From a virus: a stretch of DNA of 64,000 nucleotides. The position numbers and the translations under genes are program-made. The notes under the pieces were generated by a model, which did not search any database, was not told the origin of the DNA, and was given only the letters and a program-made list of their open reading frames with translations. The stretch is taken from positions 1 to 64,000 of the IMG/VR virus record IMGVR_UViG_3300027839_000007; one strand, 5' to 3'. This document shows, in pieces, positions 1 to 64,000 of the stretch. Positions within the stretch are counted from its first letter, which is position 1. Each line of letters begins with the position of its first letter.

Positions 1-1107
1 TTGCGAGCTATAGTGGAGAACGAATATGGGATCATCGACGCCCCACCGGCGTTCGGTAAATCTCACCTGATGGCGATGGTGGGCCTGCTTTTCCCGAAGG
101 CCAAGATTCATATCGTGACCAGGCGGAAGGATGTCGTTCAGCGTACCGTGCGGGCGTTGAGGCGGTTTCTTCCCAGCGTCGGGCAAGTCGGCGGCGGCAA
201 ACGGGAAGAGGCACGTGTTACCGTGTTCACGGCGGACTCGTTACACCACAGCAGCGGTGATTGTGACATCCTGCTGGCGGACGAGGTCCATGAGCTGATG
301 AGCCCGAAACACTCTGCAGCCATCTCTAAGATGTATACGCTGAGCAGAAATTACGGCCTGACAGCTACGCCCGAAGGCCGTGCAGACGGATCTGATGCCA
401 AGCTGGAATACCTGTTCGGACCGAAAATCTTTGAGATGTCGTGGGCTGAAGCTACTGAGCTTGGTCTTGTCGTTCCCATCCAAGTCATCTGGCTGCCGGT
501 TCAGGGTGCATCACCGTGCGCCGGAATGGAGGGAGTGCCTAAAAAGCGTCATGGGATATGGAGAAACGCGAATCGGAATGCGTTAATCGCCTCCGCCGTA
601 CGCTCCTACGCTGATGACGACCAAGTGCTGATATTGGTGGAAACCATAGAGCATGCGATCTATCTCTGGCAGGAGCTGCCGGAGTATGAGCTTTGCTACG
701 CCAGCATCGAAGCAGAAGATATCGAGCGCTACCAACGTAACGGAATGCTTCCAGAGGATTACGAGCCTGTCACCCCTGATCGACGAGAAGAGCTTCGAAT
801 GGGGTTCGAAGACAAGCTGTATAAGAAAGTGATTGCTACGGATGTGTGGTCGACTGGCGTGAGTTTTGAGCAGTTGGCTGTGCTGGTTAGGGCGGACGCC
901 CGGGGTAGTGAAATCCTTGATACCCAAGCGCCGGGACGTGTGGCGCGTATTCACGAGGAGTCAGGTAAGCAGAAAGGCATAGTAGTCGACTGCATGGATA
1001 ACTTTGATCGTACGCTCAAGAACAAGAGCCAGAAGCGTTATCGCAACTATGCCAAGAAGGGATGGGTGCAGATTAAGCTTTCGGCGCAGGAGGTAGCAGA
1101 TGTCTAA
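1..1107 (+). CDS. Superfamily 2 (DExH) helicase, probably 5'-truncated by window edge
   Basis: Motif I APPAFGKS, motif II DEVH, motif III TAT, motif VI QAPGRVAR. Confidence 0.85.
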   Translation: MRAIVENEYGIIDAPPAFGKSHLMAMVGLLFPKAKIHIVTRRKDVVQRTVRALRRFLPSVGQVGGGKREEARVTVFTADSLHHSSGDCDILLADEVHELMSPKHSAAISKMYTLSRNYGLTATPEGRADGSDAKLEYLFGPKIFEMSWAEATELGLVVPIQVIWLPVQGASPCAGMEGVPKKRHGIWRNANRNALIASAVRSYADDDQVLILVETIEHAIYLWQELPEYELCYASIEAEDIERYQRNGMLPEDYEPVTPDRREELRMGFEDKLYKKVIATDVWSTGVSFEQLAVLVRADARGSEILDTQAPGRVARIHEESGKQKGIVVDCMDNFDRTLKNKSQKRYRNYAKKGWVQIKLSAQEVADV

Positions 1108-1447
1108 CACCAATGTCTCATACATGTACAGAGATGCGGATAACTGGAAATCGTACGCCGAAGTAGTCGTCGAAGGAGACGTCAGCTTCGAAGATATCGC
1201 TGATTACCTGGATGATGAAGCCTACTTTTGTCCTGCTGATGTAAGCCTGGGTCATCCGGGGGCGGATCAAAGTAATTTCCCGCACCCTGCGGCGGACCAT
1301 TGTTGGTGTGAACTCGACGTCGAGGATTTTGAAGAGACTGAGGTCGCTCCAACTGAGGGGCTTACATCAGAGAACTTCATCGAGGCTTTCAGGGAAGCGA
1401 GTGAGCGTGGTTGGCCCAGCCAGTTCGGAGCGGAATCGTACGTGTAA
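1100..1447 (+). CDS. Hypothetical acidic protein
   Basis: 115-aa ORF, GGAGG RBS, overlaps upstream gene end. Confidence 0.6.
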   Translation: MSNTNVSYMYRDADNWKSYAEVVVEGDVSFEDIADYLDDEAYFCPADVSLGHPGADQSNFPHPAADHCWCELDVEDFEETEVAPTEGLTSENFIEAFREASERGWPSQFGAESYV

Positions 1448-1449
1448 CT

Positions 1450-2160
1450 ATGTCTGACATCGCAGCAGAACTGAACCAGCCCGAGGCGGAGTACCAGTCC
1501 GTAGCGCCGCCGGTCTCTAAGCTGGCTGCGTTGATACGCACCTTGTGGGTGCGCGAGTACCGTGCGTGGCAGTTTCAGACAAAGGGGATGCAATCCAATT
1601 ATGGTAACAGGCCTATTCCTAGTTGGGACGGCGGGGAAACTCCCAGCGGTCGCCGAGTTAAGAAGGCTATTTGGCCTAGCATCGCCAAGCACGTCGTTAG
1701 CGGTAAGATGAATCCCTACACTCTGATACCGCTGGTGTTCAGCACGTGGGAAGGTGGTAAGCCACCAATTCCTCCGTGGCTGATGAGTGATAACTTGGGG
1801 GCCAAGTACGCACAGCACACTGCTGAGCAGGCGCACCAGCTTCAAGTTGAGCTGAGCGTACAGCGGCAGCTCACCAAGCGCGAGGTGTTTCAGCTGCAGA
1901 ACGCTGAAGTGGATCCGTTGGATCTTTCGTCCGCGATGTACCGGACGTTGATAAGCACCCAGATGGCACTTACCCCGATGTTCCGGGTGTGCGCTGCTGC
2001 TCAGGTGGATTACCCCGAATGGACTACGCATTTTGAAGATGCGGCAACGTGGCAGTATCTGTTTGACAGGGACGCCTACGACACGGCATGGCAGGATTTC
2101 ATTCCTGTCGTCGTCAAGAATATAGCTGACAATCTTGATGCGGCGCTGCGCGCGTCGTGA
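1450..2160 (+). CDS. Hypothetical protein in replication operon
   Basis: ATG at 1450 just after previous stop; directly precedes DnaB-like gene. Confidence 0.6.
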   Translation: MSDIAAELNQPEAEYQSVAPPVSKLAALIRTLWVREYRAWQFQTKGMQSNYGNRPIPSWDGGETPSGRRVKKAIWPSIAKHVVSGKMNPYTLIPLVFSTWEGGKPPIPPWLMSDNLGAKYAQHTAEQAHQLQVELSVQRQLTKREVFQLQNAEVDPLDLSSAMYRTLISTQMALTPMFRVCAAAQVDYPEWTTHFEDAATWQYLFDRDAYDTAWQDFIPVVVKNIADNLDAALRAS

Positions 2161-2181
2161 TGCTACAAAACGGAGTTTGAA

Positions 2182-3855
2182 ATGGACAAGCAAAGACTGG
2201 ACCCAGGCTACGTGCAGGGTCGCGTTAATCCACGGATGCTGGAATCATTGATGGTGCGGATCTTGACGAATCCAATCCTTTTTCAGGAGGCGGCCAAGCT
2301 GCTCAAGCCAGAACACTTCAGTACCCAGGAGCTAGGGTTCGCGGCGATCTGGCGCGCAGCAATTATGCTCCATGAACGTGGTGGTGAATTGTCGTATACA
2401 TCCATGGTCGATGTGGTCGATAAGTTGATCAACGACGATCCCGAAGGCCTGTCCGGTGAAGAGTACGAAAACATCATGCGCGAGGATCCCAGCGACCCTG
2501 GCATGTTGTACTGGACGTTCGAGCGGGTGGTCCCTGGTAAGCTTGATCTGGACACCGGACGACAGCTGCTGCGCCAGTTTATGGAAGAGCGTACGGTGGC
2601 GGATGAGTTACGAAAGATATTCACACACATCAGTGGTACTCCATCAAACTTGATGGGGTTGCTTCAGCCAATTTCCGATCAGCTGAATAAGATCGGCAGT
2701 GTGTCACATAACCCAGTCAAAGCCGGTATACCGGACGACTGGACACCAAAACCAACGCGATCGTTTACCACGGGGCTCGAATTCCTGGATCGGTACATGG
2801 ATGGGGGTCACGCGCCGGGAGAAGTGAATGGTGTGATTGCTCCGCTAGGCAGCGGTAAAACCACGTTAGCTATACATCTCTGCGTCGAGGCAATGAAGAG
2901 TGAGATGATGATAGCGGCAGAAGAGGGGAGATCACCCCGGCAGGTTTATTTGGTCAGCTATGAGCAGACTGAGGAGTATATCCGCCAGCGTATGCTTTCT
3001 TGCGCGGCGAGTATTGCTCTCGACACTGTCAAGAACATGACTGATCCGGAAACCGACCTGAGTCGACGTGGTGACTACAAGCCGTACGAAGAAGAACGAT
3101 TTGCGAATCGTACGAGAGAAGAACGTATGGCGGACCCGGAGCCCAAGGGCGAGTACGAGCGATACGTGGACGCACGCCCTATGCTCAATAAGTGCATGCG
3201 TATTGTGGACTTTTGTCAGCAAGGCGGGCAACCTGGTGATATCGGCTCTGGATTCGTGGAAGAGATTGTGGCAGCGGTGGCCCGTGACGGTCGAGAGACA
3301 GATTCAAGACCGGCGTTAGTCGTCGTGGATTACGTGTATGCCGCGTGCATGCGGCGCATCGGGGACAGCCTCGGTGATGTTACTAACCTGCGGCACCTGG
3401 TCACCATGTTTCCCGATGAGATCAAGCGTAAGATCGCCGAGAAGTACGATATTCCGGTATGGGTTATGCATCAGTTCTCTGGCGAGGCTAACGAGAAGTC
3501 CCCCGCTAAGCTGTTACATCATTCGCAAGCTAGTGAGTCCAAGTCGTTCGCGATGTACTTATCGTTCTGTGTGTGCTTTGGAAATCGTGACCCGGTAAAT
3601 CACTGTCTGCGGATGCAGGTCACCAAGCGGCGGCGAGCGGGTGACCCGCAGCCACCTATGCTGCTCAGGATAGCTGGTGACATGGTGAAAATTGTGTCGG
3701 CAGAGGCTACACACAGAGTGGATAAGCAGACTGGTTCCATTCTGGCAAAGGAAGTTGCGGATCGTTTTCAGGGCACTACCGACGCCCCCGCACAAGGTCA
3801 GGTACGGAGTTATCGTCAGTACTCAACAGATGGAACGGACTTTCATGGGATTTGA
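2182..3855 (+). CDS. DnaB-like replicative helicase
   Basis: Walker A APLGSGKT, SYEQ, Walker B VVVDY, MHQ motif; DnaB-like N-terminus; followed by primase. Confidence 0.85.
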   Translation: MDKQRLDPGYVQGRVNPRMLESLMVRILTNPILFQEAAKLLKPEHFSTQELGFAAIWRAAIMLHERGGELSYTSMVDVVDKLINDDPEGLSGEEYENIMREDPSDPGMLYWTFERVVPGKLDLDTGRQLLRQFMEERTVADELRKIFTHISGTPSNLMGLLQPISDQLNKIGSVSHNPVKAGIPDDWTPKPTRSFTTGLEFLDRYMDGGHAPGEVNGVIAPLGSGKTTLAIHLCVEAMKSEMMIAAEEGRSPRQVYLVSYEQTEEYIRQRMLSCAASIALDTVKNMTDPETDLSRRGDYKPYEEERFANRTREERMADPEPKGEYERYVDARPMLNKCMRIVDFCQQGGQPGDIGSGFVEEIVAAVARDGRETDSRPALVVVDYVYAACMRRIGDSLGDVTNLRHLVTMFPDEIKRKIAEKYDIPVWVMHQFSGEANEKSPAKLLHHSQASESKSFAMYLSFCVCFGNRDPVNHCLRMQVTKRRRAGDPQPPMLLRIAGDMVKIVSAEATHRVDKQTGSILAKEVADRFQGTTDAPAQGQVRSYRQYSTDGTDFHGI

Positions 3856-5006
3856 TGATGGACAGCACGGTGAAGCCGTTAAACCCAACTCTCTACGAGA
3901 GGTTAACGCGAGAGTTCGGGTTGGTAATGGTTGCCAATCAGGGAGAGGCCTACATTCCCTCGTTGCGCTCCATGAGCATTCGAGAAGGAGAGCGTAACGC
4001 ACCAGCCGTAGCTTACGGTGAGTACTACCGCGTGTGTTGCCCCTTCTGCAATGACGCGCGGCATCGTCTTTGGGTGAATCATCGATTCGGCGTATACGAT
4101 GAGGTCCAACGGAGTAAGAATCTGCATCTCGCCATTTGTTACAACGAGGGCTGCATCAGTTCCGCTGCGCGCAGGCACCAGTTCGAGAACATGGTGTATC
4201 GCGGAATCAACTGGAGACGTCGGCGGGATACCATGGTGCACGCCGGTGGCGAAGAGGTGCCCATTTCGCTGTCTGCAGTAGACCCTCCCGGGTCAGTGAT
4301 ACGTCTGCGTGATCTGCCGAGCCAGCACGCCGCGATCCTTTATCTGGAGGAGCGTGGTTACGACATCAACGAGCTGGATAGCGTTTTCAATATCTCGTAC
4401 TGCGAGGTGGCGCGGCCTGAATACCCCACCGCTACCAACCGGATAGTGGCGCCGGTGCATCTGCACGGCGAGCTGGTAGGCTGGCAGTGTAGGTACATCG
4501 GGGATGCCAACTGGAACTACACCGGCATACCCAAGTACTACACGCGACCAAAGATGCCCAAGCGACGGATTCTGTACAACTACGATGTTGCGTCACGGCA
4601 TTACCCCGTTGTGCTGGTCGAGGGTGCTACAGACGTATGGTCAGTTGGTCCGCAGGCCGTGGCTGTTTTTGGGAAGAGTTTGCATGAGATGCAAGCCCGG
4701 TTGATGGCGGAAACCTGGTCGGGTGGTGTCGCCGTGATCATGTTCGATGGCGATGCATCTAAAGAGATTGATGCCGTTACCGCGCGGTTATTGCCCGTCA
4801 TGTCTGGTGGTGTCGTGCCGGTACAACTTCCGGCGGGTAAAGACCCCGCAGATTTTGACCGAGATACCCTTTGGGAAATTATTCACAACTCAGCGCGCGA
4901 GCGTGGAGTACAACTTCGAGTAGAGGCAAATGCAACCGACGTTTCCCATGTTGGACGCGGAGTTTCGGCAACTGCTGTTGGCCGACGACGTCGACGGGCT
5001 TTTTGA
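3852..5006 (+). CDS. DNA primase (Zn-finger + TOPRIM)
   Basis: CPFC zinc-binding motif, VEGATD and FDGD TOPRIM motifs, KDP motif. Confidence 0.85.
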   Translation: MMMDSTVKPLNPTLYERLTREFGLVMVANQGEAYIPSLRSMSIREGERNAPAVAYGEYYRVCCPFCNDARHRLWVNHRFGVYDEVQRSKNLHLAICYNEGCISSAARRHQFENMVYRGINWRRRRDTMVHAGGEEVPISLSAVDPPGSVIRLRDLPSQHAAILYLEERGYDINELDSVFNISYCEVARPEYPTATNRIVAPVHLHGELVGWQCRYIGDANWNYTGIPKYYTRPKMPKRRILYNYDVASRHYPVVLVEGATDVWSVGPQAVAVFGKSLHEMQARLMAETWSGGVAVIMFDGDASKEIDAVTARLLPVMSGGVVPVQLPAGKDPADFDRDTLWEIIHNSARERGVQLRVEANATDVSHVGRGVSATAVGRRRRRAF

Positions 5007-8000
5007 CGAATACCCATTGTACGCGTTAAACAGCCCTGGGATGCCGCTCCCTGGTCCTGACTTTATTGCTGCATCGCAGAGTCTCGGAGATCCCGAGCCT
5101 GCGTACACAAAAGGACGGGTCAGTGAACGTAGTATCACGAACCCGGGCAAATACCTGAAATACCTGTACTGGCGGGCGCTGTATGACAGTCAGTTCGCGC
5201 TGACGGTGTCGCACAAGGGTCAGCAGCACGTTGTTGATTTTGTAGTGGGGCATCCATGGGGGCAGGAGGCGAGCGGGCCGGTGGCGCTCTCAGAGCACTA
5301 CCCGAAGGTGATGGTTATCGGTAAGCAGCCGAGCGTTAATGCAATCAGCTGGCCCACGGGCAGGCGTAACTTCGTTGGCCCCATCAGTGAGCCGCTCTAC
5401 AAGGCTGTTGGTGAAGCAGGAATACCTGAATCAGAAGCTTCCGAGTGGTACATGACTAACGTGGTACGCCATGTCAGTCCGCGGGCCAGCAGCGGGGCAC
5501 TGCCTGCTGCGTGGGTTAAAAACTGTGAGATCATTCTGCAGCAGGAGCTGCGACTGACACGTCCAGATTACATCCTGTGTCTTGGCAGCGAAGCGAGTAA
5601 GTGCCTGCTTGGGCGCGGGTACGGCGTCGAGGCCATGAAGGGGCGGGTGATGGACTATGAGTTCCCAACCCACGAGCTGGGCGCAACACCGGAACACCAC
5701 ACTGCGCGTGTCATGACCGCGGTACACCCTGCTGCCGTGCATCACACTCCTGAAAGGTACGATGAACTGCTGGGCACGATCAGGCAATTTTACTCACTGG
5801 CGCACGGGCAGCCGATTGGTTTCGCCGAAGATGATATCGAGCATCACGTTGTGTACAAGGAGCGCGAGCTAGCTCGTCTCGTGGATGAAGCGTTAGCTGA
5901 CCCGAGTGGTGACGTGATCGCGGTCGATGCCGAGTGGCATGGTGATTACCCGTGGGAGCCCAACTCCTACTTGCGTACCGTTCAGTGGTCACACCGGTCA
6001 AAGTTTGCCGTGTGTGTCGTGCTGAATCATGCAGGCGGGGAATCAGCCTTTGTGCCGTCAATTGATGCCGCGGCACGTCAGCTCAGCCGCTTGTTTGCTC
6101 GACCTGGCGTGAAGGTCGGTGGTCATTTCTTCAGGTCGGATCTCCCATGGCTCAGACACAAGCTGGGGCTGGATCTACGTGAGCAATATGCTGATGGCTT
6201 TGACACATCGTTGATGTGCCACGCACTACACGAGACAACCAGGTTCAAACTGGAAGAGCAGGCTGTTCGACGTACTGGGTGTCCTCGGTACGACACGGAG
6301 CTGGAGCAGTGGAAGACTGATTACTGTAAACAGAATGGGATAACCGCCAAGGACATGGAGGGATACGGTGAGTGTCCTGCAGAGGTTTTGCATCCGTACG
6401 CTAACTACGACGCAGACGTCACCAGGCGCCTGTACTCCGTCTTCGACGAGGAGCTGAACTCTGATGAGTTCGGTAATGACTGCAGAGATGCTTATGCCAC
6501 TAGTCACAAGGCATCGCTGGCTTTCCTTGAGATGGAGCAAAGTGGGCTGCTCGTAGACATGGAACGGGCAGAGCACTTGATCAGGTTGTTCAGTGAAGCA
6601 AAATCTCGTGAAGTGGAGTCGTTGCGGGCAGAGCTTGGGTGGGCTGAGTTCAATCCTGCGTCATCGCATCATTGTCGCGCTGTCCTGTTCGGAGATCGGC
6701 ACGCGTTCAAGATGTTACCCGACGGCACGCAGCAGTTGATGCGCCCTGACGGCGTTGTGACGCTCAATCTGCAGCCCATCACTAGCACGGGCGCACGTCC
6801 ACAGAGCTGGGACGACATTTGTACCCGGAACGAGGAGCACCTGCACACCCCATCAACCAACCGTGAGACCTTGGGTATCCTGGGCCAGCAGCATCCGATT
6901 GCTGCGCAGATCCGGGACATTCGGTTCTTGGACCAGGTATTGAAAACCACCTTGCGACATTCCGTGGTGGACGAGCAAGGTTTGCCCGAGCTCGACGATG
7001 ATGGGGACAAGATTTACAAGCAGGGTCTTCTGTCCCACGTCAGCAGCGACGGGCGTATCCACACGCACCTGATGCAGATCTTGGAGACTGGGCGAGCGTC
7101 TTCGGCACGCCCCAATCTTCAGAACATAAGCAAACGGCGTGAAGACGATTACCGCCGCATCATAGGTGAGCGGTACGAGTATCCAATCCGGAGTATCTTT
7201 GCGGCCAGTCCTGGTCACTTGCTGGTGGAGGCTGATTATACGGGAGCCGAACTGGCTGCGATCATGTGGTTGGCTGATGACCCCACTGGCATCGAACATG
7301 TACGCAGGAACATGCTTCCTGAGGTCCATGACGACCACTATGACATCCATTCCCAGGCAGCAGTCCGTGCGTTTCGCCTGGACTGCCTGCCAACCAAGAG
7401 CGGACTCAAGGATGCTGGGGTTTCCGGTATGCGGGTTGCGGCGAAGAACGTGAACTTCGGGATACCATACGGACGTGGCGCAGCTGCAATCGCGCGGCAG
7501 TGTCGTGAAGAGGGCGTGGATATCGTCGAATCTGAAGCGCAGCTACTGATCAACAATTACTTTGAGACATATCCCGGCGTCGAAGGATTCTTATCCAAAT
7601 GCCGCGAGCGTGCCACGGATCAGAGGTGGTTGCGTAATGCCTTTGGGCGGTACAGGCGCTTCTATGAGATTTCTCCGGATCTCCGTTCCAAGGTCGGCGA
7701 GGCAGAACGGCAGGCGCAGAACTTCCCGATTCAGTCCCTTGTGGCTGACGCAATGAGTCTTGCGCTGCACAATCTCTACGAGTATCGCAAGCACCATGAT
7801 GTTGATTACCGGATCGTGTTGCAGATTCATGATGCCGTCCTTCTTGAAGTGCCGTATCGGCACATGCAGGAAGTGTGTGAAGTCGTATTGCCCAAGTGCA
7901 TGACCGAAGATGTCCCGGTATATCCGAATGACATCGATGGCACGCTTTGGCAGGAAGGGCAACCAGGTCCGTACTACCTATCCACTGATGTAGATGTATG

Positions 8001-8064
8001 TCGTTACTGGGGTCAGACCCTGAGTCCGGCCGAGGTGGCGCAGTTCATAGAGGAGGAAGAGTGA
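4930..8064 (+). CDS. polA: Family A DNA polymerase with N-terminal uracil-DNA-glycosylase-like domain and 3'-5' exonuclease
   Basis: UDG family-4-like motifs (IGKQP, FVGP, TNVV, LCLG, HPAA); exo DAE...YANYD; TGRASSARPNLQNI; motif A DYTGAE, motif B RVAAKNVNFGIPYG, motif C QIHD. Confidence 0.92.
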   Translation: MQPTFPMLDAEFRQLLLADDVDGLFDEYPLYALNSPGMPLPGPDFIAASQSLGDPEPAYTKGRVSERSITNPGKYLKYLYWRALYDSQFALTVSHKGQQHVVDFVVGHPWGQEASGPVALSEHYPKVMVIGKQPSVNAISWPTGRRNFVGPISEPLYKAVGEAGIPESEASEWYMTNVVRHVSPRASSGALPAAWVKNCEIILQQELRLTRPDYILCLGSEASKCLLGRGYGVEAMKGRVMDYEFPTHELGATPEHHTARVMTAVHPAAVHHTPERYDELLGTIRQFYSLAHGQPIGFAEDDIEHHVVYKERELARLVDEALADPSGDVIAVDAEWHGDYPWEPNSYLRTVQWSHRSKFAVCVVLNHAGGESAFVPSIDAAARQLSRLFARPGVKVGGHFFRSDLPWLRHKLGLDLREQYADGFDTSLMCHALHETTRFKLEEQAVRRTGCPRYDTELEQWKTDYCKQNGITAKDMEGYGECPAEVLHPYANYDADVTRRLYSVFDEELNSDEFGNDCRDAYATSHKASLAFLEMEQSGLLVDMERAEHLIRLFSEAKSREVESLRAELGWAEFNPASSHHCRAVLFGDRHAFKMLPDGTQQLMRPDGVVTLNLQPITSTGARPQSWDDICTRNEEHLHTPSTNRETLGILGQQHPIAAQIRDIRFLDQVLKTTLRHSVVDEQGLPELDDDGDKIYKQGLLSHVSSDGRIHTHLMQILETGRASSARPNLQNISKRREDDYRRIIGERYEYPIRSIFAASPGHLLVEADYTGAELAAIMWLADDPTGIEHVRRNMLPEVHDDHYDIHSQAAVRAFRLDCLPTKSGLKDAGVSGMRVAAKNVNFGIPYGRGAAAIARQCREEGVDIVESEAQLLINNYFETYPGVEGFLSKCRERATDQRWLRNAFGRYRRFYEISPDLRSKVGEAERQAQNFPIQSLVADAMSLALHNLYEYRKHHDVDYRIVLQIHDAVLLEVPYRHMQEVCEVVLPKCMTEDVPVYPNDIDGTLWQEGQPGPYYLSTDVDVCRYWGQTLSPAEVAQFIEEEE

Positions 8065-8252
8065 TGGCTACTAGCAAAGCTCCATCACTGCCGGAGGATC
8101 CAACCCGCGACGACCGGATATTGCTCTATGGAGAGCGCGCAGACGGCAACTGCGACATATTCACCGGTGAGCCGCGTGATGTGCCTGATAACGCTGAGGA
8201 CCGTATGCGCAAGGCGCATCAACTCAGAAAGGTGAAGAGAAAAGCATCTTGA
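8064..8252 (+). CDS. Small hypothetical protein
   Basis: ATG overlapping polA stop (TGATG), GAGGAGG upstream. Confidence 0.5.
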   Translation: MATSKAPSLPEDPTRDDRILLYGERADGNCDIFTGEPRDVPDNAEDRMRKAHQLRKVKRKAS

Positions 8253-8270
8253 TTTGTTTGCACTGTGTTG

Positions 8271-8299
8271 TTGAATTCAGCTCATACCTGAACTATAAT
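8271..8299 (+). promoter_or_regulatory. Sigma70-type promoter
   Basis: TTGAAT (8271-8276), 17-bp spacer, TATAAT (8294-8299) in intergenic gap. Confidence 0.75.
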
Positions 8300-8360
8300 G
8301 GGTTCTTCAGCAATGTAAGCAAGAAATCGTTTTTTCGGAAAATTGAAAAAGGAAGCGACC

Positions 8361-9719
8361 ATGACGCACGCGGCACGACCATCTACTGGAGGCGGGGCCT
8401 TCAAGTTCAAACAGCATGGAAAGAGTAAAAAGCAGGGACGACAGGGCGATTACGTTTTCAATCCCCGCTACCGCAATTCAGTGGAAGGGTGGGTTCCCAG
8501 CTGGAATCACACCACAACGGTATTCAGACCGTATCCCGTTGTGGCCCAGGAAGATGAGGGGCAGCTAACGGAATACCGTTACTCGTCAGCCCCTGATGAT
8601 TTTGGGGACTGGATTCGCGGGTATCCGGCAGTACGCAACTTCGGCAGCAAGGGTTTGACCTATTTGCTGTACGACCCTCGTGACGAGACCTATGACCCGG
8701 CAACCAATCCGGCATGGGTGTTGTTCCGTGCAATCAAGGGCGCACGTGATGCTGGTCAGGCTGACGCATCATGGGCTCCGCTTCTTGAGGGGGGATCCGG
8801 ACGTGGTGCAGAATTGCGTGCTCCGTCTGATCTGTACCTCATGCAGGGTGCCTTGCTGGAGCATCGTGGGAAGACCTACAGTCCTCCGCGCGGGGGAGCT
8901 CAGAATGACGATCTCGTCGTGCTTGAGATGGGGCCATCGTGCTACGACAGGTTGTCCACCCTGCTGAATACCAGGGTAGATGGGGCTACTGACGACGGCA
9001 CTTGGGATGAGATGTTCACCCATGGTGACCCGACCTCGCTTGAAGAGGGAAAGGGTAAGTTCATCAGCTTCTACCAAGCTGGCGGCGCTGCCGATCCTTC
9101 GATGCAGTCTCAGAGTGGTTCTTTCGGTGAAAGTCGTACCACCGGTGAGCGTGAAAACCGTATCTTTGGATTTGGTTGCACTATCTATGACGCATGGAAC
9201 AGCGTCCCTGCTGACCTGTCCGGAGTAGCTGACATGGTCCGTGGCAAGGTCATGGCCTGGGATGAGTTGATCAACATCATGCCTGATGAAGATCAGGCTG
9301 CGTTGCTCTGCGACTCGTTTGCGCCGGATGTCATCGAATACGGTTTTCGTGATTTCCCGGAATGGATCACAGATCGTGTTCGGGCCAAGCTGGCAGCTTC
9401 TGTTAGTTTCACGCAGTCGGGTACCACTTACCAGCAGCCTACGTCGGATTCCGTTGCAGCAGCCTCAACCGCTGATGAGGCGTTTGGTGCGCCAGCCGCT
9501 GCCGCTCCGGCTACTACTGACGCTAGCACGGAAACTACTGCTGGTGGGTTTGGCTCTGTGCGCGGTGCCACCGGTGCGGCCACCGGTTTGGCCGCCGAGA
9601 CGCAGGATCCAATTGTACCCACGGGAAGCATCCCAGAGGACGCCGCGATTCGGCCGGGGCGTTCTCAGGCGGTGATGGATGCCGCTAGGGAAGCAGTGCG
9701 CGAACAGCAGTCCGAGTAA
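8361..9719 (+). CDS. Putative single-stranded DNA-binding protein
   Basis: Between polA and recA-like gene, own promoter and terminator, acidic/Ala-rich flexible C-terminus; function inferred from context. Confidence 0.45.
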   Translation: MTHAARPSTGGGAFKFKQHGKSKKQGRQGDYVFNPRYRNSVEGWVPSWNHTTTVFRPYPVVAQEDEGQLTEYRYSSAPDDFGDWIRGYPAVRNFGSKGLTYLLYDPRDETYDPATNPAWVLFRAIKGARDAGQADASWAPLLEGGSGRGAELRAPSDLYLMQGALLEHRGKTYSPPRGGAQNDDLVVLEMGPSCYDRLSTLLNTRVDGATDDGTWDEMFTHGDPTSLEEGKGKFISFYQAGGAADPSMQSQSGSFGESRTTGERENRIFGFGCTIYDAWNSVPADLSGVADMVRGKVMAWDELINIMPDEDQAALLCDSFAPDVIEYGFRDFPEWITDRVRAKLAASVSFTQSGTTYQQPTSDSVAAASTADEAFGAPAAAAPATTDASTETTAGGFGSVRGATGAATGLAAETQDPIVPTGSIPEDAAIRPGRSQAVMDAAREAVREQQSE

Positions 9720-9779
9720 CTATTTTGCTCGGGCCGCGGGGATGACGTGAGCCTCCAACACTGAATCCCAGCGCAATCC

Positions 9780-9826
9780 GATACGAGTACCGCACGGATC
9801 GCGGTACTCGTATCATTTCTTTTTTC
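9780..9826 (+). terminator. Rho-independent terminator
   Basis: Perfect 14-bp stem GATACGAGTACCGC/GCGGTACTCGTATC, 7-nt loop, then ATTTCTTTTTTC. Confidence 0.8.
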
Positions 9827-9847
9827 ACAGCGTATCATGGGCGCGTC

Positions 9848-9863
9848 CTATTGGCGCCAATAG
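9848..9863. promoter_or_regulatory. Palindromic site CTATTGGCGCCAATAG (copy 1 of 4)
   Basis: Perfect 16-bp palindrome, intergenic, 15 nt upstream of ATG 9879. Confidence 0.7.
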
Positions 9864-9878
9864 AGATAGGAGAACCAG

Positions 9879-10160
9879 ATGGCGACGATAACACTAGAGA
9901 TTGAAGTTCCCGATGAGCAGGTTGATCGTGTTTACACCGCGTTTTGCCACTGCCACGGATGGGAAGCCACCATTATGGAGGTCGACGAGGCGACGGGCGA
10001 AGAGTCTGAGGTTCCCAATCCGCAGCCGCAGACGGAGCATTTTAGGGAAACCATAGTGAAGATCCTCCGTGCCGCCGTCATTGACCACGAAGTTCGAGAA
10101 GCCGTGAATGACGCACGGATCACAGCCATGGCCGAGGCGCAGAACGTTGACATTAACTGA
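9879..10160 (+). CDS. Hypothetical protein
   Basis: 93-aa ORF with AGGAG RBS. Confidence 0.6.
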   Translation: MATITLEIEVPDEQVDRVYTAFCHCHGWEATIMEVDEATGEESEVPNPQPQTEHFRETIVKILRAAVIDHEVREAVNDARITAMAEAQNVDIN

Positions 10161-10167
10161 GGATATC

Positions 10168-11553
10168 ATGGGCAGAAAGAAATCTGTTACGCCATCGGAG
10201 ACCCATAAAACGGCAGAAGATGGAATGTTGGCCGCGATGTGCGACTCGCTCAAGGTTGAGCTGGGTGGTGACAGGATTCGCAGCCAGGAGGAAATCGTTA
10301 GACGTCTCGTGGGTCTTCCCATGCCGGGGCTGGCGTTCCGGTACCTGATTCAGCAGGACGTGTTCCCGCTGGGTCGGATTACTACGATTAACGGACTACA
10401 GGAGAGCTGCAAGTCTTCGCTCATGTTCGAGATCATGCGTTGGCACCTCGTTTATGGCGGGCTGGCGATGTTGGTTGAGAACGAGACCAAAGACTCACCT
10501 GACATTCGGGAGGGTCTTTGGGATCACAATAATGACTTTCTCAACAGGAAGTTCCGGGCAGTACAGACTCAGAATGTCGAGGAGTGGCAGCAGGTGCTGA
10601 CCTACTCCATCGATGCTGCGAAGAAGTACTGCAATAAGTCTGGCGGTCCCGGGCGCGCTATTCCCTGTGTTTTCGGTGTTGATTCTCTCAGTGCCAAGGC
10701 ATCACAGGAAGACTTCGTCAAAATCAACAAGGCAGGGCATGCGGAACGCGGGTACTCCAATGTCGCACTGCACACGACGAAGTACTTGCAGGCACTCCCG
10801 ACCTACTTGATTGACTGGCCGTTTACCGTGATCGGTATCCAGCACCTCAAGAAGACGAACGATCCACGTACCGGAGCTGTTATCCGTAACAAGCCGGGTG
10901 GCAAGGCTATTGCCTTCATGGAAACGTTCGAATTCGAAATGGTGCGCGTCCGTGATATCCAGAAGATCGATGAGGGCGGCGTCAACCTTCGGATTCAAAC
11001 GAGGAAGAACTCTTTGGGCCCAGGTCGCATTACGATCGACGTGGTGTTCCGTTGGTGGTGGGAAGATGATCCTGCCACGGGTTTGCGTATCCAGAAGCAT
11101 CTCTTCGACTGGGATGACGCGTCCATGGCGTTGCTGGTGCAGCAAGCCAAGGACAAGAAGACGGTGTGGAAGCGCATCAACGAGGTCGTCGACCTGCACC
11201 CGCAGCTCAGTAAGCGGCGTGTGTGGTCCCGCGAGCTCGGCATCTCGGAAGAGTCACCGGCTTCGTTTGCCGATGCCTACAGGATTATCGAGTATGATCG
11301 TCCGGATATCCTCCTGGAGCTTTATAAGATCCTGGGAATTCGACAACGCCGCGCGTTTAAGTTTGGGCAGGATTACGTGAACATGGTCGATAACCCAGGT
11401 CCAGCAGGTGGGCCACCTGACCCAACCATGTATGGTAAGTCTGTCAATACGTCAGCAGATATTGCTGATACCATTGGTACGCTGCTTCCACCAGAAACTA
11501 CTGAGGAAGCTGCTTTTGATCCCAGCGACGCTGAGGATTTGGCGGATATTTGA
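10168..11553 (+). CDS. RecA/UvsX-like recombinase
   Basis: FPLGRITTINGLQESCKSS P-loop region, VDSLS Walker B, PGGKAIAF RecA signature. Confidence 0.8.
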   Translation: MGRKKSVTPSETHKTAEDGMLAAMCDSLKVELGGDRIRSQEEIVRRLVGLPMPGLAFRYLIQQDVFPLGRITTINGLQESCKSSLMFEIMRWHLVYGGLAMLVENETKDSPDIREGLWDHNNDFLNRKFRAVQTQNVEEWQQVLTYSIDAAKKYCNKSGGPGRAIPCVFGVDSLSAKASQEDFVKINKAGHAERGYSNVALHTTKYLQALPTYLIDWPFTVIGIQHLKKTNDPRTGAVIRNKPGGKAIAFMETFEFEMVRVRDIQKIDEGGVNLRIQTRKNSLGPGRITIDVVFRWWWEDDPATGLRIQKHLFDWDDASMALLVQQAKDKKTVWKRINEVVDLHPQLSKRRVWSRELGISEESPASFADAYRIIEYDRPDILLELYKILGIRQRRAFKFGQDYVNMVDNPGPAGGPPDPTMYGKSVNTSADIADTIGTLLPPETTEEAAFDPSDAEDLADI

Positions 11554-12098
11554 TGGTAGGGTGGGATGATGTAGTCGAGGAGCCTGCAGGCAACTGGACC
11601 AAGCAGTCAATGGAAGACGGCATGGTCAAGAAGGTCATGCAGAAAACCGGATTGATCTACAACCTTGAGAACCTGCGCCAACGTTGCCAGGAGGCGACGG
11701 GGCGCAGGGACCTCAACTTTGAGTGGTTTCATGACGAGTACCCCAGCTTTCCCGTCAGGTTGACAGCCAGAAAAGCCTATTGGTTGCGGGACATGTTGGT
11801 TGAGGACATATACAAATCGTTCACCCGGACCACGGCGTTCCGTGCGTATGAGTCCGCCTGCGAAGAACTAGACGTTGATCCACGATCGGAAGCGTTCGGG
11901 GTTATTTTCAGGTGGCCCGGGATAGCTACCATGGTGCTACACAACTACATGATTGACGAAGAGTTGATCGACATAGGCACATCGTGGACTAGAATTACCC
12001 GTACGATCGGTAACGTCAGTCCGCGGGTTACATACGCGTACGACGAGTTGGATTTTTTGCTTCATGCCATCAGTAACGAGTGGGAGCAGCACGGATAG
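11553..12098 (+). CDS. Hypothetical protein
   Basis: Translationally coupled ORF (TGATG). Confidence 0.6.
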   Translation: MVGWDDVVEEPAGNWTKQSMEDGMVKKVMQKTGLIYNLENLRQRCQEATGRRDLNFEWFHDEYPSFPVRLTARKAYWLRDMLVEDIYKSFTRTTAFRAYESACEELDVDPRSEAFGVIFRWPGIATMVLHNYMIDEELIDIGTSWTRITRTIGNVSPRVTYAYDELDFLLHAISNEWEQHG

Positions 12099-13230
12099 CC
12101 TTAGTCTGTACGTGAAGCCCCGTAAAAAGTCGTTCTCGTGCCCAATCAAACTGGAGCGGGAATTGCGTGAGACGGATGAGGGTACTGTCATTTACCCCCC
12201 ATCCTCTGCTGATGAGCTAATGCTGAAGTCAAACGGGACGACTAGGGTGCACGGTAACCGGTACACCGTTCCGGCGTTCAACTCCGTGGCGCAGGCGGTG
12301 GCACCAGGCTTGTCGCTGCTGGTGCCCAATATTGCCGGTATCAACCGTAGGCCGCGTAGTTCTAGGGAGGCGTTCTCGCAGAAAGAGGCCATCCGTATTT
12401 TCAACGCGATTGTGGACCTACGTTTCGATGATGACCTGTCCTTGTGTCAGATTGTCGTCAATGAACGGGATGGGCACATAGAGGGATTGCTAGGGCCCAA
12501 GACGCAGTATCTTGAAAATCTGACTCTCTTTCAGATGATACAGGACATGCTGGGTGACACTGTCGATACGGAATTTTGTGAAGGCCTGGTAGCTGGCAGG
12601 CACTTGATGCTGCGTTACACGCACACAGAGGAACTAATCACGATAGACGGCGAGGAGCCTGATGCCTTCTATTACGGTTACCATTTTGCGAACAGTGAAT
12701 CTGGCGACGCCAGCGTACGCGCTGCGCCGTTGATCTACCGCGCGCTTGACGGGACTGGTTCTCTGATCCACCTTAAGGAGGCGGGGAGACAGTTTCACAC
12801 GGGTAAGGATTTTGCCGCCAAGCTGTCCCATCTGGTTTCGTCGGTACTGCTGACAGATACCGACAGCGCGCGTCTACGTGCATCCTTGGTAGCCATGTCA
12901 AAGCGCACCCTGGACCTTGATCCCGAGACGCCTGGTGCTTTAAAGAGACAAATGGAATCACTGGCGCAATCCCTGCGATACGATACCAAGGCCGTAACCA
13001 ACGCCATGGCACGAAATATTGTTAAGCACTCTGTGTACGTGGGTAGTTACGGCGCGGAGCCTGACACCGATGTGGAATACCTTACGCACCGTAATAGCGT
13101 CATACGGGAGCGTACCCAGTTTGATGTGTACAACGCTATAACCCGTGAAGCACAACGTTTATCCATCCCGGTGCGGGAGGGAGTTGAGCGCACGGCACAC
13201 GACTATATGGTTCGAACAGGAGTGGAGTAA
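12064..13230 (+). CDS. DUF932-like protein
   Basis: GYHFANSESG..S....IYR and C-terminal FDVYNAIT resemble DUF932 motifs. Confidence 0.5.
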   Translation: MPSVTSGSSTDSLSLYVKPRKKSFSCPIKLERELRETDEGTVIYPPSSADELMLKSNGTTRVHGNRYTVPAFNSVAQAVAPGLSLLVPNIAGINRRPRSSREAFSQKEAIRIFNAIVDLRFDDDLSLCQIVVNERDGHIEGLLGPKTQYLENLTLFQMIQDMLGDTVDTEFCEGLVAGRHLMLRYTHTEELITIDGEEPDAFYYGYHFANSESGDASVRAAPLIYRALDGTGSLIHLKEAGRQFHTGKDFAAKLSHLVSSVLLTDTDSARLRASLVAMSKRTLDLDPETPGALKRQMESLAQSLRYDTKAVTNAMARNIVKHSVYVGSYGAEPDTDVEYLTHRNSVIRERTQFDVYNAITREAQRLSIPVREGVERTAHDYMVRTGVE

Positions 13231-14153
13231 TGGCAAAGAACGAGAACCCACTGGCTAAGTACGAGAAGACGACCGAGGCAGTCGAGCAGCTCAGTGCGGA
13301 GGCCCAGGAGCTGTATCACGCGAAGATTGACGCTATCCGTTCGATGAACGAAGATTTGCGTCAGCAGTACGACGAGATGTTGGATACCGCCGAGGTGCAG
13401 TTCAAGGAAACCCTTGATTTCTACTACGCGCTTGGCAACAAGTTGTCGAGTATTGAGACGTCTAACGAAGAAACGTACGGACCTGCGCCTATCGATAAAT
13501 TGGTGGCTGCTTGGTCAATTGGTGAGAGCCTTATCTACAAGTGCCTGGATTTCGCTCAGCAGTACACACAGTCAGAGTTCGACGCGCTACGAGAAATCGG
13601 CATTTCATGGACGCACACCACCACTCTCCTAGCGATACACGATAAGACCGTACGCGAGGAGTTACAGCAGCGAGTTGGCCAGGAAAACCTTTCAACTCGT
13701 GAGCTGGGTAAGCTGGTCAAAGATATGAATACAGCTAACCAGCGACCGGCAAACTCTCCCGGCCGCGCTTACCAGCAGCCGCGTACTATCGCAGCCGGGC
13801 TAGATCAGATGACAACCGTTTGCGAGAAGTGGGAGAGGCAGAACGCGTCGGTGTGGGCCGGGGAAGATGACTCCGTCCTGGCATCGCTGGAGGCCATGCC
13901 CACAGAGGAATACGGTGATCAAATTGCTGAAAAGCTGGATCAGGTAATTATCACAATGGAAAGACTGGCTGCTTTGGCTACGGCAAACGCCAGTCGAGGC
14001 AACCGTATTCGAGAAACAGTTAACGCGGCTCTTGACCCGCAGGCAGATGATGAGGAAGATAATTCAACAGAGACAACAGAGACAACTGATGAGATGCAGG
14101 AGGCAACAAGCGTAGCGCGGCGCGCACTACGACGAGCCCGTCGAAATCAGTAA
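13230..14153 (+). CDS. Putative DNA-binding protein (DUF1016 N-terminal / ParB-like helical domain)
   Basis: ISWTH...LL...R..L....LSTREL pattern; helical; stop codon lies inside first repeat of array 1. Confidence 0.5.
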   Translation: MAKNENPLAKYEKTTEAVEQLSAEAQELYHAKIDAIRSMNEDLRQQYDEMLDTAEVQFKETLDFYYALGNKLSSIETSNEETYGPAPIDKLVAAWSIGESLIYKCLDFAQQYTQSEFDALREIGISWTHTTTLLAIHDKTVREELQQRVGQENLSTRELGKLVKDMNTANQRPANSPGRAYQQPRTIAAGLDQMTTVCEKWERQNASVWAGEDDSVLASLEAMPTEEYGDQIAEKLDQVIITMERLAALATANASRGNRIRETVNAALDPQADDEEDNSTETTETTDEMQEATSVARRALRRARRNQ

Positions 14154-14260
14154 CCAGTTGATTGGCGGGTACCAAAGATGTTGCGTCTAGCCTTACTTCT
14201 GGTCAGTAACACGCCACAGGTGCGTAACCAAGGTTGTAGCTTGTAACAAGATGACTGTGT
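14146..14260 (+). repeat. TIGR-like dual-repeat array 1 (3 units, 37-bp period)
   Basis: 11-nt repeats at 14146, 14183, 14220 (partial 14257); 10-nt repeats at 14165, 14202, 14239; all spacers 8 nt. Confidence 0.75.
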
Positions 14261-14292
14261 TTATTTCGTGACAAGGATGAGGATATAGTGGC

Positions 14293-14499
14293 ATGGCTTT
14301 TGGCGAGATCACAAAGCTTACTGACCGCGGTTTTGGTTTCATTAAATCAGACCAGGCCAGTAAAGAGATTTTCTTTCACGTATCAGCTTTACAGGGCGTG
14401 AGTTTCGATGACCTGTATGAAGGTCAGCGCGTTTCCTTCAGCGAGGGCCAAGGAGATAAGGGGCCCCGCGCAGAGGATGTGACAGCAATGGCTGAATGA
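14293..14499 (+). CDS. csp: Cold-shock domain protein
   Basis: RNP1 RGFGFI, RNP2 IFFHVS, KGPRAEDV; 68 aa. Confidence 0.92.
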   Translation: MAFGEITKLTDRGFGFIKSDQASKEIFFHVSALQGVSFDDLYEGQRVSFSEGQGDKGPRAEDVTAMAE

Positions 14500-14502
14500 G
14501 CT

Positions 14503-15609
14503 ATGCCAAGCTGCACTGTAGCCGTACTCCTGTACGCTGACGAGTATCACGTTTTGCATCGTCGGTGCTTGGAGTCTATCCGTGACCAACTCCCTGCTGG
14601 TGAGTACGAGCTGCGCGTCGGCATAAACGACGTTTCAGCGGAATCGGTGACGCGGGAGCTTATCCGAGGACTCCAAGTCAAAGGAGTCCTGGAGGAGCGC
14701 AACATATACAGCTCCCCAGATAACATCCGAAAGTATCCCATGATGCGTCGGATGTTTCACGACGCGTCGAACCCCATCACGACCCCATTCGTGATGTGGT
14801 TCGACGATGACTCGTACTTGAAGCCCACGTTCGACTCCCAGAACTGGGCGCAGATCCATGACATGATGGATTCGGCGTCCATGATCGGGTCGACTTATTC
14901 GATTGGGCTTGAAGGCAACCAGAAGCAGTGGATAGAGGATCAGTCCTGGTACACCGGTAAGCCGACGGCTAAGAAGATATCGTTTGTTACCGGTGGTTGG
15001 TGGTGTTTGGCATTGGATGTGATCAACCGTTTCGATTGGCCAGTACAGGCTATCGATCACTGTGGCGGAGATATGATGCTCAGTGCGTTGATGTACCAAC
15101 AGGGCCTCAGCGTGCAACGGTACAGTGCTGACGTAGCAATTAATGCAGACGGCACAGGTCGTGAGAGCCGCGCCCCCCGCAGGGGAGTGGATCAAAAGCG
15201 AATAGGTGTCGACTACGAGCCTGGTGTGACGAAGCAAATTTACGATGCAATTACCACGGGGTACGCCTCATCGGCGGTCCTGGCATCAAATGCATACACA
15301 CCAGAAAAGGCGAGGTTGGAGGAGATCAATGATCTTCTACTGAATCTCGTGAAAAGTATGTCCGATGACTTGAAAACCTTTGGGCAGCTAAGGAAGATGG
15401 CACAGACAGCAAGCAATGAAGCAAAGTCACGAGCTACTCTCTTGGAAGCGTGGGCGCAGGGTGATATGGAGACTCTTGTAAATATAAGCAGAGAGTTTTC
15501 CATTCCGCTTGTGTCCGCTCAAGGCGAGAAAATTGTGACGACATGGATCGAGCAAATAAAGCCTTTGGTCGATGAAGCAGTGGAGATCTGCGAAAACAGC
15601 AAGCAGTGA
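14503..15609 (+). CDS. GT-A (GT2-like) glycosyltransferase with helical C-terminal extension
   Basis: RRCLESI, WFDDD DxD motif, GGWW, GGD. Confidence 0.65.
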   Translation: MPSCTVAVLLYADEYHVLHRRCLESIRDQLPAGEYELRVGINDVSAESVTRELIRGLQVKGVLEERNIYSSPDNIRKYPMMRRMFHDASNPITTPFVMWFDDDSYLKPTFDSQNWAQIHDMMDSASMIGSTYSIGLEGNQKQWIEDQSWYTGKPTAKKISFVTGGWWCLALDVINRFDWPVQAIDHCGGDMMLSALMYQQGLSVQRYSADVAINADGTGRESRAPRRGVDQKRIGVDYEPGVTKQIYDAITTGYASSAVLASNAYTPEKARLEEINDLLLNLVKSMSDDLKTFGQLRKMAQTASNEAKSRATLLEAWAQGDMETLVNISREFSIPLVSAQGEKIVTTWIEQIKPLVDEAVEICENSKQ

Positions 15610-15621
15610 ACGGAGTGAGCA

Positions 15622-15945
15622 ATGCGCATAAGGCAACTTAATCTGTTTGAGCAAACGCACGGCGAGGCGCGAGACGCAGCATTGAATTTACTGGAAGAGA
15701 AGAGAGCAGAATTGATTTCCTGTGCAACGCAGATAGCGCAGGAGATCGCCCAACAGCTGGGTGTGGTGACCAGTCCAGCAGTGCTGGATAGGTTGCAGAA
15801 GGAGCACCCTGAAGCTGTTGCTGGCGTAGATCGCCGGTTCATGGGCGCGGTTTTTCGGCGCAATCGTGGTTGGACCCGAGTGGGATGGGCTGCCCAGGGC
15901 AGCCATGCACGTCCTGTGAGTGTTTGGAAACTTACTGACGAATAA
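15622..15945 (+). CDS. Hypothetical protein
   Basis: GGAG RBS; MGAVF...SHARPVSVW motif. Confidence 0.6.
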   Translation: MRIRQLNLFEQTHGEARDAALNLLEEKRAELISCATQIAQEIAQQLGVVTSPAVLDRLQKEHPEAVAGVDRRFMGAVFRRNRGWTRVGWAAQGSHARPVSVWKLTDE

Positions 15946-16013
15946 TCTGCAGCTGTGCGTAGTGTCAGAGTGACATTGAATTTTTTTTTCAGGCAAACAA
16001 GGAACTTGTTCTT

Positions 16014-16313
16014 ATGGCGACCATTCCTCAACTTTGTGGCACATTGATGCAACAGTGCGTGTGCCTTGACGAGCAACTGAATACCGTTGGTTTTCAACTG
16101 GCAGTTTCTCCGCAGACGACTACAACGGCAACCGGGTCGTCCGGGTCGTCCGGTATCAAGAAGATGGCCCGCAAAACAAAAACGGGCGCGTCGAACCAGG
16201 CCAAGAGTGTTGCTGGCTATTGGTCAGCAATTAAGGCGCATCAATCAGAAACTAGCTGCACCCTGCCCGAAGCCCGGGCGTGGTACAAGACAGTCAGTAG
16301 TTGCACGAACTAA
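16014..16313 (+). CDS. Hypothetical protein
   Basis: 99-aa ORF between AT-rich gap and structured 3' region. Confidence 0.45.
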   Translation: MATIPQLCGTLMQQCVCLDEQLNTVGFQLAVSPQTTTTATGSSGSSGIKKMARKTKTGASNQAKSVAGYWSAIKAHQSETSCTLPEARAWYKTVSSCTN

Positions 16314-16431
16314 CGATCCCGTCCTGAAGGGTGAGCACCTGGCGCCCCGTGACCTGACCTAGGAGGTCACATTTAGGCGTTTAAAATTTAGAGAGTAGTC
16401 ATGTGACACTCTTCGACGGGATTGAAGAGCG

Positions 16432-16470
16432 GGGGCAGGGTCTGTTTCTCAGGCCTTGCCCCTGTTTTAT
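16432..16470 (+). terminator. Putative Rho-independent terminator
   Basis: GGGGCAGGGTCT/AGGCCTTGCCCC stem (G-U pairs) followed by TGTTTTAT. Confidence 0.6.
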
Positions 16471-16475
16471 TGCCC

Positions 16476-17321
16476 ATGCCTGATTTCAAAACATATTCTA
16501 TTAAGCGTGTGATCAAGCTGCGTAACAGGCTTAGAAATGAAACGGCTATACCCTACTACGCATGCACGGTGGAGGGTGACGATTTCAATCAGTTTGTCCG
16601 CGCTTTTCATCGTGCGCTCCCGTCCGGCATTCCGCTGGATACTATGTACGAATCCATGCGTTATTTGGCTGGCGTTGAGTTGTCAGCAGAGCGCATAAAT
16701 GATCTCTCGTGGAGGTTGGCCGGTAACACCGACCGGCTTAAGGAGGGGACACCAGTACGGCCCTGGACTACACAACACAGTGATGAATGGATTCCGCTAC
16801 AAATACTGAGAGCAATTCCGCGTAGGAGCACCGGCGAGCGCTTCGGTTGCATGTTTTGTTTTCAGGTATTGGCCGGTACCTCCTGTCCATTACAGGTGTA
16901 CCGTTTCTGGGGAAATGATGCGTGCTACGCTATTTCGCAGCACATCGGATTCACGCCTCACTGGCGTAGCTATCCGTATACGCACCCGATGCATCTGGTT
17001 GGCATGAGGTTCTACGCGTTGGTGGAGCCCAATATGTGCCGGGAACATCCTGGGTTTTTCCGTGTTGAGAGCTCCCCCTCTTTTGAGGCGCATAACAAAG
17101 CTATCCTCAAGCACCGGGTGAAGCAGCCGCACGCTGCGCACTGTCCTCGTGGATTCGAACACGAGTGCCACAAGTGCATAATTGGTTATACGAGCTGTCC
17201 CGGCGGCACTCACAAAGAGGATTACGTGGAGGGGGTATGCCCTAATTGTGGGCCAGACCAGTGGTTTGATCCTGAGGCTGGTTCTGACTTATGTGTTGCG
17301 TGCGCGCATTCGCACACATAG
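16476..17321 (+). CDS. Hypothetical protein with Cys-rich (Zn-binding) C-terminus
   Basis: CHKC, CPNC, CVAC motifs; ATG after terminator. Confidence 0.6.
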   Translation: MPDFKTYSIKRVIKLRNRLRNETAIPYYACTVEGDDFNQFVRAFHRALPSGIPLDTMYESMRYLAGVELSAERINDLSWRLAGNTDRLKEGTPVRPWTTQHSDEWIPLQILRAIPRRSTGERFGCMFCFQVLAGTSCPLQVYRFWGNDACYAISQHIGFTPHWRSYPYTHPMHLVGMRFYALVEPNMCREHPGFFRVESSPSFEAHNKAILKHRVKQPHAAHCPRGFEHECHKCIIGYTSCPGGTHKEDYVEGVCPNCGPDQWFDPEAGSDLCVACAHSHT

Positions 17322-17358
17322 AATTACTGGTAGGTAAAACCACAGCACGGAGCACACA

Positions 17359-17847
17359 ATGGGCATGCAGATGCGCCCCCAGGGCGGCGACCCCAGGTTC
17401 TACGCGCCAAACCGCGATATTGCGTATTGTTTCACGCATATAGTGCGCGTAGCACTGGCCGCGTTGGATGACGAAGAGAAGCGCCCGCCCTGGATAGCGG
17501 ATTACATGGAGTACACCGGAACCACGCAAGACGACCTTTGCGCAGCAGCCAAGGCGATGGCAGACGGTATTGCACACTTCGTGGATGCTGATAAGCCGCC
17601 TGAGACACCGCATGAGTCGCTTGATCAGTCCGGTTTTCTCGACTCACCACCAGCCGCGCAGCTGATTCTCAGCGCCCGTATTGGGCAGGTGCTCACCGGC
17701 TTGTTTTTTACCGCGGTTCGCGACATTACCCCTGCAGGAAGCAGGTCACCGGTCAGTGATGACATGGCAACGATGGTAGCTGAAGCAGCGAGACTCACAG
17801 ATGACATTGAATCAACAAAAGCTGACAGGGCTGCTGGAAGCAGCTAA
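17359..17847 (+). CDS. Hypothetical protein
   Basis: 162-aa ORF with GGAG RBS. Confidence 0.6.
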   Translation: MGMQMRPQGGDPRFYAPNRDIAYCFTHIVRVALAALDDEEKRPPWIADYMEYTGTTQDDLCAAAKAMADGIAHFVDADKPPETPHESLDQSGFLDSPPAAQLILSARIGQVLTGLFFTAVRDITPAGSRSPVSDDMATMVAEAARLTDDIESTKADRAAGSS

Positions 17848-18706
17848 GCGGGCAGTTGTTCGGAGCAGGCACAGGGCAGAGCTTAGTCCTCAGGAAGAGG
17901 TAATCCGAATGGTGTTAGGTACATGGTTTGCCGATTTCAACGATGCTGTCGGCAATTTCCCAGACAACTACATAGTTTTCGACCTGGAAACCACCGGGAC
18001 TGTCTTCGGTAACAAGGCGCACGTGAAAGGGTACCACGACTTGATCACGCAAATTGGGCATTGCGTTGTCAAGGATCGCAAGCGAGTTGCCAATGACGGG
18101 CTCATACTTAATTGGTACGACCCCCAGTACGAAGACCTACACGAGTACCCGGACGTCATGACCGAAAACTGGCTGTCGGATAGCCTGGATCGGTTGGTGC
18201 AAATTTTCGAAGACAAGGGTCGCACCTATCAGGTTCCCGTCGAGCGTATGCGGGCGGAGGGCGGTGATCCACTGCATGTCCTCGACTTCTACTACAAGCT
18301 GTTCATGGATGCACGAGCTGAGGCTTTCTTCTTCGTTGGGCACAACGCCCACAGTTTCGACGGGAAGTTTCTCAGGTACCATTTCCAGCAGTACCTGAAC
18401 AAGGATTTCAAGTTCGGCGCCAACGAGCTCCTGGATACCGGAATGGTTGAGAAGGCATCGCAGATGCCCGGCAGCAACCTGCCCTGGCCCGGAGACACGA
18501 TCAAGGAATGGTCAGAGCGCATATACAACGTACCCATGCGAGTGAAGTGGAACCTTGATCAGCACTGTGCTGACAAATACAAGCTCATGGAGCGGTTCGA
18601 GCTTGAAGGTGAAGCCCACGATGCTGGGTTCGACTGCCTGTTGACTCATCACCTCTTTGAGACTTATCGAGAAATAGCGGCGGAGGAAGCTGGTAATGGC
18701 GAGTGA
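17801..18706 (+). CDS. DEDDh 3'-5' exonuclease (DnaQ-like)
   Basis: FDLETTG, GHNAHSFD, AHDAGFD. Confidence 0.85.
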   Translation: MTLNQQKLTGLLEAAKRAVVRSRHRAELSPQEEVIRMVLGTWFADFNDAVGNFPDNYIVFDLETTGTVFGNKAHVKGYHDLITQIGHCVVKDRKRVANDGLILNWYDPQYEDLHEYPDVMTENWLSDSLDRLVQIFEDKGRTYQVPVERMRAEGGDPLHVLDFYYKLFMDARAEAFFFVGHNAHSFDGKFLRYHFQQYLNKDFKFGANELLDTGMVEKASQMPGSNLPWPGDTIKEWSERIYNVPMRVKWNLDQHCADKYKLMERFELEGEAHDAGFDCLLTHHLFETYREIAAEEAGNGE

Positions 18707-18914
18707 GCGGCCGGATCCGCAGTACCGTTCGATTCGGCCGCGTCTTCTCAAGATGCTTCCGACCACTAAACGCGTATGTCTCAAGTGTAATAAGGAGTTT
18801 ACATCTCTCGGAAAGATTAATCGTTTGTGCCCTACTTGTAACACTGACAACATCCAGCGGTCAAAGCGTGCTGGCGATGATCCGGTTACTGGGAATCCGT
18901 ACTCTGATAGCTAA
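18696..18914 (+). CDS. Small Zn-finger protein
   Basis: CLKC...CPTC. Confidence 0.55.
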   Translation: MASERPDPQYRSIRPRLLKMLPTTKRVCLKCNKEFTSLGKINRLCPTCNTDNIQRSKRAGDDPVTGNPYSDS

Positions 18915-18929
18915 AAAAAGGAGCCATAC

Positions 18930-19376
18930 ATGACCACTGTACTTGGAGTGGATCCAGGTAAGTCGGGTGCGCTGGCTCTAGTGGGCAGCCTAGGCGCGAT
19001 CGACGTATTCAAGTTGGATAACACGGAGCGAGATATTTGGGATTGCTTGAAGGAATGGCGTGAAAAAATTGACTGCGCCTACATTGAACGCGTATCTGCT
19101 ATGCCTCGACAGGGCGTTTCATCCACCTTTAAGTTTGGTACCAGTTACGGGTTTTTGCGTGGAATGTTGGTAGCGTCGGAGATCCCGTTTGAAGCGGTGA
19201 CACCCGCCAAGTGGCAGCGCACCCTGGGTTGCCTGACAAAGGGCGACAAAAACGTGACCAAGTCAAAAGCGCAGGAACTGTTTCCTAATATCAAGATCAC
19301 GCATGCCGTAGCTGACGCTCTTTTGATAGCCGAATACGGAGTACGGGATTATAAAGATGCAGGTACACAACAGTAA
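18930..19376 (+). CDS. RuvC-like Holliday junction resolvase
   Basis: GVDPGKSGA, IE, FKFG..YG, P..W, ADALLIA. Confidence 0.85.
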   Translation: MTTVLGVDPGKSGALALVGSLGAIDVFKLDNTERDIWDCLKEWREKIDCAYIERVSAMPRQGVSSTFKFGTSYGFLRGMLVASEIPFEAVTPAKWQRTLGCLTKGDKNVTKSKAQELFPNIKITHAVADALLIAEYGVRDYKDAGTQQ

Positions 19377-19629
19377 TTCCAACATAACGTCGGACGGTTT
19401 ACCTCGCTGCGAGACCGTATATGGTTTTGCGGGTGCTGGTTTTCCTGGCCTACTCCACAGGTGCGAGAATTCCGCTACCGCGTGGGAGACGCTCCTGCGC
19501 GAGAAAGTGAGCCCAGAGGCTTGGGCGCATCAATCCGTTAATCGGCGCGTGTGTGATACCTGCCTCGAACGGCATAGTGATGCCAAGAGGCGACGCAAAC
19601 GCGGCGATGAGTTGACGGATGATGAATAA
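19357..19629 (+). CDS. Hypothetical protein
   Basis: 90-aa ORF in tight operon. Confidence 0.45.
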   Translation: MQVHNSNSNITSDGLPRCETVYGFAGAGFPGLLHRCENSATAWETLLREKVSPEAWAHQSVNRRVCDTCLERHSDAKRRRKRGDELTDDE

Positions 19630-19728
19630 ACTGGGGCCCAGCGGATCATATTTGGTAGCGGCAATTGTAGCGCTGGGTATTTTTTCACTGCTGGCCGACT
19701 ACTTCGGCTGGTTAAAGGGAGATGACTG

Positions 19729-28568: not shown

Positions 28569-29258
28569 GTGAAAGATACCGGCCGCATGACCGACCTGTG
28601 CATGACACACAGCTTTGTGGACGATTTCCTTTTGATCGACCCGTTCGCGGCTAATTTTGCATTTGCCAGGATAGGTCCTCACGAGCTTGCGGTGTATTTC
28701 GGGAGCCGTTCTGCAAAGAACTCGGTGCGAACCCTGCGGCGCGCCATAGAAGCGGACGTACCCGGATACCATCTGGGTATTCCGTGCTCATGTTGTAACC
28801 GTGAGTTACACGTGAAGCTCAAGTCAGTTTCCAGTACGCCCGAGTCGAGGATGACTTACAGCAATGTGCTGGCGGACGGAAACTACGAGCGTTTCAAGAT
28901 AAAGTACTTCCCGGTCATGCACTACTTGACGTTGGTTGCGCCTTCTGAAAACGCTGACATACAGATACCTAAGGATATTGAGCTTGGCTGGGACTACCGC
29001 AATGTACTCAAGAAGATGCGGGAATCGGAAAAACCTATATTCGTGGCTGCCGGGCCGTTGTCATCAATACTGGTTTACGAGTACTGGACTAAGGCCGACG
29101 ACCCGCAGACGGTTATTGATGTAGGCGCTGCCATCGATCCGTTCCTGTTCAACAGGAACACCAAGGAGTATCACGACGATAACTACCCAGCTTCGCAGCG
29201 CGTGTGTGAGTGGGAGCCGCCGCCCCTCCAGGACCTAGAGCCATTAACGTATATTTAG
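28569..29258 (+). CDS. GT-D fold-like glycosyltransferase
   Basis: FARIGPHE, VAAGPLS, IDVGAAID resemble DUF1792/GT-D motifs. Confidence 0.5.
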   Translation: MKDTGRMTDLCMTHSFVDDFLLIDPFAANFAFARIGPHELAVYFGSRSAKNSVRTLRRAIEADVPGYHLGIPCSCCNRELHVKLKSVSSTPESRMTYSNVLADGNYERFKIKYFPVMHYLTLVAPSENADIQIPKDIELGWDYRNVLKKMRESEKPIFVAAGPLSSILVYEYWTKADDPQTVIDVGAAIDPFLFNRNTKEYHDDNYPASQRVCEWEPPPLQDLEPLTYI

Positions 29259-29264
29259 TTCGAT

Positions 29265-30305
29265 ATGCACGTAGGTATCATTACGCGGTATAAGCAGCAC
29301 GAAGCCACTCTTGCCGCCATCCGCATTGCTGAGTGGGTACTGGCGCACGGCGGCACGGTGTCCATGTTTACCTACGAGCAACCTAGCAACAGTCCCATCA
29401 ACGCATACTGGGATACGCGGGTTCAGCATGTCCGTCGTGGCGCGTTCCCCCAGTGGTCGTTGCCGTTGACCTCCGTGGTGTGGACTCACGAACCTTCTAT
29501 GGATGAAATAACATGGGCGCATTACAAGCAGGTACCAGCAGTTGTTGTTGCCTCCTGGGATGAGCTGTCAGACGCGTTCTCCGAGGTGTTTTACCTGTGT
29601 ACCGCTATCGTTGCGCCATCCATGCTGGCTGGTGAGTACTTTTTTGCCGCGGGATTCATACAGTCACTCGCTGTACCCTGGGATGTCGGGCTACCTCAAA
29701 CACAAAAACCTAGTGATTATCAGCCGCAGGAACGTATAAAGGCCCTGTTACCATTACATGATTCGCAGCCGTCACGTATCCGTCCTGAGACTATTCAGGT
29801 CTTAACCAAGGTATTGCGTACCTGTAAGTGGGTTGATCTGACGTTACTGGTATCCCCTTCCAAGCTGCGTGGTAAGGTAAGCAAGCAGATACGGAAGATG
29901 GTGCGCGCGTTGCCGGGACGTGTTACACGGATCACCGACCCCGGAGAGGAGAAGCGTTGGCTCATATACGGTCAACATGATTTGACCATATGGCTATCCA
30001 CGATTGAGTCGTACGGACTGCCAGGCTTGATCTCCCTGGCAATGGGTACGCCGGTCATAGGGTACGGCGCTCCAATTATCAGCGAAATACTGGCGCCTGC
30101 TCGTTGCCGCCGTATTCCTGGTCGCATAATATTGAACGCCAAGGCCATCCCCAGCTTCATTCCCGACCTGGTACGCACCGAGGAGAGCCTGCTGGCACTC
30201 CTGTCAGACCGGGAAGAGATTCATGAAATGGCAAACAACACTGCTGCAGGTACTAAACGTCGCTCAGAAAGCTTTGAACACATATGGCCTTTTGTTCTAG
30301 ACTGA
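29265..30305 (+). CDS. GT-B (GT4-like) glycosyltransferase
   Basis: ESYGLPGLISLAMGTPVI nucleotide-sugar-binding motif. Confidence 0.65.
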   Translation: MHVGIITRYKQHEATLAAIRIAEWVLAHGGTVSMFTYEQPSNSPINAYWDTRVQHVRRGAFPQWSLPLTSVVWTHEPSMDEITWAHYKQVPAVVVASWDELSDAFSEVFYLCTAIVAPSMLAGEYFFAAGFIQSLAVPWDVGLPQTQKPSDYQPQERIKALLPLHDSQPSRIRPETIQVLTKVLRTCKWVDLTLLVSPSKLRGKVSKQIRKMVRALPGRVTRITDPGEEKRWLIYGQHDLTIWLSTIESYGLPGLISLAMGTPVIGYGAPIISEILAPARCRRIPGRIILNAKAIPSFIPDLVRTEESLLALLSDREEIHEMANNTAAGTKRRSESFEHIWPFVLD

Positions 30306-30378
30306 TCTTTCGGGGTGCCGCCACCCATGAAAATTGATAAGCTACGTATTGTTCCACATACACGAAAGGATTCGACTG

Positions 30379-30708
30379 ATGGCACATAACGACAGTAACC
30401 TGAGCGCGTCTCAAAATGCTCACGCTGAAGAACGTGAGCGGCAGGCAGCGGCGGCGGTGGAAGAGGCCAAAAAGCCTCGCCGTATTCTTCAACCTGGCTG
30501 TGGCTGGGAATGGACCAATGGCGGGATCGTTGACGAACCCGTTGACGAACCCGTTGACGAACCCGTTGACGAACCCGTTGATGAGCCCGTTGACGAACCC
30601 GTTGATGAGCCCGTTGACGAACCCGTTGACGAACCCGTTGACGAACCCGTTGATGAGCCTATCACCATGGATAAGACGAAGAGCCGTCGCAAGAAGTCTG
30701 ACAAGTAG
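30379..30708 (+). CDS. Small protein with (VDEP)11 acidic repeat and basic tail
   Basis: AAGGA RBS, ATG 30379; repeat in frame. Confidence 0.65.
   Translation: MAHNDSNLSASQNAHAEERERQAAAAVEEAKKPRRILQPGCGWEWTNGGIVDEPVDEPVDEPVDEPVDEPVDEPVDEPVDEPVDEPVDEPVDEPITMDKTKSRRKKSDK
30529..30660 (+). repeat. 12-bp tandem repeat GTTGA(C/T)GA(A/G)CC(C/T) x11
   Basis: Direct count; variants are synonymous (coding VDEP). Confidence 0.95.
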
Positions 30709-30726
30709 TAGCACCAGGAGTGCGAT

Positions 30727-31911
30727 ATGAGCGACGACCTCAATGCTCAGGAACCTGAGCAAGATGAGTTTTCTGAGCCTGAGGCTATTGTAGACGACCT
30801 GGGACTGGACCTGGATATTCCTATCCCTCCGGAACCAGTGTCGTCTGGTGAGCCGAAGGACTCGTTCGAGTACGACGTTGCATTCAACCTCGCTTTTGTG
30901 GGTGTTGGCCAAGGCGGCTCTCGCCTGGCTGAATCCTTCTACAAGCTGGGTTATAAGCGCGTCGCTGCAGTCAATACGGCACTGCAGGATTTGAACTCGA
31001 TCTCGATTCCCGAGCGTAACAAGCTCGATATCGGTGGCGGCGGGGCTGGTAAAGATCCGGCTGTCGCTGCTGCTGCTATCGCCGACAAGGATGAGGACGT
31101 TTACGACGTGCTCAAGCGCTCCTGGGGTCGTGACGTTGACTATGCAATTGTCTGTCTTGGCGCAGGTGGTGGTACCGGTGCTGGTGCAACTCCCAAGATC
31201 ATCGAAGTAGCTCGTCGATTGATGGCGGAAAATGGTCGCCCGGTGCGTGTCGGTGTCATCGTTGCCCTGCCCAAGAACAGCGAGGGTCAGAAGCCAGCCA
31301 AGAATGCGCTCCACACGGTGCGCCAGCTGATCAAGCTTCGGCCCTCCCCGGCCATCGTTCTGGATAACGAGAGAATCAGGGAACTCTATGATCCCTCGCC
31401 AAGCAAAGAATACCCCCTGGCTAATAGCAGCATTGCGAAATATGTTCATCTCTTTAACAGGTTGGCCGCGCAAGACAGTGACCACACGTCGTTTGATCAG
31501 GCTGATCTGGGCCGGTTACTCGACTCCGGTGTCGTTGCATTCGGTGCCCAGCGCATCACGGCCTGGCAAGATGCAGCGGACATCTCACACGCTATTCGCC
31601 AGCAACTCAGGAAAAATATCCTGGCGTCTATCGACCTTACAAAGGGACAACAGGCGGGATTGATCTTTGTGCTGGGTAATGACGTGTACGACGACATCAG
31701 GTCATCCACCCTGGATCACGGCTTCGAGATGATGAACCGGATCCTTGCCGACGGGTCTACCGTGTACCGCGGTGTCTATAAAGGCAGCAGTGATGGCCTG
31801 ACCGCGCTCAGTCTCGTGGCCGAGCTGCCCTGGCCCGCCGAGAGATTGCACGAGCTTGCGCGACTCGGCGGAGTTGACAAGAAGACCTTGAAGGACTGGT
31901 TAGGTGTCTAG
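30727..31911 (+). CDS. Tubulin/FtsZ-family GTPase (PhuZ/TubZ-like)
   Basis: GVGQGGSRLA, VNTA..D, GAGKDP, tubulin signature GGGTGAG, LDN, FDQAD T7-like loop. Confidence 0.9.
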   Translation: MSDDLNAQEPEQDEFSEPEAIVDDLGLDLDIPIPPEPVSSGEPKDSFEYDVAFNLAFVGVGQGGSRLAESFYKLGYKRVAAVNTALQDLNSISIPERNKLDIGGGGAGKDPAVAAAAIADKDEDVYDVLKRSWGRDVDYAIVCLGAGGGTGAGATPKIIEVARRLMAENGRPVRVGVIVALPKNSEGQKPAKNALHTVRQLIKLRPSPAIVLDNERIRELYDPSPSKEYPLANSSIAKYVHLFNRLAAQDSDHTSFDQADLGRLLDSGVVAFGAQRITAWQDAADISHAIRQQLRKNILASIDLTKGQQAGLIFVLGNDVYDDIRSSTLDHGFEMMNRILADGSTVYRGVYKGSSDGLTALSLVAELPWPAERLHELARLGGVDKKTLKDWLGV

Positions 31912-32035
31912 CAAGTTGCTGTGCCTCTTGCTTGGTATACTTTTCGGCATAGCGATTATGTTTGCCTACTTCGCGTACCGGGCCATGTTCATCGACGTGT
32001 ATCATCCGAAGCCCGTGTGGTTCTAGTGGTCCAAT

Positions 32036-32839
32036 ATGCGCATCCTCGTGCAGACAATATGCTGGAATGAAGAACACATGCTGCCGTACTTCCTGCGGCA
32101 TTATGACTACATAGCCGAGAAGATCATTGTCTATGACAACTACTCGACTGACTTCTCCCCGGTCATAGCGGACGCTCATCCCAAGACCGAGTTGCGCTTC
32201 TTTGACACCGACAACACTGCGCATGAAGCCAGGGAAGTGGCTGTCAAGGAGCAGGCAATTGAGAACGGACGTGATTACGACTGGGTGATCACGTGCGACA
32301 TGGACGAGTTCATCTGGCATCCCCGCCTGTTCTCGACGTTGCACAAGTACAAGGCCGCGGGGATCACGGTACCCACGTCCAGCTACTATCACATGGTGGC
32401 GGATGAGTTCCCCCGCACCCCGTTACAGATTTACAACGAGGTGGGGCAAGGTTTCAGGGGAATTAACAAGCACGTGATGTTCGACCCGGCTGGTGTGGAT
32501 AAAATCAATTACAGCCCTGGTTGTCATTACTGTGAGCCAACAGGGCCCAACGTCACGTTCGGTCCCACAGCTGGTGCCTGGGTTGATGACAAGTATTTCG
32601 GGGGCAGTCGTGACGGGCTCAAGGTATTTCACATGAGACTGCTTGGCTTGCAGTGGATGACAGAGCGTTTCCAGCAGCTTGCTGACAGGAAAAGCGAATA
32701 CGATAAGGAGCGTGATTTCGGCAAGCAGTATTTTCTAACTGAGAAGAAGCTGGGTAAGATATTCGGTGAGTGCCGTGCGGCATCTCGTAGTGTCTTTGGT
32801 CGAGTGGACGGATTCTATCCCAACGAGTATTTTGTGTAG
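32036..32839 (+). CDS. GT2 glycosyltransferase
   Basis: WNEEHML, YDNYSTD, CDMDEF. Confidence 0.8.
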   Translation: MRILVQTICWNEEHMLPYFLRHYDYIAEKIIVYDNYSTDFSPVIADAHPKTELRFFDTDNTAHEAREVAVKEQAIENGRDYDWVITCDMDEFIWHPRLFSTLHKYKAAGITVPTSSYYHMVADEFPRTPLQIYNEVGQGFRGINKHVMFDPAGVDKINYSPGCHYCEPTGPNVTFGPTAGAWVDDKYFGGSRDGLKVFHMRLLGLQWMTERFQQLADRKSEYDKERDFGKQYFLTEKKLGKIFGECRAASRSVFGRVDGFYPNEYFV

Positions 32840-32849
32840 GGAGCCAGTA

Positions 32850-33209
32850 ATGCCAGAAACAAACGAACAACCCCGTGACTTGTTCACGTTCCTTCGCAGG
32901 GAGTATGAGCGGCAGGCAGAAAATAAGCCGACCTCTGCTTATACCGCGCTGCTGAGGTTCACCGAGTTCTCGTCTGCATACCTGTCTAAGAACCAGCCTA
33001 TTGCCACCTACTACGATGAGGGCGGCCTGGGACTGCAGCTGCAGGAGGGGCAACGTTTTGCCTTGTCATCGTCTATAAAGACAAGCATGCCTGATTCCAC
33101 CTCGATTCCAATTACCACGCCAGGACGCACGTGGATGCCGCAGGCTGATGAAATGCCTGTCGCGGAAGACACTTCCGTACCCATCACCGGTACGCCAGCT
33201 GACGAGTAG
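32850..33209 (+). CDS. Hypothetical protein
   Basis: GGGAG RBS, ATG 32850. Confidence 0.55.
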   Translation: MPETNEQPRDLFTFLRREYERQAENKPTSAYTALLRFTEFSSAYLSKNQPIATYYDEGGLGLQLQEGQRFALSSSIKTSMPDSTSIPITTPGRTWMPQADEMPVAEDTSVPITGTPADE

Positions 33210-33217
33210 TCCGATTT

Positions 33218-33233
33218 CTATTGGCGCCAATAG
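33218..33233. promoter_or_regulatory. Palindromic site CTATTGGCGCCAATAG (copy 2 of 4)
   Basis: Intergenic; extends to 18 bp (33217-33234); 12 nt before start 33246. Confidence 0.7.
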
Positions 33234-33245
33234 AGGAACGTAGTC

Positions 33246-33632
33246 GTGGACGAAGCCAAGGAACGTGAGAAGTTGTCCAAGCGTTTTGCAGATGTCCTTG
33301 AACAGGTCCATAACCAGACATCGTTCAATTTCTACACAGCGCTGATGGAGATTGCTGAGTTACATGCAAGGAAGCAGAAGGACTACGGGACGGAGCATGA
33401 TCCTTTTGCCAACGTACGTGCGAGCGAAGATTTCAGTATTCCTGCGTGGGTAGGCGCAATGCTGCGCGGGAATGACAAGGTGTCACGAATCAAGACGTAC
33501 ATTAGTAAAGGAACGCTGGCCAACGAGGGTGTTGAAGACGCTTTTCAGGACCTGGCCACGTACTCGTTGATTGCCCTCGTCCTGTTTAGGGAGGCCATGG
33601 ATGGCAAAGATCAACCTGAGGAACAGCAATAA
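33246..33632 (+). CDS. Nucleotide-modification-associated domain protein (DUF1599/Nmad1-like)
   Basis: KQKDYG...DPFAN, DKVSRI, EGVEDAFQDLATYS. Confidence 0.75.
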   Translation: MDEAKEREKLSKRFADVLEQVHNQTSFNFYTALMEIAELHARKQKDYGTEHDPFANVRASEDFSIPAWVGAMLRGNDKVSRIKTYISKGTLANEGVEDAFQDLATYSLIALVLFREAMDGKDQPEEQQ

Positions 33633-33870
33633 ACCCGTTCACGTGGACGCACAGGATACGCACCTCGTTGAGAAGCGTTGGGAGCTTCACAGCAACGGGT
33701 ACGTTATCTGTCGTGAAACGGTGAAGGTGGGTACCACGTCCTGCAGGCGTTGCTTGTATCTCCACCGGGCTATCATGTCGCCTGGCCGTAGTCAGCGGAT
33801 ACGTTTCCGTGATGGCGATCCATTGAACTGTCGTCGGAAGAACCTGCGCGTGGTGGGACCTGTTGGTTAA
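33601..33870 (+). CDS. Degenerate HNH endonuclease-like protein
   Basis: LYLHRAIM...DGDPLNCRRKNLR; usual DH replaced by RF. Confidence 0.55.
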   Translation: MAKINLRNSNKPVHVDAQDTHLVEKRWELHSNGYVICRETVKVGTTSCRRCLYLHRAIMSPGRSQRIRFRDGDPLNCRRKNLRVVGPVG

Positions 33871-33935
33871 CTCTTCTAGTGCTGTATCTCGACCTCTAGT
33901 AAGATGGGTTTTGTCGTGCTTCTGGTGCCCTAGCT

Positions 33936-35786
33936 ATGCCATTCAAATCCAAAGCTCAGCGTAGGTACATGTACGCTAAACATCCGCGTATAGCTGAGCT
34001 TTGGTCCAAGAAGGACAAGACGTTGAAGAACCTGCCTGAGAAGAAGAAAAAGAGTAAGAAAAAGGCCAGCGGGCCATTCAAGAAGAAGGACACGTTGCAC
34101 CGGCAGGCGGTAATCGTGGACAAAGGTGTGGCAGCAGGTAAACCGGTAACACGTGTAGATGAAGACGACGAGACACCGGCTTACTACAGCGACGAGCGCG
34201 GCACGTCCGAAGACGCGCAGATCTGGAGCCGTGAAGAGGCAGAGGCAGCGCGAAAAGAACGTAAGAAAAAGAGTAAGAAAGAAGCTGTCTGGACGGTCAA
34301 GAACTCTCAACTTCATGGGCTTGGTTTGTTCAGTAACCAGGCTGTTGCGCCGGGACAAACAATCGTCAAGGCTGCCAAGCGCATGGGTGGCCAGGACGGG
34401 CTGGATCGCTACGAGATCACGTTTGCGACGCGCTACGCCAACCATTCCGGTACTCCTAACGCACGCCTCAAGAAGGTAGCGAGCGGTAGGGTGGAGATCA
34501 TTGCAGAACAACCTATCAAGGCAGGAGCTGAAGTACTGGTTGATTATCACCGTACACAGTCAGCGCTTGGTCCAGGGTCGTATATGACGTATCGAGGTAA
34601 GGTGCGCGCCACCAGGGATCAGCTGGAGAAGCAGGCCGCAGGGTATTTGAAGTTTGCTCAACCAGCTCCGCAGCCACAACCGCAACAACCGCAACAACCG
34701 CAACAGCCGGGACAGGAGCAGCAACAGCCGGGACAGGAGCAGCCGCAGCCAGGTTTCGTGCCAGGCTCTATTGCAGCGCAGGCAGCTGTGACGCCCGAGC
34801 AGCAGGCACACGTATCACCGGAAGCCGTGACTGCCGCACAACAGCAGGGTCAGCAGCCAGCTCAGCCAGAACAACCGGGGGCACCTGTTCAGCCACAACA
34901 GCCTCCCCAGGCTATTCAGCAGGCTAAGCAGGGCGCATCGCTCTTCCTCGCCAGGATTAAACGCGCTACCGGCCCTGAATTAGCCCCCTCTCCGCCCATA
35001 AATGAAGCGAAGAATCAGATGAACGTGGTTGCTCCGCAGCCAGATCCCATCATGGCTCAGAAGAGTATGAAGCCACCCGTGCCGCAGCTCGGCGGACAGA
35101 TGCCTATTGCCACTCCGTCCAGCACATCACTCGGGGTTAATTCCATGTCGGGTGGCGCGCCGCCCATGCCCAAGCTGGCAGCTGAGCACAACCAATGGCT
35201 GGCTAAGAATGCAGTGAATACAAGCACTGCGTTACTTGCTGGCGGCGCATTGCTGGGTACAGCTGCGGGTATCCCCTACGGCATCGCCAAGTGGAAAGAG
35301 TCACGCAAGGAGGACGCCAAGATGGAAAAAGCTGTTGAGCGAAACCTGCGTGAGCGCCGTGCCCGTCGTGTTGCCGGGGAGCGTTGGGAAGACGAGAAGA
35401 AGAAGGAAGAAGAGGAAGAGAAAGAGAAACAGGCTAGCACCCTGGAGTTTGCGGACGAGGAGGAACTGGCAGCATCGTGGGTGCGACTGCACCTGGCCAA
35501 GGCCGCACACGGTCCGACCGATAGCCACTCCACCACTTACGACCGGGTGAAAACTTCGTGGGATGACCACGAGAAGACTGCAGCACGCAAGACTCCTGCT
35601 CCCTGGTGGGTGCCAGCCCCGGGTAAGAAAAAGAAGAAGAAGAAGGATCCCACCACCAAGCAGCGTCGTAAGGGTGCACCGCGCACGACAACACGCACGA
35701 AGATCAAGCGTGACGGCAAGAAGGGCGAGTCAACGATCACAACTCGCTCGCGTCCTGGTAAAAAGGTTGAGAAGTCATACAAATAG
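33936..35786 (+). CDS. Modular probable virion protein containing a SET domain
   Basis: MPFKSKAQRR N-terminus; SET motifs HGLGLF, RYANHS, EVLVDY; Q/P-rich and K-rich tracts; many KxA motifs. Confidence 0.7.
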   Translation: MPFKSKAQRRYMYAKHPRIAELWSKKDKTLKNLPEKKKKSKKKASGPFKKKDTLHRQAVIVDKGVAAGKPVTRVDEDDETPAYYSDERGTSEDAQIWSREEAEAARKERKKKSKKEAVWTVKNSQLHGLGLFSNQAVAPGQTIVKAAKRMGGQDGLDRYEITFATRYANHSGTPNARLKKVASGRVEIIAEQPIKAGAEVLVDYHRTQSALGPGSYMTYRGKVRATRDQLEKQAAGYLKFAQPAPQPQPQQPQQPQQPGQEQQQPGQEQPQPGFVPGSIAAQAAVTPEQQAHVSPEAVTAAQQQGQQPAQPEQPGAPVQPQQPPQAIQQAKQGASLFLARIKRATGPELAPSPPINEAKNQMNVVAPQPDPIMAQKSMKPPVPQLGGQMPIATPSSTSLGVNSMSGGAPPMPKLAAEHNQWLAKNAVNTSTALLAGGALLGTAAGIPYGIAKWKESRKEDAKMEKAVERNLRERRARRVAGERWEDEKKKEEEEEKEKQASTLEFADEEELAASWVRLHLAKAAHGPTDSHSTTYDRVKTSWDDHEKTAARKTPAPWWVPAPGKKKKKKKDPTTKQRRKGAPRTTTRTKIKRDGKKGESTITTRSRPGKKVEKSYK

Positions 35787-35798
35787 TGAGTTATCGAC

Positions 35799-37070
35799 AT
35801 GAAGTGGGATAGAACCAAGCGCGGTAATGCGAATCTCGTGCAGCAACACACGGCTGCCGGGCTAGCTCCTGATGCAGCTGTAGCGAAAGCCTATCCTGGC
35901 TGGCCAGATGCCAAGAAGCAGCAATTGGTTGCACAGATGGGTGGTGATGCTAAGGAGCGTGAGGAACTGGAGCAGTGGCAGATGACTGTCGAGGAAGATG
36001 ATCCTGGCATTAATGAGAAGGGACGTCGATTGAAGGTGCTGCAAGATGCTGACTTGAAGAGAAAAGATCATGTGAAACTGGCGATGCGGACAACTGATCG
36101 AGATAAGAATGCAGCACGTCGTGTTATAGAAAAAGCCGCGGACATAGAGGGGAATCTTTCTTCGTACCTCGATGATGTCGGTGGTGACTTCATCCCTGAT
36201 GAATATGTAGCCAGTAGTATGCTCAGGCCGCCAACAGCAACGAATACGGCCATCGGTGCCGGTGTCGGCGGCGTCATTGGCGCGCTTATCAACTACCTGC
36301 GTAAGAAAAGCCCCGTTCGTGGTGCCTTCACCGGTGGGCTAACTGGTGCGGGCCTTGCTGCGGGTTCTGATATGGCTGGAAATGTGGGAGGGGGTCTTGG
36401 GTATTTGGCATCCGGCAACCTCGGCCTCCGGCAGGGGCCTTCCTCCACTATCGGTCGTCAGCTCTCGTCACCGGTGGGTGCGGGACTCGGTGGCCTGGGC
36501 GGGTACAGTCTTGCGCAGTATCTTCTGGACAGGGATGAAAAAGACGAGGAAAAGGAAGCGGCCTGCCGAGTCATCTCGAAGGTCACCAGCCTGGTCAAGG
36601 ACCCGAAGAAGCACAAGTGGCTGGGCGACAGCAGGGAAGGGTTCGGTCACTGGGCTGGTCCTCCCAGTGTTGCCAAGGGTGACATCGAGCCCAAGAACGT
36701 GAAGGCGGCGCATAAGCCATGCTCGGCCAAGCATGACTGTGATAAGGCGCATCCCGGAATGACACACAAAGAGTGGAAGGCATTGAAGGGACAGCGACAC
36801 GAGATCCAGAAGAACGCAGGTGTTTCTCGTGAGGCACTTGGAGCTATTCTGGGAGCTTTGCTTGGTGGTGCTGGTGGTTATCACTTGGCTAACCAGATGG
36901 CTGAGCCAGGTTCTGCCATTGGTGGCGAGGTACACCCGTGGCGTCCGGGTTATCCCAGCAACTGGAAAGAGGGACTGATAGGCGCTGCAATTACCGGCAT
37001 TCCTTCCGCTGCGCTGGGAGGATACATTGGAAGCGCACTCACCCCCAAGGATGAGGATGAGGAAGAATAA
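35799..37070 (+). CDS. Probable virion protein with glycine-zipper hydrophobic segments
   Basis: GAGVGGVIGAL, GAILGALLGGAGG; KxA motifs. Confidence 0.55.
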   Translation: MKWDRTKRGNANLVQQHTAAGLAPDAAVAKAYPGWPDAKKQQLVAQMGGDAKEREELEQWQMTVEEDDPGINEKGRRLKVLQDADLKRKDHVKLAMRTTDRDKNAARRVIEKAADIEGNLSSYLDDVGGDFIPDEYVASSMLRPPTATNTAIGAGVGGVIGALINYLRKKSPVRGAFTGGLTGAGLAAGSDMAGNVGGGLGYLASGNLGLRQGPSSTIGRQLSSPVGAGLGGLGGYSLAQYLLDRDEKDEEKEAACRVISKVTSLVKDPKKHKWLGDSREGFGHWAGPPSVAKGDIEPKNVKAAHKPCSAKHDCDKAHPGMTHKEWKALKGQRHEIQKNAGVSREALGAILGALLGGAGGYHLANQMAEPGSAIGGEVHPWRPGYPSNWKEGLIGAAITGIPSAALGGYIGSALTPKDEDEEE

Positions 37071-40000
37071 TGGCTGACAAACCGGTATTTCCTTCTCTCC
37101 TTAACATTGGGGAAGAGAAGAAGAAGAAAGAGGAGCGCGAGCGTCGTAAAGACCCCAATTTTCCCTGGATGCCGCTCGGGGTTGCTGGTGGCCTAGGGCT
37201 GGGCGGACTCGGCGCATATCAGGCTGGGCGCGGCATGGGTGCTGTCGGAGAGGCTACGTTCGCAGACTTTTATGATTTTATGCACAAGGCACGCGGAGGG
37301 GCTCCGTCATTTAAGCCCTGGGACTGGGTAAAAGGTAAGCCCTGGGAAGCCAACCCAGACGCCGTCGCCAGTTTCGAGGCCGACGAGGCTAAGGGCCGGT
37401 ACTTTGATGCCATACAGCCCAGCGAAGCTCTTCTCAAAGCTCGCGTGTCCAGCCTTGACACGAGTGTTTTGCAGCAAGGGAACGATGTTATCTCGTTCAC
37501 CTTAAACGCCGAGGATATGCTTGGCTCCCAGATGGGATATTTCGGACTGGGTGCCACCCTGATGGGTGAGCCTCTCTACGAAGGAGGGGCTACCGGCCTT
37601 GACGCTATGATGGGGGCGCGTAGTCCCAGGCAGAACTGGTGGTTTAAGAAGCTTTTTCCTATTGATGATATTTATGCTGGGCATGGCACCACCAAGTCGC
37701 AGTTCGGAGTTGATCCCACGCGGGGCTGGCCAGGTAAACGAGAAGAGACGACAACCAAGCACAAGCTTCCCGGCCTCGCCAGAGGTGAGAAGATTGAATC
37801 ATCCCCAGGCCACAAGAGTGATAGTCAGACTGACAAAAGCCGACTTAGTGGGTATGTGCTGCCAGAGGCGTTGTACAGGGGTACCCCTGAGACAAATCCC
37901 AGGCACTGGAAACATCATGCGCGTAAGCTTCGTGGATTAGATTTCCCCAATACGGGGGGTGCTTGGTTACAACAACCCCGTCAGCAGGATCTGGCTGAGA
38001 AACACCAGCACCGCGAGGTTGCGCGTTGGCCACACACCGACCCGAATACTGGACAAGATGTAGGCGGGTACTGGGGTGGTGTCGAGGGGCATTACGGAGG
38101 GTTTTCTAGAAGCCCTGCGCATGCAATGGAGCAGCTCTATCTCGAAACGTATAGCGCCGTAGACGGAAGCATTAATAAGCTTGGCCAGGCTAGGCAATAC
38201 GCACTCCAGCAAGTTGCCCAAGGACTTAATCCGGCTAGTTTTAAAGAGGCCTACATAGATAAGTTTGTAGAGCTGTGGAGCCCGGTTGATACAGAGGGGC
38301 AGCACCCGTGGTCACAGGACTTCATGCCACAGCAAGGTGAAACTTCACTGGCCGCCCGAGCTAAGGCCCAGGCTGCGCTGGCCGCGGCACAAGCCAACCA
38401 GAAAAAGTACCTGGAGCTTCATCCGGGCCTGCAGCCTGGCGACGCGGGGCCGGTCGATGTTACGCAGACGCAGGCGCAGACGCAGGCGCTGGCTAAGGCG
38501 GTAACTGAGGCCGAGACCGCGTCGACGGCCGCCGCTCGTCCGTGGACAACGTCAACCGGTTTGCTCGGAGCGGCTACGGCTACTGCAACAAAGCAGCCAT
38601 TTGTACGCAGAAAGATACGTAATACTGCGTCAAAGATCATTGATGTCGTAGAGAGAAGGCTTGCGGAGCGTGGGGGACAGCCCGAGCGCGGCCTTGATCC
38701 TACCTGGGAGGCCAAGTACCCCGTTAACTTAGCTGCGCTACAAAAGCAGCGTGCCGCTGATCCGCTGTCTGCCACGTACAACAAGAAATTTGTTGATCAG
38801 ACGCCCGCTATCAGGCATGTACTTGGCCTCAAAGATCATAAAGCCACTGCCGAGGCCATGCATGACGTACAGCGACATGCTATGAAGATTCAAGAAGAGC
38901 TGGCCGAGCAGGGACTGAATCCGCTGGAAGTCACCAAGAAGATTTATGAGTCTTTGCAGGATCCGCAAAACGAACAACTGGGGACGATTGCTCAGCTGGC
39001 TTCTACTGGTGGCGGTCCTCTTGTTTTTCCATTATCTGCAGTCGCTTACAGGGCGATTGGAGAAGCCATGGCTGTGCCCGGGCACGTTGCGCGGGGAGCT
39101 AAAGCATTGTCACCGTATTTCAAGTATATTGGTGCAGGGATGCTTGGACTGGGATCCATCTACGGGATTCATGCGATACATAAGTACTTCAAAGAAAAGC
39201 GGCGGTTCGAAGAACAAGAAGAAGAATTAGAAAAGGAGAGCGCTGTGAGTGCCTTTCTAAAGTTTGCGAGTGATCTCATTACCAAGAGTGCGGCTGTTGG
39301 TGATGATGATGATAAGGATGACTCCAAGTCTGATAAGAAGTCAGACAAGCCTAAGGCTAAGCCCAAGGCCAAAGCCAAGGCTAAGCCCAAGGTATCCAAT
39401 GAACCGGGATCCGCTAGCGCTGAGGGTAAGTCTGACGAACCCAGCTATGCGAAGGAGCCACGACCCAATCTGACATGGGGCGAGGAGTGGGACGAGAGCA
39501 AGATTGATCCAGACTACCGTCCGTACTTGGATGAAAGACAGGACGCTAGTACCAGAAGCTCTGCACGTATTTCCAATGAACGACGAAAACGTTTCAACAA
39601 TCCCAGCAGCGGTGGGTTCACGTATAATGCCCAAGGTAGCCGACGTAAGATGCGACCGGGCGAGAGTTACCCGAATGAAGATCAGTTTCTCTTCCAGGCT
39701 CTTGCTAAAAACCCTAATTATTTGACGAACCCAGAGGCGATCAAACACTACAAACAGAAGTATCCTGGTTTGATTAGGAACGCTGCACAGGCTCGTCGGG
39801 AGAACCGTCGAGGCGGCGGCCAAAGCATTGCCCAGAGTTGGCGCGCATACAGTCAAAAACGGAGTCGCGTTCCGCAGAAGGAGGTTGATCCACAAGCTAA
39901 GGGGCCTAGGGCAGGTGGGGCGAAGTCTAAAGCCCAGGGGCAGCAGCCGTCAGCACCTGCTCAACCATCGACTGGCGATGCAGCCATTGAAGAACTCAAG

Positions 40001-41506
40001 AGGATTCGCGGGGTATCCCCGAGCGATAGTGGTGCTGCGAGCAGGGCAATGGCTAGTGGTCGCGATGGTGCTGAGAGTTACAAAGTGCGGGATATCCCCG
40101 GGTACAGTGATGATACAGTCCCGGCGCCCTACCAGAATCGAACTAAGTCGAAAAGCTGGCTTGAGCCCAGTCACGGGGATGACACCTACGGTGGTCAGTC
40201 CGCCTTTGATCCCGCGTACCGGGCTCACGTGAAGAACCGTACGGACCTAGCCAATCGGAATATTGATACGTATAACTCGATGGGACGTAGGGGTGGATCG
40301 CTCGAAAGCCGAGATGCCTCACTGGAGGCGATGGGCCTGCCCAGTCGTGAAGAGATGGCCAGGCGCCACGGGTCATACGGAAAGTTCACCAAGCAGCGCG
40401 GCGGCAAGGGCGGGCATATTGACACTACGGGCCTAGGCGGTCGTATGGCCAACCTCGCCCACATGCGCGCTAATCAAGGGCCAGCGCTGCAGCAACGTGC
40501 TGCACGCAAGCAACAGGAGCGTGAACAGCTTGATGCAGATGTCCAGGCTGGTAGAGACAGGGGACATATGACCCGGGTTAACGCCTTAAGTCGTATGACC
40601 GGTCTACCTCTCGACGCGCAGTCTACGCCGCAAGAGCTGCGGGACGCCCAGACATCCTGGCGTCTGCAGAATGCGGGACGGAAGCAGCGTAGACGGACTC
40701 ATGGCGCTATCAGCAATAGGGCGGTGCAGTTGGTAAACGAGGAGGGCTACAGCTCGGGCGATGCCATGCGTATGGCGCAAGAAGAATATGCCAACAAGAG
40801 CGCCCCGCCGAAGCCACGTATGTCCGACAGTAGAGCGCGCAGTAATACGCAACGGACGGTCACCGATCTCGACCGGCAAATCCGGCAAGCCAGGAGTCCC
40901 AGGCATAAGGCGACCCTACGTGGTCGTCGCCGGATCGCCCAGCGGAGACTCGATCAACTGAACGATCAAGCCCAGGCGCCAGCAGCACGGGCAATGGCAC
41001 AAGGACGGCAGCCGCAGCCAAGTGCTGACAGACCGGGTGGTCGGCCCGAGACAGCCCAGCCTGTGTCGGGTCAGCCAGGTGCTATGGGATGGCCGGGTGG
41101 GCCAACAGCATTACCTGGTGATCCGAAGCAGACTCCACCTGCGCAGGCCCCTACATCTCCGCCGCCGTCTCCCACGCCCAAAGATCTTCCTAAGGACCTT
41201 CCCCCCGGCAAGCAGCATCGTAGTGGGATGATGGAGCGAGTCCCGCAACCGCCTGTCCGTCCGCCTGCCAGGCCGTCGACTGGTGGGGATCATCTTCCCC
41301 CGCCAGTACCGGCAGCACCGCCTACTGGGGCCGGGTCGTCGCCGAAGCTGCCGCCAAGGAAACAGCCGGGTCCGCAGGGCGGCGCAACCTCTGGTAGGGG
41401 TGGTATTTTCAGTAGGCCTCCAACCACCGGCGAGCCTTTCGAGGGACCGAAGCCGACGCCAATTAAGCCCAGACCGCAGGGCGTGGTGGGGCCAAAAACG
41501 AAGTAG
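37070..41506 (+). CDS. Large low-complexity probable virion protein (1478 aa)
   Basis: Long ORF; two Gly-rich hydrophobic segments; KFA/KSA junction; Pro-rich tail. Confidence 0.6.
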   Translation: MADKPVFPSLLNIGEEKKKKEERERRKDPNFPWMPLGVAGGLGLGGLGAYQAGRGMGAVGEATFADFYDFMHKARGGAPSFKPWDWVKGKPWEANPDAVASFEADEAKGRYFDAIQPSEALLKARVSSLDTSVLQQGNDVISFTLNAEDMLGSQMGYFGLGATLMGEPLYEGGATGLDAMMGARSPRQNWWFKKLFPIDDIYAGHGTTKSQFGVDPTRGWPGKREETTTKHKLPGLARGEKIESSPGHKSDSQTDKSRLSGYVLPEALYRGTPETNPRHWKHHARKLRGLDFPNTGGAWLQQPRQQDLAEKHQHREVARWPHTDPNTGQDVGGYWGGVEGHYGGFSRSPAHAMEQLYLETYSAVDGSINKLGQARQYALQQVAQGLNPASFKEAYIDKFVELWSPVDTEGQHPWSQDFMPQQGETSLAARAKAQAALAAAQANQKKYLELHPGLQPGDAGPVDVTQTQAQTQALAKAVTEAETASTAAARPWTTSTGLLGAATATATKQPFVRRKIRNTASKIIDVVERRLAERGGQPERGLDPTWEAKYPVNLAALQKQRAADPLSATYNKKFVDQTPAIRHVLGLKDHKATAEAMHDVQRHAMKIQEELAEQGLNPLEVTKKIYESLQDPQNEQLGTIAQLASTGGGPLVFPLSAVAYRAIGEAMAVPGHVARGAKALSPYFKYIGAGMLGLGSIYGIHAIHKYFKEKRRFEEQEEELEKESAVSAFLKFASDLITKSAAVGDDDDKDDSKSDKKSDKPKAKPKAKAKAKPKVSNEPGSASAEGKSDEPSYAKEPRPNLTWGEEWDESKIDPDYRPYLDERQDASTRSSARISNERRKRFNNPSSGGFTYNAQGSRRKMRPGESYPNEDQFLFQALAKNPNYLTNPEAIKHYKQKYPGLIRNAAQARRENRRGGGQSIAQSWRAYSQKRSRVPQKEVDPQAKGPRAGGAKSKAQGQQPSAPAQPSTGDAAIEELKRIRGVSPSDSGAASRAMASGRDGAESYKVRDIPGYSDDTVPAPYQNRTKSKSWLEPSHGDDTYGGQSAFDPAYRAHVKNRTDLANRNIDTYNSMGRRGGSLESRDASLEAMGLPSREEMARRHGSYGKFTKQRGGKGGHIDTTGLGGRMANLAHMRANQGPALQQRAARKQQEREQLDADVQAGRDRGHMTRVNALSRMTGLPLDAQSTPQELRDAQTSWRLQNAGRKQRRRTHGAISNRAVQLVNEEGYSSGDAMRMAQEEYANKSAPPKPRMSDSRARSNTQRTVTDLDRQIRQARSPRHKATLRGRRRIAQRRLDQLNDQAQAPAARAMAQGRQPQPSADRPGGRPETAQPVSGQPGAMGWPGGPTALPGDPKQTPPAQAPTSPPPSPTPKDLPKDLPPGKQHRSGMMERVPQPPVRPPARPSTGGDHLPPPVPAAPPTGAGSSPKLPPRKQPGPQGGATSGRGGIFSRPPTTGEPFEGPKPTPIKPRPQGVVGPKTK

Positions 41507-41519
41507 GAATACGCTCACG

Positions 41520-44500
41520 ATGAGCAATGTAACTAAGACAGACGCCGAAGCTTTCTGTAGTGGCGTCATGGATTACTGCAGCCAGCACGGTTACGGTCCG
41601 GAGACCGTTGAACTGATGCTGAAGCGTGCAGCGGAAATGGTTCCGGATCTCGCTGAAGAGCTGGAGAAGACGGGGCAGCCGTTCCCATTCTCGTCCCCGA
41701 GGCTCCTCACTGGCAGTGCCCCGCCACCAGCAGAGGATACTAGGGAGGATATAGTCCGCCGAAATAGCGAGGCTGCCGCGCTCCGCGAGCGGAATCGTGG
41801 CGGGCTATGGGATTCCAAGACCGGTGAGCCGTACTGGTTCCCGTCGGAAATGGCTGCGGAAGAGCAGCGGCAGCACCAAGCGCGTACTAGTTTCAAGCGC
41901 CTTTATCCGTATTACGACGAAAAGGGGAAGGCTATTCCCGGGCAGCAGCCCTGGAAACAACGTGGTAATCCTGGCGCGTACGATCTCGGGAGGAAAGCCC
42001 ACGCCAAACGACTCGAAACGCCCCATCAAGCGGCAAATCGATCCACTCCGTACCAGCCGCCGACCCGGGCACACTTGCGCAAGATGACGGGCATGCAACG
42101 CCTGGCGCACCGGCGACTTGCCCAGATGCACGATGAGGTTGGCGGTGGTAAGCAGTTCATTGCTAATCGCGGCAGGCTTGAGCCCACTCCCTCGCCTGAA
42201 GTCACCAATCTGCTCAACAGGCGTGGCGACTCCTATCCTTTCTTGAAAAGCGTACAACGGGCAGGTTCTGAAGACTTCCAGAAAATTCCCCCGGAGGAAT
42301 GGAATACAGCACAGGGTGTAAAGTTCCGTGACTGGCAGTGGGATCCCGAGGAGACTAAATGGAATAGAGTGGACCCGGGTTCATGGACCGATTTGGGGCA
42401 GCGGATCTCGTCTGCGCCTGCCTGGGAATCCACTGGAGGCGAAGCCATATCGGGAGCGTTTCTGACTGCCGGGGACGTCATTGGCAATACCTACTCTGGA
42501 CTCACGGGCGCGCTAGCCGCGCCTATTGCTGCGACGCTGGGTGTTGGTGCCTCGGCGGCCTACCAAGGCGGCCGCGCTACTGATTATCTTAGAGGATTGC
42601 CAGAGCCATCCTCGTGGACCAATAGTGCAAGAGCAGGCGCGGATTCTCTTTGGGGCGGTGCATTAGCTGCCCGAGAGGACGTAGCTCGCGCGGTTCCGTT
42701 CTTTGGGAAGCATTACACCGGTAAGGACTACTTCCAGTGGTCACCATACTTCTCCAAGCGTGATCCTAATACCAGCGAATGGAAAGGTACCCCGGGCTCG
42801 AACGCTCCTAATCCGTCTTTGGTGGCGTATCTAAATGAACAGAGGCGGAAGTTCCCTGCCGGGTCGTGGATAGACCGTGATTGGCTTCACAAGCCGCGGA
42901 ACTTCTTTCCCGGCATGGGCCTGACGCCTCCTGAGCATACGGCTGCTGGTGTTGCTGAAGTCTTATCACCGTTCGCCGGAGCGTCAGCGGCACGTCTGGT
43001 CAAAACTGTAGCCAGGCGGACGGGCCGCGGTCTACGCATGTCGCGGTGGGCGCGAAAACCAGCTCACCTCGTGATGGGTTTCAAGAACAGTGACCAGGTG
43101 AGAAGGGCGTTGAGGCAGGGCGGATACGGGCTTGGCCTCCGCCGCGCTAATCCGTTGTATCGGATGGGCAAAGCGGTGGAACACTGGGGCAATAAAGCGC
43201 CTCCGCGTGTTGGAATGGTTACGTCGATACAAAACGGACTCAGAAGCGCAACATCACCGAAAGTATGGGCCCAGCGTGCAGGCAATGCGTTCCGCGACCC
43301 AATGATGGCCGCGCGCAGTGCGGGCAGGGTCGCGGGCAGGGTCGCGGGCAAAGTTCCAACAACGGCCGTAGTGCTCCAATCGGGTGCGGTGACGGCAATG
43401 GGCGGTTTCGGTAGCGATGAAGGTATGCAGCGACAAGGTGACATGTGGGATCGGATATGGGATTCAGCGTTTGGTGACCGTCAGGACAACGTCGGTGGAG
43501 TCGAGGGATTACTTGACATAGGTTGGCCAGCTAGAGGCTCCATCCCAACACGGGCGATGACAGTGGGGTCAACGCACTTCACAGATACGGTGCCATACCC
43601 ACTCTCCGCCGACAAGAAAACTCCCGACGGCCAACGCGTGCTTGGTATGGATTGGCGAAGCGCGGCACTTGATTCGGCGGCACGTGCGCATCCGTTGCTC
43701 AATTCCTTCTACCGCATCGAAATCGAGCCGGGCGGGGAAAAGAAGGCGCAGGCAGAAGCGCAGCGGTTGATAACAGATGGGAAGTACGGACGTGAATTCG
43801 GGCAACTTCCTCCCGAGTTCCTGCCAAATGAAATGATACGGGACATGCATGGCATAGATGTCCCGGTATCTCGTTTCCAGTGGTACGTGGAACGACAAGA
43901 AGGCATGTCCGACGCGCAGTTTCGTGCGGCGCAGGACGCGCAGCTGGCTAACCTCAAGGTGATTGAAGTTCCGGACCCGGCTCAACCAGGTGGCAGCCGG
44001 GTGAAGCGTTACTTGACGTTCAAGTCTGCTTGGGAGCAGGTTGATCAGCTTGACGAGAAGAACAGGCACGCGGAGGGGGTGGACCGTCACTCGATTAGTC
44101 TTCCTGGAACATCGACTTTCTCTCGCAGGATTGCACCCAGGCTTAATCCACAGGATATTGAGTACCAGGAAAAGGTGTATAAGCGACATGCGCTCCGCAA
44201 GGCGGCGTTCATGGCTGATCCAGATGTGGAGGCTGCAACTCGTGGTTGGGCTGAGTATGTTGGTGAGCTCTATTCTAGAAAGATCAAGCCGCAGTATTAC
44301 ATGGAGCAGCAGTATCCGGGCGTGCGGGAGCGCAGGCAGAAACAGGAGCAACAGGAGCAACAGGAGCAACAGGAGCAGCTGCAGCGGCGGCGGAATCCTG
44401 TTGGTCCTGTGCAGGAGCCGCCACCCTACCTGCAGCGGCCATCCGCTGGTACTCCCAGTAGATCAAGTCTCTTGTTACGCGGCACGGATGATAGCAACGC

Positions 44501-46094
44501 AATCTCATCGCAGTTGGATGATCCAATGAAAAAAAGCAATTGGCGCCCACGTATCACTGTTGACTCCCAGTCCGTTGATGCGCTCTTCGGATCGTTTAAT
44601 CGTCCGTCCTGCATGACGAAGAAGTCGCAGCAGCCATCCACGCCGCTCGATGCGGGGCCGCCGCTGAGCGAAGACCCGCCAGGGCCCGAGCTGCTCTCAG
44701 AAGGCGACATCCCGCCAGAGTGGCTCTCAGAAGAAAGTGCTTCACCAGTCGTTGACTTGCCGGAAAGCGGAACTCCGGTGCTACCTACTACAGATGTTAT
44801 CGCACCCGAGACCTATCTCCCGCCGCCTCGGAATGACGGTCCCAGCCCCCCACCGCTCAGTGCGGGGCCGCTTCCGCCATTGCGGGCGAAGCCTTATGAT
44901 CCTCGCGTACCCTGGACCCAACCCCCTGAGGGAACACTGGAACGCCCCATGGCGCCGACTGGTATTCCTGACTCGTTCTTGTACGGAGATATGGACAACA
45001 ACGTGTTTGATGAGATGGTGACTGCTGATGATCAGAAGCCATGGGCTGCACTTGAAACTTACAAGCAAGAGTTGACGGAGTATCTCACGAGTTCTGAGAG
45101 CACTGGTGTACATGCAACTCCCGAGAGTCCTGCTGCTGGCGTTGGGCATACTACGGATGCAGTTCGGCAGGATGCTACCAAGGAATTGCTGCGCATCCAT
45201 ATGATTCAGCAGGCTCGTGACCTGAGAACGAAGCTTGGCAATGATACGCCCGTGTATCCGCAGCAGATCGCTGCCACGGCTGATAAGTTTATGAAGAAGT
45301 TTAAAGTTGACGGGGTGATCGACAACGAAGATGTGGGGACTATAGCCGATCATAATAGTGAGATAGCTGCCATGCTTGCGCAGGCACCGGACGCGAGTGG
45401 GTTCGGTAAGGTCAAGGATTTCCTGCAGGATCGTAGTCCATTGGAACTTGGACTGTTGATGGTGGGCATACCCCTGGCACTCATAGGTCTGTTTGGTGCG
45501 ATCAGTGGAGAAGGCGGCTTCGGTAGCTTCATGGCACTGTTACTTGGTGGTGCTGCCACCGCTGCTGGCTTAGGTGCTTTCGGGCGTTTCAAGAAGACGA
45601 AGCCCAGTATTCCCAGCGCCACGGCCGCGGGCCCTGCAGGTTTACACAAGGGCAGGGGTGTTGACGCTATGGTGGCGTTATATGATTCTCCACCGACGGA
45701 AGCCGTACCAGAGCCCAAAAGTACGGCTATGAACGCCCTTGATGCTCACCTGTGGCGTGATGCGCAGCGCCCGGGGAAAGGTGGTCCATTGGAGCCGCAA
45801 TTGCAGAAGCTGTTGAAAGCTTTGCACGGCGACTGGGCGGAGAAGAAGCTGGCGAGGAACTGGCCGCTGTCCCCGGTATTCGGTATGGATGATGCAGGTA
45901 TTTTGGCACATGGCGCAGCGGAGATGGGAGTTACTCCCGCTATGGCTGGAAAACTTATCAAGATCTACCAACAGCTTCTGACGCGGCGGAAGAGCCACCC
46001 ACGTTATCAGCCAGCCCAGAAGCCGGAAGTTCCCGGAGCATCCGATGATGGCACCCCGACCCGGGAAGGTGCTCCGGTCAAACCGGATTTCTAG
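41520..46094 (+). CDS. Large probable virion protein (1524 aa)
   Basis: ATG 41520 after upstream stop; AFCSGVMDYC..G N-terminus; C-terminal hydrophobic hairpin. Confidence 0.6.
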   Translation: MSNVTKTDAEAFCSGVMDYCSQHGYGPETVELMLKRAAEMVPDLAEELEKTGQPFPFSSPRLLTGSAPPPAEDTREDIVRRNSEAAALRERNRGGLWDSKTGEPYWFPSEMAAEEQRQHQARTSFKRLYPYYDEKGKAIPGQQPWKQRGNPGAYDLGRKAHAKRLETPHQAANRSTPYQPPTRAHLRKMTGMQRLAHRRLAQMHDEVGGGKQFIANRGRLEPTPSPEVTNLLNRRGDSYPFLKSVQRAGSEDFQKIPPEEWNTAQGVKFRDWQWDPEETKWNRVDPGSWTDLGQRISSAPAWESTGGEAISGAFLTAGDVIGNTYSGLTGALAAPIAATLGVGASAAYQGGRATDYLRGLPEPSSWTNSARAGADSLWGGALAAREDVARAVPFFGKHYTGKDYFQWSPYFSKRDPNTSEWKGTPGSNAPNPSLVAYLNEQRRKFPAGSWIDRDWLHKPRNFFPGMGLTPPEHTAAGVAEVLSPFAGASAARLVKTVARRTGRGLRMSRWARKPAHLVMGFKNSDQVRRALRQGGYGLGLRRANPLYRMGKAVEHWGNKAPPRVGMVTSIQNGLRSATSPKVWAQRAGNAFRDPMMAARSAGRVAGRVAGKVPTTAVVLQSGAVTAMGGFGSDEGMQRQGDMWDRIWDSAFGDRQDNVGGVEGLLDIGWPARGSIPTRAMTVGSTHFTDTVPYPLSADKKTPDGQRVLGMDWRSAALDSAARAHPLLNSFYRIEIEPGGEKKAQAEAQRLITDGKYGREFGQLPPEFLPNEMIRDMHGIDVPVSRFQWYVERQEGMSDAQFRAAQDAQLANLKVIEVPDPAQPGGSRVKRYLTFKSAWEQVDQLDEKNRHAEGVDRHSISLPGTSTFSRRIAPRLNPQDIEYQEKVYKRHALRKAAFMADPDVEAATRGWAEYVGELYSRKIKPQYYMEQQYPGVRERRQKQEQQEQQEQQEQLQRRRNPVGPVQEPPPYLQRPSAGTPSRSSLLLRGTDDSNAISSQLDDPMKKSNWRPRITVDSQSVDALFGSFNRPSCMTKKSQQPSTPLDAGPPLSEDPPGPELLSEGDIPPEWLSEESASPVVDLPESGTPVLPTTDVIAPETYLPPPRNDGPSPPPLSAGPLPPLRAKPYDPRVPWTQPPEGTLERPMAPTGIPDSFLYGDMDNNVFDEMVTADDQKPWAALETYKQELTEYLTSSESTGVHATPESPAAGVGHTTDAVRQDATKELLRIHMIQQARDLRTKLGNDTPVYPQQIAATADKFMKKFKVDGVIDNEDVGTIADHNSEIAAMLAQAPDASGFGKVKDFLQDRSPLELGLLMVGIPLALIGLFGAISGEGGFGSFMALLLGGAATAAGLGAFGRFKKTKPSIPSATAAGPAGLHKGRGVDAMVALYDSPPTEAVPEPKSTAMNALDAHLWRDAQRPGKGGPLEPQLQKLLKALHGDWAEKKLARNWPLSPVFGMDDAGILAHGAAEMGVTPAMAGKLIKIYQQLLTRRKSHPRYQPAQKPEVPGASDDGTPTREGAPVKPDF

Positions 46095-46162
46095 CAGCCG
46101 AGCTACGCACTCGAAGTCGCAGGGACTGGCGCTCCACCCGCCCTCGGCGGGCAGCCGTAGCA

Positions 46163-46186
46163 CTCTCTATTGGCGCCAATAGAGAG
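46163..46186. promoter_or_regulatory. Palindromic site (copy 3 of 4), CTCTCTATTGGCGCCAATAGAGAG
   Basis: Perfect 24-bp palindrome after the large gene. Confidence 0.7.
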
Positions 46187-46865
46187 ATCGTTTCCGCGGC
46201 ACAAGGCTTCACAAGGTAGCCTAGTCTGGGTTATCACAAAAGCATCGTACTCATCCTCCTTCCATACTTTCGGAGGAAGTGCTGTGCATCCACCAATTGA
46301 AGACGCATCACCCAGGCCGCCTGTCCCGTTCATAGATCAGATCAATGAGCTCCGCCAGATATGCGTAAAGAGTAATGCTAAGAAGGTGCATAAGGCGGTA
46401 TTGGCGCTCACGTCAGCTGAGCGACAACGTCGTATGGATCACGGGCCAAATTCCTACGCAGCGCTGCCCGTGTGCTTCCTAGGCACGGAAATACCTGACG
46501 ACTTCGAAATCTTCTGGGCAGTGCACGGCCCAGGCCCGTTTTTTGGAATTGATGGGCATACGACCAGGCGGTCTGTTGACCTTGGCATGGTTTTCCATAC
46601 CATGTCTCATGATGAAGACAAAGACAAAGACAACCGGCAGGTAGTCGAGGTCCTGCCACACGGGCTTTGTTTTGTGGAGCAGGAAGACGCCGAGTCCATG
46701 GCGTACCTGCTGTCTAGCGCCAGGAAGGCTATCAAGCGCAAGGAGGCGGAGCACACTCGTTCAGTACTAGGAAAAAAGGAACGAAAACATGTCCGCCGAA
46801 AAACACCAAGAAGACCCCCTGACGCTGACGATCCAGGAACAGAACCCGGAAGCGCTGACAGCTGA
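46170..46865 (+). CDS. Hypothetical protein (true start probably downstream)
   Basis: Open frame of 231 codons; listed TTG start lies inside palindrome. Confidence 0.45.
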   Translation: MAPIERSFPRHKASQGSLVWVITKASYSSSFHTFGGSAVHPPIEDASPRPPVPFIDQINELRQICVKSNAKKVHKAVLALTSAERQRRMDHGPNSYAALPVCFLGTEIPDDFEIFWAVHGPGPFFGIDGHTTRRSVDLGMVFHTMSHDEDKDKDNRQVVEVLPHGLCFVEQEDAESMAYLLSSARKAIKRKEAEHTRSVLGKKERKHVRRKTPRRPPDADDPGTEPGSADS

Positions 46866-47082
46866 CGGGTTTGATGACGCGATTATTGGTCTCGCGTACC
46901 GGGCTGGATCAGAGCCCCTCGTAGCGTACTCGACCAGCCAGTGCATCCAGGTGCTGATGGATCGGGACGGGATGACCTACGACGAAGCTGTTGAGTACTT
47001 TAATTTCAACGTCGTCGACGCCTACATGGGCGAAGGGACGCCTATATTTATCAGGCAAAAAGACGAGTTTCTGGCATTCTAA
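46789..47082 (+). CDS. Small phage hypothetical protein
   Basis: ADGFDDAIIG...EAVEYFNFN...AYMGEGTP motif; AAGGA RBS. Confidence 0.65.
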   Translation: MSAEKHQEDPLTLTIQEQNPEALTADGFDDAIIGLAYRAGSEPLVAYSTSQCIQVLMDRDGMTYDEAVEYFNFNVVDAYMGEGTPIFIRQKDEFLAF

Positions 47083-47374
47083 TTCCACGAGGCGCCGCGC
47101 TGTTATAGAATTCATGTATTACAACTTTCACTCGGATTTGTCGAAGGTACCGACAGGTTAGGGGATCATGGTTTGTTCACAGGAGGTGGAAAATCGATCC
47201 GGGTAACTGGCTCTAGCATAGGCTGCGGGCTGGGAGGCGTGTGGCGGATGTACCTGCATTTGCCGCCACAAGTTGTCGCCGGTTATTCGGCGGCATAGGA
47301 CTTTGGGTTGGGGTGTCCAAGGGGTCTTGGTGAAAGTTTTTACTTACGTATGTGGCACCACGCGAGGGAACGCA

Positions 47375-47605
47375 ATGGAGCTGGCACCACTTCTGCAAGA
47401 ATACGGAATCATGGTAACCCTGGTTCTGTTTTTTGTTTGGCAAAGCTGGAAACGTGAGCAACGACTGGCTGGCCGTATCGACACGATCGAGGGAGAGTAT
47501 ACGGCCACTCTTAAGGAGCTGGTGCGCAGGTCCAACGATGTGATTGCGGCGAACACCGAAATCATGGAGCAGCTGAAGAAGCACTTGGCGCGGATCGAGA
47601 ATTAG
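47375..47605 (+). CDS. Holin-like membrane protein
   Basis: 76 aa, single N-terminal TM then coiled coil (BhlA-like layout). Confidence 0.5.
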   Translation: MELAPLLQEYGIMVTLVLFFVWQSWKREQRLAGRIDTIEGEYTATLKELVRRSNDVIAANTEIMEQLKKHLARIEN

Positions 47606-47652
47606 TAAACCAAGTTTCGACGTGAAGCTATTCCCAGGGAAGCGGAATAATC

Positions 47653-47973
47653 ATGTCACGTGATCAAGAATATAAGTTCTTCTATAAGATCTCTCGCAAG
47701 ATCCGAAACGAACTCCCATGCGGCAACAAGTTGCGCGTGGTGCTGAAAGCTGATCTCGTTGAGCACGGGATGTGCGAGTTCGATACCAAGCGCCCTGAGC
47801 GCGGTTTCATGATCACGATATACAAGAGTGGTAGTGAAGAGCATGATATTCACATCCTCTTGCATGAGTACGCCCATGTACTCTCATGGTTCTGCGACGA
47901 AGAAGATCATGGTGTTGCATGGCAGTCCGCATATGGGCGAATATACCGTTGGTATGAGAAGATAGCGGAGTAG
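47653..47973 (+). CDS. HExxH zinc metallopeptidase-like protein
   Basis: LLHEYAH...HG..W. Confidence 0.65.
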   Translation: MSRDQEYKFFYKISRKIRNELPCGNKLRVVLKADLVEHGMCEFDTKRPERGFMITIYKSGSEEHDIHILLHEYAHVLSWFCDEEDHGVAWQSAYGRIYRWYEKIAE

Positions 47974-48008
47974 AGGGTATATACAACAAAATGAAATAAG
48001 GTGTTGCG

Positions 48009-48335
48009 ATGGCAAGGAAGCCATTCAGTGTCGGATGCTTTGCTTTACTGTGGCTCTTCATAGCAGCAGTATCAGCATATGACACATTCAGATGTGTGCA
48101 GGATGCCAACTTTCTTATCGATGTCGAGTTGAATCCCGTCGCGAGATGGATACTGCGGCGAGGCGGCGTATCGCTTCTCGTGGGGTGTAAGTTCCTCGGC
48201 AATTCCCTGGTGCTCGGCGCGCTCTGTTGGATATGGGCATGTAAGCACCGTTTTTCTATTCCCATTATTTGTGTGGTAGCCCTGGTGCAGTTATTTGTGT
48301 TATTTACGTATTGTCCTAACGTTCCCTGGGGATAG
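48009..48335 (+). CDS. Membrane protein (DUF5658-like)
   Basis: Three hydrophobic segments, ELNP motif. Confidence 0.5.
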   Translation: MARKPFSVGCFALLWLFIAAVSAYDTFRCVQDANFLIDVELNPVARWILRRGGVSLLVGCKFLGNSLVLGALCWIWACKHRFSIPIICVVALVQLFVLFTYCPNVPWG

Positions 48336-48462
48336 GGATCATGTCCAAAGATTTGCAGAAATTGAAAGAGGAGCTGGCGCAGGCTGAGAGGGCCAAACTG
48401 GAAGAGCGCAGAGCTCAATTTCCATCGACATGCACTGAGAAGATGTTACGATTGCTAGCACC

Positions 48463-49206
48463 ATGAAAACAACGCTAGCCCTGGGCATGACCACCTGCCC
48501 GCGCGGTGACGAGTGTTATCTACATGCTGCTATATTGAGCCTGGTTAACGCTGGTTTCTGCCAGGACCTCCATCTCTTCTGCGAACCCGGCGCTGAGGAA
48601 ACTCCCGGGTGGCCGCAGGTTATTCGTCATGAGCACGAAGAGACTCTCGGCGCCTTTCGTAATTGGCGTTTTGCTCTACGGTACCTGCTGGATAACACGG
48701 ATGCAGACTGGATCATGATTGTGCAGGACGACACGATCTGGACTGATGACGCTGCAGACATATTACAGGAAGCCATGGATACCGTTGAGTCGCACACGGT
48801 GGGCTTCCTATCGCCGTATGCCAGCCCAGCCATGGTTGCCAAGCGGTACAAGACTTCAGGTGGCGATGCGCCGTTGCGGGAGAGCATAACTCCCCAGTGG
48901 ATAGACGCATGGCATGGTAATCGTACATCGGCGATGTACACGCAGACTTTCTGGGGCGCACTTGCGCTGTGCATCCCCAGGCGATCTGCCAGCAGGTTGT
49001 TGCGTGCGCCTCGTTTTGTAAATCACGTGCACCATCGTCAAATAGACGTTGTGGTTGGCGAGTCTTTCCGTGACGCCAATTTGTCTCGCAAGCTGTATAT
49101 CCCCAGTTTATGCGATCATATCGGCGCTATTAGTTCCCTGGGTCGGCACAAGATTCCTAGTATTGCCTGGGGGCGCAAGGGAGTGGGATTCAAAGGTAAG
49201 GCGTAG
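48463..49206 (+). CDS. GT-A glycosyltransferase-like protein
   Basis: MIVQDD, GALAL, PSLCDHIG..S. Confidence 0.6.
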   Translation: MKTTLALGMTTCPRGDECYLHAAILSLVNAGFCQDLHLFCEPGAEETPGWPQVIRHEHEETLGAFRNWRFALRYLLDNTDADWIMIVQDDTIWTDDAADILQEAMDTVESHTVGFLSPYASPAMVAKRYKTSGGDAPLRESITPQWIDAWHGNRTSAMYTQTFWGALALCIPRRSASRLLRAPRFVNHVHHRQIDVVVGESFRDANLSRKLYIPSLCDHIGAISSLGRHKIPSIAWGRKGVGFKGKA

Positions 49207-49375
49207 CGACATTGGCTGATGACCACACTTCGGGTAAACTCGACAACAGCGCGACGAACCCCATCCCGATGGCAGGTTCTGGTCGTCAGAAACTGGCCCA
49301 TGAATGCAGGGAAGCGGCAAGGAACTCGCGGGGTTCGTCGTGCTCTTCTAAATCGGATAGCCCAAGGACGGCGCT

Positions 49376-51286
49376 ATGGCGGAAACGGGGAAAAAGCCAG
49401 GTGATCTTCAACGGCCCGCCGCCGGGATACTCGCACAGCTCCTGAAAGCCAAGGGCGAGTCAGACCGGAAGAACTACCCGGCCAAGCATGACCTCCTGCG
49501 CAGGCTGATCAAGGAGAGCCCCGAGGAGTTCCGTATTGATTCCGAAGAGGGTGGAATCTACGGACTCACACACGCGCCGACGGGTTTCAGGATCCATATG
49601 CCCAGGGCTGCTGCGCCCTCCCCGGCAGACCTGGAAAAGGAAGGCGCTGGCGACAAGTACCTTGGACCAGATATGAAAAATTGGAAAAAGACGCGAGATA
49701 AGAAAGCGGGCACTGCCGATATCGTAAAGCAGGCGCTTGCCCGGCTCACCGAGAAGCAGGCCGGTAAGCCGCCGGTTCGACGAGCCCCGTTTTGGTCAAA
49801 AGAGAACTTCCTTAACATGTTTGGTGACGATAGCCGTGACCCGATGGGCCCGGGCCTGGGAACGCAGGCACTGACCAACACTGTTATGGACCGGTTTCCT
49901 GGGACCTATAAGAATTCCCCTCGGTCGGGAGTAGCGCCCCAGCAATTCGGCATCGGGGCGAGCGGAAAGACTGCCCTTATTCCCCAACCTCCACGTCGCA
50001 CATCCAACTTGCAACAGCGGCAATCGGGCTTGCAAGCCCTGGGAGCTCGCCGAGTTAAGTCGCACTCATTGCCGCATAACCAGCCCACCACTACACCTTC
50101 TTCTACGATAGCTGCCACGGTTCCACAGCACCGTCAGGGTTATGGGGCAGGGTCAGCTATGAGTGCCGGACATCGGCCACAATTTCCTGTTACGCCAGTG
50201 CCCCAGCAGATTCGCCCGGCTGCATCGCAGCAGCAGATAGCTCAGAACAAACCACCGGCTACCTCAGGATGGCGTCCAACAGCGAATACAGTTAGTACTG
50301 CAGCACCGACTGCCCCACATCGCACACCACCCCCATCTCCTTTTAAAGCACCTCGGATCGCGTCCCAACCACGCTTTATGGCACCGCAGCTCGCTTCTTC
50401 AGGATCTCCCAAGCATTTTTCCGCAACGCCAGGTCGCCCATACAACCTGATTGATAGGGCAACACAGCTGCTGGAGAAGGCAGCGCAGGATCCGCGTGGT
50501 GTGCGCGACGAGTTTGCGTCTGATGTGAAGAACGTTCTCGATTCAATTATTGAGAAGCAGGCGCAGCCCACCTTCTCCCGATTGCAGATGCCGGGCGGTA
50601 ACCAGACCATGCGGAATCTTTTCCAGGGTGTTGGCGGGCCGATCGAGCAGGGGGTCGACCTGTTCAACTCACCTTCCGACTATCTCGACGAGATGATGAC
50701 CGTCCCTTATGTGGGCGAGACGCCGCTTTACAGTGATAAGAAATCCCTGTGGGATAACATCAAGAATCTCCTCATGCGCCCGATCAACCGGCGCGAACGG
50801 CTGCGTAACGAGCGTGAGCACCTAGTGCGTACACAGTGGGCTGTTCAGTCATTAGGGGGCCACCAGGCTGGCGCACCCAGTCGCGGCTTCCCCGGACTGC
50901 CGGGACGGGGGACGTTGAACTACGGACAACAGTCATTCCAGCAGGCCCAGTCGCGCAACCTGCCATTCATTGCCCAGTTGATCCTCAACGAGCCGGGCGG
51001 ATATCGCATGGTTCGTGATACTGGAAAAGCATCCACGTGGTTGCACATGGGTTCCGGGTACCAGTTCACCGTGCCCAACAAGCCGGATCCGAAGGACTTG
51101 CTGAACATTCACGTGGAGCCGCCAAAGCAGGATATGTGGGCATCTGCACTGCGTTGGCGCCAGGGCCGCGCGACAAGTGATGACATGAAGAAGTTTAAAC
51201 TGGATAAAGCCTCACGCCAGGCTGCTGCGCAGAAGCTGCTGGAGCGGCAGAAGGCTACCCCGCCGATACTTAATGAAGGCATATAG
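49376..51286 (+). CDS. Probable virion protein with KxA motifs
   Basis: 636 aa; EKQA, EKAA, VKQA junctions; Pro-rich linker. Confidence 0.55.
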   Translation: MAETGKKPGDLQRPAAGILAQLLKAKGESDRKNYPAKHDLLRRLIKESPEEFRIDSEEGGIYGLTHAPTGFRIHMPRAAAPSPADLEKEGAGDKYLGPDMKNWKKTRDKKAGTADIVKQALARLTEKQAGKPPVRRAPFWSKENFLNMFGDDSRDPMGPGLGTQALTNTVMDRFPGTYKNSPRSGVAPQQFGIGASGKTALIPQPPRRTSNLQQRQSGLQALGARRVKSHSLPHNQPTTTPSSTIAATVPQHRQGYGAGSAMSAGHRPQFPVTPVPQQIRPAASQQQIAQNKPPATSGWRPTANTVSTAAPTAPHRTPPPSPFKAPRIASQPRFMAPQLASSGSPKHFSATPGRPYNLIDRATQLLEKAAQDPRGVRDEFASDVKNVLDSIIEKQAQPTFSRLQMPGGNQTMRNLFQGVGGPIEQGVDLFNSPSDYLDEMMTVPYVGETPLYSDKKSLWDNIKNLLMRPINRRERLRNEREHLVRTQWAVQSLGGHQAGAPSRGFPGLPGRGTLNYGQQSFQQAQSRNLPFIAQLILNEPGGYRMVRDTGKASTWLHMGSGYQFTVPNKPDPKDLLNIHVEPPKQDMWASALRWRQGRATSDDMKKFKLDKASRQAAAQKLLERQKATPPILNEGI

Positions 51287-53111
51287 TCGCATGGTATATG
51301 ACATTCGCAGGGTATTTCAGAAGATGGCGCAGGGTGCCAGGACCAGGCGTACAACGAAGGCGCTGACCGCGAATATCCCTGACTTTCCGAAAACGGAAGT
51401 TGATAATATCGCCAAGATGATCTCGGTAAGAGGTAAGAATCGCAGGAAAATGCCGTCGTTTGAAGCTACGCAAAGGTATGCTCGATCAAAAGGCTATAAG
51501 CCGCGTCGGTCTAACTTCGTCCCGGACATACAAAAAATCAGGAACCCGGATGTGTTGAACTGGAATGATCAGTTCATGCTGCAGCCCGACCTGGCCGCGG
51601 GGCGGGCGGAGATGTTTGCAGACGACAAACTCTGGGGACTGTCAGAGACTTCCCGCCCGGCCCTGCTAGAGATGATCAGGCGAAGGCAACTGCCTGCCCG
51701 GAATGCTTGGAACCGCCTGATGACGTCAGGCCGACATGGCACGCCTAATCTTCTTGAGGTACCGTCCGTTGGAGGGCGTGACACGGGCAGCCTAGGCTAT
51801 AGAACAAGCCACTTCGGTCTCGGGGATAGCATAGGCCTGTCAGGTTTTGGCGGGCCGTCCCGCCGTGATTCAGAGTTTAATTGGTTTGGCGGACACGGAA
51901 CTCCCGGGTTCCCTGAACAACCCGCCGACACTCCGTTGCAAGCTACTAAACGTCCGTCGGTAGCTATGACACAAGCAGCGGACCTTGCTGCCGATCGCAT
52001 CGGACGGCGCAATCCGCAATGGGTTGCTAGTGTGCCGAACCAGGGTCTCAGAGCTGGTGCGGCAAGTCCGCAGTTGCCGTCGGCTGTGATCGAGGGGTGG
52101 AAAGAGGCTTTGATGGGAAGCGATCCCGCTGCAAAACTTAAAGAGAACGTAGCGCTGATCGATCAGTTCGGCGGGAAACTGAGCAGTGATGGTAGTAGTA
52201 TTAAGTGGGCGGATCCGCCTTCGGCTTATGGCTCCAAGCCGACGCAGCATCAGGCACTTGATGAGTGGCTCGCTGGATTTAAATCTGGCCAACAGTATCG
52301 TCATCAGTTTGACCCCGTTGGGGCGGGTCTTCACGCAGGCGCCACGCCACCTTCTTCGGATGTTCCCGGCTTCCCGGAAAAGCTTTTAAAGGGGTTACCT
52401 CCTGAGATGGCGGCTGCGTTAAGAGCACAAAGCGGTGATATTGGCGGCCACGGCCCTCGTCGTGAGTATGTCATGGCTAAAAAGAGGATCTCGTATATAA
52501 ATCAGCTGCTTACCGCCGGGTGGGATCAACCCCTCGTCGCGGGGCAGGCTCGGCCCGGGCAGGCGCAACGCGACTTCTTTTTTGAGCAACAGCCTGCTGA
52601 TACGCGGGGTATACCGAAAAGCCAATTGGATGTCCTGGCTGACCTTCCCGTGGTGACCCGTGAGTGGCCACAAGTGGGACTGGGCCCAACTCACGGGTCA
52701 CCGCGAGGGGACGCGATGCGGTTACCAGATGCCACGGTGACGCTCACGCATCCGGGCACCGGGGACAAACTGTGGAAGACCCCCGATGCCAAGATATACA
52801 AGCTGTTGCCGGACGGGACGGGGTTTCAACAGGTATTTGGCAAACAGGTAGCCGATGCCACGACTGGTGTGGGTTCCATTGAGGAGCACGGTATCCCGGC
52901 AGGCGCGGGTGACCCGATTGACACCAGACGCACGTCGTTGCTAGAGCGGATAATGGCTGGCGGGCGCAGTAAGCCCGGCGCCAGGCCTCCAAGGGGCAAG
53001 GGTAAAGGCGGCAAGGGGCGCGGTGCTGGTGCTGGTGCTGGGCTCTATATGATTTTCAATGCATTAAATCGCGCAAAGGCAAGGGCCGGGGAACGTGCTG
53101 ATAGACGTTAA
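51273..53111 (+). CDS. Probable virion protein
   Basis: 612 aa; QKMA after short leader; low complexity. Confidence 0.5.
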   Translation: MKAYSRMVYDIRRVFQKMAQGARTRRTTKALTANIPDFPKTEVDNIAKMISVRGKNRRKMPSFEATQRYARSKGYKPRRSNFVPDIQKIRNPDVLNWNDQFMLQPDLAAGRAEMFADDKLWGLSETSRPALLEMIRRRQLPARNAWNRLMTSGRHGTPNLLEVPSVGGRDTGSLGYRTSHFGLGDSIGLSGFGGPSRRDSEFNWFGGHGTPGFPEQPADTPLQATKRPSVAMTQAADLAADRIGRRNPQWVASVPNQGLRAGAASPQLPSAVIEGWKEALMGSDPAAKLKENVALIDQFGGKLSSDGSSIKWADPPSAYGSKPTQHQALDEWLAGFKSGQQYRHQFDPVGAGLHAGATPPSSDVPGFPEKLLKGLPPEMAAALRAQSGDIGGHGPRREYVMAKKRISYINQLLTAGWDQPLVAGQARPGQAQRDFFFEQQPADTRGIPKSQLDVLADLPVVTREWPQVGLGPTHGSPRGDAMRLPDATVTLTHPGTGDKLWKTPDAKIYKLLPDGTGFQQVFGKQVADATTGVGSIEEHGIPAGAGDPIDTRRTSLLERIMAGGRSKPGARPPRGKGKGGKGRGAGAGAGLYMIFNALNRAKARAGERADRR

Positions 53112-53214
53112 AGCCGCAATTAACCTTCAGCTCGGTAGCACATAGCACATACAATCAAGGAACGCATTTAGACGTGATAATCCTCAATAGCATGGAAGCG
53201 AAAGGGTATACACG

Positions 53215-54195
53215 ATGAAGAACATGTTCAAGCTACTGCTGGTTGCAACCTTCCTGAGTGTGGCAAGCATTCCCTCGGTGCGTGACACAGCTGTATATGC
53301 CGAGGACAAGAAAGCCGAACAGAGTATTCCGGCATTTCTCCAGGACATCTCTGTCACGATTAGTGCAAATCGATCAGAGGGATCGGGCGTCGCATTCACC
53401 CGAGATGGTATCACTTTCATCTGGACGGCTGCACACGTGGTGTCTGGCCTACGTAGCACTCGTGCTGTCGTGGATCCTATGACGGGTGCCAAGCGTACGA
53501 TCATTGAGTTTGCCGATGCGCAGATCATTAAGACCCTGGTTGAAGATGGCCGGACAGTCGGTCGCATCGAAATGGATGCCAAGGTCATTCGTTACAGTGA
53601 TGCAGATCACGGCCACGATCTGGCGCTTTTGCGAGTCAGGAAGAAGAACTTCATTGCGACTTCTTCCAGGTTCTACCTGGATGAGAAGATCCCTTCGTTG
53701 GGCACGCGCCTCTTTCACGTGGGCTCCCTACTTGGCCAACTAGGCTCAAATAGCATGACGGCAGGAATCGTGAGTCAGCATGGGAGAGTTTTGAGCGGCC
53801 TCAATGGTGTTTTTGACCAGACTACCGTGACGGCATTTCCTGGCTCGTCGGGTGGTGGTGTTTACCTGGAAGATGGTCGCTACATTGGTATGCTGGTGCG
53901 CGGTGCTGGTGAAGGCTTCAACTTGATCGTACCTGTTCGCAGAATGCGAACATGGGCCAAGGAAGCCAATGTCGAGTGGGCCATGGATCCCACGGCGAAG
54001 ATGCCGACCCCGGAAGAACTGAGTAAGCTACCGGTTGAGTTTACCGGTACCAAGTTTTCCGCTAACGCGGGTACTGACGCGGATAAGAAGAAGGCTAACA
54101 AGAGCTTTCCACGTCAGATCAGGACCAGGTCAATTTTTCCGTTCTCTCCCGAGTCTGCATCCAAGCGAAAGCCTCTTTTGGTTGAACCGCGTTAA
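53215..54195 (+). CDS. Trypsin-like serine protease with signal peptide
   Basis: TAAHVV, DLALL, PGSSGGG catalytic triad motifs. Confidence 0.88.
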   Translation: MKNMFKLLLVATFLSVASIPSVRDTAVYAEDKKAEQSIPAFLQDISVTISANRSEGSGVAFTRDGITFIWTAAHVVSGLRSTRAVVDPMTGAKRTIIEFADAQIIKTLVEDGRTVGRIEMDAKVIRYSDADHGHDLALLRVRKKNFIATSSRFYLDEKIPSLGTRLFHVGSLLGQLGSNSMTAGIVSQHGRVLSGLNGVFDQTTVTAFPGSSGGGVYLEDGRYIGMLVRGAGEGFNLIVPVRRMRTWAKEANVEWAMDPTAKMPTPEELSKLPVEFTGTKFSANAGTDADKKKANKSFPRQIRTRSIFPFSPESASKRKPLLVEPR

Positions 54196-54198
54196 TCC

Positions 54199-54212
54199 TA
54201 TTGGCGCCAATA
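54199..54212. promoter_or_regulatory. Palindromic site TATTGGCGCCAATA (copy 4 of 4)
   Basis: Intergenic, immediately before AGGAG RBS of 54226. Confidence 0.65.
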
Positions 54213-54225
54213 CAGGAGAGGTTTT

Positions 54226-54588
54226 ATGATTCGTTGGTTGATCGTCGGGTGCGCGCTTGTTTTAGCGTCACCGCAGCCTGCTGCTGAGAAGCCCGAAACC
54301 GAATGGATAAAGTTGCTCTCTAAGGAGCTTGGCGGCGAAGCTGAGCACCGTACACCTGACGGCAGCCGCGTTGATATTTTGACCGATAAAGTAGCCTGGG
54401 AAGTTGAGTGGGCTCGAAAGTGGCAGGAAGCTATTGGCCAAGCGCATTTCTACGCCCTGGCAACAAACCGTAGACCGGGCATTGTGCTCCTCCTTACAGG
54501 CGATAAGTCTGAAAAGGTATACTATCTGCGTTGCCTGGCAGTTTGCGCTAAGACAGGAATCACGTTGAGAACACACAGGATTAAGTGA
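54226..54588 (+). CDS. PD-(D/E)xK nuclease-like protein with N-terminal hydrophobic leader
   Basis: E..TPDGSRVDIL....EVE..EAIGQA..Y. Confidence 0.55.
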   Translation: MIRWLIVGCALVLASPQPAAEKPETEWIKLLSKELGGEAEHRTPDGSRVDILTDKVAWEVEWARKWQEAIGQAHFYALATNRRPGIVLLLTGDKSEKVYYLRCLAVCAKTGITLRTHRIK

Positions 54589-54959
54589 TGCCTCGTCCGC
54601 GCGTGTACGTTTCTGGGCCAATCAGCAATGGCGGGACACTTAAGTACGCGGCCCGTCTCGATAACATGTACGATGCTGTTGACGTGGGAGCTACGTTGAT
54701 CAAACTCGGTTACGCGCCCCTGATTCCGCATCTCAGTGTTATAATTGAACATAAGTACGAGGGGATTGATCAGGATACCTGGCTGGCTATTGACCTACCC
54801 TGGGTCGAGGCGGCTGACGCGCTCCTTAGATTGCCGGGAGCATCTGCTGGTGCTGACAAGGAAGAAGCCGTTGCACTGGCCAGCGGGGTACCTGTTTACC
54901 ACTCCATTGAAGAGTTGAAAGATGCCATCAATTGCTCAGGTACTCGACAAAGCTGCTGA
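54585..54959 (+). CDS. DUF4406 / nucleoside deoxyribosyltransferase-like protein
   Basis: VYVSGPIS, IPHL, ADALLRLPGASAGADKE. Confidence 0.65.
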   Translation: MMPRPRVYVSGPISNGGTLKYAARLDNMYDAVDVGATLIKLGYAPLIPHLSVIIEHKYEGIDQDTWLAIDLPWVEAADALLRLPGASAGADKEEAVALASGVPVYHSIEELKDAINCSGTRQSC

Positions 54960-56247
54960 GCTGCAGTCGTGGCGTGATGTTTCGCATGACGTGATGCGCG
55001 TGTTCAATGCTGCGCTGCCGACGGCTACGCTTATCAAAAAAGCTTCTGCGCGCTGGCCTGACGATGCCGCGTTTGTATTCCTGCAGCCGTTTACCGGTCA
55101 TGTGCACATCATGCCCGTTAACGATGAGTTCAAGAAGACTGCCAGGTGGGATCGCTTGTCCCGGCTTGACGCTGTATCTGGAGTTGAGGTGAGTCACATG
55201 ACTCCCGACCCCAGTGAATACGTGATGGTCAAGCGCGCGATCAAGATGGGTGACATCAGTCGATTTTTACGGAATATCTACGTCAAGCCGCAGGAGTGGT
55301 TGGTTGGAAAAGGCAACGCCAGCCCGCTTTCGATGATGCTTGCCGGATCTGCGATCACGGGACTTGGCGGGCTTGGACTGGGGACCTTGTGGGACAATAC
55401 AGTTGGGCCTGTTGGGCATGCCCTGGCACCAGAGTATTTCGATAAGAAGCCGCGTATGGGCAAGTGGCTGGGTATTCTTGGTGCGCTAACAGGGGCAGTA
55501 CCCGGACTTGCGGCTGGTTTGCAGCGGTCCAGTATGCACGGACCGGTATCTGGTTTTGAGCGACCATACAATAGGAGGTACCCTGACATAAATCCCAGGG
55601 CCCGCAAGAATATCAACAGGACTTGGCACGAAATTGAGAAGCTTGACCCAGGAAGCGCTGCCAAGTCACTGAAGCTGCATAACGAGTGGCGCAAGAAGAT
55701 TGGGTCTTTTGTTGATCCCAAGATGCAGAAAGCAGCGGCTGACTACTACTCCCAGATGTACATACCTTTCATCAACGTGAAAGAGTTTACTGAGCGTGTT
55801 TGGGATGGCGTTGAAAAACGTGCTTACAACATCGACCCAGTGATACAGTATCGTGCGATCGTAGGTAAACTTGATCCGGCCAACGACCCAAATGCCAACC
55901 GTATTGGTCCTGGTGGCATGGCGCTGAACGAACCCGGCATTCACGTGAATACCTTTGGTACTCCGAAGAATTACACACAAGCTAACCCATACACGTCACC
56001 AGCATCGGCCGCCATGGCTGCTGGGTTGGTGCATGGTGCCAGCGCTTCTCGCGGAGGATCTAACTGGGTGTCGCCCATGGATGTGGGTCGTATTGCAATT
56101 GGAGCGGGATCTGGCTTACTGTCTGGAATCGTGGCGGGTAAAATACTAGGAGCGCTGGCGGGGCTGTCGCCAGTAGCTGTAAATAATGTGAAGCGCATCG
56201 GTATCTGGGCTGGTGGGTTAAACGCAGCTCGTAACGCACTTATGTAA
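54922..56247 (+). CDS. Probable virion protein with Gly-rich hydrophobic segments
   Basis: DKAA, KKAS, KKTA, VKRA, QKAA, EKRA motifs. Confidence 0.55.
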   Translation: MPSIAQVLDKAAELQSWRDVSHDVMRVFNAALPTATLIKKASARWPDDAAFVFLQPFTGHVHIMPVNDEFKKTARWDRLSRLDAVSGVEVSHMTPDPSEYVMVKRAIKMGDISRFLRNIYVKPQEWLVGKGNASPLSMMLAGSAITGLGGLGLGTLWDNTVGPVGHALAPEYFDKKPRMGKWLGILGALTGAVPGLAAGLQRSSMHGPVSGFERPYNRRYPDINPRARKNINRTWHEIEKLDPGSAAKSLKLHNEWRKKIGSFVDPKMQKAAADYYSQMYIPFINVKEFTERVWDGVEKRAYNIDPVIQYRAIVGKLDPANDPNANRIGPGGMALNEPGIHVNTFGTPKNYTQANPYTSPASAAMAAGLVHGASASRGGSNWVSPMDVGRIAIGAGSGLLSGIVAGKILGALAGLSPVAVNNVKRIGIWAGGLNAARNALM

Positions 56248-56260
56248 GAGAGGATGAATC

Positions 56261-56491
56261 ATGGAAAATGGCCGTTTTTCGTTGAATGTGGCTGACTGGT
56301 TTAAAATTGGCAAGGGTGCCTTGATTGCCAGTGCTGGCGCTGGATTGACCTACCTGTCGGCCAACGTAATGGGTACCGACTTTGGTATGTACACGCCCGT
56401 CGTCGTTGCTGGGTGGTCAATCTTTGTGAACCTCGCTAAGAAGTTTATGGAAGCGAGCATGCAGGAACCTGAAGAAGAGGTCATCGAATAA
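56261..56491 (+). CDS. Small holin-like membrane protein
   Basis: Two TM segments, acidic tail. Confidence 0.5.
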   Translation: MENGRFSLNVADWFKIGKGALIASAGAGLTYLSANVMGTDFGMYTPVVVAGWSIFVNLAKKFMEASMQEPEEEVIE

Positions 56492-56493
56492 GA

Positions 56494-57015
56494 ATGCAAG
56501 CAGTACCACTACCACGACTACGACAGGTCGGCGGAGCTGGCCTGGTGTTGTACGGTTCGTCGGCTGTTGTCTACAGCCGCTTTGTCGACGTGCATACCGA
56601 TCTTGGTTGGTGGGGCCAGGCGGCGGGCATCGTTGGCAGCGGCATTGTCATGTTGGCATGGCCCTGGCTTCGTCGCATGATATTTGGTCTCGGTAGGCGT
56701 GACGACGCTGAGGTAGTATCACAAGCTATCAAGAAAGCGCTCACGCCTGACCCGGGTAGTACGTGTTGCTGCCCACCTGTGGTGGAGACTGTCGGTTGCA
56801 ACTGCTCGCACCAGTTAACCTCTAATGCGCTTAGAGATATCGAGGCGCTGCATCGTCTTGCATCGCGGTTGCGTGATCACAAAGAAGGCGCGGAGCTTTG
56901 TCGAGATATTAACGACAGCCTCTTTGATATTCATCACGCGGTTTCCAGTGATGCGGATGTAGAAGAACGTCCTGCAGAGGAGACCAGTGATGACACGGAA
57001 ACAAATCAGGCGTAG
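56494..57015 (+). CDS. Membrane protein
   Basis: Two N-terminal hydrophobic segments. Confidence 0.5.
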   Translation: MQAVPLPRLRQVGGAGLVLYGSSAVVYSRFVDVHTDLGWWGQAAGIVGSGIVMLAWPWLRRMIFGLGRRDDAEVVSQAIKKALTPDPGSTCCCPPVVETVGCNCSHQLTSNALRDIEALHRLASRLRDHKEGAELCRDINDSLFDIHHAVSSDADVEERPAEETSDDTETNQA

Positions 57016-57472
57016 TACACTAGCTGCGGTTTGCGTTTTGTCTTTTCTCTCGGGGTGTCTCTTCGCCCCGTCCTCTCAGCCTCCTCCCCCTGGGCCCCCT
57101 CCTCCGGATATCAATGCCGAGCTCAGGGGGCGAGTGGTCGAGGCCGTGCAGGATATCCCGCGTGATGACTGTCTGGCGGCCTACGGTATGTTCACAATCT
57201 TTGCTGAGTTTGTGGGCGAGGGCCGGTATGGTGACAAGATCAAGACCACGGCGGACCTATTGAATCTGTGGGGGCGTATGGTCAAGGTATCCGGGTGGGA
57301 GAAAGAGAAGTACACAAAGCTGACTGATGTGGTGGAAGAAGCGTTGCGCGACAAGGGACTTGATGTGAACAAGCCTATTGCTGATGTCAAAACTGACATA
57401 GCTGATGCGTTCCGCACTATTGGTCTTGGTTGTAAGGAAGCGGCGCTGGCTAAATCGTCGGAGGGTGCGTAG
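56987..57472 (+). CDS. Putative lipoprotein
   Basis: Lipobox LSGC, Pro-rich linker. Confidence 0.55.
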   Translation: MMTRKQIRRSTLAAVCVLSFLSGCLFAPSSQPPPPGPPPPDINAELRGRVVEAVQDIPRDDCLAAYGMFTIFAEFVGEGRYGDKIKTTADLLNLWGRMVKVSGWEKEKYTKLTDVVEEALRDKGLDVNKPIADVKTDIADAFRTIGLGCKEAALAKSSEGA

Positions 57473-57673
57473 GTGCGAGAACCCACACCTCAGGAAGAAG
57501 CTGAGAAAGAGAGCAACATAGAAAGATATAGGCAACATTATGCGAATGGTCGTAATCTAAAATCTGGAAAAAAACTGCAAGGAAGCGCAAAGAAAGAATG
57601 GAAAGCTCTTCAAAAAACAGACGAAGAGGAAGAAAATGCCGACATCGAATCAGGAGGCACAGTCGATAGTTGA
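57473..57673 (+). CDS. Small hypothetical protein
   Basis: 66-aa ORF in tight operon. Confidence 0.4.
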   Translation: MREPTPQEEAEKESNIERYRQHYANGRNLKSGKKLQGSAKKEWKALQKTDEEEENADIESGGTVDS

Positions 57674-58133
57674 GATCGTCGATGAGTACTTGGAGCAAGA
57701 CAAGGCTCGTGAACTCATGGCGAGGCTTAATGAGAACGTGGGTGCGACGACGGATAATTCGTCGTTGAAGATTAGTCTGCAGATGCTTGATGCGCTGTAC
57801 GCGCCTGATCCACCTAAGAGACATACGTTCAAGAAGATAGCAATGGCGTTGGTGATTCTCTGGCACACGTCCATTGTTATCATCAACGGTGTTGCTTTTT
57901 TTGTATTGCCGTTTCTTCTTCCGGTATGGGTGTGGGTGCCAATCGATAGCTTTATTCTGACGGTGATGTTCACCAGGGAGATTTGTCCGCTCACCAGGTT
58001 GGAGAATTCGATTCGCACATCAATTGGTCTTCCGCGTATTGGTGGTTTTGTCGGGCATTATTTTGTGCGCCCTGTCCGTCAATTGATTAGGAACAGGCAA
58101 TCTAGGAAAGTAAAGCAAAGCTCCAATGGCTAA
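57636..58133 (+). CDS. DUF2784-like membrane protein
   Basis: WH..., ICPLTRLEN..R...G...GFVGHY. Confidence 0.6.
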   Translation: MPTSNQEAQSIVEIVDEYLEQDKARELMARLNENVGATTDNSSLKISLQMLDALYAPDPPKRHTFKKIAMALVILWHTSIVIINGVAFFVLPFLLPVWVWVPIDSFILTVMFTREICPLTRLENSIRTSIGLPRIGGFVGHYFVRPVRQLIRNRQSRKVKQSSNG

Positions 58134-59040
58134 AAAGAAAACCATACCCAGGTTCGGATGGTCTCCTAACCCGCACGCTGTCAATGAAGTGTTGTCGCAG
58201 CTTCGCAACCCCGTGTTCGGTCCATGCGCGTACCAGATCAAGGGAAGTGGAGCAGGGAAAGTTGCATTGCTGTGGAAATACGTCGAAAGGTTCACTGGTA
58301 ATTACAATGTGCGCACACAAGCAATCGGTGACTGTGTCAGTTTCGGAGTGGCCGCTGCTGTTGACGCCGTCAAGGCCACGGAAATCTGTGTCAACGGGGA
58401 TATGGAAGAGTGGGTCGCCGAAACCGCCACTGAGCCAATCTACGCGGCAAGTCGAGTGGAAATTGGACGAGGAGAGCTAGGTACTAGCGACGGTTCGTAT
58501 GGTGCGTGGGGAGCGCGCGCAGCCAAGGAGATAGGGACGCTGGTGCGTATTCAGTATCCCAACTGCGATCTGCGTAGGTATTCCGGGCAACGCGCTAAGC
58601 AATGGGGTAATCCGGGAAAAGGTGTGCCGGACGAGCTGGAACTCACAATGCGAGAGCATCCTATTCGTACGGTGAGTCTTGTAACAACGTATGAAGAAGC
58701 GCGGGATGCTATTTCCAATGGTTATGCGATCACCATCGCAAGCGCATGCGGTTTTATGACCACGCGGGATAGTGAGGGCTTTCTCAAGCCGTCTGGTAAG
58801 TGGCCGCACCAGATGGCGATCATCGGCGTGGATGATGACTATCGTAGGCCAGGGGTGCTCGTGGTAAACTCCTGGGGACGTCACTGGGTTGATGGCCCTA
58901 AGCGTCATGACCAGCCAGACGGCACATTTTGGTGCGACGCGGATGTGTTGGAGCAAAAGATTCTTCGTGAACAAGATTCATGGGTTTTCGGGGATTACGA
59001 AGGGTTCCCGCCCAAGAAACTAGACCTGCGCATTATTTAG
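58126..59040 (+). CDS. Papain-like (C1) cysteine protease
   Basis: Q.IGDCV, HQM, NSWG. Confidence 0.85.
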   Translation: MAKKKTIPRFGWSPNPHAVNEVLSQLRNPVFGPCAYQIKGSGAGKVALLWKYVERFTGNYNVRTQAIGDCVSFGVAAAVDAVKATEICVNGDMEEWVAETATEPIYAASRVEIGRGELGTSDGSYGAWGARAAKEIGTLVRIQYPNCDLRRYSGQRAKQWGNPGKGVPDELELTMREHPIRTVSLVTTYEEARDAISNGYAITIASACGFMTTRDSEGFLKPSGKWPHQMAIIGVDDDYRRPGVLVVNSWGRHWVDGPKRHDQPDGTFWCDADVLEQKILREQDSWVFGDYEGFPPKKLDLRII

Positions 59041-59053
59041 AAAGGGGAATGCC

Positions 59054-59368
59054 ATGGAGGGCTACCCGTGGGAAGATGGACGACTGTCGGCTGATGAGTT
59101 TACCGAGCTGCTGCAAAACGAAGAGCATAAAGCAGTATTTTTCGATCTCCCCGACAGGGAACAAGCAGAAATCCTTAAGGAATCGGCTGATTACAACGGC
59201 GATGTTGAAGACACGCTGGACAAGTTAGCCAAGTACCTTAAGTCTTCGTTCTTTCGTAAGATTGCTCTCCGCAAGGCTGCTGGTTACGGCCTGAGCGGTG
59301 AAGAAGCCGATGAGCTGGCGCGCGTATGGCGTGAACGCCATGAGCTGCTTCGTGACGACGATGATTAG
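59054..59368 (+). CDS. Hypothetical protein
   Basis: 104-aa ORF. Confidence 0.5.
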   Translation: MEGYPWEDGRLSADEFTELLQNEEHKAVFFDLPDREQAEILKESADYNGDVEDTLDKLAKYLKSSFFRKIALRKAAGYGLSGEEADELARVWRERHELLRDDDD

Positions 59369-59567
59369 TCCGTACGTAGAGTTGGCGCTGTGGGTTGTAG
59401 GTTTTTTCTACTTCCTGGGCATGATGATCATCACGCATGCCATGGACCAGGAGGGACTGGTACGCAACAAGGGGATGTCACCACTCACGGCATATTTTTG
59501 GTTGCCAGTGCTTTGGCCGTTAGGGGTAATGCTTACACTCATCAATGTATGGAACAACCATGAATGA
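59361..59567 (+). CDS. Small membrane protein
   Basis: Two TM segments, LWP motif. Confidence 0.45.
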   Translation: MISPYVELALWVVGFFYFLGMMIITHAMDQEGLVRNKGMSPLTAYFWLPVLWPLGVMLTLINVWNNHE

Positions 59568-59718
59568 GTATAAGCACGAGCATGAGTATAAGGATGAATA
59601 TGAGTTATCGGAGGAGTTGGATACGCGTATTCTCAAACTCATGTCTGAGAATGAGCAGCTAGAGGCTAAACTAGAGGACAGGAAAAGCCAGCTTCGCGAT
59701 CTAACCGAGGACACATGA
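59560..59718 (+). CDS. Small coiled-coil protein
   Basis: 52-aa ORF translated by hand, fills gap with overlaps. Confidence 0.4.
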   Translation: MNEYKHEHEYKDEYELSEELDTRILKLMSENEQLEAKLEDRKSQLRDLTEDT

Positions 59719-59741
59719 CTCCGCGTGGCATGGAGGCCACC

Positions 59742-60197
59742 ATGAAGAAAATCATCTGTAGTGTGTTTGTTACTCTTTTAGCCGTTCCCATTGCCGCTTA
59801 TTTGATCCCAGGCTTCGATCTCCGCGTTGGCACGTACAGTGTTAGTGACGGCGGATGGATCGTGGATGAAACAGGCCCGCGCCGACCAATCGCGAAGCCA
59901 CACATACCATACCCTGATAGGGATGTTGGTCGCTTCCTGCTTGCCGCGGGTGAGTACGTGATTCTCAGCCACAATAGTGGTAAGTCGCTGCGCCTTCCCG
60001 GTGTCTTCCGTATTGACACCAAGACCGGGCAAGTCTTGAAGTACCACGTGCTGTTCGGGTCCAAGGGGGAATTTCTGGAAGGCTGGGTACCTACGATTAA
60101 CTCACGACCAGCGTTGGGTACTCCTAGTCCTCCCGCAAACAACTTCCTTATCAGGCCAAGACAGGGGGTAGCCCATGCCATTTCCGCAGTGCGGTAG
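59742..60197 (+). CDS. Hypothetical membrane-anchored protein
   Basis: GGAGG RBS, MKKII signal-like N-terminus. Confidence 0.55.
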   Translation: MKKIICSVFVTLLAVPIAAYLIPGFDLRVGTYSVSDGGWIVDETGPRRPIAKPHIPYPDRDVGRFLLAAGEYVILSHNSGKSLRLPGVFRIDTKTGQVLKYHVLFGSKGEFLEGWVPTINSRPALGTPSPPANNFLIRPRQGVAHAISAVR

Positions 60198-60636
60198 TAG
60201 GCGGTGTGTTGTTTGGGGATGCGTGGTTTTTCTCCTGGCGGCGGCGGTAGCTTATTTTTTCTGCCCCTGGTGTAAGCCTGCCGTTAAACCATGCTGTAAA
60301 GAACATGCGGCGGCGCACCAGCTATCCATGGATGCGGAAGCTATGGCGACGTTGAACTTGTCGGAGCCACCTGCTGATGAAGAGATGTCTGTAGAAGACG
60401 AGGTCGAGAACATCTACGTGTTGATCCAGCAAATCAATGCGCGAGAGTATACGATAATGGACACCATGATTCGTATTTTCCATTACATCAAGCCGCACAA
60501 GGGGCCAACACATGGTTGCCCTGAGTGCGCTGAAATTCATGATCGCACTAAAAATGTTGATACCGTGACGATTTCTCGTGATCAATGGAATAAGTTCAAG
60601 AGGTTAGAGGCGCTCGATAAGAAATCGATCAAATGA
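60175..60636 (+). CDS. Hypothetical membrane-anchored protein
   Basis: N-terminal TM, CPEC. Confidence 0.5.
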   Translation: MPFPQCGSRRCVVWGCVVFLLAAAVAYFFCPWCKPAVKPCCKEHAAAHQLSMDAEAMATLNLSEPPADEEMSVEDEVENIYVLIQQINAREYTIMDTMIRIFHYIKPHKGPTHGCPECAEIHDRTKNVDTVTISRDQWNKFKRLEALDKKSIK

Positions 60637-60906
60637 ATAAGCTTGTACCTGCGGCGCATATTTCGTTGGCCGTTCCAATCACGGGGCCGCCAAGCTATTT
60701 GGTATCAAGCGGAATCTTCACAGCGCGGGTAGGCGAGGTAACTAAGATGAGAAAGAAGTCAAAAGTGAGCACCATGACATTGGTGGCGCTCCTGTCGGCG
60801 CTCTCACTTATCTGGTGGCTGGGTGGATGGCAGGCTGCACTTTGGGCGGGTGGCATCGCTTTGTGCTGTATCCTGGCAGATTTTGTGTTGATAAAGGAAT
60901 GACACG

Positions 60907-61509
60907 GTGTTCAAAGTAGCTCCAATTCTTTTGATGATTATGGCAAGCGGCTGCGGCATGCTACCGGCAGTCGTTGGCTACAAAACAATGTCACTAGAGG
61001 CAGATTTGGTTGTGCGCGCACATGCGCATGCCGTGCTCTGGTTGGCATTGGCGCAGGAAGTCGATGAACCGACGCCAGATCCCAATGACAACCCAACTCT
61101 TTGCGATATATGCAAGGGGACTGGAAAAAGTGGTGACGGTCTTGGACCCTGTCCTTGCGGTACCCGGTGCCGCTGCGCGGATGCAGAGTCAAATCTGCCC
61201 CCGCGCGAGCGCCGGGTACTTTTTTTCTATCAGGACGATTGCGAAGCTTGTGATGAAGCCAAGGCAGGTTTACTTCCACTGTTTAAGGGGAAGTCATTGA
61301 GCGTAGGGCCCGGATCACACAATCACGTACAAATGCTGCGGTACCAGGACCACCCTGATATTGTGGCTTCCTACAAAATCAAGCTGCTCCCAACCTTCGT
61401 GGTCATCCGAAAAAAGAAGGAGCAGAAACGTTGGTCCGGCACGTGGGCTGGCGATGAGCTTGACGAACTCATTGAAAGGCTCGATAAGTATCTCAAACAT
61501 GATGACTAG
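60907..61509 (+). CDS. Thioredoxin-like lipoprotein with Cys-rich segment
   Basis: ASGC lipobox, CDICKGTG, CEAC + LPTF thioredoxin motifs. Confidence 0.65.
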   Translation: MFKVAPILLMIMASGCGMLPAVVGYKTMSLEADLVVRAHAHAVLWLALAQEVDEPTPDPNDNPTLCDICKGTGKSGDGLGPCPCGTRCRCADAESNLPPRERRVLFFYQDDCEACDEAKAGLLPLFKGKSLSVGPGSHNHVQMLRYQDHPDIVASYKIKLLPTFVVIRKKKEQKRWSGTWAGDELDELIERLDKYLKHDD

Positions 61510-61520
61510 CGAGGGTTACC

Positions 61521-61865
61521 ATGCCAGAACCAATTGAGCAACCGGCAGAGCTTGGACCAAGTTTTCCACCCCTGGAAGGTGCGCGCGAGACTATTGTTGA
61601 TATTATTGAAAAGCTCACTGCAATACTCATCGAACCTGATGGGCTACAGGTGGGCAGGTTTGTCAAAGTTCAGGGATCGCACGGGTTGGTGCTACGTATT
61701 GAGCCATATGGTGATGGGCTGGTCATTGGGATTGAGGAACCGCGACCGCGCGTTAACGTAGCAGGGTGGTTGAAGGGGCACCTGTCGCAGGTTAAGCTGA
61801 CCCCACTCGAAATCATTGTCGTGTTGGATGGCCTCCCTGATTTGAAAATTGAAGTCATTTCTTGA
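61521..61865 (+). CDS. Hypothetical protein
   Basis: 114-aa ORF. Confidence 0.5.
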   Translation: MPEPIEQPAELGPSFPPLEGARETIVDIIEKLTAILIEPDGLQVGRFVKVQGSHGLVLRIEPYGDGLVIGIEEPRPRVNVAGWLKGHLSQVKLTPLEIIVVLDGLPDLKIEVIS

Positions 61866-61875
61866 GGAGAAGATC

Positions 61876-62310
61876 ATGCGTAGGGCACCGCACGGGACAG
61901 CGTTGGGTTCCATCCAGTTTTGGGTGTGCCGTGAACTGAAGTACACCGGAAAAAAAGCTGAGCGCGCCAAGTCAGCTACGCATTACGCCATGTCCTGGTG
62001 GCATACTCGCAGTGACACGTACCTGGATACCGTCGATACCGACGTGGCAAAGCGAGCGTGCAAGAGATATGTCAAGAAGCAGATGATTGCACCCGTTGGT
62101 TTTTTTGTTGGCATTTTTCTGGCTATCTTCGTGCAGGTTATTGTAAGTGCTGTGGTACGTATTATCCTGGAGTGGGTTTTCAACGATCGAACAGCACGTG
62201 AGATGTTGAAAGAAAAAGAACAGTACAAGTACATTCGCAGCCTGGCGCGCCAGTTACATGATGATGAGTCTTTGGCTGTGCATGCTTTGGACCTGCCTGA
62301 GGGTAGTTAG
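61876..62310 (+). CDS. Membrane protein
   Basis: GAGGAG RBS; long hydrophobic segment. Confidence 0.5.
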   Translation: MRRAPHGTALGSIQFWVCRELKYTGKKAERAKSATHYAMSWWHTRSDTYLDTVDTDVAKRACKRYVKKQMIAPVGFFVGIFLAIFVQVIVSAVVRIILEWVFNDRTAREMLKEKEQYKYIRSLARQLHDDESLAVHALDLPEGS

Positions 62311-62375
62311 ACGGCTACCCTGTCCTGGTGCTGTTGTGCTAAACTTGGGCAATCCTGGTTACGGAGCGTGTGTAG

Positions 62376-62807
62376 ATGCCTGACAAGACTTTTCGCTTCA
62401 AACGTCCCCGTAAGATTGGTAAGCGCTATCAGTACCAGGACCTCACGTTCTGGGCAAAAAACGGGTTTATCTACGTCGAGGACAGGGCCGACAACAGTTT
62501 CCACACGATTTCTCGTCGTGACTGGTTGGTGAGAGCTAACGCATTTGTGAAAGAGATCAGCAAGATCGGGGGCATCACGAGTAACGCGGACAACGTTTTT
62601 CAGAAGCAAACGTTTCTCGCAGAGCGGGAAGCGTTGCAGGGACTCGTTGATGCTATGATCGACGTGGCGCGACGCGCTAAGCGCCAAGGTGATCCGACCA
62701 ACCCCAAGGTGTTGAGCGAAGTTTTACGGCACACTAGTAAGCACGCTCATGTTTTCATGGGTGGCCATGGTATCAGCAGTGGAATAGGAGTCGCAAATGG
62801 CGCTTAA
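62376..62807 (+). CDS. Hypothetical protein
   Basis: 143-aa ORF, GGAG RBS. Confidence 0.55.
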   Translation: MPDKTFRFKRPRKIGKRYQYQDLTFWAKNGFIYVEDRADNSFHTISRRDWLVRANAFVKEISKIGGITSNADNVFQKQTFLAEREALQGLVDAMIDVARRAKRQGDPTNPKVLSEVLRHTSKHAHVFMGGHGISSGIGVANGA

Positions 62808-63201
62808 CCCACGACAGGCGTTTAAGGCTGGCTTCTTGTTGCGTTGTGCCGAGGAAGGCGTTGCCGACACGGAAATGCAGGACCGTTTACAGTTGGCTGA
62901 GAAGCGGGCGGAGGGCGGCGTGCTGTCTACCCTTACGAACTGGGCTATGCTGCTTCCGCTTTTGGCAACAGGGGCGGGCGCGACGGGCGGTTACTACATG
63001 GGTAAAGCATTGGCTGACGCGCGTAATGAGACAATTCCTGCCAAGCTGCCCGGAGAAAACGTGCCGGAGAATATCAAGCGGCGGCAGCATGCAGAGCTAC
63101 TGGCTGCGTACAAAGACTACACTGAGCTGGTTAATCGCAGAGCTAAGGATATTCGTCGTCGACAAGATGATGAAAAAGGGCGTAAACCGGCTTACTTCTA
63201 G
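62797..63201 (+). CDS. Probable virion protein
   Basis: AFKAGFLLRC..EG leader, EKRA, Gly-rich hydrophobic segment. Confidence 0.55.
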   Translation: MALNPRQAFKAGFLLRCAEEGVADTEMQDRLQLAEKRAEGGVLSTLTNWAMLLPLLATGAGATGGYYMGKALADARNETIPAKLPGENVPENIKRRQHAELLAAYKDYTELVNRRAKDIRRRQDDEKGRKPAYF

Positions 63202-63210
63202 GAGTGACTT

Positions 63211-63576
63211 TTGAGTATTTTGAAGTATTTCGAGGAGCGCGGCGGAGAGTCTACTGAACATGGAGGTCCGCTGCACTGGCCCGGGACAATTGAAGGTTTT
63301 CCGTTTCGCGGGGGCGCTGTACCGGATTTCAAGGAAGACGAAATCGACAACGTTCCGTTGATGGTCGATTTTCATGTGAAGATTTTTGAGTTGTGGAAAG
63401 ACGAGGATCGCGAAGCTTACGTGCAGATTCGTGACCGCGTGGCAAATCAGTGGTACCAGGTAGTGCACATCGATCGCAAATACGACGACGAGCACAAAAA
63501 CTGGCGCGTGTACATGGAGTGGCATCAGATCTATGGAGAGATTACCGATGGCAAGGCCCCTGGTGTCCCTAAGTGA
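63211..63576 (+). CDS. Hypothetical protein
   Basis: AGGAG RBS, TTG start. Confidence 0.55.
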   Translation: MSILKYFEERGGESTEHGGPLHWPGTIEGFPFRGGAVPDFKEDEIDNVPLMVDFHVKIFELWKDEDREAYVQIRDRVANQWYQVVHIDRKYDDEHKNWRVYMEWHQIYGEITDGKAPGVPK

Positions 63577-64000
63577 GAAGCGCGCGGATACGCCGGAAGA
63601 AGTGCGCGCACAGACTATGCGCAGCCTGCTTGGTGCCAGTCTTGGTGGACTTGGAGCGGGCGTATTAGGTGGCGGGCTTTGGCATCTTATCCGTGACTAC
63701 TTGCGGGGAGAGTCTCCAGAGAGACGTGCGCCTACTCTACAGTTATCTTCACTACGTAGTGTTGCTCCTGATGCAGAAGAAGAAGACGAAGAAGAGCTGA
63801 GTGAAGAGCTGAGTGAAGCGCTGGGTCAAGAGCGTCCCGTAGAATATGCTAAGGCTGCTGGCTTTTTGCAGCCATACACCCCAACGTCAATGGATGATGT
63901 GACTTGGGAACCTGCAGCATACATTGCGGCAGCGGGGTTGAGCGCTGGTGCTGGGTGGGAACTTATTAGCTGGTTGCGTAAGCGTGCATTGAAAGTCAAA
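63548..64000 (+). CDS. Probable virion protein, 3'-truncated by window edge
   Basis: Hand translation MARPLVSLSEKRADT...GASLGGLGAG...AKAAG, open to window end. Confidence 0.55.
   Translation, partial: MARPLVSLSEKRADTPEEVRAQTMRSLLGASLGGLGAGVLGGGLWHLIRDYLRGESPERRAPTLQLSSLRSVAPDAEEEDEEELSEELSEALGQERPVEYAKAAGFLQPYTPTSMDDVTWEPAAYIAAAGLSAGAGWELISWLRKRALKVK

Follow-up and report, generated by a model that had tools for sequence, protein, structure and literature searches.

A small, partly degenerate dual-repeat array of TIGR type at the stop codon of a ParB-like gene, and its well-kept sister array, in a marine phage genome fragment

We analysed a window of 64,000 nt (positions 1 to 64,000 of the 85,545-bp IMG/VR record IMGVR_UViG_3300027839_000007, from a marine phage), in which two arrays of short alternating repeats lie about 7 kb apart. 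Positions 14146-14256 hold three exact 37-nt units followed by a cut-off last repeat (array 1); every unit runs 11-nt repeat, 8-nt spacer, 10-nt repeat, 8-nt spacer, in the same register as array 2 further downstream. Below, the 11-nt repeats are called edge repeats and the 10-nt repeats loop repeats. The features, in coordinates of the window, are as follows.

13230-14153, + strand: upstream gene, 307 aa, helical, ParB-HTH / DUF1016_N-like; its TAA stop lies inside the first repeat of array 1
14146-14156, + strand: opening edge repeat of array 1, ATCAGTAACCA, 5'-truncated, keeping the 3' half TAACCA (box C)
14146-14182, + strand: array 1 unit 1; edge repeat ATCAGTAACCA, spacer A GTTGATTG, loop repeat GCGGGTACCA, spacer B AAGATGTT
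14183-14219, + strand: array 1 unit 2; edge repeat GCGTCTAGCCT, spacer A TACTTCTG, loop repeat GTCAGTAACA, spacer B CGCCACAG
14220-14256, + strand: array 1 unit 3; edge repeat GTGCGTAACCA, spacer A AGGTTGTA, loop repeat GCTTGTAACA, spacer B AGATGACT
14257-14267, + strand: terminal edge repeat of array 1, GTGT, 3'-truncated, then T-rich TTATTTC
14293-14499, + strand: downstream gene, 68-aa cold-shock protein (Pfam CSD, E 8e-19)
20688-21365, + strand: gene preceding array 2, 225 aa, no family found; its TAG stop lies 2 nt before the first repeat
21368-21706, + strand: array 2; nine 37-nt units, edge repeat GCGTGCAACCA, loop repeat GCGAGTACCA, 8-nt spacers, truncated edge repeat GCGTGC

An earlier note on this DNA, made from its letters, had described array 1 as sharing the register and the exact 37-bp period of array 2, and the sequence is as described. 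Array 2 is the well-kept sister: its nine exact units span 21368-21700 and are followed by GCGTGC and then by seven T; it starts with a truncated edge repeat (ATCAATAACCA) and ends with another. All spacers (6/6 in array 1, 18/18 in array 2) are 8 nt long and all differ, with none identical between the two arrays, as the note had also said. The likenesses to which it pointed are present as well: AATCAGTAACCA and AATCAATAACCA, with which the two arrays open, match at 11 of 12 positions, GCTTGTAACA and GCTAGTAACA, the last B repeats, match at 9 of 10, and both arrays start at or just after the stop codon of the gene upstream (TAA at 14151-14153 in array 1, TAG in array 2). What the note called a shared leader is a genuine likeness, but it is better read as a 5'-truncated edge repeat, NNNNN-TAACCA, which opens arrays of this family: it is found at array 2, in metagenome contigs L025 and L009 and in three arrays (X1-X3) of contig L022, with TAACCG in a fourth (X4) and in L066, and in most arrays of the family the TAA stop of the upstream gene lies inside it.

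From array 2, with its nine A and nine B repeats, we derived position weight matrices, and their scores were added up over three units. The score at 14146 was 53.8; the next scores outside array 2 on the 85.5-kb record were 21.3 at 14183 (array 1, one unit on) and -2.6 at 13052, and the best score on the minus strand, 8.5, was located within array 2. None of 200 first-order Markov genomes of equal size reached 53.8 (maximum 8.7). The earlier note had proposed a gapped-motif scan with shuffled sequence as a control; using ACCA-N8-GNGNGTAMCA-N8-GNG with at most one mismatch we obtained 11 matches in the window, two in array 1 and nine in array 2, and the shuffles were not comparable (expectation 0.04 from 100 shuffles, largest count 1). 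A scan for single units over the whole 85,545-bp record found 10, every one within the two arrays, and thus there is no third array on the record. General repeat and RNA searches were far less informative: Tandem Repeats Finder (31 rows) missed both arrays, a short-repeat search of the region returned one 8-nt pair only, and Rfam (E <=1, 13000-23000) gave just a microRNA chance match and a partial cspA match, under the gathering score, at the 68-aa cold-shock gene.

TIGR-type guide-RNA arrays were described in 2025 by Faure et al. According to PMC12045711, such arrays have two distinct alternating repeats of 8-12 nt and two spacers per unit of constant length (mostly 9 nt, 8-12 known), and they open and close on truncated edge repeats; the repeats end with box C (CCA) and start with box D, the G of box D being paired to the first C of box C and the motifs covarying between edge and loop repeats; the edge repeat adds an extra base pair beside the box pair, the loop repeat closes a tetraloop-like turn, and a rho-independent terminator after the array is typical, not universal. 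Judged by its sequence, array 1 is a TIGR-type dual-repeat array: it has alternating 11/10-nt repeats, constant and differing spacers, the box pairing, the extra edge pair and truncated ends. No terminator was detected after the array, and no adjoining gene for a Nop-domain Tas protein was found on the 85,545-bp record. A terminator scan found no hairpin or rho-independent terminator at the end of either array; T-rich runs alone stand there (TTATTTC after array 1, T7 at 21711-21717 after array 2).

Base pairing was assessed in an alignment (A3) whose 65 units, each 48 nt long, come from this phage and from five contigs of marine metagenomes; percentages and shuffles refer to the 64 distinct rows, raw pair counts to all 65 units. 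Loop positions 3 and 8 formed GC in 52 units, GU in six, UA in five, AU in one and another combination in one. Edge position 8 and position 4 of the next edge repeat formed AU 62 times, GC twice and AC once, while edge position 9 and position 3 of the next repeat formed CG 62 times and UG three times. Given these counts, the loop repeat is best described as one pair (G3:C8) closing AGUA and the edge repeat as two pairs between successive repeats; tigRNAs are described with such loop and edge-repeat pairing in PMC12045711. Paired combinations filled 99% of 192 cells, compared with 92% in shuffles, the covariation score was reached by 0/500 shuffles, and sliding the partner column by 1-3 positions left 4-67% paired. 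At the paired positions G-U pairs occupied nine cells and other mismatches two. The U:A loop pair is a recurrent, tolerated variant that occurs in array 2 too. Both GC cells at edge 8:4, where 62 of 65 units have A-U, come from unit 2 of array 1 and from contig L023 (edge position 8 is G, the next edge position 4 is C); they represent one orthologous unit and therefore one event. The earlier note had suggested that geometry is conserved while sequence drifts, under selection on a ribonucleoprotein or a protein-DNA scaffold. The ribonucleoprotein version holds up well, the conserved positions being those that a TIGR guide RNA needs and covarying with G-U pairs among them; the protein-DNA version is disfavoured because the repeats covary as RNA base pairs, G-U included.

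Array 1 is a partly worn, small paralogue of array 2 and the most degenerate array of its family. Of its six full repeats three keep the CCA end, two have ACA and one has CCT. Unit scores are 14.5 for the first unit and 19.7 for the third, with the second below the listing threshold of 14, where typical units score 28-35. Structural pairs are kept in 8/9 cases and the 37-nt register is exact, without an indel. Unit 1 has an unbroken loop pair (G3:C8) and unbroken edge pairs, two in number, with the following repeat, and unit 3 has the compensated loop pair U3:A8 in place of G3:C8; in unit 2, the most degenerate one, the loop pair is broken (a C:A mismatch, as against U:A in the L023 orthologue). 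This orthologue reads GCGTGTAGTCT/TACTTCTG/GTTAGTAACA/CGCCGCAG and equals unit 2 at 15/16 spacer positions (A 8/8, B 7/8), while the flanks are unrelated. Units of array 2 recur with point changes too, several of them in L009 and in array X4 of L022, a related 14-kb contig with four arrays (X1-X4). An orthologous array in L025 has the same junction as array 2 and different spacers, and a DNA contig of run X13 carries array 2 with one unit replaced. By these sequence comparisons, units are inherited and shuffled between arrays of the family.

The 307-aa product had Pfam matches to DUF1016_N (E 4.4e-7) and HTH_ParB (E 5.8e-4), both below the curated cut-offs; PF17761 was present in 7/7 homologues, and its structure neighbours in the Atlas were ParB proteins (TM 0.3-0.4). 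Three relatives (P0005, P0007, P0008) have 82-96% protein identity; P0008, at 82%, is encoded on a 185,207-bp contig from ENA/Logan. In a distant relative, L256, the same ParB-like gene and the same downstream gene have no array between them, and therefore the array is not needed for that gene module. The 225-aa gene before array 2 has an orthologue with the same array junction in L025 (78% nt identity). Array 2 and the arrays of L022, L009, L023 and L066 follow genes unrelated to the ParB-like gene, and every array is oriented the same way as its flanking genes. The earlier note's view of arrays dispersed in 3' UTRs fits these positions, and on that positional basis a 3' UTR location may be suggested. 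Assembled contigs from two RNA libraries (X16, X17) overlap parts of array 1 (13905-14207, 14210-14395 and 14259-14503) and none lies on array 2; contig ends fall inside array 1; assembled contigs of this kind show neither RNA ends nor transcription.

Among IMG/VR phage loci, the loop repeat G(C/A)GAGTACCA occurred in 16 with at least three dual-repeat units, a stricter criterion than scans for one repeated repeat word, which returned mostly 9- or 12-nt coding repeats. A Tas-like (TasA-like) ORF adjoins the array in 10/16 loci, and in 10/12 of those whose array does not abut the stretch end; one such ORF beside the same loop repeat matched TasR 9MTY at 1e-16 and TasH at 9e-11, with PF02371 as its only family. 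The closest edge repeat was that of IMG/VR record IMGVR_UViG_3300031623_000006 (G007, loci L409/L428), where a 303-aa Tas-like gene lies between an upstream array of six units and a downstream array that starts at the tas stop codon (TAA-CAACCA). This locus has the identical 11-nt edge repeat GCGTGCAACCA, 8-nt spacers, the 37-nt period and a truncated final edge repeat; it differs in its loop repeat (GACTGAAACA, here GCGAGTACCA) and in its Tas-like gene, which has no counterpart on the 85.5-kb record here. We recognised it as a TIGR locus in this work, and it may already be in published supplements. Phage TIGR arrays of the repeats GAGAGTACCA / GAGCGAGCCA (for example L351, L276, L281, L283 and L329), which have an adjacent TasA-like gene, are alike in their 8-nt spacers, dual-repeat layout and loop repeat GAGAGTACCA, itself a variant within array 2, but have a 10-nt edge repeat and a 36-nt period.

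The SpTIGR-TasH system of Salicola phage CGphi29 (NC_020844; AAGACAACCA / AAGCGAGCCA, 8+8-nt spacers), for which PMC12045711 and PMC13421893 report experimental demonstration of processing and guided DNA cleavage, has the same dual-repeat form with CCA ends, and CAACCA and GCGAG are common to it and the phage arrays here. In contrast, it has 10-nt repeats with a period of 36 nt (37 nt in one unit), a gene for an HNH-Nop protein immediately upstream, and a hairpin terminator behind the array. CRISPR arrays, phage mini-arrays included, also have interspaced repeats with variable spacers, and their transcripts are cut into guides. They have a single repeat kind of 25-36 nt and spacers similar in length (PMC12045711), whereas here we observed two repeat kinds of 10-11 nt, 8-nt spacers and no cas family among the 30 ORFs scanned with Pfam; these properties do not fit a CRISPR array.

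Broader searches for relatives yielded little. Neither megablast with 12000-23000 nor tblastn with the two proteins that flank the arrays found relatives in the phage collection. Viral and metagenome contigs gave none when scanned with the 225-aa protein, with alignment A1 (ParB-like) or with the DNA polymerase, and a first array pattern had no match in viral contigs. The array pattern matched 112 stretches in 185,579 species genomes and 26 viral stretches, a single match each, all taken as chance.

Searches of the 85,545-bp record turned up neither a Tas nor a Nop gene with Pfam Nop and Transposase_20, SpTasH, the TasH profile (27 sequences, three methods), a profile of 13 Tas-like ORFs from same-loop-repeat arrays, or the G007 Tas (best E 0.27-0.5 across all Tas searches); the five related metagenome contigs gave no Tas either. 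As a positive control, the TasH profile recovered archaeal TasR 9MTY at 2.8e-22, so the miss is not due to weak sensitivity for the clade of that protein. Neighbouring genes were considered as a hidden Tas and rejected: the 388-aa gene at 12064-13230, preceding the ParB-like gene, is DUF932-like (Atlas features) with 416 relatives and no Tas likeness, the 227-aa gene at 21727-22410, after array 2, has four relatives and no family, and in profile-profile comparison the neighbour families were unrelated to Tas, with probabilities of 0.1% and 0.05% (the latter for the ParB-like family). A helix-hairpin-helix motif pattern search had no match. The record, 42% complete by CheckV, reaches 14 kb beyond array 1 on the upstream side and 71 kb on the downstream side; absence of Tas from such a record fits supply in trans and a merely unseen tas gene alike.

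We put at about 0.6 the probability that both arrays are TIGR-type and that their guides are transcribed, cut and used by a Tas protein supplied in trans. Array 1 overlaps the stop codon of the ParB-like gene and would be transcribed together with that gene or directly behind it. A dimeric Nop-domain Tas protein, from the TasA-like family found with the same repeats in other phages, would bind this RNA and recognise each repeat by its CCA end (box C) and by the paired G close to its start (box D). Cuts within the 11-nt edge repeats would release up to three 37-nt guide RNAs, and in each guide the two 8-nt spacers would base-pair with a 16-bp DNA site, on opposite strands. With no Tas gene on the record, the effector would have to come in trans, most likely from the unseen 58% of a roughly 200-kb phage genome; the earlier note's phrase 'acting in trans' has this absence from an incomplete record as its one ground. 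Since array 1 is worn (CCA in 3/6 repeats, one loop pair broken), some of its guides may work poorly or fail.

The same wear leaves some room for array 1 being a decaying relic, TIGR-type by descent through duplication or recombination with arrays like array 2, whose guides no longer work; we regard this as possible, though we doubt it. Its unit scores are the lowest of the family, it has three units only, half of its full repeats have lost CCA, unit 2 has C:A where L023 has U:A, and L256 does without an array between the same two genes. Yet a relic would hardly be expected to keep 8/9 structural pairs, including the compensated G:C common to it and L023 and the tolerated U:A loop pair, nor the exact register without an indel, nor unit 2 spacers matching those of L023 at A 8/8 and B 7/8 despite unrelated flanks. 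A quite improbable reading concerns both arrays and supposes that the phage has no Tas of its own, the arrays being decoys against, or borrowers of, a host or rival TIGR-Tas, or serving an effector of another fold. Six arrays on ~100 kb of this lineage (two here, four on L022) come with no Tas-like gene and with no gene family common to this record and L022, while the sister array families have their Tas adjacent in 10/16 loci (10/12 away from stretch ends); phage-borne repeat RNAs that inhibit CRISPR-Cas are known. Still, this record and L022 are both fragments, and the identical edge repeat of G007 serves an ordinary TasA-like protein. A decoy, moreover, needs repeats only, whereas these arrays keep the spacer length, the two pairings and the truncated ends exactly as working arrays have them, and their units are passed on together with the spacers.

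That the repeats act as DNA sites, iterons or a centromere bound by the ParB-like or another DNA-binding protein, we hold to be very improbable. Such sites are likewise short direct repeats, array 1 stands directly behind a ParB-HTH-like gene, and centromere repeats often follow partition genes; but nine G-U cells against two other mismatches make sense for RNA and not for a DNA palindrome, the arrays are all aligned with transcription of their flanking genes, most follow genes unrelated to the ParB-like one, L256 has that gene without any array, and both repeat types adjoin Tas genes elsewhere. Chance resemblance, for which one could cite the modest scores of individual array 1 repeats, is refuted by the simulated genomes (0/200) and shuffles (0/100), and unit-level homology with L023 also speaks against it; its probability is practically nil.

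Against the preferred reading, use by a Tas supplied in trans, stands that the phage's own genome, searched with all 12 units, gave no convincing target: with the spacer words combined in either strand order and gaps of 0-2 allowed, no site matched perfectly. Two matches had one mismatch, unit 8 of array 2 at 38789 in the expected geometry (worked out from two statements of PMC12045711, the 8-nt 3' overhang and the 'C - 5 rule') and another at 5573 in the other geometry; 20 sets of shuffled spacers gave 0-2 such matches per set, three in all, and we treat both as chance.

Narrowly taken, a second, worn copy of a known array kind is an ordinary finding. The unusual point is that repeat types associated with tasA-like genes in other phages occur as several small arrays at the stop codons of unrelated genes, with no tas found on an 85.5-kb record. 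Orphan TIGR arrays are not named in the available part of PMC12045711 or in the TIGRFinder preprint, nor are in-trans or multiple arrays in the preprint; the supplements (figs S4, S14, table S1) or the TIGRSafari catalogue may list the family or a ParB association, and a literature search on orphan TIGR arrays surfaced only an unrelated paper. The catalogue of TIGR-Tas systems began from tas genes (TIGRFinder examined the surroundings of 20,096 tas loci), and because of this starting point arrays far from tas would have been missed. One could speculate, as a rather unlikely possibility, that a lineage of marine, probably jumbo phages scatters small TIGR arrays onto the stop codons of unrelated genes, possibly without a Tas of its own, with guides made from mRNA 3' ends for a Tas borrowed from the host or a co-infecting element, as decoys against such a Tas, or for an effector whose fold is new to TIGR. 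A complete genome with a distant tas would mean that guide supply is split over many transcription units, possibly over infection stages, and one without tas would point to guide-only elements, decoys or borrowers. Whichever reading is true, this family of arrays is a natural source of compensatory mutants of the tigRNA scaffold.

The repeat block at 14146-14256 (array 1) is a real, small and partly degenerate array of the TIGR type, the kind found in TIGR-Tas guide-RNA systems (Faure et al. 2025), and is sister to the nine-unit array 2. From 14146 onwards it contains three units in an exact 37-nt register, each consisting of an 11-nt and then a 10-nt repeat, both followed by an 8-nt spacer; at its 3′-end GTGT is followed by a T-rich stretch.

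Features of the phage sequence
4930-8064, family A DNA polymerase (1044 aa), whose N-terminus carries a domain of the uracil-DNA-glycosylase superfamily (Pfam UDG, E 2e-12), followed by the 3′-5′ exonuclease domain
14293-14499, gene for a cold-shock protein, immediately following array 1
21368-21706, array 2: nine 37-nt units, edge repeat GCGTGCAACCA, loop repeat GCGAGTACCA, then GCGTGC and seven T
30727-31911, tubulin/FtsZ-family gene (Pfam Tubulin, E 2.5e-16)

Standard repeat finders missed both arrays. To score sites we used weight matrices made from the array 2 repeats and summed over three units: the site at 14146 scored 53.8, the best site unrelated to either array -2.6, and none of 200 simulated genomes gave a score >8.7. 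The gapped-pattern scan proposed in the earlier note gave 11 matches in the window, all within the two arrays, against 0.04 expected, and a unit scan of the whole 85,545-bp record detected no further unit. The note's reading of the sequence also held: the first repeats of the two arrays are near-identical, their last loop repeats are similar, no spacer is common to both, and each array starts at or just after the stop codon of an upstream gene.

According to the published description (PMC12045711), TIGR arrays have two alternating repeats of 8-12 nt separated by short spacers of constant length, the first edge repeat being truncated at its 5′-end and the last at its 3′-end. The repeats end with CCA (box C) and start with box D, which contributes a G that is paired to the first C; the edge repeat has a further pair and the loop repeat is tetraloop-like (PMC12045711). 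In arrays 1 and 2 the 11-nt repeat opens and closes the array and carries the extra pair, and is therefore the edge repeat; the 10-nt repeat, with G3, AGUA and C8, is the loop repeat. These repeats are visibly close to those of a proven array, that of Salicola phage CGphi29 (NC_020844; AAGACAACCA / AAGCGAGCCA, 8-nt spacers).

Three specified pairs were counted in an alignment of 65 units, each 48 nt long. Positions 3 and 8 of the loop repeat gave GC 52, GU 6, UA 5 (cells that, given the kinship of the aligned units, may come from few events), AU 1 and other 1. For position 8 of one edge repeat and position 4 of the following one the counts were AU 62, GC 2 (both from one orthologous unit) and AC 1; for positions 9 and 3 of the same two repeats they were CG 62 and UG 3. 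Overall, 99% of cells were paired versus 92% in shuffles, the covariation score was reached by 0 of 500 shuffles, and pairing was destroyed when the partners were slid. Still, at the paired positions G-U pairs (nine cells) far outnumber other mismatches (two cells), an excess that fits RNA but not a DNA palindrome. In array 1 eight of the nine pairs are intact, the sole break being C:A in the loop of unit 2, where contig L023 has U:A.

The kind of array is known, and its repeat types have relatives linked to the Nop-domain effector Tas. An IMG/VR scan requiring the loop-repeat word twice yielded 118 stretches; many are coding repeats, and 16 carry GAGAGTACCA / GAGCGAGCCA arrays (36 nt) with at least three true dual-repeat units. 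A Tas-like ORF was directly beside the array in 10 of these 16 loci; of the remaining six, four have an array that runs up to the boundary of the stretch. One array-adjacent ORF of 278 aa is TasA-like, since it has PF02371 only and matches archaeal TasR 9MTY (1e-16) and TasH (9e-11). A scan with the edge-repeat word led to record G007 (IMGVR_UViG_3300031623_000006; 57 kb, 85% complete), in which a six-unit array (edge repeat GCGTGCAACCA, 8-nt spacers, 37-nt period) is followed by a 303-aa Tas-like gene and a second array beginning at the tas stop codon. Thus, both repeats of arrays 1 and 2 are also found in ordinary arrays linked to Tas, and a 37-nt period is not new. Two small GAGAGTACCA/GAGCGAGCCA arrays, L316 (four units) and L319 (three units), whose flanks measure at least 1.8 kb on either side, had no Tas-like ORF within the fetched stretch, which makes them additional candidates for arrays lying apart from tas. 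In three other IMG/VR loci (L399, L402 and L420) the word GTGTGCAACCAC occurs three times at a spacing of 37-45 nt, and the intervals contain GC-rich palindromes; here the same edge-repeat word may be part of an arrangement of another kind, resembling stem-loops.

An array pattern scan of metagenome contigs matched at least 116 stretches; among the matches listed, five contigs (L009, L022, L023, L025 and L066) carry genuine members of this array family. The array 2 locus has its orthologue in L025 (upstream gene 78% identical in nucleotides), where the junction is the same and the spacers differ. Contig L022 (Ga0209402_10003825, 14,153 bp) carries four arrays, X1-X4.

Array sites in L022 (all minus strand)
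after a 744-aa protein with an acidic tail
after a C92 peptidase-like protein, where two arrays are separated by 85 nt
after a 233-aa protein

Its other genes include a gpA-type terminase, an RNase H-like gene and DUF6551/GmrSD_N (ParB-N-like). The first repeat is NNNNN-TAACCA in most arrays, and its TAA terminates the upstream gene (array 1, X1, X2 and L009); X4 and L066 have TAACCG with the stop codon likewise inside, and X3 shows the TAACCA opening. In array 2 and L025 a TAG terminates the gene 2 nt ahead of the first repeat.

One L023 unit equals unit 2 of array 1, odd repeats included (spacer A 8/8, spacer B 7/8), despite unrelated flanks, and array 2 units were found again with point changes in L009 and L022. 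In a contig from DNA run X13, the 8-nt spacer TCATCACC stands in place of 45 nt of array 2 (21453-21497), so that one unit is replaced and the sequence is 37 nt shorter; a second junction in this contig matches X4. The contig suggests unit-level turnover between co-occurring strains. Given these matches, we infer that units are passed on as whole blocks and reshuffled from one array to another.

These arrays depart from the described layout: several of them are dispersed, each placed at the stop codon of an unrelated gene, and no tas is in reach. In the 85,545-bp record nothing Tas-like was detected by Pfam Nop or Transposase_20, by an SpTasH query, by a TasA-like profile or by the G007 protein; nor by a profile built from 27 TasH relatives (genome profile search, hmmsearch --max in six frames, hhalign on 110 frames), which recovers TasH as well as 9MTY at 2.8e-22. 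The five contigs had nothing Tas-like either. Upstream of array 1 are a ParB-HTH/DUF1016_N-like protein gene and, before it, a DUF932-like one; neither protein resembles Tas. TasA loci are described as sometimes sharing an operon with ParB homologues (PMC12045711). However, a more distant relative, L256, has the DUF932-like, ParB-like and downstream genes with neither array nor cold-shock gene between them (an unrelated small ORF takes the latter's position), so array 1 is a lineage-specific insertion outside the ParB-like module. As L022 and the phage record have no protein in common, the arrays are not accompanied by any candidate effector. With the record 42% complete, dispersed arrays without tas may or may not be meaningful, and a tas gene in the unseen part of the genome is the simplest reading.

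Parts of array 1 are covered by contigs from two seawater RNA libraries, which, being contigs, do not reveal transcription or the ends of RNAs. A hairpin terminator was found after neither array. A self-target search of the phage genome gave no match above chance. For unit 8 of array 2, spacer B joined without a gap to the reverse complement of spacer A matches a 16-bp site at 38789-38804, apparently in coding sequence, at all but the first base; the geometry is that expected of a TIGR target, and the chance expectation for such a site is about 0.02-0.15.

The phage comes from marine metagenomes and encodes a DnaB-like helicase and a UvsX-like recombinase; from 85.5 kb at the above completeness and a relative's 185-kb contig, its genome is estimated at ∼200 kb. 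It has a tubulin/FtsZ-family gene, as do PhuZ-bearing jumbo phages. Just before this gene, within a 124-aa ORF (30334-30708), the 12-nt tandem repeat CGTTGACGAACC (30528-30653; 10.5 copies, 92% matches) presumably encodes a four-residue peptide repeat.
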